DNA of 44,719 nt from Candidatus Eiseniibacteriota bacterium (GCA_031370785.1 JANMQY010000007.1:1-44719), one strand, 5' to 3'. Shown: positions 1-44,719, counted from the first letter of the stretch. A program made the numbers and translations. Notes: a model not told the origin generated them from the letters alone.

Positions 1-1
1 T

Positions 2-963
<962 letters not shown>

Positions 964-967
<4 letters not shown>

Positions 968-1475
968 CCTGGCGCTGCTTTCAGCTTGAGGAGCGGCTGG
1001 CCGGCGCTGACCGAGGCGCGCTCGTCGACCAGCAGATCGGTGACCAGCCCGCCGTGGCGGGCGGTGAGCTCGTTCTGCATCTTCATCGCTTCGATGACCG
1101 CAACCGCCTGACCAGGAGCGACGCTGTCGCCGACCTTCACCCGATAGGAGACGAGCAGCCCGGGCATGGGGGAGACCACGGTTTCGCCGGCGCCCGCGCG
1201 GCTCGCCTTCATGGTTGCGCGCAGCACTTTCTCCAGCGGATGGCGCACCTCGACCGGGACCGTGGTGCCATCGAGCGTGACGTCGAGCGCCTCGGCGCCG
1301 GGCGAGACGCGCACTTCGTGCGAACGCCCATCCACCAGCAGCGAGTACACCTCGCCATCCGGAAGCCGGTGGAAGTCGGCGGCGATGCGGCGGCCCTCCA
1401 GCTCGAGGATCAGCGTCTCGCCTTCGGTGTGGAACTCGACCTCGGTATCGCGGCCTTCGAGCGTGACCCAGAGTT

Positions 1476-1479
<4 letters not shown>
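964..1479 (-). CDS. Biotin carboxyl carrier (biotin/lipoyl attachment) subunit of an acyl-CoA carboxylase
   Basis: C-terminal part of ORF 964..2301; EAMKM biotinylation motif and SPMPG; GTG start at 1479 overlaps the biotin carboxylase stop (GTGA). Confidence 0.9.
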
Positions 1480-2986
<1,507 letters not shown>

Positions 2987-2990
<4 letters not shown>

Positions 2991-3373
2991 GCGCCGCCCT
3001 CGAGCACCACGCAGGCGATCGCGATCCCGCCGTCGTGGGTGAGCGTGAGATGGGAAGCGGTGCAGCCCATGCTTTCGAAGCGCTGGAGCGCCACGCCGGT
3101 GAAGCGCAGCTCGGGCACGCGGCCGCCGGGCTGGAGCACTTCGATCTGGGTCCAGCCCACGCCGCCGCTCATCCCGGTGCCGAGGGCCTTGGACGCCGCC
3201 TCCTTCGCGGCGAAGCGCGCCGCGAGGTGCGGCAGCGGATCCTTGTGCGTGCGGCAGTAGCCCAGCTCGCCTTCGGTGAACAGCCGCCGTTCCATGCGCT
3301 CTCCGAACCGCCCGAGCGAGGCGACCAGCCGACTCACCTGGATGACGTCCACGCCGATTCCTCGAACGGCCAC
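2987..3373 (-). CDS. acpS: Holo-[acyl-carrier-protein] synthase
   Basis: GIGVDVI and AARFAAKEAASKALGTG motifs; GTG 3373 preceded by GAGGA. Confidence 0.93.
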
Positions 3374-3416
3374 GGCTTCCTCGTGGTTAGAATGCGGCGG
3401 AAAGGCAGGACGGAGC

Positions 3417-3445
3417 AGTCTAGGGACGGGTGGCAGGGGGGTCAA
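3417..3445 (-). promoter_or_regulatory. Sigma70-type promoter for the acpS operon
   Basis: Minus strand reads TTGACC-N17-TAGACT upstream of acpS. Confidence 0.6.
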
Positions 3446-3473
3446 GCCACGGGCCTGAGAGCCGCGTGCCCGC

Positions 3474-3500
3474 GTAACCCGGGCGCTCCTCGAGCGTCCA
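3474..3500 (+). promoter_or_regulatory. Candidate ECF-type (possibly autoregulatory) promoter
   Basis: GTAACC-N15-CGTCCA (AAC...CGT pattern) just upstream of the ECF sigma gene. Confidence 0.45.
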
Positions 3501-3524
3501 TTCTGCGGACGGGGGAATGGAAGC

Positions 3525-4091
3525 CTGGCCGAACTCGACGAAGCCGAACTGATCGCCCGCCTGCGGGCGCGCGACATGGACGCCCTCGGTGAGCTGTATC
3601 GCCAGCTCGGAGGCGCGATGCATGGCCTTGCGCGCAGCATGCTGCGGAATCGGGAAGAGGCGGATGACATCGTCGAGGATGCGCTGCTCAAGATCCACTC
3701 CGCGGCGGCCGGCTTTCGCGGGACGCGCGGGCTGCGCACCTGGACGTTGCGAATCGTGGCGAACCGGTGCCGCGACGCGCTGAGGCGCCGCAAGTTCGCG
3801 GCCCCTCCGCCCGACGAGCTGGATCCGCTCGCGAGCGCGGGCCTGAGCATCGACCCGACGCGCGAATGGGAAGAGGGAGAGGACCAGAAGCGGGCGCTGA
3901 TCGCGCTGGAGCGGGTGCTCGCCGAGCTGCCGCGCGAGCAACGCGAGGCGGTGATTCTGGTGAACCGGCTGGGACTGCCGCTCGCCGAAGCGGGCGAAGC
4001 GCTGGGAACGACCGAAGGGGCGATGAAGTCGCGGCTGTTCCGCGCGCGGGAGACGCTGCGCGTGAAGCTGCGCGAAGCTCTCGGCGAATGA
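3525..4091 (+). CDS. ECF RNA polymerase sigma factor (start CTG 3525 or ATG 3576)
   Basis: Region 2 (EADDIVEDALL, RTWTLRIVANRCRDALRR) and region 4 (LPREQREAV, MKSRLFRARETLR). In-frame upstream LAELDEAELIARLRARD resembles a typical ECF N-terminus. Confidence 0.88.
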   Translation: MAELDEAELIARLRARDMDALGELYRQLGGAMHGLARSMLRNREEADDIVEDALLKIHSAAAGFRGTRGLRTWTLRIVANRCRDALRRRKFAAPPPDELDPLASAGLSIDPTREWEEGEDQKRALIALERVLAELPREQREAVILVNRLGLPLAEAGEALGTTEGAMKSRLFRARETLRVKLREALGE

Positions 4092-4453
4092 ACGACGGGG
4101 AGGATGCAATGCAGAAGCGTGAGGACGACCGACTGGATGCGCTGCTGTCCGCGGTGCGGGCCGAGCCCGACCCGCGGGTGTGGACGCGCGCCCGGGCGCG
4201 ACTCGCCGCGGAGCGTGAAGAGCCGCGCTGGGTGACGTGGCTCGGGCGACCGGTGACCCTGGCCGCTTCGGCCGCGATGCTCGTGGTTGCGCTGGGCGGA
4301 TCGCTGCTGCTGCAGCCCGCCGGCGGATCCACCGCGGATGCGACCACTCTCACCGACCAGCTGCTCGCCGAGCGTGGCGCGGCGAGCGCGGACGAACTCG
4401 GCGGGACGGCACAGGCCGCAGACGCGGCGGGCGACAGTGGAGGGCTCCAATGA
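4088..4453 (+). CDS. Putative single-pass membrane anti-sigma factor (start 4088 or 4109)
   Basis: ATGA overlap with the sigma stop; one hydrophobic segment (VTLAASAAMLVVALGGSLLL); position typical of anti-sigma genes. Confidence 0.6.
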   Translation: MNDGEDAMQKREDDRLDALLSAVRAEPDPRVWTRARARLAAEREEPRWVTWLGRPVTLAASAAMLVVALGGSLLLQPAGGSTADATTLTDQLLAERGAASADELGGTAQAADAAGDSGGLQ

Positions 4454-4860
4454 TCTCGCGCGGCCTTCTGGTGATCGCAATCCTTTCGGCGCTGCTGTTT
4501 GGCGCGACTGTGGGACTGATCGGCGGCATGGTGTTCAGCCACCTGATGCCCGGTCGCGGCTCGCACCGCGAGTTCGTTCACCACGGCCCGCGGGGGCGCC
4601 GCCCGATGCCCATGCCGGGCCTGATCATGCTGCGCCTCGAGCGCGACCTGAAGCTGACCGATGCGCAGCATCGCGCCATCGAGACCGTGCTCGAGCAGTC
4701 ACGAACCGAATTCGAAGCGGCGCGCGAGAGCACGCGGGCCCGCATCGACCGAGTGCTCACTCCCGAGCAGCAGAAACAATGGCACCAGATGGAGCGACGC
4801 CCGCCCGGGATGGACGCGATGCCGCCGTCCGATCACTGGGACAAGCCGAGGCGCCGGTGA
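4450..4860 (+). CDS. Membrane-anchored Spy/CpxP-like (periplasmic heavy-metal sensor-like) protein
   Basis: ATGA overlap; N-terminal hydrophobic helix; LKLTDAQ and VLTPEQ (LTxxQ) motifs. Confidence 0.7.
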   Translation: MISRGLLVIAILSALLFGATVGLIGGMVFSHLMPGRGSHREFVHHGPRGRRPMPMPGLIMLRLERDLKLTDAQHRAIETVLEQSRTEFEAARESTRARIDRVLTPEQQKQWHQMERRPPGMDAMPPSDHWDKPRRR

Positions 4861-4889
4861 TGGTCTCTTCGACCAGAGAGGAGCATCCG

Positions 4890-5459
4890 ATGAAGCGAAA
4901 CATCGCAGCACCGATCCTGATCGCCCTGCTCGCGCTTGCGGCCCCGGCCGCCTCGCGCGCCGAGGAAGCCGAGAACGAATCACGCGTCGAGATCAGGCAC
5001 GTCGTTCGCGGCGGGCCGGGAATGATGGAGGGCCTCAAGCTGACCGACGATCAGAAGGCGAAGCTCGAGGACGTGCACTACCGGCACCAGAAGAAGGCGA
5101 TCGAAATGCGTGCGGACCTTCGTCTGGCGACCCTCGACCTGCATCGACTGATGCGCGCCGAGTCGCCGGACCAGCGGGCCATCAACGCACAGATCGACAG
5201 GATCGCTAGCATGCGTGCCGGTCTGCAGAAGGCGGGCGTCGCCTCGATGCTGGAGACGCGTACGCTCCTCACTCCGGAACAGCGGAAGCTGTGGCGTGAG
5301 CACCACGGTCCCGGTGGCATGAGACGCGGCGGCATGAGGCACGGCGGTCCGGGTGGCGGCATGATGCACGGTGGTCCGCGCGGCGGCATGCACGACGAGA
5401 TGAACGGCATGCACCACGAGATGAAGGAGGAGCACGGGCCCGAGGGTGAAGCGAGCTAG
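4890..5459 (+). CDS. Spy/CpxP/ZraP-family periplasmic protein with a Gly/Met/His-rich tail
   Basis: GAGGAG RBS; signal peptide MKRNIAAP...ASRA; LKLTDDQ and LLTPEQR motifs. Confidence 0.8.
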   Translation: MKRNIAAPILIALLALAAPAASRAEEAENESRVEIRHVVRGGPGMMEGLKLTDDQKAKLEDVHYRHQKKAIEMRADLRLATLDLHRLMRAESPDQRAINAQIDRIASMRAGLQKAGVASMLETRTLLTPEQRKLWREHHGPGGMRRGGMRHGGPGGGMMHGGPRGGMHDEMNGMHHEMKEEHGPEGEAS

Positions 5460-5486
5460 CTCTCAGCCGGTCGAATTCGAAGTGAC

Positions 5487-5510
5487 GGGGCGTGGCGCAA
5501 GCCGCGCCCC
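5487..5510 (+). terminator. Hairpin after the ECF operon (GCAA loop, no U-tract)
   Basis: GGGGCGTGGC-GCAA-GCCGCGCCCC. Confidence 0.4.
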
Positions 5511-5580
5511 TCGCCGGCGGGAACGCCTGTCCGCGCACGAGCGGCCCTGCACGCACCGGGTGGCCGAACGCCAGGGTGGC

Positions 5581-6819
<1,239 letters not shown>

Positions 6820-6854
6820 CGGCCGGCGAATGAACCAACCCGAGGATCCGATCC

Positions 6855-7184
6855 ATGTGGAGTGACGCTCTCGCTCAAGCCCCCGGAGCCGCAGCGGCGC
6901 CGGCCAATCCGACCATCGGCTTTCTGATCCAGTTCGGCCCGATCCTGATCATCTTCGCGATCATGTACATGCTCCTGATCCGTCCCCAGCAGCAGCGGCA
7001 GAAGCAGATGGACCAGATGCTCAAGGCGGTAAAGAAGGGCGATCGCGTGCTCACCTCGGGCGGGATCCTCGGAACCATCGTCGGGGTGGAAGACACCAAG
7101 GCCGTGCTGCGCATCGCCGACGACGTCAAGATCGAGATCACCAAGAGCTCGATCGTGCAGGTGCTGGCGGAGCCTGGCCGGTAA
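6855..7184 (+). CDS. yajC: Preprotein translocase subunit YajC
   Basis: Hydrophobic helix followed by LIRPQQQRQK, KKGDRVLTSGGILG; directly follows tgt. Confidence 0.93.
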   Translation: MWSDALAQAPGAAAAPANPTIGFLIQFGPILIIFAIMYMLLIRPQQQRQKQMDQMLKAVKKGDRVLTSGGILGTIVGVEDTKAVLRIADDVKIEITKSSIVQVLAEPGR

Positions 7185-7753
7185 TGCCGATTCGCCCGGT
7201 GCGCATCTACGGCGATCCGGTGCTGCGCCAGAAGGCGCGCGAGGTCACCGATGTGGACGACACCGTGCGCCGGCTGGTCGAAGACCTGCGCGACACCATG
7301 AAGGCGTATAGCGGCGTTGGCCTGGCCGCCAACCAGGTGGGCGTCGCGCAACGCGTGCTGGTGGTGGACGTGCCGCCCGAGGAACGATCGGAAGTGGTCG
7401 GGCCCGCACACGGCCGGCGCGCGCTCATCAATCCGGTGATCACCCGGCGCTCCGGGTCTGGGACCGGCGAGGAAGGCTGCCTGTCCATGCCCGGGATCTA
7501 CGAAGACGTCGCGCGCTCGCGAAAAATCGAGGTCGAGGCGCTGGACGAGCACGGCCGCAGGATCCAGTTCGAGGCCGAAGGCTTTCTGGCGCGCGCCGTG
7601 CAGCACGAGATCGATCATCTCGACGGCATCCTGTTCGTGGACCGGCTCTCGCCGCTGCGCCGGCAGTTCCTGCGCCGCACGCTCGATGCGCTGGCGCGGG
7701 GCGAGCTGCCTGGTGGCTATCGCGCGCCGCTCGAAGGCGGGGGGGAGCGCTGA
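7184..7753 (+). CDS. def: Peptide deformylase
   Basis: GVGLAANQVG, EGCLS, QHEIDHLDG. Confidence 0.96.
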   Translation: MPIRPVRIYGDPVLRQKAREVTDVDDTVRRLVEDLRDTMKAYSGVGLAANQVGVAQRVLVVDVPPEERSEVVGPAHGRRALINPVITRRSGSGTGEEGCLSMPGIYEDVARSRKIEVEALDEHGRRIQFEAEGFLARAVQHEIDHLDGILFVDRLSPLRRQFLRRTLDALARGELPGGYRAPLEGGGER

Positions 7754-7764
7754 GCCGACCGCGG

Positions 7765-8721
7765 GTGGTGTTCATGGGCACGCCGGAGTTCGCAGTGCCG
7801 GCGCTGCGCACAACGGCCGAAGCGTGCGAGGTGGCGCTGGTGGTTTCGCAGCCGGATCGGCCGCGCGGACGTGGGCTGGCCGCGCAACCGTCGCCGGTGG
7901 TGGTTGCGGCGCGCGAGCTGGGGATCGAGGTGTATCAGCCCGTGAACATGAAGAGCGACGCGGCGCGCGAGCGCATCGCGGCGGCGGCGCCGGACCTGTT
8001 CGCGGTGGTCGCGTTTGGCGCGATCCTGGTCCCCGCGCTGCTGGCGGCACCAAGGCTCGGAGCCATCAACCTGCACGGCTCGTTGCTGCCGGACTATCGC
8101 GGCGCCTCACCGGTGCAGCGCGCGTTGTGGGATGGGAGGCGAGTGACCGGAGTGACCACTCTGTGGATGGATGACGGCATCGACACCGGCGACTGGATCC
8201 TCAAGCACGAGGTCCGGATCCTGGACGACGACAATGCGGGATCGCTGGCCGCGCGCCTCGCGCAGATCGGCGCGCCGCTTCTCGCCGAAAGCCTTTCCCT
8301 CGCGTTCGAGGGACGAGCGCCGCGTCATGCGCAGGATCGGTCGTCGGGCTCGTACGCGAAGAAGCTGGCGAAGAGCGACGGCCTCGTGGACTGGACGCTG
8401 GATGCCGCCGCGGTGTGGCACCACCAGCGCGCGGTGACCCCGTGGCCGGGCGCGACCACCGCGTTTCGCGGGCGGCGCATGCGTCTCGAACGCACGCGGC
8501 CGCTGGGTTCGATCTCGCCGATCAGGCCGGCCGGGCAGACGCCCGGAACCGTGACTGGAGTGGGAGCATCCGGAGTTGCCGTGGCATGTGGCGCCGGCAC
8601 GCTCGAGATTCTCGAGCTCAAGCCCGAGGGCCGCGCCGTGCTCGACGCGGTCGAGTGGGCGCGCGGGGCCCGACTGGCGGCCGGCGAAACATTCGAAACC
8701 CTGAAGGAGATTTCCGCGTGA
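7765..8721 (+). CDS. fmt: Methionyl-tRNA formyltransferase (possible CTG start at 7750)
   Basis: VFMGTPEFA, QPDRPRGRG, INLHGSLLPDYRGASP, DDGIDTGD. Confidence 0.95.
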   Translation: MVFMGTPEFAVPALRTTAEACEVALVVSQPDRPRGRGLAAQPSPVVVAARELGIEVYQPVNMKSDAARERIAAAAPDLFAVVAFGAILVPALLAAPRLGAINLHGSLLPDYRGASPVQRALWDGRRVTGVTTLWMDDGIDTGDWILKHEVRILDDDNAGSLAARLAQIGAPLLAESLSLAFEGRAPRHAQDRSSGSYAKKLAKSDGLVDWTLDAAAVWHHQRAVTPWPGATTAFRGRRMRLERTRPLGSISPIRPAGQTPGTVTGVGASGVAVACGAGTLEILELKPEGRAVLDAVEWARGARLAAGETFETLKEISA

Positions 8722-10862
8722 CCGAATCCCGTCCACCGCGAGCAGGCACACCGCGCCCTCGCCCCGCACCGCGCGACGCGACACCCCGCGCCTCGAATTC
8801 CACGAGGCCGGGTCGCCTGGTCCGCGAGGACCGCGCTCGCGGAGCAGGCCCGCGTCCCGAGGGAAGCCGCACCGGCAACTCCGGGCGCTCGCGGCCCGCT
8901 CCGTCGCGCGGCCCGCGTCCGGAAGGCGGAGCGCCACGGGGGGAGTTCCGCCCGTCGCGCGGCCCACGTCCCGAAGCCGGAGCGCCGCGCGGGGAGTTCC
9001 GCCCGTCGCGCGGCCCACGTCCCGAAGGCGGAGCGCCACGGGGGGAGTTCCGCCCGTTGCGCGGCCCACGTCCCGAAGGCGGAGCGCCGCGCGGAGAGTT
9101 CCGCCCGTCGCGCGGCCCACGTCCGGAAGGCGGAGCGCCACGGGGGGAGTTCCGCCCGTCGCGCGGCCCACGTCCCGAAGGCGGAGCGCCGCGCGGAGAG
9201 TTCCGCCCGTCGCGCGGCCCGCGTCCCGAAGGCGGAGCGCCGCGCAGCCCGCGTCCCGGCAGCGGCTCACGCCCGCCCGGGAACTCCCGTCCTTCGAGCG
9301 CCGGGCGCAGCGAGTTCAACGATCGCGCGCGCGGCGGTGGGCAGGCCAATGCGGTCAACCGCTCGCGTCCTCTTTACGAGGAGCGCCCGCGCAGCCGCTA
9401 TCCAGGCAGGCCCGCCCGCACCAACGGCCGGCCCGCCTCGCGAAACAGCGGCGCTGGCTCGCAGGGCGGACAGTCGTGGCGTGAGGGTGGCCGGCCGCGT
9501 GGCGCGCCCACCGACGACGAGCGATCGCTGCCGCCGCTTCCTTCCAATCCTCGTGAGGCCGCGCTGCGCATCCTGCACGCCGCCGACACGCGCAGCGCAT
9601 TCAGCGACCGGTTGCTCGACGGCGCGCACGCGCGCGGCGGACCCGACGTGCGCGATCAGGCGCTGATGCACGAGCTGGTCAAAGGTACGCTGCGCTGGCG
9701 TGGACGTATCGACTACATGCTTGACAAGCTGGTGCACATCGGCCTCACCCAGGTGCAGCCGTGGGTGAAGAACATCCTGCGCATGGGCGCCTACCAGATC
9801 CTGTTCCTCGACCGCGTGCCGCCGCACGCCGCGGTGGATGAGTCGGTGAAGCTCGCGCACAAGTACGGGCACCCCGGCACCGCCGGGCTGGTGAACAGCG
9901 TTCTGCGCCGGATGGTGGAACAGAAGGATACATTGCTGCCGCCGGAGGGCGACGACGTCGAGTCGCTGGCGGCGTGGGGCTCACATCCCCGCTGGATCGT
10001 CGAGCGCTGGCTCACCCGCTTCGGTGTCGAGGGAACGCGCGCGCTGCTGCTCGCCAACAACCGCTCGGTGCGGGTCGGGTTGCGCGTCAATCCGCTGCGC
10101 GGCACGCGCGAGCAGTTGATCGAGAAGCTCGCCGCAGAAGGCGTCGAAGCATCCCCGGCATTGCTCTCGCCCGATCTGGTGTGGGTCGGGTCGCACCACG
10201 CGCCGGGCGCCCTGGCCGCCTTCAAGCAGGGACTGTGCACGGTGCAGGACGAGAGCGAGGCGCTGGTCTGCCGCCTGGTCGACCCAAAGCCGCACGAACG
10301 CCTGCTCGACCTTTGCGCGGCTCCGGGCGGGAAGTGCACGCACCTCGCCGAGCTGATGGGCGATGAGGGCGAAGTGTGGGCGATGGAGCGGAGCGAATCG
10401 CGCACCACCTCGCTGCAGACCACCGTCGACCGGCTCGGCGCGCACGCGGTGCACGTGGTGCAGGGGGATGGGCGCAGCTATACCTTCCCGATGCCATTCG
10501 ACCGCGTGCTGGTGGATGCGCCCTGCACCGGACTCGGTGTCCTCGCCCGCCGAGCGGATGCGCGCTGGCGCAAGGGGCCGGAGATGCTGCGCGAGATGCC
10601 CCCGATCCAGCTCGAGCTGCTCGCCGCCGGAGGTCGCCGGCTGCGTCCGGGCGGTGTACTGGTGTACAGCGTGTGTTCGTTCGAGCCCGAGGAGACGACC
10701 GAAGTGGTCGAGCGCTTCCTGCGCGAGAACCCGGCATTCGTGCTCGAGGCGCCGCATGCGCTGCTGCCGGAGCCGGTCGTGGATGAGCAAGGCTTCATGC
10801 TCGTCCTGCCGCACGTGCACGGCTGCGACGGGGCGTTCGCTGCGAGGTTCCGGCGCACATGA
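8718..10862 (+). CDS. rsmB: 16S rRNA m5C967 methyltransferase RsmB with a long repetitive N-terminal extension
   Basis: NusB-like domain (ILRMGAYQILFLDRVPPHAAVDESV), VQDE, DLCAAPGGK, VLVDAPCTGLG, YSVCS; GTGA overlap with the fmt stop. Confidence 0.9.
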   Translation: MTESRPPRAGTPRPRPAPRDATPRASNSTRPGRLVREDRARGAGPRPEGSRTGNSGRSRPAPSRGPRPEGGAPRGEFRPSRGPRPEAGAPRGEFRPSRGPRPEGGAPRGEFRPLRGPRPEGGAPRGEFRPSRGPRPEGGAPRGEFRPSRGPRPEGGAPRGEFRPSRGPRPEGGAPRSPRPGSGSRPPGNSRPSSAGRSEFNDRARGGGQANAVNRSRPLYEERPRSRYPGRPARTNGRPASRNSGAGSQGGQSWREGGRPRGAPTDDERSLPPLPSNPREAALRILHAADTRSAFSDRLLDGAHARGGPDVRDQALMHELVKGTLRWRGRIDYMLDKLVHIGLTQVQPWVKNILRMGAYQILFLDRVPPHAAVDESVKLAHKYGHPGTAGLVNSVLRRMVEQKDTLLPPEGDDVESLAAWGSHPRWIVERWLTRFGVEGTRALLLANNRSVRVGLRVNPLRGTREQLIEKLAAEGVEASPALLSPDLVWVGSHHAPGALAAFKQGLCTVQDESEALVCRLVDPKPHERLLDLCAAPGGKCTHLAELMGDEGEVWAMERSESRTTSLQTTVDRLGAHAVHVVQGDGRSYTFPMPFDRVLVDAPCTGLGVLARRADARWRKGPEMLREMPPIQLELLAAGGRRLRPGGVLVYSVCSFEPEETTEVVERFLRENPAFVLEAPHALLPEPVVDEQGFMLVLPHVHGCDGAFAARFRRT
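8901..9245 (+). repeat. 51-bp coding tandem repeat, six full copies plus one partial (PSRGPRPEGGAPRGEFR)
   Basis: Units begin at 8901 and recur every 51 nt to 9207, in frame with rsmB. Confidence 0.95.
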
Positions 10863-11848
10863 GCCGCAGGCGCGGTCGCAGTCGCGAAGCCGATCCGGCA
10901 CACGAAGTGGTGGCGCCGGACGAGGCGGAACCCCACCCGGAGACTGAGGGCGAGGGCGTCCCGATCGAGCCCGACCCGGCGGCGGGACACCGTGATCTCG
11001 AGCTGCACGACCCCGAGCCTGAGCCCGTGGAGTCGGGCTTCGACGATCCGTTGGACTCGCGCATCGAGCCCAACGAGGTCGCGCTCGCCGCGGATCCCTC
11101 GCTGTGGGTGCCGCCGCACCGGAGCCATCGCATCGCGGTCGCATCCTCTCTGCTCGGGCTCGCCACGGTCGCCTTCATCACCGGCCTGATCCTGTTCAAC
11201 AACCTGGTGATGCCGCGCTTCATCCATCGTGCGGGCGAGGTGAAGGTGCCCGATCTGGCGAATCTCACGTTCGAGCAGGCCGAGCGTCAGGCCGCCCCGC
11301 TCGGGCTGCAGCTGTCGCGCGCCGGCGAGCGCTTCGATGCGACGGTGCCGAGCGGCTTCATCCTGTCGCAGGATCCGCCCGAAGGCACCCCGGTGCGCGG
11401 ACGGCACCGGGTGATGGTGGTCGTGAGCCTCGGCGAGGAATTCAGCTCGGTGCCCGAGCTGTTCGGCGAATCGTTGCGCGGGACGCGGCTGCTGCTCGAG
11501 CGCGCCGGCCTGCGCGTGGGAGGAATCACGCACGCGCCCTCCGACGAGGTCGGGCAGGGGCTGGTGGTGGACACCGACCCACCGGCCGAGAGCGTTCTTC
11601 CGCGCGGCACTCCCGTCGCGCTGCTGGTCTCGACCGGCTCGGGGCCCGAGGAGTTCGTGATGCCCGATCTGCTCGGGCGGCAGATCTCGGGAGTGCGCCG
11701 GCAGCTCGAGTCGCTCGGCTTCCGTGTGTTCACGCCGCCGGCATCCCCGTCGAGCGGAACCATCATGTTCCAGGATCCGCCGCCCGGCTCGCGCATCACC
11801 CGGGACGCGAACATCATGCTTCAGGTCACCGGGAGGATGATCCGATGA
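10859..11848 (+). CDS. PASTA-domain membrane protein without a kinase domain
   Basis: Acidic N-terminus, one hydrophobic helix, three PASTA-like repeats (VPDLANLT, VPELFGES, MPDLLGRQ with QDPP/TDPP motifs). Confidence 0.85.
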   Translation: MSRRRGRSREADPAHEVVAPDEAEPHPETEGEGVPIEPDPAAGHRDLELHDPEPEPVESGFDDPLDSRIEPNEVALAADPSLWVPPHRSHRIAVASSLLGLATVAFITGLILFNNLVMPRFIHRAGEVKVPDLANLTFEQAERQAAPLGLQLSRAGERFDATVPSGFILSQDPPEGTPVRGRHRVMVVVSLGEEFSSVPELFGESLRGTRLLLERAGLRVGGITHAPSDEVGQGLVVDTDPPAESVLPRGTPVALLVSTGSGPEEFVMPDLLGRQISGVRRQLESLGFRVFTPPASPSSGTIMFQDPPPGSRITRDANIMLQVTGRMIR

Positions 11849-12519
11849 GCGTGCCGCATCCGTTGGCCGGACCGATCGCCGCGCCCAGCATCCTGTCGGC
11901 CGACTTCTCGAAGCTCGTAGAAGCGCTCGCGATCGCCGACCCGGCGCGGGACTGGGTGCACTGCGACGTGATGGACAATCACTTCGTGCCGAACCTCACC
12001 TTTGGCCCGTTGATCGTGGGCGCGGTGCGCCGGTTGACGCAGGCATTCGTCGACGTGCACCTCATGATCGAAAAGCCCGACTCGTTGATCGCGCGCTTCC
12101 GCGACGCGGGCGCGGATCAGATGACGGTTCACTTCGAGGCGTGCGCCGATCCCGGATCGACGCTCGCCGCGGTGCGGGCGACCGGAGCGCGGGCAGGGCT
12201 GGCGATCAAGCCTGGCACCCCGTTCGCCGCGGCGGAACCGTACCTGGCCGCGCTCGATCTGCTGCTGGTCATGACCGTCGAGCCCGGCTTCGGCGGGCAG
12301 GCGTTCATGCCCAGGATGCTCGAGAAGGTGCGGGCGGCCGCCACCTGGCGCGCGTTCAATCGGGCCTCGTTTCTGGTCGAGGTGGACGGCGGCATCAGCA
12401 CGCAGAACGCCCGGGACGCCCGCACCGCCGGGGCCGATGTCTTCGTGGCCGGCAACTCGATCTACGGCGCGAGCGAACCGGACCGGGCGCTCGAAGCGTT
12501 CCGGCGCACGATCGGCTAG
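11845..12519 (+). CDS. rpe: Ribulose-phosphate 3-epimerase
   Basis: APSILSADF, HCDVMDNHFVPNLTFG, DVHLMI, MTVEPGFGGQ, EVDGGI; ATGA overlap. Confidence 0.95.
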   Translation: MSVPHPLAGPIAAPSILSADFSKLVEALAIADPARDWVHCDVMDNHFVPNLTFGPLIVGAVRRLTQAFVDVHLMIEKPDSLIARFRDAGADQMTVHFEACADPGSTLAAVRATGARAGLAIKPGTPFAAAEPYLAALDLLLVMTVEPGFGGQAFMPRMLEKVRAAATWRAFNRASFLVEVDGGISTQNARDARTAGADVFVAGNSIYGASEPDRALEAFRRTIG

Positions 12520-12591
12520 ACCTGCCGGGTGGGCTCGGGTCTCGCGCTCGTGGCACGGACGAACTTTCCTCGGGGACAGTTGCATACCGGC

Positions 12592-12623
12592 CGCCTGAAC
12601 TGGCCGCGCGGCCAGTTCAGGCG
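12592..12623. repeat. Perfect 32-bp palindrome between rpe and ffh
   Basis: CGCCTGAACTGGCCGC followed directly by GCGGCCAGTTCAGGCG. Confidence 0.85.
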
Positions 12624-12718
12624 CTCGTGCGGGTTCGTCGTACGGCGAACCAAATGCCTCCTTTCGCCTGCCGCTCGCCCTGTGTTATTTTTCGTCCTTT
12701 GCCAGATGGGAAGGGACC

Positions 12719-14047
12719 GTGTTCGAAGCACTTAGCGACAGATTTCAGGGCATCGTCCGTGGCCTTACCGGCCAGGGGCGGCTCTCCCCGGACAACATCC
12801 GGGAAAGTCTGCGGGATGTGCGGCGGGCGCTTCTCGAGGCCGACGTCAACGTGGCGGTCGCGCGCGACTTCGTGGCGCGGATCGAGGCACGGGCGGTAGG
12901 CGAGGAAGTCCTGAAAAGCCTGACCCCCGGCCAGCAGGTCGTGGGGATCGTGCGCGACGAGCTCGAGAGCCTTCTCGGCAAGACCCCGGTGACGCTCGCT
13001 GGCTCGCCGCACGTGCCGACCGTGGTGCTGCTCGCCGGCCTTCAGGGCTCGGGCAAGACCACCTTCGCCGGCAAGCTGGCACGGTGGCTCCAGGAAAAAT
13101 CGAAGCGCGTTCTGCTCGCGAGCGCCGATGTGTATCGGCCGGCGGCCATCGATCAGCTCGAACGCCTTGCCGAGCGCGCGGGGGCAGGCTTCTGGCGCGC
13201 GCCCGACGTCGCGACGCCGGAGGCGATCGCGGCCGGGGCACTCGAGCAGGCGCGGATCCGCGGGTTCGATTTCCTGGTGCTGGATACGGCGGGCCGGCTG
13301 CAGATCGACGAAACGATGATGGCCGAGCTGCAGGCGCTCAAGCGCCTGAGTCGCGCGCATCAGGTGCTGCTGGTCGTGGATGGGATGACGGGGCAGGAGG
13401 CGGTGCGCATCGGCCAGACGTTTGCCGAGAAGGTCGGCATCGATGGGCTCGTGCTCACCAAGATGGACGGCGATGCGCGCGGTGGCGCGGCGCTCTCGCT
13501 TCGGCAGGTCACGGGCAAGCCGATCCAGTTCCTGGGAGTTGGGGAAAAGCTCGACGCTCTGGAGGCGTTCGATGCTTCGAGGCTGGCGGGGCGCATCCTC
13601 GGCATGGGCGATGTGATCGGCCTGGTCGAGATGGCGCGCAGTTCGGTGAACGAGGCCGATGCGGTCCAGATGGCGCAGAAGATGCGCAAATCGGACTTCA
13701 CCCTCGACGATTTTCTGGATCAGCTTCGACAACTGAAGAAGATGGGTCCGATCGAGGACCTGCTGAAGATGATCCCGGGCGTAAATCGCGCGGCGCTGGA
13801 GCAGAGCAAGCCTGATCTCGACCGGATAAAGAAGTACGAAGCGATCATGCAGAGCATGACGGTTCGCGAGAGGCGCCTGCCGCGCGTGATCGACGGTAGC
13901 CGGCGACGCCGCATCGCGGCGGGCAGCGGAACCTCGGTGACCGAGGTGAACCGGCTGCTCAAGGATTTCGATCAGGCCCGGACGCTGATGAAGCGCCTGA
14001 AGCACGGCCCGCGCGGGCTGGCGGCGCTGCGCAGCCGGATGCGCTGA
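12719..14047 (+). CDS. ffh: Signal recognition particle protein
   Basis: ALLEADV, GLQGSGKTT, DVYRPAA, DTAGR, TKMDGDARGG, M-domain GSRRRRIAAGSG. Confidence 0.97.
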   Translation: MFEALSDRFQGIVRGLTGQGRLSPDNIRESLRDVRRALLEADVNVAVARDFVARIEARAVGEEVLKSLTPGQQVVGIVRDELESLLGKTPVTLAGSPHVPTVVLLAGLQGSGKTTFAGKLARWLQEKSKRVLLASADVYRPAAIDQLERLAERAGAGFWRAPDVATPEAIAAGALEQARIRGFDFLVLDTAGRLQIDETMMAELQALKRLSRAHQVLLVVDGMTGQEAVRIGQTFAEKVGIDGLVLTKMDGDARGGAALSLRQVTGKPIQFLGVGEKLDALEAFDASRLAGRILGMGDVIGLVEMARSSVNEADAVQMAQKMRKSDFTLDDFLDQLRQLKKMGPIEDLLKMIPGVNRAALEQSKPDLDRIKKYEAIMQSMTVRERRLPRVIDGSRRRRIAAGSGTSVTEVNRLLKDFDQARTLMKRLKHGPRGLAALRSRMR

Positions 14048-14128
14048 GAAAGAGTTCCATCAACACGCGTCGCTCACGATCGCGATCGAGAGTGGCGCGC
14101 ATGAAGTACCTGAAGGAGGAGGATTCAA

Positions 14129-14536
14129 ATGTCGGTAGTGATTCGTCTCATGCGGGCCGGAGCGAAGAAGCGGCCCTTTTACCGGATGGTGGCTGCAGAC
14201 TCGCGACGTCAGCGCGACGGTCGCTTCCTCGAGATCCTCGGACACTACAATCCGCTGACCCAGCCGTACGAGCTGGTGGTGCACAAGGACAAGGTCGAGA
14301 CCTGGCTGTCCAAGGGCGCGCAGCCCTCGGAGCAGGCCGCCTCGCTCCTGCGTTCGCTCGGCATCGTGATGGGGCGGCCCTCGGTCTCGAACCGCAAGGT
14401 CGCCAAGCCGGCCGCCGGCCCCGCCGCGAAGAAGGCGGCGCCGAAGAAGCGCATGGTCAAGCGCACGCTGTCGGCGCGCAAGGCGCAGAAGAAGACCGTG
14501 CGCCGGACCGCGAAGAAGTCGGTGGCCAAGGCGTAG
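14129..14536 (+). CDS. rpsP: 30S ribosomal protein S16 with a Lys/Ala-rich C-terminal tail
   Basis: [41 protein letters not shown]; strong GGAGGAGG RBS. Confidence 0.96.
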
Positions 14537-14551
14537 TGCCGGTGAAGTTGC

Positions 14552-14595
14552 GCGGCCCCGGCTCGGGAACACACACGCCGGGGCCGCTGCTTTCC
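14552..14595 (+). terminator. Probable terminator hairpin after rpsP
   Basis: 11-bp stem GCGGCCCCGGC / GCCGGGGCCGC with a weak T-tract. Confidence 0.5.
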
Positions 14596-14609
14596 AGGAG
14601 GGAATCGGC

Positions 14610-14954
14610 TTGACGCATGCTCGCGCGCTCGCGCATGGTCCGCCCGCGTGCCGGCTGCTGGCCGGGCTCGCGCTGATCGCGTGTCTCTGGGGCTGCGCGC
14701 CACGCGAGAAGGCGCCGCCGCCGCCCGATGCGGCGACCCACGCGCAGCAGCTGCTCGACGCCGGAAACGCGGCGTATCAGGCCGGCGACTACCGGCTCGC
14801 CGCACGGCGCTACGGCGCGGCCGCGGTGGTGCGCAGCGACGATCCGGCCGCATACTACGGACTGGGCATGGCGCTCGCGAAGCTCGGACGCGACGAAGAT
14901 GCGCGCACCGCGTACGCGCGGGCGCGGATGTTGGCGCAGCGGCAGCAGGAATAG
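14610..14954 (+). CDS. TPR-containing putative lipoprotein
   Basis: AGGAGG RBS, TTG start, lipobox-like LWGC, TPR pattern (GNAAYQAGDY...AYYGLGMALAKLGRDEDA). Confidence 0.7.
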   Translation: MTHARALAHGPPACRLLAGLALIACLWGCAPREKAPPPPDAATHAQQLLDAGNAAYQAGDYRLAARRYGAAAVVRSDDPAAYYGLGMALAKLGRDEDARTAYARARMLAQRQQE

Positions 14955-15016
14955 CGCGCGGACGCCCGATTCCAGGAGGGCGCGCGAGACCGAGTTCGTC
15001 CCCAACCTCGACCCCC

Positions 15017-16297
15017 ATGCTCGATCCCAAATTCATCCGCAACCACCGTGACAAGGTCGAAGCCGGACTGGCGCTCAAAGGCGCGGCCGTGGACCTGCCG
15101 CGCCTCTACGCGATCGAGGAGCGCCGGCTCGCGGTGCTCCACGAGACCGAGCAGCTCAAGGCCCTTCGCAATGCCGCGAGCGAGGCGATCGCGCAGAAGA
15201 AGAAGCGCGGCGAGAACGCCGATGCCGACATCGCCGCGATGCGCGAAGTGGGCGATCGAGTCAAGGCGCTCGACGCCGAGCTCAAGCAGCTCGAGGAAGA
15301 GAGCGAGTCGATCGCGGCGTGGATCCCGAATCTGCCGCACGCATCGGTCCCGCCCGGGCGTGACGCCGCGCAGAACATGGTGGTGCGCAGCTGGGGCAAG
15401 CCGCCGAAGTTCGATTTCGAGGCCCGATCGCACTGGGATCTGGCGACCTCGCTCGGACTGCTGGATTTCGAGCGGGCGCCGAAGATCGCGGGATCCGGCT
15501 TCCTGGTCTTCACCGGGATGGGCGCGCGACTCGAGCGTGCTCTGATCCAGTTCATGCTCGACTTCCACACCACCCGCCATGGCTACACCGAGGTGGCGGT
15601 GCCGCATGTCGTGCGCCGCGCGGTGCTGTTCGGCACCGGACAGCTGCCCAAGTTGGAAGGCGACATGTATCACATCGGCGAGGACGATCTGTTCCTGAAC
15701 CCGACCGCCGAGGTCCCGGTCACCAACCTGTATCGCGACGAGATCCTCGAGCCGGGCATGGTGCCGCGCTCGATGACCGCGTACTGCGCGTCGTACCGGC
15801 GTGAGGCCGGCACCTACGGCAAGGACACGCGCGGCATGGTGCGCGTGCATCAGTTCGACAAGGTCGAGCTGGTGAAGATCGTGCCGCCCGAGACCAGCTA
15901 CGACGAGCACGAGAAGCTGGCGCGCGACGTGGCCGAAATCTTCGAAGCGCTCGAGCTGCCCTACCGCGTCGTGCTGCTGTGCAGCGGAGATCTGAGCTTC
16001 GCCGCCGCCAAGTGCTACGACTTCGAGGTGTGGTCGCCCGGCACTGGCAGCTGGCTCGAGTGTTCCTCGTGCTCCAACTTCGAGGACTTCCAGGCGCGGC
16101 GCATGAACATGCGTTTCCGCCGCGCAGCCGGGGAGAAGGCCGAGTTCCCGCACACGCTCAACGCCTCGGGCGTTGCGCTGCCACGCACCTACGCGGCGCT
16201 GCTCGAGAATCACCAGACCGCACGCGGCACCGTGCGCATTCCCGCGGCGCTGCGCCCGTACCTCGGCGGGCTCGAGGAGATCGGGCCCGAGGGGTAG
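15017..16297 (+). CDS. serS: Serine--tRNA ligase
   Basis: MLDPKFIR start, IPNLPH, GTGQLPK, PTAEVP, RREAG, RVHQFDKVE, SNFEDFQARR, HTLNASG. Confidence 0.97.
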   Translation: MLDPKFIRNHRDKVEAGLALKGAAVDLPRLYAIEERRLAVLHETEQLKALRNAASEAIAQKKKRGENADADIAAMREVGDRVKALDAELKQLEEESESIAAWIPNLPHASVPPGRDAAQNMVVRSWGKPPKFDFEARSHWDLATSLGLLDFERAPKIAGSGFLVFTGMGARLERALIQFMLDFHTTRHGYTEVAVPHVVRRAVLFGTGQLPKLEGDMYHIGEDDLFLNPTAEVPVTNLYRDEILEPGMVPRSMTAYCASYRREAGTYGKDTRGMVRVHQFDKVELVKIVPPETSYDEHEKLARDVAEIFEALELPYRVVLLCSGDLSFAAAKCYDFEVWSPGTGSWLECSSCSNFEDFQARRMNMRFRRAAGEKAEFPHTLNASGVALPRTYAALLENHQTARGTVRIPAALRPYLGGLEEIGPEG

Positions 16298-16300
16298 TCG

Positions 16301-17587
16301 GTGGAGCGCGCCCCGGCCCGCCCGCGACCGTCGGGCAAGCAGCTGATCAAGGCCAGCCTGATCCTGGGTTCGAGCCTGCTGGTAGTCGCAGTATTCCTGT
16401 TCACGCACCAGATGATCCGGCGCCTGTCGGAGGAGGTCGCGACCACCTCGCGCGTGTTCGCCCAGTTCTGCGCGCAGGCCTCGATCCCGGCGACGCGCGA
16501 TCCCGAGCTGCAGCGCATCTTCTCGCAGGTGATCTCGAGCCTCGACTTCCCGATCGTCATCACCGACACCACCGGCACCCCGCGCGCATGGCGTGAGGTC
16601 GGACTGGATCCCGCCCTGGTGCCGGCCGCCTCGATCGACAGTCTCGAAGCGGGGTTCGCGATCGCAGGTCCGATCCGCGAGCGCATCGAATTCGTGCGCC
16701 GCCGGGTGGCCGATCTCGACCGCAGCAATCAACCGATCGTCATGGCGACCTCCGCCGGCGACACGCTCGGCCGCGTGCACTTCGGCGAGCCGCAGGTGCT
16801 GGCCCGGCTGCGCTGGATGCCCTATCTGTCGGTGGGCGGCGTCGTGCTGCTGCTCGGCATCGGCCTCGCCGGACTCGCCGGAGTCCGAGCGGCGGAGAAG
16901 CGCACCATCTGGGTTGGGATGGCGAAGGAGACCGCGCACCAGCTGGGGACGCCGCTCTCGTCGATGATGGGCTGGGTCGAGCTGCTGCGCTCGCACGGCG
17001 AGGGCGCTCCCGGCGATCGGGTGAGCCTGCCGCGCGCCGACTTCGTCGAAACCCTCGACGAGATGGAGCGCGACATCGAGCGGCTCAGCAAGGTCGCCCA
17101 GCGCTTCAGCCACGTCGGCTCGGCCCCGCACGTCGAGCCGCGCGACATCATCCCGATCGTGCGCGAGGTCGTTCAGTACATGCGACGCCGACTGCCCTCG
17201 AACGGCGAGGGCGTGCAGCTGCGCGAGGTCTATGAAGACGTCCCGCCGGTCAACCTCAACCCGCAGCTGGTGGAGTGGGCGCTCGAGAACCTCCTCTCGA
17301 ACGCGATCTCGGCGCTCGACAAGAAGCCCGGCGTGATCGAGGTGTCGGTGAAGCTGCGCGGAGAGACCGAGACGGTCGAGGTCGCGGTGCAGGACAACGG
17401 GCGCGGCATGTCACGCGAGGAACAAGCCCACGCGTTCGAGCCGGGCTACACCACCCGGCAGCGCGGCTGGGGCCTCGGGCTTGCGCTGGCGCGGCGCGTG
17501 GTGCACGAGTATCACGGCGGGAAGATCTTCATCCGCGAGAGCGTGCCGGGAAAGGGCACGGTCATGGTGATGAGATTCCCCACGTGA
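16301..17587 (+). CDS. Membrane sensor histidine kinase
   Basis: Two hydrophobic helices, H-box AKETAHQLGTPLSS, N-box ENLLSNA, DNGRG, GWGLGL. Confidence 0.92.
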   Translation: MERAPARPRPSGKQLIKASLILGSSLLVVAVFLFTHQMIRRLSEEVATTSRVFAQFCAQASIPATRDPELQRIFSQVISSLDFPIVITDTTGTPRAWREVGLDPALVPAASIDSLEAGFAIAGPIRERIEFVRRRVADLDRSNQPIVMATSAGDTLGRVHFGEPQVLARLRWMPYLSVGGVVLLLGIGLAGLAGVRAAEKRTIWVGMAKETAHQLGTPLSSMMGWVELLRSHGEGAPGDRVSLPRADFVETLDEMERDIERLSKVAQRFSHVGSAPHVEPRDIIPIVREVVQYMRRRLPSNGEGVQLREVYEDVPPVNLNPQLVEWALENLLSNAISALDKKPGVIEVSVKLRGETETVEVAVQDNGRGMSREEQAHAFEPGYTTRQRGWGLGLALARRVVHEYHGGKIFIRESVPGKGTVMVMRFPT

Positions 17588-17612
17588 TGTCGCACGCGTC
17601 GTGCCGCCCCCG

Positions 17613-18458
17613 CTAGCGCTTTTCCACTCGAATCGAGCCGTCGCCGGAGTGCAGGCGCAGCGGGCCGCCTCCGCCGTTGATCGTGCCGCGCAGGTGCGAG
17701 CGGCTCCAGTCGCCCGAGAATTCCACCGGCATGTTCATCGTGATGCGGCCATCGCCGGTCTGCGCCTCGAGGTTGGCCTTGAGCGAGGCCGGCAGGCGCA
17801 GCAGCTGAGATCCGTCGCCGGTGTGCAGCGACCAGGGCTCGCGCACCACCGAGCCCGGCTCGATGTCCGCGACCAGGCGGCCGTCACCGCTCATCAGGTC
17901 GAGCACGTCGAAGCGGCCGCTCACCCGGATGTGGCCGTCCTGGGTGCTGGCGTGGAACCGGCCGTCGAGGTCCTCGCCGTCGATCCCTCCGTCGGCGGTT
18001 GCCACGCGGATGTCTCCGCGCGCGCCTCGCACCAGGATGGCGCCATCGCCGGTCTGCACGTCGAGTCGGCCGGTGAGCGGCGCGATCTCGACCGAGCCGT
18101 CTCCGGTGCGGACCTCGAGCTCGGCCTCGCGCGGCATGGACACGTCGATGCGAACGCTGTGGTTGATCCCGATGCTGACGAAGCCGCGCGGCGTGCGCGC
18201 CGAGATGTGGATCTCGGAGCCTTCCTGATGCGCATCGAGTCGAAGCTGGGAGCCGACGTGCCAGCCCTTCGACTCGACGTGCACCGAGACTTCGGGACGA
18301 TTCCAGGTGGTGATGGTCACGTGGCCGTCGTCGGCTTCGACGCTGACGTGAGGATGGGCGGGCACATCGAAGTGCCGGTCCCACTGTTCGGCCGAGGCGG
18401 GGCGGGCGGCAACAGCCAGGGCGAGCGCGAGGGCGGGCAGGCAGCGAACGAATCGCAT
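17613..18458 (-). CDS. Exported DUF4097-type beta-strand repeat protein
   Basis: Signal peptide ending ASA; repeated (T/S)GDG(S/A/R)-x-x units. Confidence 0.85.
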   Translation of the reverse strand: MRFVRCLPALALALAVAARPASAEQWDRHFDVPAHPHVSVEADDGHVTITTWNRPEVSVHVESKGWHVGSQLRLDAHQEGSEIHISARTPRGFVSIGINHSVRIDVSMPREAELEVRTGDGSVEIAPLTGRLDVQTGDGAILVRGARGDIRVATADGGIDGEDLDGRFHASTQDGHIRVSGRFDVLDLMSGDGRLVADIEPGSVVREPWSLHTGDGSQLLRLPASLKANLEAQTGDGRITMNMPVEFSGDWSRSHLRGTINGGGGPLRLHSGDGSIRVEKR

Positions 18459-18491
18459 GGCGGGGTCCTCCGAGGGTAGGATGGCGCCGAC

Positions 18492-18520
18492 TCTACGCCC
18501 GCCGGCCCGGTCGGGTTGCA
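18492..18520 (-). promoter_or_regulatory. Candidate ECF promoter for the first DUF4097 gene
   Basis: Minus strand TGCAACCC-N15-CGTAGA; the same motif and spacing precede the second DUF4097 gene. Confidence 0.6.
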
Positions 18521-18776
18521 GGGCGAAGTGGAAACGCCGGGTCCCCGTGCGAATCTACAGCGGACGCCGCCCGCTGGTTCTTTGGCGAACGCCACGCCGC
18601 GCATCGGGGTATGCATGAGGGCCGCTCCCAGACTCATTCTTGACCACCGGGCGCTCCGGTGGCGGGGGTCGTGACCCCGCGCTATCATGCGCGCGGCCCT
18701 GCCGTCCGCCTCGAGGTCGCCCCGGAGCCACCCCTAAGGGGCAGTGCGGCGGACCCACCCCGAACCCATCCCAAAA

Positions 18777-20345
18777 ATGACCGACGACAAGCGACGCCGA
18801 ATCCTCTGGGCCGACGACGAAATCGACCTGTTGCGCCCGCACATCCGTTTCCTCGAACAGAAGGGATTCGCGGTCACCGCGGTGCCCAACGGCGAGGACG
18901 CGCTCAGCGAGCTGGATCGCGGCAGCTACGACGTGGTGCTGCTCGACGAGATGATGCCAGGGCTCGGCGGCCTCGCCACGCTCAGCGCGATCAAGGGCCG
19001 GGATCTGTCGGTGCCGGTCATCCTGATCACCAAGAGCGAGGAGGAGACGCTGATGAACGAGGCGATCGGCAAGCACATCACCGATTACCTCATCAAGCCG
19101 GTCAATCCCTCGCAGGTGTTCCTTGCGTGCAAGCGGGTGTTCGACACCAACCGGCTGCAGGACAATGCCAGGGCCCGCGACTACGTCGGCGAGATGCAGC
19201 GCTGGCAGAACCTCGATATCCGCCGCCTCGACTGGAAGGGCTGGGTGGATGTCGCGGTCGACGTCGCGCGCTGGGACGTGAGGCTCGACGCGGTGCAGGA
19301 GGAGGGCTTGAAGCAGGCGCATGCCGACTTCCGGCGCAGCCTCAACATCGATTTCGGGCGCTTCATCGAGGAGCATTACCCGCACTGGGTGAATGGAAGC
19401 GGCGATCGTCCGCTGCTCTCGAACGACGTGGTGCGCCATGCGGTCGTGCCGCACCTGCAGGCGAAGAAGCGCGTGGTGTTCATCGTCATCGACTGCATGC
19501 GCATGGATCAGTGGTTCACGCTCGAGCCTCTGCTCGAGGACTATTTCGCGATCGACCGGCAGTTCTACTGCTCGATCCTGCCCACCGCGACGCCCTACTC
19601 GCGCAACGCGATCTTCGCCGGGCTCCTGCCGTCCGAGCTGGTCAAGCGTCACCCGGACCTGTGGCAGGAGACGAGCAAGGACGAGCGGACCAAGAATCGA
19701 TACGAGCGTCAGCTGCTCGACTTCCAGCTCGAGCGGCTCAAGGCGATGCCCGACAAGCCGCCGAAGTACCTCAAGATCTACGACGCCGACGAGGCGCACG
19801 CGACCCGGCGTCAGATCAATTCGTTCGCGGGGCTGCCGCTGGTGAGCATGGTGTTCAACTTTCTCGACATCCTCGCGCACGGCCGCTCGGAGAGCGAAAT
19901 CATCCAGGAGCTCGCGCCCGACGAGGCGGCGTTCCGCGCGGTGATGAAGGCGTGGTTCGTGCACAGCCCGCTGTACGACATCCTGCGCGCACTCTCGACC
20001 CAGGCTTGCACCGTGGTGATCACCACCGACCACGGCGCGGTGCTGGGACGGCGCGCGGCGCTGGTGTACGGGAACCGCGACACCTCGACCAACCTGCGCT
20101 ACAAGTTCGGCGTCAATCTCAACACCGATAGCAAGCACGCGGTGATCGTGCGCAAGCCGCTGGACTACGCCCTGCCCGAGGGGCTCAACAAGAATTACAT
20201 CCTCGCCCGCGAGGACTACTACTTCGTGTACCCGACGCGATTCCACGAGTTCGAGCGCCAGTATCGCGGCTCGCTCCAGCATGGCGGGATCTCGGTCGAG
20301 GAGATGATCCTGCCGCTCATCACCCTGACTCCGAAGCGCGCATGA
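18777..20345 (+). CDS. PorX-like response regulator (receiver domain plus PglZ/alkaline-phosphatase-superfamily domain)
   Basis: ILWADDE, LLDEMMPG, ITKSEEE, KP in the receiver; IVIDCMR, LPTATPYSRN, NFLDILAH, TTDHG, QHGG in the PglZ domain; overlaps tsaE. Confidence 0.88.
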   Translation: MTDDKRRRILWADDEIDLLRPHIRFLEQKGFAVTAVPNGEDALSELDRGSYDVVLLDEMMPGLGGLATLSAIKGRDLSVPVILITKSEEETLMNEAIGKHITDYLIKPVNPSQVFLACKRVFDTNRLQDNARARDYVGEMQRWQNLDIRRLDWKGWVDVAVDVARWDVRLDAVQEEGLKQAHADFRRSLNIDFGRFIEEHYPHWVNGSGDRPLLSNDVVRHAVVPHLQAKKRVVFIVIDCMRMDQWFTLEPLLEDYFAIDRQFYCSILPTATPYSRNAIFAGLLPSELVKRHPDLWQETSKDERTKNRYERQLLDFQLERLKAMPDKPPKYLKIYDADEAHATRRQINSFAGLPLVSMVFNFLDILAHGRSESEIIQELAPDEAAFRAVMKAWFVHSPLYDILRALSTQACTVVITTDHGAVLGRRAALVYGNRDTSTNLRYKFGVNLNTDSKHAVIVRKPLDYALPEGLNKNYILAREDYYFVYPTRFHEFERQYRGSLQHGGISVEEMILPLITLTPKRA

Positions 20346-20842
20346 AGCTCGAGCCCCGCTCGTCGGCGCCGGCGCGAATTCCGCGTTCGGCGCGCATTAG
20401 CGCATCGCCCGAGGCCACCGAGCGCCTCGGCGCGGCGCTCGCGCCCGCGATCGAGGAAGGCGACGTGATCGCGCTGAGCGGCGCGCTCGGCGCGGGCAAG
20501 ACCTGCTTCGTCAGCGGGGTCGCGCGCGGGCTGTCGGTGAGGACGCGGGTGCGAAGCCCTTCGTTCACGCTCATCAACGAGTACCGGGGGCGCGTGCTGC
20601 TGCTGCACCTCGACCTGTACCGCATCGAGCCCATGGACGCCGGCTCGCTCGGTCTCGAAGAGCAGCGCGAGCGGGGCGCGCTGGTCGTGGAGTGGGGCGA
20701 GAAGCTGCCGGGCCTGCTGCTCGAGGACGCGCTGCACATCGCGTTCGAGGTTGAGGAAGGCGACACGCGCGTGCTCTCCGCCGATGCGGAGAGCGGCCGC
20801 GGCCTCGCGCTGCTCGAGGCGTGGCGCGCGATCGAGAGCTGA
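20342..20842 (+). CDS. tsaE: tRNA threonylcarbamoyladenosine biosynthesis ATPase
   Basis: GALGAGKT, SPSFTLINEY, HLDLYR, VEWG. Confidence 0.93.
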   Translation: MKLEPRSSAPARIPRSARISASPEATERLGAALAPAIEEGDVIALSGALGAGKTCFVSGVARGLSVRTRVRSPSFTLINEYRGRVLLLHLDLYRIEPMDAGSLGLEEQRERGALVVEWGEKLPGLLLEDALHIAFEVEEGDTRVLSADAESGRGLALLEAWRAIES

Positions 20843-20843
20843 C

Positions 20844-22025
20844 GTGCTCGGGCTCGCCATCGAAGCGGCCACCAGCCACGTCGAAGTCGCGGTGGTCGAC
20901 TCCAGCCTCGCTCCACTCGCGCACGAGATCGAGGAGGTGGGGCATGGGCACACCCGGCGCCTCGCCCCGCTCGTGGCCCGCGCGCTCGAGCGTGCCGGCC
21001 GGCGGATCGAGCAGCTGAAGTGGATCGCCGTCGACCTGGGCCCGGGATCGTTCACCGGAGTGCGGGTCGGGCTCGCGACTGCCGAGGCGCTGGCGCTGGC
21101 CAGCGGCGCCGCGCTGTGCGGGGCGCCCTCGCTGACCGCGCTCGCGCTGGGAGCTGGCGCGGCGCGCGCGCTCATCGTGCCGCTGGTTCCTGGCGGAAGG
21201 CGCGACGTCTACGCCGGCTACTACCGCGCCGACGCGAAAGGCGCGGTCAGCCTGCTCGCCGCTCCGCGGGTCGGCCCTGTCGAGGAGGCGATCGCGGGCG
21301 CCCGCGAAGCGCGCGAGCTGGTGGCGGTCCGCGAAGTGTGTTTCGTCGGGCCGGGCGCGGCGCGCGAGCGCGAGGCGCTGGAGAGCGCGTTTCCCGGTTC
21401 GACCGGGAGCGAGAGCGGCTTCGCCGGACTCTCGGCGCTCGACCTGGCGCGTGCCGCGCGCTCGGTGCGCCGCGTGGCGCTCGGGCTCGAAGGTCCTTCT
21501 CAATCGCTGCGTCCGTTGTACGTTCGTCCCGCGCAGGCCGAGGAAAAGGTCCGCCGCCGCGCGCTCGCGAATCAGCCGCTGGTGATCCGCCCGTTCACGA
21601 ATGCCGAGGTGCCCGCGGCGGTGACCATCGAACGCCGCGTGTTCGGCGATCCCTGGACCGATTCGTTCTTCCGCGGCGAGCTCGGGCAGTCCATGGTGCA
21701 CGCGCGCGTCGCGCTGCTCGAGAACCGGCTCGCCGGCTACAGCGTGGCGTGGCTCGGGGTGGGCGAGGGCCATCTGGGCAACCTCGCGGTCGCGCCCGAG
21801 CACCGCAGGCGCGGCATCGCCCGCGCCCTGATGGATGACCTGATGCAGGCCGCGCGTGAGCGCGAGGTCGAACAGCTCAATCTCGAGGTGCGCACCTCGA
21901 ATTTCGCGGCCCAGGGCCTGTATCGGGCGTATGGATTTCGACTGGTGGGCCTGCGACGCGGGTATTATCGTGACAACGGCGAGGATGCGCTGGTGATGCA
22001 GTGGCGCAACTCGAAGCCGCACTGA
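20844..22025 (+). CDS. tsaB: TsaB-RimI fusion (t6A factor TsaB plus ribosomal-protein N-acetyltransferase)
   Basis: GPGSFTGVRVG and LRPLYVR, continuing in frame into a GNAT domain (NLAVAPEHRRRGIA, LEVRTSN, RRGYY, EDALVM). Confidence 0.85.
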   Translation: MLGLAIEAATSHVEVAVVDSSLAPLAHEIEEVGHGHTRRLAPLVARALERAGRRIEQLKWIAVDLGPGSFTGVRVGLATAEALALASGAALCGAPSLTALALGAGAARALIVPLVPGGRRDVYAGYYRADAKGAVSLLAAPRVGPVEEAIAGAREARELVAVREVCFVGPGAAREREALESAFPGSTGSESGFAGLSALDLARAARSVRRVALGLEGPSQSLRPLYVRPAQAEEKVRRRALANQPLVIRPFTNAEVPAAVTIERRVFGDPWTDSFFRGELGQSMVHARVALLENRLAGYSVAWLGVGEGHLGNLAVAPEHRRRGIARALMDDLMQAAREREVEQLNLEVRTSNFAAQGLYRAYGFRLVGLRRGYYRDNGEDALVMQWRNSKPH

Positions 22026-22051
22026 GCTCCACCCCGGAGTCCACCTTTCTC

Positions 22052-23001
<950 letters not shown>

Positions 23002-23005
<4 letters not shown>

Positions 23006-24294
23006 GCCACCGCCTGCAACACGAGCTGGAAGCGCTGTACGGACTCGAGCGACGCAGGGACAAGCTCGGGCTGGACGGCACGCGCGCGCTGCTCGGCGCG
23101 CTCGGGGCCCCGGAGCGCCGGTTCCGCTCGGTGCACGTCGCCGGCACCAACGGCAAGGGGTCGACCTGCTCGCTGATCGAGCGCGCGTTGCGCGAGGCCG
23201 GCCACCGCACCGGGCTGTTCACCTCCCCTCACCTGGTGGATTTCCGGGAACGCATCCGGGTCTCAGGGCGCTGGGCCGACGAAGAGGTACTCGCGCAGCG
23301 GCTCGATCACATCGAGCGATTGCCCGAGGGGAAAGGACGCACGTTCTTCGAAGTGGCGACCGCGCTCGGCTTCGACTGGTTCGCCGCCCAGGGCGTGGAG
23401 TGGGCGGTGGTTGAAGTGGGGCTCGGCGGACGGCTCGACACCACCAACGTGATCGAGCCCGAGGTGTGCGTGATCACGTCGATCGGTCTCGACCATACCG
23501 AAATCCTCGGGGAGTCGATCGAGGAGATCGCCGCCGAGAAGGCGGGCATCGTGAAGCCTGGCGTGCCGGTCGTGATCGCCCCCGACCTGGACCCGCGCGC
23601 GCGGGAGGTCGTGGTGCGCGTGGCGAAGGAACGTGGCGCGCCGCTGGTGCACGCAGGGCCGCTTGAGAGCGCGCCGGAGCACGTGCACTCGGCCTGGGTC
23701 CGCGTCCTCGGAACGCGCTGGGGTGAGATCGAGTTCGAGCTCAGCCAGCGGCACGGGCGCTTCCAGCTGCCCAACGTCGCGACCGCGCTTGCCACGCTCG
23801 AGGTGCTGGCCGGGCGCGGGGTGCGCATTCCGAGCGATGCGATCGCGCGCGGGTTCGCGCGCGCGCGATGGCCGGGGCGCTTCGAGCAGGCGCCCCACGA
23901 GAAGCGCCTGTGGTGGGACGGCGCGCACAATCCGCATGGCATGGCCGCGCTGGAAAATGCGTGGCGCCGCAGTGCGCTGAGCGCGCCGGGCGCGATCGTG
24001 CTCGCGCTCTCGCGCGACAAGGACGTTGCCGCGATGCTCGAATCGCTGGCCCGCATCGGTCCCCGCTCGAGGATCTTCGCCACCCGTACGCGCAGCGAGC
24101 GTGCGCTGGACCCGGCGCGCATCGTCGACCACGCCGGTTCGCTCCGCATCGGCACCGCGCCCGACGTGGCCTCGGCATGTCGCGCCGCGCTCGCCGAGAC
24201 CGCGCCGGAAGGACTGGTGCTGCTCACCGGCTCGCTGTTCGCGGTGGGCGAAGCGATGGAGACGTTCGGGGGCGCGCCGGGAGAGTGGTTGTGA
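23002..24294 (+). CDS. folC: Folylpolyglutamate/dihydrofolate synthase
   Basis: HVAGTNGKGS, FTSPHL, EVGLGGRLDTTN, WPGRFE, DGAHNP, TGSLF. Confidence 0.94.
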
Positions 24295-27200
24295 CCCGCC
24301 GCCTCCTCGCGCTGCTCGCCACCGTCGCGCTCGCGCTCTCGACTGCGGCGCTTGCCGAGGAGCCGCCTCCTCCTCCGCTCAACATCGCCGCGGACAACGT
24401 GACCGGAAGCCACGACGAGGCCGGCGACGTCGTGCTGCTCAACGGCCACGTGCGCATCACCCGCGGGCGCACCGTGCTCACCGCGGCTTCGGGAAGCTAC
24501 GCGCGCGCCGAGGGCAGGCTCGATCTGCATGGCGACGTGAAGATGGTCGACAGCACCACGACGCTGACCTGCGACGATGCGACCTACAGCGAGAAGACCG
24601 ACCTGCTCCAGGTGAGCGGCAACGTCACGATCGTGGACCGCGACGGAACGCTGCACGCGCCGGCCGGGACCTACGATCGCAAAACCGGCCGGGTCGACCT
24701 GACCGGCGGCGTCGACGGCACCGATCGCGACCAGAAGATGACCTCCGAGAGCGCCACCTACGACCGCGATTCGATGCTGGTGCACGCTCGCGGCAACGTG
24801 AAGGGCATGGACGAGAAGAACAAGATCGAGCTGAACGCGCAGGCGATCGACTACAACCGCCGCACCCGCGAGGCGATCGCGACCGGCGATCCGGTGCTCA
24901 AGTCGCGCGACGAGAAGGATCGCGTGGCCGAGCTGCGTGCGATCACGCTCAAGGTCAACACCGAGACCCGCATGGCCGAAGCGATCGACTCGGTGACCGT
25001 GGCGCGCGACACGCTGCGCGGGCGCGCCGACTACGCGCTGTTCGACGACCGAGCCGGGCGCGGCTGGCTGTACGGCCGGCCGCGGGTCTGGGACGACCAG
25101 ACCGAGGTGAGCGGGGACACGCTCGAACTGTGGAGCGAGAAGCGGGTGCTGAACCGGGTGCGGGTGCGGGGTCACGCGCTCATGAACTACAAGGGCACGC
25201 GCCCGACCACGGTCGGGGAGAGCAGCGTGCTCAGCGGCGACATCGTGGACGTGTACTTCCGCAACGAGGAGATCGACAGCCTGGTCGCGGTGGGTTCGGC
25301 GCGCAACCTCTACGGCGGCCAGCCGCGCGCCGGCAAGGCTTCGGAGACCAATCTCGCGATCGGCGACACCATCACGGTGTTCTTCCGCGACCGCAAGGTG
25401 GAGCTGGCGCGCGTTCAGGGCAAGGCGAGCGGCGAGTATCACCCGAGCGTGACGCTCGGCGACACCACCGCGGCGAAGAAAGAGGTCGTGAACTACGACG
25501 CCACCCGCATCGAGTTCATGGTGCCGAAGAACCGCATCGTGCTGGAAGACGGCGCACACCTGACCTACTCCGATCTGGAGCTGCGCGCGCGCAAGGTGGC
25601 GTTCGACGTGGACGAGCAGACGCTGGTTGCCGAGGGCAAGCCGCAGCTGTTCGACAAGGGCGATCAGGTCACCGGGCACCTCATGACCTACGACCTGCGC
25701 TCGCGGGTGGGCACCATCTACAAGGCCGAGACCGCGTACGAGAAGGGGCTCTACCACGGCGAGCGTATCCGCAAGGTCGGGGACAACGTGCTCGACGTGC
25801 TCAACGGCTCCTACAGCACCTGCGATCTGCCCGAGCCGCACTATCACTTCTCGTCGCACTACATGAAGATCTACCTGAAGGACAAGCTGGTCGCCAGGCC
25901 GGTGGTGTTCTACCTCCGGCACGTGCCGCTGCTGGCGCTGCCGTTCTACGTGTTCCCGATCAAGCCCGGCCGTCACTCCGGCTTCCTGTTCCCCCAGTTC
26001 GAATTCGGCTTCAACAATCGCGCGGGACAGTTCCTGCGCAACGCCGGCTACTACTGGGCGCCGAACGACTACATGGACCTGACCGGTTCCGGCGACTACT
26101 ACCAGGCCGAGCCGTCGTGGGTCATGCGCGCCGAAGGCAACTACCGGCTCCTGTACCGGCTGAACGGGGACTTCGCGGGCACGTTCGCGAAGAACGATGC
26201 GACCCGCCGCGAGGACTACGACTTCAACCTGAATCACTCGCAGGACCTGTCGCCGCGCACGCGCCTGGTCGCGCGCGGGCAGTTCGTGTCGAGCAAGGAC
26301 TACAACTCGAGCAACCTGTACGGACGACCGCTGTCTCAGCGTCTCAATCGATTCCTGGTTTCGAGTTTCGCGGTCTCGCATGCGGCAGACTGGGCCAGCT
26401 TCAACGCGGTCGTCGATCGGCGCCAGGACCTGGACGCCGACGGCTCGATCTCCGATCCAGACGGCGAGGGTCCGCTGCACGGGCCGCCGCTCGGCGTGTT
26501 CGCGTCGCTCGCGAATCTCACCGAGCACACGCCGGACCTGCGCATCTCGTTCCCGACCCGAACCCTGGGCGCGTTTCCGGGGATCAAGGGCACGGGCTTC
26601 GGGAAGGCGCTTCAGACGATGTACTTCGCGTTCGACACTCACTTCCTCTCGCAGCGCGAGCAGCGCGCGTTCGTCGCGGGCTATCGCGGCTTCCTGCGCG
26701 ACACCGTGCCCGACTCGACCACCGTGCTCGGACAGCAGGTCACCACCCGGCGCGCGCTGGCCAGCAACATTTCGCTGTCCGACTCCCGCCGCCTGTTCGG
26801 CTGGCTCAACCTGTCGCCGCGCCTCAACTCGAACGCGGTGGTGTTCGACTACGACGAGCAGGGCCACAAGGTCGTGCCGGTCGCCACCTGGTCGGGGTCG
26901 ATCACATCGAGCGCAACGTTCTACGGCTCCTTCCAGCCGCATATCGGATCGCTGGTCGGAATCCGCCACGTGCTGTTCCCCAGCGTTTCCTTCAACTACA
27001 GCCCGCAGTTCGAGAGCCTGACCTTCCGCGACTCGCTCGGCCGGCTGCGCAACCGGTTCACCGGATTCGGCGGCATCGGCGTGTCCGGCTTCCGCAACTC
27101 CTCGATGAGCTTCAGCCTCGACCAGCGCCTGCAGGCGAAGCTCAAGCACGGAGACAAGGTGCAGCGCCTGGACAACCTGCTCTCGCTCTCGCTGGCCAGC

Positions 27201-27794
27201 TCCTACGATTTCCTGTGGCGGGAAAAGGGCCTGCGTCATCCGCTCTCGCCGATCGGAGCCAGCCTGTTCCTGCAGCCGCCCGGACTGCTCAACGCCAGCA
27301 TCGGCGGCACCATCGATCCCTACGAGGGCCGGCCGCTGCGTGCGCTGAGCGGAAGCACCGGCTTCAGCCTGGCGAGCGGAGGTGCGAGGCCGCAGGTCGC
27401 CGAGCTGCCCGTGGATCAGACGCAGCGCAAGTACTACGAAGAGGTCGCGCCCGAATTCCGCGAATCGTGGTCGCTCTCGCTGGCCTACTCGTACGCGGGC
27501 GGATACGAGTCGCCGAGCTGGTCGAGCCGTCAGACTGCGAACGCGGTGGTGCGATACGACGTGACCCCCAACTGGTCGGTGGACTACTCGGCCTCGTACG
27601 ACATCACGCTGCGCAACGTGCTCACCCAGCGCTTCGGGCTCAGCCGCACGCTGCACTGCTGGATCGCGACCTTCACTCGCACGTTCTCCCCTGGCGGAGA
27701 AGCCGAGTACTACTTCCGTCTCGGGATCAAGGATCAGCGCGAGGTGTACATGGAGCGCGGCACGCGCGTCGGCAGCATCGGCGGGATCAACTGA
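24291..27794 (+). CDS. lptD: LptD-like LPS assembly outer-membrane protein with an extended OstA/LptA-like N-terminal region
   Basis: GTG start in a GTGA overlap; signal peptide; repeated jellyroll-type motifs; YSTCDLPEPHYHF, RHSGFLFP, GYYWAPNDY, RTLHCW. About 1167 aa. Confidence 0.8.
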   Translation: MTRRLLALLATVALALSTAALAEEPPPPPLNIAADNVTGSHDEAGDVVLLNGHVRITRGRTVLTAASGSYARAEGRLDLHGDVKMVDSTTTLTCDDATYSEKTDLLQVSGNVTIVDRDGTLHAPAGTYDRKTGRVDLTGGVDGTDRDQKMTSESATYDRDSMLVHARGNVKGMDEKNKIELNAQAIDYNRRTREAIATGDPVLKSRDEKDRVAELRAITLKVNTETRMAEAIDSVTVARDTLRGRADYALFDDRAGRGWLYGRPRVWDDQTEVSGDTLELWSEKRVLNRVRVRGHALMNYKGTRPTTVGESSVLSGDIVDVYFRNEEIDSLVAVGSARNLYGGQPRAGKASETNLAIGDTITVFFRDRKVELARVQGKASGEYHPSVTLGDTTAAKKEVVNYDATRIEFMVPKNRIVLEDGAHLTYSDLELRARKVAFDVDEQTLVAEGKPQLFDKGDQVTGHLMTYDLRSRVGTIYKAETAYEKGLYHGERIRKVGDNVLDVLNGSYSTCDLPEPHYHFSSHYMKIYLKDKLVARPVVFYLRHVPLLALPFYVFPIKPGRHSGFLFPQFEFGFNNRAGQFLRNAGYYWAPNDYMDLTGSGDYYQAEPSWVMRAEGNYRLLYRLNGDFAGTFAKNDATRREDYDFNLNHSQDLSPRTRLVARGQFVSSKDYNSSNLYGRPLSQRLNRFLVSSFAVSHAADWASFNAVVDRRQDLDADGSISDPDGEGPLHGPPLGVFASLANLTEHTPDLRISFPTRTLGAFPGIKGTGFGKALQTMYFAFDTHFLSQREQRAFVAGYRGFLRDTVPDSTTVLGQQVTTRRALASNISLSDSRRLFGWLNLSPRLNSNAVVFDYDEQGHKVVPVATWSGSITSSATFYGSFQPHIGSLVGIRHVLFPSVSFNYSPQFESLTFRDSLGRLRNRFTGFGGIGVSGFRNSSMSFSLDQRLQAKLKHGDKVQRLDNLLSLSLASSYDFLWREKGLRHPLSPIGASLFLQPPGLLNASIGGTIDPYEGRPLRALSGSTGFSLASGGARPQVAELPVDQTQRKYYEEVAPEFRESWSLSLAYSYAGGYESPSWSSRQTANAVVRYDVTPNWSVDYSASYDITLRNVLTQRFGLSRTLHCWIATFTRTFSPGGEAEYYFRLGIKDQREVYMERGTRVGSIGGIN

Positions 27795-27796
27795 CC

Positions 27797-29059
27797 ATGT
27801 CGCGCTGGCACCTGTCGTGCGATGCCTGCGACGAGACCGCCTGGATCGGCCGCGAGGGAAACCGCATCCAGGCGTGGTGCGAAGCGTGCCAGTCCTCGCC
27901 AGTCGTCACGGCCGGCTCGGATTCGCCACCGTGCCCGAAGTGCAGCGCGCCGCTCGCCGTCGATGGCCCGCGCTTTCCCGAGCTGTGGGGCGAGCTGCAG
28001 AATCTCTCGGCAGTGCTCGCGGCGTGGACCGGGGACGTGGCGCCGCTGGCCGCGATCCTTCCCGAGCGCCCGCGCTTCCTCACCGATCGAACGCCGCCCG
28101 AACCGCGGCCCGACGACCCGTCTGCGGTGCGCGAGGCGCTCGCGCTGGTCGCATCCGGAGCGTTCGCGCTCGCGCGCGCCTCGCTCGCCGCGATCCTCGC
28201 CGCGGAGGCGGGCGGGGCGCATGTCTGGCGTGCGCTCGCGATCGCTGCCGAGCGCACGGGCACGCCGGCCCTGTCCGAGGTCGCATGCGGCCGCGCCCTC
28301 GCTCTGCTGCGACCCGGCGATGGGAGTGAGCGCATGGCGCATGCCCTTCGTCTCGAGCGTGGCGCGCTGCGCGCCTATCGCGGCGATCGCTCGGGAGCGC
28401 GCGAGGATTTCGCCGCGGCGGGTGATGAGCGCGAAGCGCGCTGGAATCGCGCCGCGCTGGCCGTGCTCGATTCGGTCGCGACCGGCGATGGAGTTCCAGC
28501 CGCGCACGTGATCGCCGGCGCCCGCGCCGAAGCCGGAGAGACTTCACCGTACTGGAGCGAACCCACCGTCGGTCGGCTGCTGTTCGCGCTGCTGGTCGAG
28601 CGCGCGATGAAGCAGAAAACCGGCGCCTCGGAAATTGCCGCCCGATCCGGCGGGTCGGGCAGGGGCGATGAGTCCGGGAGTGCGGACGCGCAGACCCTGC
28701 GCGCGGCCGAAGGCCTGCTCGAGTTCGATACCTTCTGGGACCGTGCGCTGGTGCTGCACGGCTACGCCGCGCTCGCCCTGGAAGCCGACGTGCGGCGCAC
28801 CGCCAGCGCGCTTGCGCGTCAGGTGGTCGAACAGATCGCGACCGAGCCGTACCTGCGTGGCCCGGCGGCGAGCGCCATCAGCGATGCCGTCGGGCGCGCG
28901 CGTGATGCGATCGCCGCGTCGGACCCCACCCGTGCGCTCTCCGCGCTCGCGCCGCTCCTCGAGCGCGCGGATCTGCGGCACTTCCGCATTCCGTGCGCAC
29001 ACTGCGGGCGCGGGTCGGTCGGAGTGGACGAGGTGGCGGAGGACGAGGGCGCGGAGTAG
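27797..29059 (+). CDS. Hypothetical protein with four CxxC motifs and a TPR-like helical core
   Basis: ATG 3 nt after the lptD stop; CDAC, CEAC, CPKC near the N-terminus and CAHC near the C-terminus. Confidence 0.65.
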   Translation: MSRWHLSCDACDETAWIGREGNRIQAWCEACQSSPVVTAGSDSPPCPKCSAPLAVDGPRFPELWGELQNLSAVLAAWTGDVAPLAAILPERPRFLTDRTPPEPRPDDPSAVREALALVASGAFALARASLAAILAAEAGGAHVWRALAIAAERTGTPALSEVACGRALALLRPGDGSERMAHALRLERGALRAYRGDRSGAREDFAAAGDEREARWNRAALAVLDSVATGDGVPAAHVIAGARAEAGETSPYWSEPTVGRLLFALLVERAMKQKTGASEIAARSGGSGRGDESGSADAQTLRAAEGLLEFDTFWDRALVLHGYAALALEADVRRTASALARQVVEQIATEPYLRGPAASAISDAVGRARDAIAASDPTRALSALAPLLERADLRHFRIPCAHCGRGSVGVDEVAEDEGAE

Positions 29060-29140
29060 ATTTGGTCCGCGCGGAACCTGTGCGGAAGTCGCGCCATCCA
29101 ACAGGCCGCGAACCGCCAGCATGACCCACCGGAACCTCCC

Positions 29141-31468
29141 ATGTCCTTCGTTCCTCTCAAATCCTTAGAAGCCAGCGCGCACCCTGCCGCCACGGACGCT
29201 GGCGGCAAGGAGTCCTTGCAGCTCGGCATCACTGGCATGCACTGCGCCGCGTGCGTGGGCCGGGTCGAGCAGGCGCTCGCCTCGGTCGAGGGGGTGTCCT
29301 CGGCCGCCGTCAATCTCGCGACCGAGCGCGCGCAGGTTCGGCTCTCACGGCCGATCGATTTGCAGGCGCTGATCGGGGCGGTGCGCAGGGCCGGCTACGA
29401 TGCGCACGCCATGGACGCGGCCGGGCACGATCACGCCGCACATCTGCGCGCACTCGATGCGGCGAGCCTGCGCCGCCGGTTCGTCATCGCCGCCGCGCTC
29501 ACCGCGCCGGTGGTGGTGCTGGGCAACTTCGGCATGCTGGCTCCGCTCAACCGCATTCCGATGCTGTTGCAGAACCTGATCCAGCTAGTGCTCACCACAC
29601 CGGTCCAGCTCTGGGCGGGCTGGTCGTTCGTGATCGGCGCGTGGCGCAGCGTGCGCAGGCGCGTCGCCGACATGGACCTGCTGGTGGGCCTCGGCACGCT
29701 GACCGCGTTCACCTATTCGACCGTCGCCACGCTCGCGCCGCAGTGGATTCCCGGAGCCGGCGGGGTGGCGCCGGTCTACTTCGACACTGCCGCGGTGATC
29801 ATCACCCTGATCCTGCTCGGGCGATTGCTCGAGGCCCGCGCCAGGGCGGGCACCTCGAGTGCGATGAAGCGCCTGCTCGATCTCAGCCCGCGCACCGCAC
29901 GACGCGTGGTCGACGGGGTTACCGAAGACGCGCCTCTCGACCGGATCGTGCCCGGCGACATTCTGCTGGTGCGCCCCGGCGAGAAGGTGCCGGTGGACGG
30001 GGTCGTGATCGACGGGAGCTCGAGCATTGATGCCTCGATGCTGACCGGCGAGCCGATCCCGGTCGAAGTCGGTCCCGGCGCGACCGTGACTGGCGCGACC
30101 GTGAATCAGTCCGGCGCGTTCCACATGCGCGCCGAGCGCGTCGGCGCCGACTCGATGCTGATGCAGATCGTGCGCCTGGTGGAGCAGGCGCAGAGCAGCA
30201 AGGCCGAGGTCGCGCGCCTTGCGGATCGGGTGGTCGCGGTATTCGTGCCGGTCGTGATCACGATCGCGCTCATCGCGTTCGTGCTGTGGCTCGTGTTCGG
30301 TCCCGAGCCGCGCTTTGCGCACGCGCTGCTGACGCTGGTGGCAGTGCTGATCATCGCCTGCCCGTGCGCGCTGGGGCTCGCGACTCCGACCGCGCTCATC
30401 GTCGGCACCGGACGTGGCGCCGAGCTCGGCGTGCTGATCCGGGGCGCCGACGTGCTGGAGGCCGCCGAGGGCGCGCAGGTCATCGTGTTCGACAAGACCG
30501 GCACCCTGACACGCGGGCGGCCCGAGCTGACCGACGTCATCCCCGTTCCCGGGACGAGCGAAGAGCGCGTGCTCGCGCTCGCGGCCGCGCTCGAGCGTCC
30601 GAGTGAGCATCCGCTCGCCGCTGGCGTGCTGCGCGGCGCCAAAGCCCGTGCCGTGCCGCGGCTCGAGCCCGAGGATTTCGCGGCGGTGCCCGGACGCGGC
30701 GTGATCGGCGTCGTCGAAGGCCGCGCGCTGGTGCTGGGCACCGCCTCGCTCCTCGCCGACCAGGGCGCGGATGTCGCGCCGCTCGCCGCGGACGCCGCGC
30801 GACTCGAGGCCGAGGGCAGGACTGTGCTGTTCCTTGCCGAGAACGGCGCCCTGCTCGGGCTGCTCGCGCTGGCCGACACGCTCAAGCCCGACGCCGCGAA
30901 CGTGGTGCGCGCTCTGGAAGCGCGCGGCATGGAAGTGTGGATGATCACCGGCGACAACGCCCGCACCGCCCATGCGGTCGCGCGTGCCGCCGGAATCGCG
31001 CCTTCGCGGGTCATGGCCGAGGTGCTGCCCGCTGAAAAGAGCGCGAAGGTGCGCGCACTGCAGGCTGACGGCAGGAAAGTCGTCATGGTCGGAGATGGGA
31101 TCAACGATGCGCCCGCCCTGGCCCAGGCCGATGTCGGCATCGCGATGGGGGGCGGCACCGACATCGCGATGGAGGCGAGCGGGATCACGCTGGTACGCGG
31201 CGATCTCGCCGGCGTCGAGATCGCGCTGCGTCTCGCGCGGCGCACCATGCAGGTGATCCGGCAGAATCTGTTCTGGGCGTTCATCTACAACGCGCTCGGA
31301 ATCCCGATCGCGGCGGGACTGCTCTACGTGTTCCTGCGCCCGGGAGGTCCGATCGGGCCGGTGTTCGGCTGGGAGGGCACGCTGCACCCGATGCTCGCCT
31401 CGGTCGCGATGGCGCTCTCGAGCGTGAGCGTGATGACTTCGTCGCTCAGGCTGAGGGGATTCCGGTGA
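29141..31468 (+). CDS. copA: Cu(I)-translocating P1B-type ATPase
   Basis: GMHCAAC metal-binding domain, [26 protein letters not shown] and MALSS ligands. Confidence 0.93.
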
Positions 31469-31478
31469 GCGGCGCGCC

Positions 31479-31925
31479 TCAGGGTTTCTTCGCGAGCGCC
31501 ACGCCGACGGTCCACAGGTAGCCGTCGGGGTCGCCGACCCACACCTCACGCCAGCCGTGCGGCTTGTCGGTCGGCGGCAGGAGCACCGGAGCGCCGTGCG
31601 CGTGGGCGCGCGTCTCGACCTGATCCGGATCGAGCCCGAACAGCCTCATCTCGGCCCCCACACCGCGCGGCCCGGCGCCCGCGAGCGCCGCGCTCCACGG
31701 ATGGTGCTCGTAGGTGTGATCGGTGTGCAGCATCATGCGCTGGCCGTGCAGCTTGAGCGCAGCAAAGTCGGCATCGGAATACTCGACGATCGCGAGCAGC
31801 ACGTCGCGATAGAACGCGACCGACTTCGGCATGTCGCGCACCAGCAGGTTCACCGAGAAGGTTGGGAGCCAGCGGCCGTACTCGTCGGCTGGCATCCACG
31901 GCTCGCCAGTGCGGTGCTTGGCCAT
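31479..31925 (-). CDS. VOC/glyoxalase-bleomycin resistance family protein
   Basis: NLLVRDMPKSVAFYRDVL...PTDKPHGWRE...DPDGYLW; ATG at 31925. Confidence 0.85.
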   Translation of the reverse strand: MAKHRTGEPWMPADEYGRWLPTFSVNLLVRDMPKSVAFYRDVLLAIVEYSDADFAALKLHGQRMMLHTDHTYEHHPWSAALAGAGPRGVGAEMRLFGLDPDQVETRAHAHGAPVLLPPTDKPHGWREVWVGDPDGYLWTVGVALAKKP

Positions 31926-31927
31926 CC

Positions 31928-32746
31928 CTACCCCAGCCCCCACTGCTCGAGCTCGTCCTCGTCCAGGCCGAGCAGGTGCCCGACCTCGTGCTGCACCGTG
32001 ATGCGGATCTCCTTCGCCAGCTCTTCGTGATCGCTGCACACCCGGAGCAGGTTGCGGCGGAACAGGTAGATCACGCCGGGCGCACCGGGCACATCGCCGG
32101 TGCTGCGCCCCATCAGGTGCCGGCCCACGAACAACCCGAGGATGTCGGGGGAGAGTGGCGGCTGCTCGGCGATCAGCACGTCGCGGCGCGGCAGCGGCTC
32201 GACCATCACTGGCAGGTCATCGAGATGGCTGCGGACCTTCTCCGGCAGCTCGCGCACGCACTCCTCGACGATCGAATCGAACTCCTCGTCGCTCACTTCG
32301 AGCGGCTCAGGGAAAGCCTCGTCATCGATCTCGTGCGCCATCTCGGAGTGCTCGCTGGCCTTCCCGGTGTCCCCGAGATGCTCGTAGATGCGCCCCAGCA
32401 GGTCGTGCGCCTCCCCCAGGTCCTCGTGAACGGCGAGTGCGCGCTCCGCGTCGTCGCGGGCGGCTTCGAGCTGTGCCAGCTCGTAGTGCGCGACCGCGCG
32501 CAGGTGGAAGAACAGCGCCGGGTCGGCCGAGCGCTCGGCGCCTTTGAGCACTTCGAGCGCGTGCTGGGCTTCACCCTCGTCGAGTGAGACGGCCGCATCC
32601 ACGATGCGCAGATCGGGATGGCCGGGGCGCTTGTTCTCGAGCGCGTTCAACTCCAGGCGGGCCCGTTCGAGCTGGCCCTCGTCGAGAAGGTCCCACACCC
32701 GATTCACCTGCTCCCACTCGACTTCGTTCAACAACTCGTACGCCAT
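31928..32746 (-). CDS. TPR-like region plus minimal zincin-like metallopeptidase domain
   Basis: ATG at 32746 (MAYELL); helical repeats, then ILGLF, IYLFRRN, ITVQHEVGHLLGLDE (HExxH). Confidence 0.82.
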   Translation of the reverse strand: MAYELLNEVEWEQVNRVWDLLDEGQLERARLELNALENKRPGHPDLRIVDAAVSLDEGEAQHALEVLKGAERSADPALFFHLRAVAHYELAQLEAARDDAERALAVHEDLGEAHDLLGRIYEHLGDTGKASEHSEMAHEIDDEAFPEPLEVSDEEFDSIVEECVRELPEKVRSHLDDLPVMVEPLPRRDVLIAEQPPLSPDILGLFVGRHLMGRSTGDVPGAPGVIYLFRRNLLRVCSDHEELAKEIRITVQHEVGHLLGLDEDELEQWGLG

Positions 32747-32908
32747 GCCTTGCCCTCCGGAATGTGGCCGGCAGGTTACCGCCCCGCGCCGGCCCGCACC
32801 AGCCGAGCGCGCCGGCCTCGGTGCGCGCGCGAGGCGGACCGGGCGCAGCCCAGGTGCTAGAGTTGAGCGCGGGGGTTCGAACGCTTTCGCTGTGAGGAGG
32901 CCGCATCC

Positions 32909-33205
32909 ATGACGCAGACCCAGGCCGTGAAACATCTGCTCCGTGCCCATCGCAGGTCGCTGGCGCGTTCGCTCAAGCAGGCGTACCAGGAAGGCTTCGA
33001 AGCCGGGCTGCACCGCGCGCACGGCGCGGGACGGCGCGGGCGGACCATTCGCGCCGATGCAACCGTGGATGGGCTGATCCGGCTCATCCAGCGCCACTTC
33101 GGGCTCGATCGCTATGGCTTCGAAGTGCGGGTCGTGCACCAGGGTTCGGGCAGGCGCGTTCCCTCGCGCGACCTGCTTCGGAAGTACCGGATTCCGGACG
33201 CGTAA
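32909..33205 (+). CDS. Small basic hypothetical protein, possible beta-grasp-like C-terminal half
   Basis: GAGGAGG RBS; GC-type codon usage; TG-TAGAGT extended -10-like motif upstream. Confidence 0.7.
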   Translation: MTQTQAVKHLLRAHRRSLARSLKQAYQEGFEAGLHRAHGAGRRGRTIRADATVDGLIRLIQRHFGLDRYGFEVRVVHQGSGRRVPSRDLLRKYRIPDA

Positions 33206-33223
33206 AGCCGCGGACCGCCCGGC

Positions 33224-33253
33224 TTGACGCTGGCGGTTTCTTCCCCGTAAAAT
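33224..33253 (+). promoter_or_regulatory. Sigma70-type promoter for the selenoprotein gene
   Basis: TTGACG-N18-TAAAAT, 56 nt upstream of ATG 33310. Confidence 0.65.
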
Positions 33254-33309
33254 CTGCACCCGCTACGACGACCGGGCCGAGTCGCAGGAAAACATCGGAG
33301 ACGTTTCTC

Positions 33310-34719
33310 ATGAAGGTGCTGGCATCCCGTCTCGCGGTCGCAACGGCCGCAGCGCTTGCCGTGTGGGTGGTGCTCATCGGCGCCACCGTCCCCAGGCCCT
33401 CCCAGCTCGAACCCGACAAGCTGATCATCCTGTCCACGGTCGACGTGAAGGGCAAGGCCAGCCCCTGCGGCTGACACACGCCCAAAGGGGGCCTGGCCCG
33501 GCGGGCCAGTTTCGTGGACAGCATGAGGACGCAGTACAGCCAGATCCTGCTTCTGGATGATGGCGGATTCTTCCCCGAGGACGACGTTCACGAGCCGTTC
33601 GCAGGGTTCATGATGGACGCGATGACCCTGATCGGCACCGACGCGGTCGGCTGCGGAGATCGCGACCTGCGTTTCGGGATCTCGTACCTGCGTGCGCGCT
33701 CGGCACGCGCCAGGCTGCCGGTGCTCTCGGCAAACCTCGTCGACAAGGCGACCAGGCAGCCCGCGCTCAGCCCCTCGCTGATCAAGAAGGTGGGTACGGT
33801 CAAGGTCGGCATGTTCGGCTTGATCAGCGACAAGGCCGAGCTGGGCCCGTCGCGGGATTCGCTGCTGGTGCTCGATCCGACCGTCGTCGCCAAGCGCACC
33901 ATTGCCGACCTCAAGAAGCGCGGCGCCACCGTGATCGTGCTGCTCTCGCAACTCGGCAAGGTCGAGACCGAGGACCTGGCGAGTGCGGTGGATGGGCTCG
34001 ACGTGGTGATCGTCGGGCGCAACGTTCCGCTGGTGCAGAAGGGCCGCATGATCAAGGACGCGATCGCGGTCTACGGCGCCGACCAGGGCCAGTACTTCGG
34101 CCGCACTATCGTGACCCTGAATGCGGCACGCGTGGCGACCGCCAAGGAAAGCGACATGTTCCTGCTCACTCCAGAAGTGGGCGAGAAAGCCGAGGTCGCG
34201 GCGCTGGTCAAGGGGTTCGAGGACAAGTTCAACGAAGAGCAGAAGAAGCGCGAGAAGGAAGAACAGGTCAAGCACGCCCAGGCCACGAGCGGAAACGAGC
34301 CGGACCACTTCGTCGGCGGCGATGTCTGCGCGCGCTGCCATACCAGCGAGTACGCGCAGTGGCAGACCACCAAGCACGCGCTGGCGTGGAAGACCCTGGT
34401 GGATCAGCACAAGGACTCGACGCCCGAGTGCGTGGGTTGCCACGTCGTGGGCAACAGGCAGGCGGGTGGCTTCACCAACGGTACCGACACCCCGAAGCTG
34501 GTGAACGTGCAGTGCGAGAACTGCCACGGCATGGGCACCAATCACGAGGCGTTCGCGGCGAATCCTCCCAGGATCACCGAGAGCACCTGCATCCAGTGCC
34601 ACACCGCGACCACCAGCCCGACGTTCAGCTTCGCCATCTACGCGCCGCACGTGATGCACAAGTACGCGGGCGTGCCGCCTCCGATTCCCGCGCACGCGCC
34701 GACCATGGGCGGACACTGA
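33310..34719 (+). CDS. Probable selenoprotein: exported UshA-like (5'-nucleotidase-fold) domain with a CGU motif fused to a tetraheme cytochrome c domain; 469 aa, Sec at codon 55
   Basis: ATG 33310 after GGAG; signal/TM segment; DKLIILSTVDVKGKASPCG-TGA(33472-33474)-HTPKGGLARRASF is in frame with ORF 33514..34719; CARCH, CVGCH, CENCH, CIQCH. Confidence 0.85.
33470..33522 (+). promoter_or_regulatory. Bacterial SECIS-like stem-loop
   Basis: Apical stem CTGGCCC/GGGCCAG (33493-33509) with a G-initiated loop 25 nt after the TGA; lower pairings CACG/CGTG and GCTG/CAGC. Confidence 0.7.
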
Positions 34720-34745
34720 TCGGCGGCTTTGCGCTCGAGCAGATC

Positions 34746-34781
34746 GCGGGGCTCCTCGTTCGAGGGCCCCGCTCGCTTTTT
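34746..34781 (+). terminator. Intrinsic terminator after the selenoprotein gene
   Basis: GCGGGGC(T)CCTCG-TT-CGAGGGCCCCGC followed by a T5 run. Confidence 0.65.
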
Positions 34782-34804
34782 GAGCCGGCCTCTAGCCCAC
34801 TCGC

Positions 34805-34833
34805 TTGACCCTCGCTGCGGGCCCCCGTAATGT
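34805..34833 (+). promoter_or_regulatory. Sigma70-type promoter for the CBS/CGL operon
   Basis: TTGACC-N17-TAATGT. Confidence 0.6.
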
Positions 34834-34946
34834 CCGCGGCCGGCCCAAAGCACGCGGCCTCCCCCCGGGCTCAGGCCGGGAGCGCGGAGGCGCGCCGGCC
34901 GCCCACTTCCGGCCGGCCTGATTTCATTCATGAGGAGTGTTTCCCG

Positions 34947-36338
34947 GTGAGCTCGGTTCTCGATGGCGTGAAGTACTTCGAGTCGATCATCGATACCGTC
35001 GGGAATACGCCGCTGGTGCGCATCCGCGCGCTGGCGCGCGGCTCTCCCGCTCCGGTGCTGGCCAAGCTCGAGTACTTCAATCCCGGCGGTAGCGTCAAGG
35101 ATCGGATCGGACTCGCGATGGTCGAGACGGCCGAGCGCGAGGGAACGCTGCGCCCGGGCGGCACGATCGTCGAGTGCACCTCCGGCAACACCGGGGTCGG
35201 GCTGGCGATGGTCGCGGCGGTGCGGGGCTACCGCGCGGTGTTCTGCATGCCCGACAAGGTCTCGAGCGAAAAGGTGAACCTGCTCAAGGCCTACGGCGCC
35301 GAGGTGCTGCTCAGTCCGACCGCGGTCGAGCCCGACTCGCCCGAGTCGTACTACTCGGTGGCGAAGCGGGTCACGGCGGAGCGGCCCGGCGCGGTGCTGA
35401 TGAACCAGTATCACAATCCGTCGAATCCGCTCGCGCACTACCGGACGACCGGACCCGAGCTGTGGGAGCAGACCGCCGGGAAGATCACGCACTTCGTGAC
35501 CGGCATGGGCACCGGCGGCACCATTTCCGGCACCGGACGCTACCTCAAGGAGAAGAACGCAAAAGTGCAGGTGATCGGCGCGGATCCGGTCGGTTCGATC
35601 CTCAAGGCCTATCACGAGACCGGTCAGATCACCGGGGCCCACACCTACAAGATCGAGGGCGTGGGGGAGGACTTCATTCCCTCCGCGACCGACTTCAAGG
35701 TCATCGATCGGGTGATCGCGTGCAACGACCGCGACGGCCTGAACACCGCGCGACGCCTGGCGCGCGAGGACGCAATCTTCACCGGCGGCTCGGGCGGCAT
35801 GGCCGCGTGGGTCGCGCTCGAGGTGGCGAAGACGCTGACCCCGAAGGACCTGGTGGTGGTGCTGCTCCCCGACACCGGCGAGCGCTACCTGTCCAAGGTG
35901 CACAACGACGCGTGGATGCGTGACAACCATCTGCTCGACCCGGCGGTGACGCGCGTGCTCGAGGTGGTGGCGGGCAAGGGACGGGCGCTGCGCGGGCTGC
36001 TCAGGGTCGAGGCGCACGAGCCGCTGCGCCGCGCGCTGGCGCTGGTGCAGCAGCACGACGTCACGCAGATTCCGGTGTTCCGCGGGGAACAGGTGGTGGG
36101 CACGGTCTACGACAACGAGATCCTCAAGTGCGTGCTCGAGAACTCCTCGACGCTCGACAAGCCGGTCGAGACGCTGATGGGCGATCCGCTTCCGATCGTT
36201 GGCAGTGACGAGTCGGTGGACCACGTCACCCAGCTGCTCGCGTCGCGCAATCCCGCCGTGCTGGTGCGCGAGAACGGCAAGGTGACCGGGATCCTGACGC
36301 GCTTCGACATGCTGCAGTTCATCGCGGGAGGCGAGTGA
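34947..36338 (+). CDS. Cystathionine beta-synthase (PLP domain plus C-terminal CBS pair)
   Basis: GTG 34947 after GAGGAG; NPGGSVKDRIG, TSGNTG, GMGTGGT, YKIEGVG, PDTGERYLSK, CBS domains. Confidence 0.9.
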   Translation: MSSVLDGVKYFESIIDTVGNTPLVRIRALARGSPAPVLAKLEYFNPGGSVKDRIGLAMVETAEREGTLRPGGTIVECTSGNTGVGLAMVAAVRGYRAVFCMPDKVSSEKVNLLKAYGAEVLLSPTAVEPDSPESYYSVAKRVTAERPGAVLMNQYHNPSNPLAHYRTTGPELWEQTAGKITHFVTGMGTGGTISGTGRYLKEKNAKVQVIGADPVGSILKAYHETGQITGAHTYKIEGVGEDFIPSATDFKVIDRVIACNDRDGLNTARRLAREDAIFTGGSGGMAAWVALEVAKTLTPKDLVVVLLPDTGERYLSKVHNDAWMRDNHLLDPAVTRVLEVVAGKGRALRGLLRVEAHEPLRRALALVQQHDVTQIPVFRGEQVVGTVYDNEILKCVLENSSTLDKPVETLMGDPLPIVGSDESVDHVTQLLASRNPAVLVRENGKVTGILTRFDMLQFIAGGE

Positions 36339-37513
36339 TGGGAGGGGAATCCGCACTCACCCCGAAGTCGGGATTCAGCACCAGGGCGATCCACGCCGGT
36401 CAGAATCCGGACCCGACGACCGGGTCGGTGACCGTGCCGATCTATCAGACCTCGACCTACGCGCAGGAGGCGCTCGGGGTCAACAAGGGCTTCGAGTACG
36501 CGCGCACGCACAACGCGACGCGCTTCGCGCTCGAGGGCAATCTCGCGGCGCTCGAGGGCGGCAAGCATGGCTTCTGCTTCGCCTCTGGGCTCGCGGCCAC
36601 CAACACCCTGCTTCAGACTCTGTCGTCGGGGGACCACGTGGTCGCGGGCGACAACCTGTACGGAGGCACCTACCGCCTGTTCGAAAAGGTGCTGCGCCGA
36701 TTCGGGCTCGAGTTCAGCTTCGTGCCCGCTCACGACCTCGGGGCGATCGAGAAGGCGCTGCGAGCGAACACGCGCATGCTGTTCGTGGAGTCGCCGACCA
36801 ACCCGATGATGCAGCTCACCGACATCGCGGCGGCGAGCAGGCTGGCGGGAGCGCGCGGGGCTCTGACGGTGGTGGACAACACGTTCATGACCCCCTACCT
36901 CCAGCGCCCGCTCGAGCTGGGCGCGGATGTGGTGCTTCATTCGGTGACCAAGTACCTGAACGGGCACAGCGACATGGTGGGCGGGGCGCTGATCACCTCG
37001 AACGAAAAGCTCGCGGAATCGCTGCGCTACCTGCAGAACGCGGCGGGCGCGGTGCCCGGCCCGATGGATTGCTGGCTCGCGCTGCGCGGCACAAAGACCC
37101 TCGCGGTGCGCATGCAGCGCCATGAAGACAACGCGCGTGCGCTGGCGAGCTGGCTCGAGGGCCGGCCGGGCATCACCCGCGTGTTCTATCCCGGTCTTGC
37201 GAAGCATCCCCAGCACGCGCTGGCGAAGAAACAGGCGTGCGGCTTCGGCGGGATCATCTCATTCGTCGCCGGCGATGGGTCGCTCGAGTCCGGCCGGAGG
37301 ATCTTCGACCGTTTCCGCCTGTTCACCCGCGCCGAGAGCCTGGGCGGGGTCGAGAGCCTGGTGTGCCACCCGGCGTCGATGACCCACGCTTCGGTGCCGC
37401 GGGAAGACCGCCTGCGCATGGGCTTCGCCGATGGACTGCTGCGCCTCTCGATCGGGATCGAGGACGTCGAAGACCTGCGCGCCGACCTCGAACAGGCGCT
37501 GCAAGCCATTTGA
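36335..37513 (+). CDS. Cystathionine gamma-lyase/gamma-synthase family PLP enzyme
   Basis: PIYQTSTY, FASGLAA, YGGTYRL, ESPTNP, DNTF, HSVTKYLNGHSD, ESLGGVESL. Confidence 0.92.
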   Translation: MMGGESALTPKSGFSTRAIHAGQNPDPTTGSVTVPIYQTSTYAQEALGVNKGFEYARTHNATRFALEGNLAALEGGKHGFCFASGLAATNTLLQTLSSGDHVVAGDNLYGGTYRLFEKVLRRFGLEFSFVPAHDLGAIEKALRANTRMLFVESPTNPMMQLTDIAAASRLAGARGALTVVDNTFMTPYLQRPLELGADVVLHSVTKYLNGHSDMVGGALITSNEKLAESLRYLQNAAGAVPGPMDCWLALRGTKTLAVRMQRHEDNARALASWLEGRPGITRVFYPGLAKHPQHALAKKQACGFGGIISFVAGDGSLESGRRIFDRFRLFTRAESLGGVESLVCHPASMTHASVPREDRLRMGFADGLLRLSIGIEDVEDLRADLEQALQAI

Positions 37514-37564
37514 GCACTTGGCATTGCTCGCGCGTGCCGGACCCGCTTCGGTCGAAAAAACGGG

Positions 37565-37593
37565 TTGACAACCAGTGGGGTGACCCATAGCTT
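37565..37593 (+). promoter_or_regulatory. Sigma70-type promoter
   Basis: Consensus TTGACA-N17-TAGCTT. Confidence 0.7.
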
Positions 37594-37799
37594 CTCCCGC
37601 GCTTGTCCAGTCTCGTTCCCGAGGACAGGCGGTACTGAGTTCCCCACCAGACAGCCTGGGCCGCCAAACAATGAACTGATGCTCTCCGCTTCGACACCGC
37701 ACTTCGTGGTGTCCTATCGCATTGATGTTATCCGCGAATACACGGCCGCTGCCGGGGATCCCGGCGCGGCGAGCTCGAGGGGAGGTGAATACGAAAAAC

Positions 37800-37991
37800 A
37801 TGCGTAAGCTTTTCGCTCTCGCGATGGTGGCCGTTCTGGCGATGACCGTCGCTCTCGCCGTGCTCGGCTGTGGCAAGAAGGAAGAGACCTCGTCGACGAC
37901 GACTGAGACCTCGACGACCTCGATGGACAGCATGGGCACGATGACCACTGAAAGCACCACGACGACGACGGTTGACACGACGAGGCACTAG
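37800..37991 (+). CDS. Small Thr/Ser-rich lipoprotein (63 aa)
   Basis: GGAGGTGA RBS; MRKLFALA...VLGC lipobox; mature part KKEETSSTTTETSTT... Confidence 0.75.
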   Translation: MRKLFALAMVAVLAMTVALAVLGCGKKEETSSTTTETSTTSMDSMGTMTTESTTTTTVDTTRH

Positions 37992-38020
37992 TTCGTTCGG
38001 TCGATCATGCAGATTCGCGT

Positions 38021-38062
38021 GGAGGGGAGTTCCCGTACGGAGCCTCCCCTCCGCTCGTTTTT
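38021..38062 (+). terminator. Intrinsic terminator after the small lipoprotein gene
   Basis: GGAGGGGAG...CTCCCCTCC stem followed by a T5 run. Confidence 0.7.
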
Positions 38063-38119
38063 AGGGACTCCGGGCCGGCTCAGGCCCCACGCCTCCGACT
38101 GCAAAACCCTGTCCCGGCC

Positions 38120-38147
38120 GCAACCCCGCACCATCGCGGGACGTAGA
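38120..38147 (+). promoter_or_regulatory. Candidate ECF promoter for the second DUF4097 operon
   Basis: GCAACCC-N15-CGTAGA, 27 nt upstream of GTG 38175. Confidence 0.6.
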
Positions 38148-38174
38148 CAGCGGTGTGAGAGGAGGGTTTCGACG

Positions 38175-39236
38175 GTGCTTCGACCAGTCCTGACATTGTT
38201 CGCCGGCCTCACCCTGCTGGCGGGAGCCGTTCCGGCTTCGGCCGGGGTGTGGCGCGAAAGCAGCGAACGCGTGCTGCCCGCCGCCGGGCTTCGGGCGGTG
38301 CGCATCGAGAACCCGTCGGGACTGATCCAGGTGCGCCCCAGCCGGGACGGCCGGGTGCACGTCACCGCGCTCAAGGTGATCCGCGGAGATGCGGGCGACC
38401 ACGATCGGCTCGCACGCGGCTCCAGGGTCGAGATCGGAACCGATGCGGGCGTCCTCGACCTGCAGGTGAGCTACCCCTCCAACATCCGCGTCCAGCTCAA
38501 CTTCTGGGACCTGTTCAAGGGCTTCGAGTTTCCGCGTGTCGAGGTCCGGCTTTCGGTCGACGTGCCTCCCGGGCTTCCGGTTACCCTGACCTCGGCGAGC
38601 GGCGACCTCAGCAGCGAGGGTCTGGTCGCGCCACAGAGCCTGTCTTCATCCAGCGGCGACATCACCGTGCGCGCTGGCGGCCGCGTGGCGGCGAGCAGCG
38701 CGAGCGGCGATCTGTTCGGCATCGATTGCTCGGGCGGCACGTTTCGCTCGACCAGCGGTGACGTCGTGGTCGAGAGCGCGCGTGGCCCGGTCGTGATCCA
38801 TACCGCGAGCGGAGATGCCGCGGTCACCGGCGGTGCGGACTCGCTCAGTGTCGAAACCGTGAGCGGCGACATCCGAGTCGATCGCGCGGCGCGCGGCCTG
38901 ATCGCGAGCACCGGAAGCGGCACCATCGACGTGAAACGGGCTGCGAGCCGGGTCTCGATCGAGTCGGCGAGCGGGGATCTCGCAGTGGGCCTCGAGGCCC
39001 CTCTGACTGCCGCGACGGTCACCTCGGGAAGCGGTGACATCGAGCTTCGGCTCGCCCCCGGACTCAGCTGCGATCTCGAGGTGCGGACCTCGAACGGAAC
39101 GCTGGACGCGGCGCTGCCGATCCAGGTGAAATCGATGAGCCGACACATGATCTCGGCGACCGTCGGAAGAGGCGGCGCACCGGTGACGATTCGAAGCTCC
39201 TCGGGGGACATCCACGTGACGAGCGGAGGGAACTGA
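38175..39236 (+). CDS. Exported DUF4097-type beta-strand repeat protein
   Basis: GAGGAGG RBS, GTG start, signal peptide ending PASA, many (S/T)xSGD repeats. Confidence 0.85.
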   Translation: MLRPVLTLFAGLTLLAGAVPASAGVWRESSERVLPAAGLRAVRIENPSGLIQVRPSRDGRVHVTALKVIRGDAGDHDRLARGSRVEIGTDAGVLDLQVSYPSNIRVQLNFWDLFKGFEFPRVEVRLSVDVPPGLPVTLTSASGDLSSEGLVAPQSLSSSSGDITVRAGGRVAASSASGDLFGIDCSGGTFRSTSGDVVVESARGPVVIHTASGDAAVTGGADSLSVETVSGDIRVDRAARGLIASTGSGTIDVKRAASRVSIESASGDLAVGLEAPLTAATVTSGSGDIELRLAPGLSCDLEVRTSNGTLDAALPIQVKSMSRHMISATVGRGGAPVTIRSSSGDIHVTSGGN

Positions 39237-39239
39237 TCC

Positions 39240-40598
39240 ATGCGCAGATTCACCCTGGGGCTGCTGGCCATCCTCGCCATCTGTGGGGGCGTCGAGGTCG
39301 CGACACTTCTGGAGCCGTCTCATCTCGTCCCGGCCACCGCGCGCCTGGCGAGATTCGTGATCGCGCGCGCCAACCAGCTCGGGGCGCGCGCCGCGTGGGC
39401 CGCAGACGAGATGCAGTTCACCCGGGTCTCGCCCGAGAGCGCGGCGCGGATCGAGCGCCGCATGCACCCGCGCCGCGGCACGACCGTGATCACACGGGTC
39501 GTCAGCGACACGCTGACGCCGCTCCCGCCGATCGAGCCCGAGGCTCCGCTGCCGCCCGGCCGCTCCGGCGAGATGATGCGCATCGGCTCGGACATTCACA
39601 TCGAGAAGGATCAGACCGTGGTCGGCGATGTGGTCGCGATCAGCGGAGATGTCACCGTGGACGGCCACGTCAAGGGTGACGTGACTGCGCTGCGCGGCGA
39701 TGTCTATCTCGGCTCCACCGCCCGTGTCGACGGCGACGTCGCCTGCATCGGCGGCGAGCTGCACGAGGAATCCGGCGCATTCGTGGGTGGCCAGCGCGTG
39801 ACCGCGCTTGGCGGCCGCGAAACACGCAAGTCACGCATCCATCGCCGCGTCGCGGATGGTGTGGACGACACCGTGGACCGTGCCGTGCGTAATTTCTCGC
39901 GGTTCGGCGCCACGCTCGCATGGTTGCTGGTGATGCTGGGCTTGATCTGGCTCGCGGTCCGCATCGCCGGGGGCCGCACCGCGATCGCGGTAGACGTGCT
40001 GCGCCGCGAAACCGCGGCTTCGCTCGGGGTGGGCCTGCTGGCGTGGGTACTCATCGTTCCCTCGCTGATCGCGCTGTGCCTCGTCGTGGCGATCCTGTGC
40101 ATCACCATCATCGGAATTCCGGTCGCGATCGCGGCGCTGTTCGCATACGGCGTACTGGTGGCCGTGCTGATCCTGTGGGGCTTCATCGTCGGCCTGGCGT
40201 GGTTCGGCGAGCAGTTCGGGCGCCGTTTCCTGCCCGCCGGCGGAGTCTCGCTCACCCGCGCCGCGATGTTCGGCGCGCTCGCGATCATCGGCGGCAGAGC
40301 CATCGGGCACCTGCTGCACGCGATTCCGGGTCTGGGCTTCATTGGCGGATTCCTGGTGGTGATCTCGTGGATCGTGAGCAGCCTGGTGACCACGCTCGGT
40401 GCAGGTTCGCTGCTGCGCTCGGAATTCGCGACCGGACTGGTGGGTCGCTGGTGGCGCGGCACGCGCACCCCGCGCGGCACGAGCGTTCCGCCCGTCGCAC
40501 CGGCCTCGCCGATCTCGGCGGCTCCGCCGCCTCCGAGCGCTCCGCCTTCGGATCCCGGCGCCGAGGGAAGCGGACCTTCGAGCTGGCCGACCAGCTGA
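39240..40598 (+). CDS. Bactofilin-like (polymer-forming) beta-helix protein with a C-terminal multi-TM domain
   Basis: Repeats VVGDVVAISGDVTVDGHVKGDVTALRGDV...VDGDV, followed by about five hydrophobic helices and a Pro-rich tail. Confidence 0.75.
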   Translation: MRRFTLGLLAILAICGGVEVATLLEPSHLVPATARLARFVIARANQLGARAAWAADEMQFTRVSPESAARIERRMHPRRGTTVITRVVSDTLTPLPPIEPEAPLPPGRSGEMMRIGSDIHIEKDQTVVGDVVAISGDVTVDGHVKGDVTALRGDVYLGSTARVDGDVACIGGELHEESGAFVGGQRVTALGGRETRKSRIHRRVADGVDDTVDRAVRNFSRFGATLAWLLVMLGLIWLAVRIAGGRTAIAVDVLRRETAASLGVGLLAWVLIVPSLIALCLVVAILCITIIGIPVAIAALFAYGVLVAVLILWGFIVGLAWFGEQFGRRFLPAGGVSLTRAAMFGALAIIGGRAIGHLLHAIPGLGFIGGFLVVISWIVSSLVTTLGAGSLLRSEFATGLVGRWWRGTRTPRGTSVPPVAPASPISAAPPPPSAPPSDPGAEGSGPSSWPTS

Positions 40599-40629
40599 TT
40601 CGCGGCGCACTCGGAGTGTGATAGAGATG

Positions 40630-40677
40630 CGGCGCCCGGATCCCGCATGAGGCGGGACCGGGCGCCGATTTCTTTTT
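40630..40677 (+). terminator. Intrinsic terminator
   Basis: CGGCGCCCGG..TCCCGC / GCGGGA CCGGGCGCCG followed by ATTTCTTTTT. Confidence 0.75.
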
Positions 40678-40705
40678 CCAACCTGATTCCAGGAGACCGC
40701 GCCGC

Positions 40706-41227
40706 GTGCGTCCCGAATCGCTGGGGTGGCTTTGCCTGCTGCTGTTCGCAGATGGCGCCACGCTCGGCATCTTCACGACGCCGCTGCTGCTGCACTACGG
40801 GCACATCCACCCGCCTCTCCTCATCGCACTGCTCGGTGGCCTCGCGAGCGCGCTCGGCAGCGCGCTCCAGCTGGCGATCCTGCGCTGGCTCCTCAAGGCC
40901 GGGCAGCCCTGGATGCGGCGGTTCGCCACGCCGCGCGAGAAGCTCGAGGATGCGCAGCGCCGCTACCCTTCGGCATCGTTCCTCGGGATCATGGTCGCAC
41001 GCGCGACTCCGCTTCCCGATGCGCCGCTCAAGCTGGTCGCGGCGGTGCTCGGCTACCCGATTCCGCTCTACGCGCTGGCGGTGTTCCTCGGGTCGCTTCC
41101 CTACTACTTCGCGCTGGCGACGGTCGGCCGGCTGGTCAAGATCCCGCTGTGGGTGCTGCTCGCGGGAGTGGGCGTCGTGATCGTCGCGGTGCTGTTCGAT
41201 CGGCTGCGCCGGCGGGGACGCGCGTGA
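40706..41227 (+). CDS. DedA/VTT (SNARE-associated) family membrane protein
   Basis: Hydrophobic; GGLASALGS, ARATPLPDAPLKLVAAVLGYP pattern. Confidence 0.7.
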   Translation: MRPESLGWLCLLLFADGATLGIFTTPLLLHYGHIHPPLLIALLGGLASALGSALQLAILRWLLKAGQPWMRRFATPREKLEDAQRRYPSASFLGIMVARATPLPDAPLKLVAAVLGYPIPLYALAVFLGSLPYYFALATVGRLVKIPLWVLLAGVGVVIVAVLFDRLRRRGRA

Positions 41228-43203
41228 AACGCAGGCTCGCCGCGCCGCGCGCGATCGGAGTGGACACGGGCGGCACCTTCACCGATTTCGTCGCGCTCGT
41301 TGGCCGGCGCCTGGTCACGCTCAAGCTGCCCTCGACGCCATTGGCGCCGGAGCGCGCCGTACTCGAGGGGCTGGCCCGGCTCGGGGCCGGTCGCGCGACG
41401 CACGTGCGCCACGGCTCGACGGTCGCGACCAATGCGCTTCTCGAGCGCAAGGGGGCGCGCGTCGTCTTCGTGACCACCGCCGGCTTCGAGGACCTGCTCG
41501 AGATCGGGCGGCAGGACCGGCCGGAGCTGTACGCGATCGCTCCCGCCCGGGTCGCGCCGCTGGTGCCGGCCGCGCGGCGCATCGGCGTGCGCGAGCGAAC
41601 TGGCCCCGACGGCGCCGCGCTCACGTCGCTCCCTCTGCGCGAGGCCGCGCGGGCGCGGCGTCGTGTCGCCGCGCTTCGCCCCGAGGCGATCGCGATCGGG
41701 CTACTGCACGCCTACGCGAACCCCGCCCACGAGCGCCGGCTCGAGCGGGCGCTGATCTCACTCGATGCGCCGATCACGCGGTCGTCGCTCCTCTGCCCTG
41801 AAATTCGCGAGTTCGAGCGCTTCGCGACCACGGTCACCAACGCGTACCTGATGCCGCGGGTCTCCGGCTATCTCACGCGCCTGGCGCGCGGCCATGCGGG
41901 GCCGCTCGAGATCGTGCTGTCGCACGGCGGCACCGCGCGGGTGCGGGATGCGGCGCGCGAGCCGGTGCGCCAGCTGCTCTCGGGCCCCGCCGCCGGGCTG
42001 CGCGCGGCGCGGGACGCCGCCCACGCCTGCGGATTCCCGAGCGCGCTTTCCCTCGATGTCGGCGGAACCTCGACCGACGTTGCGTTCGTCGAGCGCACGC
42101 TGCCGCGGCGTCGTGCCCGCGAAGTGGCCGGGTTCCCGGTGCTGCTCCCGGTGCTCGACGTGCACACGATCGGAGCGGGGGGTGGGTCGATCGCCGCGGT
42201 GGATGCGGGCGGATTGCTGCGCGTCGGTCCCGAAAGCGCGGGCGCGGCGCCAGGTCCCGCATGCTACGGGCGCGGTGGACCGGCCACGCTCACCGACGCG
42301 CTGGTCCATCTCGGCCGCATTCCCGGCGAAACCCTCGCCGGAGGCGCGCTTCGACTCGACCGCGCCGCGGCGGAGCGCGCGCTCGGCGCTCTCGCCCGCG
42401 CTCTGCATGCGGGAGATGCCGCGACCGCGGCGGAAGGCGTGGTTGCCGTCGCCGAGGCGCGCATGGAGGCGGCACTGCGTCGCGTCTCGGTCGAGCAGGG
42501 AAACGACCCGCGTGCCGCAGCGTTGGTCGCCTTCGGTGGCGCGGGCGGGCTTCACGCGTGCGCGCTGGCCACGGCGCTCGACTGTCGCGCGGTCGTGTTC
42601 CCGCGCGATGCCGGCGTGCTCTCGGCACTCGGCGCACTGGCCGGCGGCGCGCGCCGCGAGCGCAGCCGCTCGGTGCTGGTGGACGCCGCCGATGCGCTGC
42701 GCCTGGCCCGCGCCTTTGCGACGCTCGAGCGCGAGGTGCGCATCACGTTCTCGTCGCGCGAGCGCGTGCACCTCGTGATCGAGCGCGGATGCGAGATGCG
42801 CTATCGCGGGCAGTCGCACGAGCTGAGCGTGCCCGAAGGCGCGGACCGCGCCTCGCGATTCCACGCTGAGCACCAGCGCCGCTTCGGCTTCGCCGAGCCT
42901 GGCGCGCCGGTCGAGGTGGTCACCGTCGAGGTGCGAGCCGCGCTCCCCGCGGATCCGATCCCCGCCCCCGAGCGGTCCGGGCGCCGCGCCCGCGTCCGGC
43001 CCACGGCGAACGCGCCGGTGCACCACGATGGATCTCGCGTGCGCGCGGCGGTGTGGACGCGAGCGGCGCTCGATCCGGGCGCGCGCCTCGTGGGCCCGGC
43101 CATCGTCGCCGACGAGGGCGCGACCCTGTGGCTGCCACCAGGCTGGAGCGCGCGGGTTCATCCGACCGGCGCAATCGTCGCGACGCGAGCGGGTTCGCGA
43201 TGA
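41224..43203 (+). CDS. Hydantoinase/oxoprolinase family subunit A
   Basis: GTGA overlap; GVDTGGTFTD, HGSTVATNALLE, LLSGPAAG, DVGGTSTD, GAGGGS, GPACYG, FGGAGGLHA, MRYRGQSHE. Confidence 0.93.
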   Translation: MKRRLAAPRAIGVDTGGTFTDFVALVGRRLVTLKLPSTPLAPERAVLEGLARLGAGRATHVRHGSTVATNALLERKGARVVFVTTAGFEDLLEIGRQDRPELYAIAPARVAPLVPAARRIGVRERTGPDGAALTSLPLREAARARRRVAALRPEAIAIGLLHAYANPAHERRLERALISLDAPITRSSLLCPEIREFERFATTVTNAYLMPRVSGYLTRLARGHAGPLEIVLSHGGTARVRDAAREPVRQLLSGPAAGLRAARDAAHACGFPSALSLDVGGTSTDVAFVERTLPRRRAREVAGFPVLLPVLDVHTIGAGGGSIAAVDAGGLLRVGPESAGAAPGPACYGRGGPATLTDALVHLGRIPGETLAGGALRLDRAAAERALGALARALHAGDAATAAEGVVAVAEARMEAALRRVSVEQGNDPRAAALVAFGGAGGLHACALATALDCRAVVFPRDAGVLSALGALAGGARRERSRSVLVDAADALRLARAFATLEREVRITFSSRERVHLVIERGCEMRYRGQSHELSVPEGADRASRFHAEHQRRFGFAEPGAPVEVVTVEVRAALPADPIPAPERSGRRARVRPTANAPVHHDGSRVRAAVWTRAALDPGARLVGPAIVADEGATLWLPPGWSARVHPTGAIVATRAGSR

Positions 43204-44719
43204 GCCGGCGCGCGAATCGCAAAGGCGGCGTCGCCCGTTTTGATGGCGTCGCCCTCGCCCTCTACGAAGGGTTGTTCGCCTCGGTCGCCGAAGAGATGGG
43301 CACGACGCTGATGTGTACCGCGCATTCGCCGAACATCAAGGAGCGGCTCGACTATTCGTGCGCGGTGTTCGATGGGCGCGCGCGTCTGGTCGCTCAGGCC
43401 GCGCACATCCCGGTGCACCTCGGCAGCATGCCGGCCGCGGTCGAGGCGGCGCTTGCGCTCGGGCCGTTCGCGCCGGGAGATACGGTGGTGCTGAACGATC
43501 CGTTCGCGGGCGGTACGCATCTGCCCGATGTGACCCTGGTGAGCCCGGTGTTCCTCGCCGCGCGGCGCCCGGCATTCTTCGTGGCCAGCCGCGCGCACCA
43601 CGCCGACATCGGCGGCGCCTCGCCCGGTTCCATGCCGCTCGCGAGCGACGTCTACGCCGAGGGCCTGCGCATTCCTCCGATCTTTCTGGCGCGCGAGGGG
43701 CGCGTGGACCCGAACATCCTCGCGCTGGTGCTGGCCAACGTGCGGACGCCGGACGAGCGCCGGGCCGATCTCGCCGCACAGCTCGGCAGCCAGACCACCG
43801 GCGCGCGACGCCTGCACGAGCTGGCGCGGCGGGCGCCACCCGCGGAGCTCGAGCGCGCCGCGTCCGCGCTGATCGCGCACGGCGAACGCTGCGCGCGATC
43901 AGCGCTCGAGAAGCTGCCGCGCGGCACGTTCCGTTTCGCCGATGCGCTGGACGACGACGGCCTGGGGAGCGGCCCGGTGCGGATCGCCGTCACGCTCACC
44001 ATCAGAGCGGGCTGGCTGCGCGCGGACTTCGCCGGCTCCTCGCCCCAGGTGAACGGCCCGGTGAACGCGGTCGAGCCGGTCACGCGAGCCGCGACCTGGT
44101 ACGCGGTGCGGGTGGCGCTCGGGGAATCGTTGCCGATCAACGAGGGCGCCTTTCGCCGCATCGAGGTGATCGCGCCGCCCGGCAGTGTGGTCAATGCCCG
44201 CGCGCCGGCGGCGGTCGCCGCGGGCAACGTCGAGACATCGCAGCGTATCGTCGACGTGGTGCTGGGCGCGCTCGCGCGCGCGCTGCCGCGGCGCATTCCG
44301 GCGGCGAGCTATGGAACCATGAGCAATCTCCTGATCGGTGGGATCGATTCGCGGCGCACGGCGCCGTTCGCGTACTACGAGACGCTGGGCGGTGGGCACG
44401 GCGCGGGCCCGACGTGGGATGGCGAGTCCGCCATGCAGGCGCACATGACCAACACCCGCAATACTCCGATCGAGGCGCTCGAGCACGCCTATCCGCTGCG
44501 CGTGCGCTCGACCCGCATCCGGCGCGGGAGCGGCGGCGCGGGGTCGCACCGCGGCGGCGACGGGCTCGTGCGCGAGATCGAGCCGCTCGCGCGGGTGAGG
44601 GTCACGGTGATCAGCGACCGGCGCGTGTGCGCGCCTTACGGTCTGGCCGGCGGAGCGCCGGGTTCGATCGGACAAAACTCGGTACGCGGAACCGACGGTC
44701 GTTCGCGAGCACTCCCCGG
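43200..44719 (+). CDS. Hydantoinase B/oxoprolinase family subunit B; runs off the window
   Basis: Not in the ORF track. ATGA overlap; manual translation gives AEEMG, SPNIKERLDYSCA, HIPVHLG, NDPFAGGTHLPD, RAHHADIGG, HMTNTRNTPIE. Confidence 0.92.
   Translation, partial: MSRRANRKGGVARFDGVALALYEGLFASVAEEMGTTLMCTAHSPNIKERLDYSCAVFDGRARLVAQAAHIPVHLGSMPAAVEAALALGPFAPGDTVVLNDPFAGGTHLPDVTLVSPVFLAARRPAFFVASRAHHADIGGASPGSMPLASDVYAEGLRIPPIFLAREGRVDPNILALVLANVRTPDERRADLAAQLGSQTTGARRLHELARRAPPAELERAASALIAHGERCARSALEKLPRGTFRFADALDDDGLGSGPVRIAVTLTIRAGWLRADFAGSSPQVNGPVNAVEPVTRAATWYAVRVALGESLPINEGAFRRIEVIAPPGSVVNARAPAAVAAGNVETSQRIVDVVLGALARALPRRIPAASYGTMSNLLIGGIDSRRTAPFAYYETLGGGHGAGPTWDGESAMQAHMTNTRNTPIEALEHAYPLRVRSTRIRRGSGGAGSHRGGDGLVREIEPLARVRVTVISDRRVCAPYGLAGGAPGSIGQNSVRGTDGRSRALP

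Follow-up and report, generated by a model that had tools for sequence, protein, structure and literature searches.

A probable exported UshA-like selenoprotein with a cytochrome c554-like tetraheme domain in Candidatus Eiseniibacteriota

The UshA-like PCGU family and the gene in the window

UshA-like selenoproteins have so far been described as entries in surveys of selenoprotein families. A passage of the 2008 GOS selenoproteome lists the family as "COG0737, UshA-like, CxU" with 76 sequences (Zhang and Gladyshev, 2008; PMC2398784), a passage of a 2022 review names it "UshA-like protein" (PMC9312934), and a passage of a 2026 review gives it under the accession NF041198 (PMC13188914). The passages of these three sources that deal with the UshA-like family make no mention of a heme domain. 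Our literature search met the family only in catalogue listings and found no functional test of it, and a search that joined Eisenbacteria with selenocysteine (Sec) found no paper.

Two other groups of proteins serve for comparison. The 5'-nucleotidases carry the motifs DxH, GD, GNHE, GH, and GH, which we take to be the ligands of their two metals and their catalytic residues. The second is cytochrome c554, of which one five-coordinate heme is presumably a feature.

The DNA analyzed here (the window, in all 44,719 nucleotides) is a stretch from a Candidatus Eiseniibacteriota bacterium (GCA_031370785.1 JANMQY010000007.1:1-44719), and the gene under study lies on its plus strand. Its product scores 279.5 bits against the NCBIfam profile NF041198 ("UshA_like_PCGU, UshA-like (seleno)protein"), the cut-off of which is 275 (E-value 4.9e-83; a margin of 4.5 bits). 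Positions 6-275 of the 519-position profile match the N-terminal domain (140.4 bits) and positions 353-518 match the heme domain (127 bits) in one frame, while in a six-frame search each half of the protein alone falls under the cut-off. The trait of NF041198, a P-C-G-U/C motif after the first strand, is found here as SPCG-U-HTPKGG. Because the profile matches both domains, the fusion belongs to the catalogued family. The window protein is therefore a member of a selenoprotein family that was already on record and is nothing new in kind. The first-pass annotation had rightly called UshA-like proteins with a CxU/CxC motif a recognized family; in addition, NF041198 already models the fusion to a heme domain.

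In the best explanation of the locus, positions 33310-34719 very probably constitute a single gene whose product is an exported member of the UshA-like PCGU selenoprotein family (Table 1). A single frame leads from the ATG at 33310 to a TGA stop at 34717-34719 and is interrupted once, by an in-frame TGA at codon 55. Under translation table 11, this frame is listed as two open reading frames, 33310..33474 (54 aa) and 33514..34719 (401 aa). When translated with U, the codon stands in the context SPCG-U-HTPKGGLARR and the product has 469 residues.

The first-pass annotation had traced this layout from the sequence, and each of its elements is present. The frame back to the ATG, the lone TGA with its flanking residues, the promoter with its GGAG ribosome-binding site, and all four in-frame CxxCH motifs were located. 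The 54 upstream codons, which had been assigned to the same protein, align with the N-termini of full-length homologs. The first strand of the fold had been placed 5' of the TGA, and the modeled first β-strand does comprise residues 37-43. Between 32800 and 35000, one promoter-like site (TTGACG-N18-TAAAAT) was found against a mean of 0.1 in shuffled sequences. As for the terminator that had been proposed after the gene, a terminator-like hairpin followed by a T-run folds well after the stop (-39.9 kcal/mol, z -2.3; 3 of 200 shuffles were equally good), but a consensus terminator scan of 32800-35000 did not call it, because the T-run begins 4 nt past the stem.

Table 1. Features of the selenoprotein locus, in coordinates of the window
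Feature	Coordinates	Strand	Basis or remark
Sigma-70-like promoter, TTGACG-N18-TAAAAT	33224..33253	+	Consensus match only, 10/12 matches
GGAG ribosome-binding site	33297..33300	+	9 nt 5' of ATG; read from sequence
Whole (very probable) selenoprotein gene	33310..34719	+	469 codons and stop, UGA55 read as Sec
Putative signal peptide or N-terminal anchor, residues 1-25	33310..33384	+	K2, R7, hydrophobic L8-A25, then IGA|T
Degenerate 5'-nucleotidase/UshA-type metallophosphoesterase domain, residues 34-290	33409..34179	+	Structure match; metal-ligand motifs replaced
Very probable Sec codon UGA, residue 55, motif P-C-G-U	33472..33474	+	Cys in aligned homologs; no contig variant
Predicted SECIS hairpin CUGGCCC-GGC-GGGCCAG	33493..33509	+	Comparison of Sec-form and Cys-form genes
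Long linker helix, residues 294-326	34189..34287	+	Model helix; UshA alignment extends to model residue 326
Cytochrome c554-like tetraheme domain, residues 330-455	34297..34674	+	Pfam PF13435, 1bvb match
CxxCH heme motifs (four)	34327-34341, 34429-34443, 34513-34527, 34588-34602	+	
Terminator-like hairpin (34746-34772) and T-run TTTTT (34777-34781)	34746..34781	+	Folding

The in-frame UGA and the downstream hairpin

Wherever the site is spanned by homologs, residue 55 is a cysteine, which is what had been predicted for a genuine Sec codon. This holds for 42 of 42 spanning sequences in an alignment of 119 homologs (A2), for 37 of 37 natural full-length homologs in a second alignment (A3), where C55 is invariant, and for 18 of 18 full-length database homologs aligned with the window protein (A1). 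Neither A1 nor A3 shows any variation at P52, C53, G54, or C55. The NF041198 profile runs straight through the TGA (E-value 5.5e-41), and most of the N-domain matches listed from 201 genomes of the phylum contain exactly one TGA.

A read error at the TGA, which the first-pass annotation had named as grounds for giving up the selenoprotein, finds no support in the sequence data. Contigs from 4 runs in 3 studies, one of them a candidate source of the window DNA, all keep the TGA and have no variant at its three positions. Summed contig depth is highest at 33471-33504, since many relatives have this segment in common. An RNA run (X10) yielded only a relative's contig with 29 differences and is no proof of transcription of the window gene. 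The truncation by automated annotation that had been foreseen is real. In the database, the window gene is recorded as a "hypothetical/multiheme cytochrome" of 398 aa, without the signal peptide, the first strand, and the Sec, and 77 of the 119 homologs in A2 start past residue 62, as would be expected of gene callers that restart after an in-frame TGA. The annotation fix is of consequence for this gene record and for most of its homologs.

The genome holds the machinery for Sec that the first-pass annotation had asked for, with selA, selB, tRNA-Sec (selC), and selD all scoring above their cut-offs. The scores are 542.2 bits for selA, 348.1 bits for selB, 69.1 bits for tRNA-Sec, and 354.7 bits for selD. 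The contig end cuts selB, which places its SECIS-binding C-terminus outside the contig. The tRNA is also called by ARAGORN as tRNA-SeC (anticodon tca) and adjoins selD. The selD gene itself contains one in-frame TGA in its N-terminal stretch (...ACAG-U-ASKL), presumably the known Sec/Cys position of SelD. Cytochrome c maturation genes, the other part of that search, were found as a Ccm set (CcmC/F-type and CcmE, on contigs C133 and C82); a search of the genome for ResB (system II) did not find it. Export of the selenoprotein is predicted from its c-type heme motifs together with the Ccm genes. The Ccm set and the signal-like N-terminus would also suit covalent attachment of the hemes once the protein is exported.

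A hairpin with a perfect 7-bp stem begins 18 nt after the UGA and is formed by the codons of a conserved L-A-R-R-A-S (the GLARRAS motif). It was compared across relatives' loci from a search of the phylum's genomes, 16 extra Cys-form regions, and 77 named loci. All 61 distinct Sec-form sequences form the 7 stem pairs with a GGC or GGA loop. None of the 30 distinct Cys-form sequences does so; these form 2-6 stem pairs, though the same or similar residues are encoded. A smaller first comparison had given 26/26 and 0/12, respectively. When the 61 sequences were aligned, every one of the 336 cells paired; in 500 shuffles, neither this degree of pairing nor the covariation was attained once. Two stem pairs change on both sides in a compensatory manner: at the third pair, 25 distinct rows have C:G and 23 have G:C, and another pair changes from C:G to U:A. 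When the register of the stem is slid, pairing falls to 17-51%.

The SECIS signal comes only from this comparison of homologs and not from folding energy. Folding of the whole 81-nt region around the hairpin (33460-33540), which is GC-rich DNA, is no better than that of shuffled sequences (z -0.64). An Rfam scan of 33200-34900 (E-value ≤10) gave three chance-level matches and no SECIS family. What the homologs do show is that the hairpin is the predicted SECIS, which would aid Sec decoding of UGA55.

Four independent lines of evidence (the pairing of Cys with Sec, the SECIS, the Sec machinery, and the lack of a sequence error) say yes to selenocysteine, and it is highly probable, as part of the best explanation, that UGA55 is a genuine Sec codon in a catalogued UshA-like PCGU selenoprotein. 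If the TGA were instead a nonsense mutation or an assembly error, the gene would be a pseudogene or only the 401-aa open reading frame would be made, and the shortened database entries described above are exactly the truncated product that gene callers would then yield. However, the TGA is kept in 61 distinct sequences of many genomes, each with its matched hairpin, independent assemblies agree on it, and the truncated product would be without strand 1 and without the signal peptide on which a c-type cytochrome depends, all of which leaves this explanation scarcely credible. An alternative genetic code, in which TGA encodes an ordinary residue such as Trp or Gly, would account for a frame that is open once the TGA is read through, but it is negligible, as TGA also serves as the gene's own stop, the homologs carry Cys at the site and not Trp or Gly, the genome has a dedicated tRNA-Sec with selA, selB, and selD, and the hairpin is specific to TGA-bearing genes.

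Two domains and the replaced metal site

According to an AlphaFold2 model computed on 120 sequences (mean pLDDT 86.8, pTM 0.71), the protein consists of: (i) a helix at residues 2-22 (pLDDT about 60); (ii) an α/β domain at about residues 34-290; (iii) a helix at residues 294-326; and (iv) a helical heme domain at residues 330-455. The α/β domain was recognized by Foldseek as a metallophosphoesterase fold (E-value about 1e-21). In VIA-align, the model matches the 5'-nucleotidases 2z1a (Z 32.9, 273 aligned residues, rmsd 2.5) and 1ush (Z 31.9, 286 aligned, rmsd 2.8), as well as SoxB (2wdc; Z 31.2, 281 aligned). The structural matches to 5'-nucleotidases stop at about residue 312-326 of the model.

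Profile alignments with solved 5'-nucleotidases indicate that the metal-site motifs have been replaced: D-V-H by D-V-K, GD by GG, GNHE by GDRD, and the two GH motifs by SQ and GR. Among the ligand and catalytic positions of motifs I-V, only the motif-I aspartate, D45, is kept. The same genome also encodes a canonical tandem 5'-nucleotidase, in which TTDLHG, GDCIQG, GNHEFN, and GHTH are retained. Directly after D45 comes the PCGU loop, whose counterpart in the alignment with snake-venom 5'-nucleotidase is a Cys-x5-Cys loop (KCTGEDCYGG). Within the domain, model confidence is lowest for residues 51-60, the CGU loop (pLDDT 58).

The N-terminal domain might still be a hydrolase of the UshA/SoxB type, that is, a nucleotidase or a thiosulfohydrolase to which the hemes are an add-on. 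The strong fold match (Z about 32) speaks for this, as do weak profile matches to SoxB (E-value 8e-14) and UshA (E-value 1.3e-11). On the other hand, the two-metal-binding residues and the catalytic histidine are replaced, the nucleotide-binding C-domain is absent, and the scores lie far under the family cut-offs, with 50.8 bits against 550 for SoxB (TIGR04486, an assignment that was rejected) and 43.9 against 600 for UshA. We consider retention of a hydrolase very improbable.

The sole Pfam family matched by the protein is PF13435 (Cytochrome_C554), in the C-terminal domain, with 57.9 bits against a gathering cut-off of 20.8. Over residues 330-455, the structure of cytochrome c554 (1bvb) aligns with Z 9.8 and 30% identity across 126 residues, and phmmer gives an E-value of 3.3e-11. 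An assignment to the more narrowly named profile NF043010 (Cyt554_Nsmonas) was rejected at 38.6 bits against 400. The four CxxCH motifs are invariant in alignment A1, and the conserved histidines outside the motifs are only three (H356, H412, and H450), candidate distal ligands for four hemes. Three conserved distal histidines for four hemes would fit one five-coordinate heme, as in c554.

Distribution, possible function, and comparison with known systems

The closest named relatives are nearly all metagenome-assembled genomes of Candidatus Eisenbacteria, and 185 of 201 sampled genomes of the phylum contain a match at an E-value of ≤1e-30 (a tally that includes one unpublished genome, G015). 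At the same threshold, 593 matches were found among 1.84 billion cluster representatives. Among the 77 named loci, 57 carry a Sec copy, which is the only copy in 39, shares the locus with one Cys copy in 16, and is accompanied by two Cys copies in 2. A further 9 have a Cys copy only, and 11 fall outside the motif pattern. Even homologs with only about 28-30% identity retain the complete architecture of two domains.

The neighbors of the gene are a heavy-metal P-type ATPase, a glyoxalase-family gene, a TPR/zincin gene on the other strand, a PALP+CBS gene, and a Cys/Met-PLP gene. Most of these neighbors are syntenic in many relatives; TPR/zincin recurs in 52 of 77 loci, PALP+CBS in 49 of 77, and Cys/Met-PLP in 46 of 77. 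These three were considered as partners and set aside, as they are cytoplasmic-type enzymes and the selenoprotein gene has a promoter-like site and a hairpin of its own. No functional hint was found in the genes around 33310-34719.

The mature protein would comprise a 5'-nucleotidase-fold domain with the Pro-Cys-Gly-Sec/Cys loop, the linker helix, and a c554-like four-heme domain. The heme domain would stand where the nucleotide-binding domain has been lost, and would thereby face the old active-site cleft. The Cys-Gly-Sec pair, lying in that former cleft, would cycle between selenol/thiol and selenenylsulfide and would exchange electrons with the heme chain. The protein would then act in the periplasm as an oxidoreductase, on a small substrate such as a sulfur or selenium species or the like. 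The joint reading, namely that the protein is no phosphoesterase, that a Cys-Gly-Sec redox center is wired to the hemes, and that the whole acts as a periplasmic oxidoreductase, has in our estimate about an even chance of being correct.

A rather less probable possibility is that the protein is a real selenoprotein whose Cys-Gly-Sec loop is unwired to the hemes, with the heme domain as an independent electron carrier. The loop could then: (i) bind a metal or metalloid; (ii) serve as a flexible arm with a covalent sulfur or selenium species, like SoxY for SoxB; or (iii) form a selenenylsulfide with a regulatory or structural role, comparable to the disulfide loop of eukaryotic 5'-nucleotidases. 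The low model confidence of the loop (pLDDT 58, modeled flexible), its alignment with the snake-venom Cys-x5-Cys loop, the close structural relation to SoxB (Z 31.2), and the heavy-metal P-type ATPase 1.8 kb upstream, also present in 32 of 77 related loci, lend weight to an unwired loop. Against it stand the two-domain fusion, which is kept even in the most distant homologs mentioned above, and the invariance of PCG(U/C) and of the four CxxCH motifs; this conserved fusion and these invariant motifs argue for a joint function. Sec, moreover, is usually found where a redox residue is catalytic, which also counts against an unwired loop.

A narrower proposal takes the joint function further. The Cys-Gly-Sec loop, at the position of the former two-metal site, might work directly with the c554-like hemes, in the role either of a catalytic selenenylsulfide that the hemes feed or of a selenolate serving as ligand or gate for the heme without a conserved distal histidine. 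We regard this as doubtful. If it were true, the protein would represent a new class of periplasmic heme-selenol oxidoreductase and would be a core enzyme that Candidatus Eisenbacteria possess almost without exception. The family is large. A SECIS that cleanly separates Sec from Cys forms (61/61 vs. 0/30), together with the lost metal site, makes it a well-defined target for biochemistry.

How the window protein stands to the known systems can be stated for each in turn. Members of NF041198 have the same P-C-G-U and the same two domains, with no essential difference from the protein described here. The NCBIfam family NF049981 ("UshA-like (seleno)protein family 2") is likewise an UshA-like selenoprotein family, but its motif is CxxU and not CxU; membership of the window protein in it was rejected at 20.3 bits against a cut-off of 140. 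UshA of E. coli (1ush) and the 5'-nucleotidase of Thermus thermophilus (2z1a) have the N-terminal metallophosphoesterase fold and the linker helix in common with the window protein. They differ in that a nucleotide-binding C-domain stands where the window protein has its heme domain, and in that they possess the metal-ligand and catalytic motifs that are replaced in the window protein, to which the Cys-Gly-Sec has been added. The thiosulfohydrolase SoxB (2wdc) has the same fold, and both proteins are periplasmic (the window protein by prediction); SoxB works in sulfur chemistry, but it is without hemes and without a CxU motif, and its di-manganese ligand motifs are not kept in the window protein. 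Cytochrome c554 of Nitrosomonas europaea (1bvb) can be aligned with the window protein at the first three heme motifs and the sequence around them, whereas in the latter the heme domain is the C-terminal module of a fusion protein.

Conservation of the gene and its surroundings

The gene encoding the UshA-like PCGU selenoprotein is accompanied by three flanking genes (see table below), which recur beside it in a large part of the 77 related loci: TPR+Zincin_1 in 52/77, PALP+CBS in 49/77, and Cys-Met-PLP in 46/77. The last two form a pair that looks like reverse transsulfuration. The shared synteny may reflect functional linkage, or conserved gene order alone. Over the stretch encoding the PCGU motif and the SECIS hairpin (33471-33521), the summed depth of metagenome contigs from four runs is 5- to 40-fold higher, and in these contigs its bases are almost unchanged among many related organisms.

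The gene was also found, at 54-77% identity, in five soil MAG records (L088, L104, L105, L106, and L078), which are labelled Saccharimonadaceae, Udaeobacter, Methylomirabilota, Terriglobales, and Limnocylindria. Such names may stem from mistakes in binning or naming; the flanking genes of Eisenbacteria-labelled loci are also present at L088 and L104.

In 18 of the 77 related loci, one or two paralogs with Cys at the Sec position accompany the Sec-form gene and share its strand (loci given: L075-L086, L097, L099, L105, L111, L113, L118, L133, and L140), lying directly beside it at several loci and about 4-8 kb off at others. The genome of the window has the Sec form only. Elsewhere in the window, a 1677-aa open frame, overlapped by two other long frames, has no Pfam match at E<=0.001.

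Features in the window, its genome (G000), and related genomes (G197, G033)
Feature	Location	Strand	Remark
TPR+Zincin_1 gene	window 31928-33259	-	flanks selenoprotein gene
PALP+CBS gene	window 34830-36338	+	flanks selenoprotein gene
Cys-Met-PLP gene	window 36335-37513	+	paired with PALP+CBS gene
1677-aa frame	window 24026-29059	+	
Overlapping frame	window 23307-27656	-	
Overlapping frame	window 23868-27794	+	
selD	G000 C73:99889-100812	-	L001
tRNA-Sec	G000 C73:99658-99751	-	directly adjoins selD
selB	G000 C74:1-1404	-	L005; 516 aa seen
Tandem 5'-nucleotidase frame	G000 C74, about 29800-33400	+	L024/L025; 1199 aa
Tetraheme-part match	G197:C42:5013-5528		
Tetraheme-part match	G033:C114:80992-81465		

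Selenocysteine machinery

The genome of the window encodes selD, tRNA-Sec, and selB. The N-terminal stretch of selD contains a single in-frame TGA (...ACAG-U-ASKL), and selD is therefore probably a selenoprotein as well. The selB open frame is cut by the start of its contig, and its C-terminal, SECIS-binding part is absent from the assembly.

The two domains in other proteins

Many relatives also have TGA-free matches to the C-terminal tetraheme portion of NF041198 (profile positions about 343-519), within open frames of 800-1500 aa; judged from these matches, the c554-like module evidently recurs in other large proteins. The 5'-nucleotidase fold has counterparts within the genome of the window, where a tandem frame comprises two canonical units with intact TTDLHG, GDCIQG, GNHEFN, and GHTH motifs, and with no CxxCH, CGC, or CGU anywhere in its 1199 aa. 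Whereas these units keep their motifs, the 5'-nucleotidase-fold domain of the selenoprotein is degenerate.
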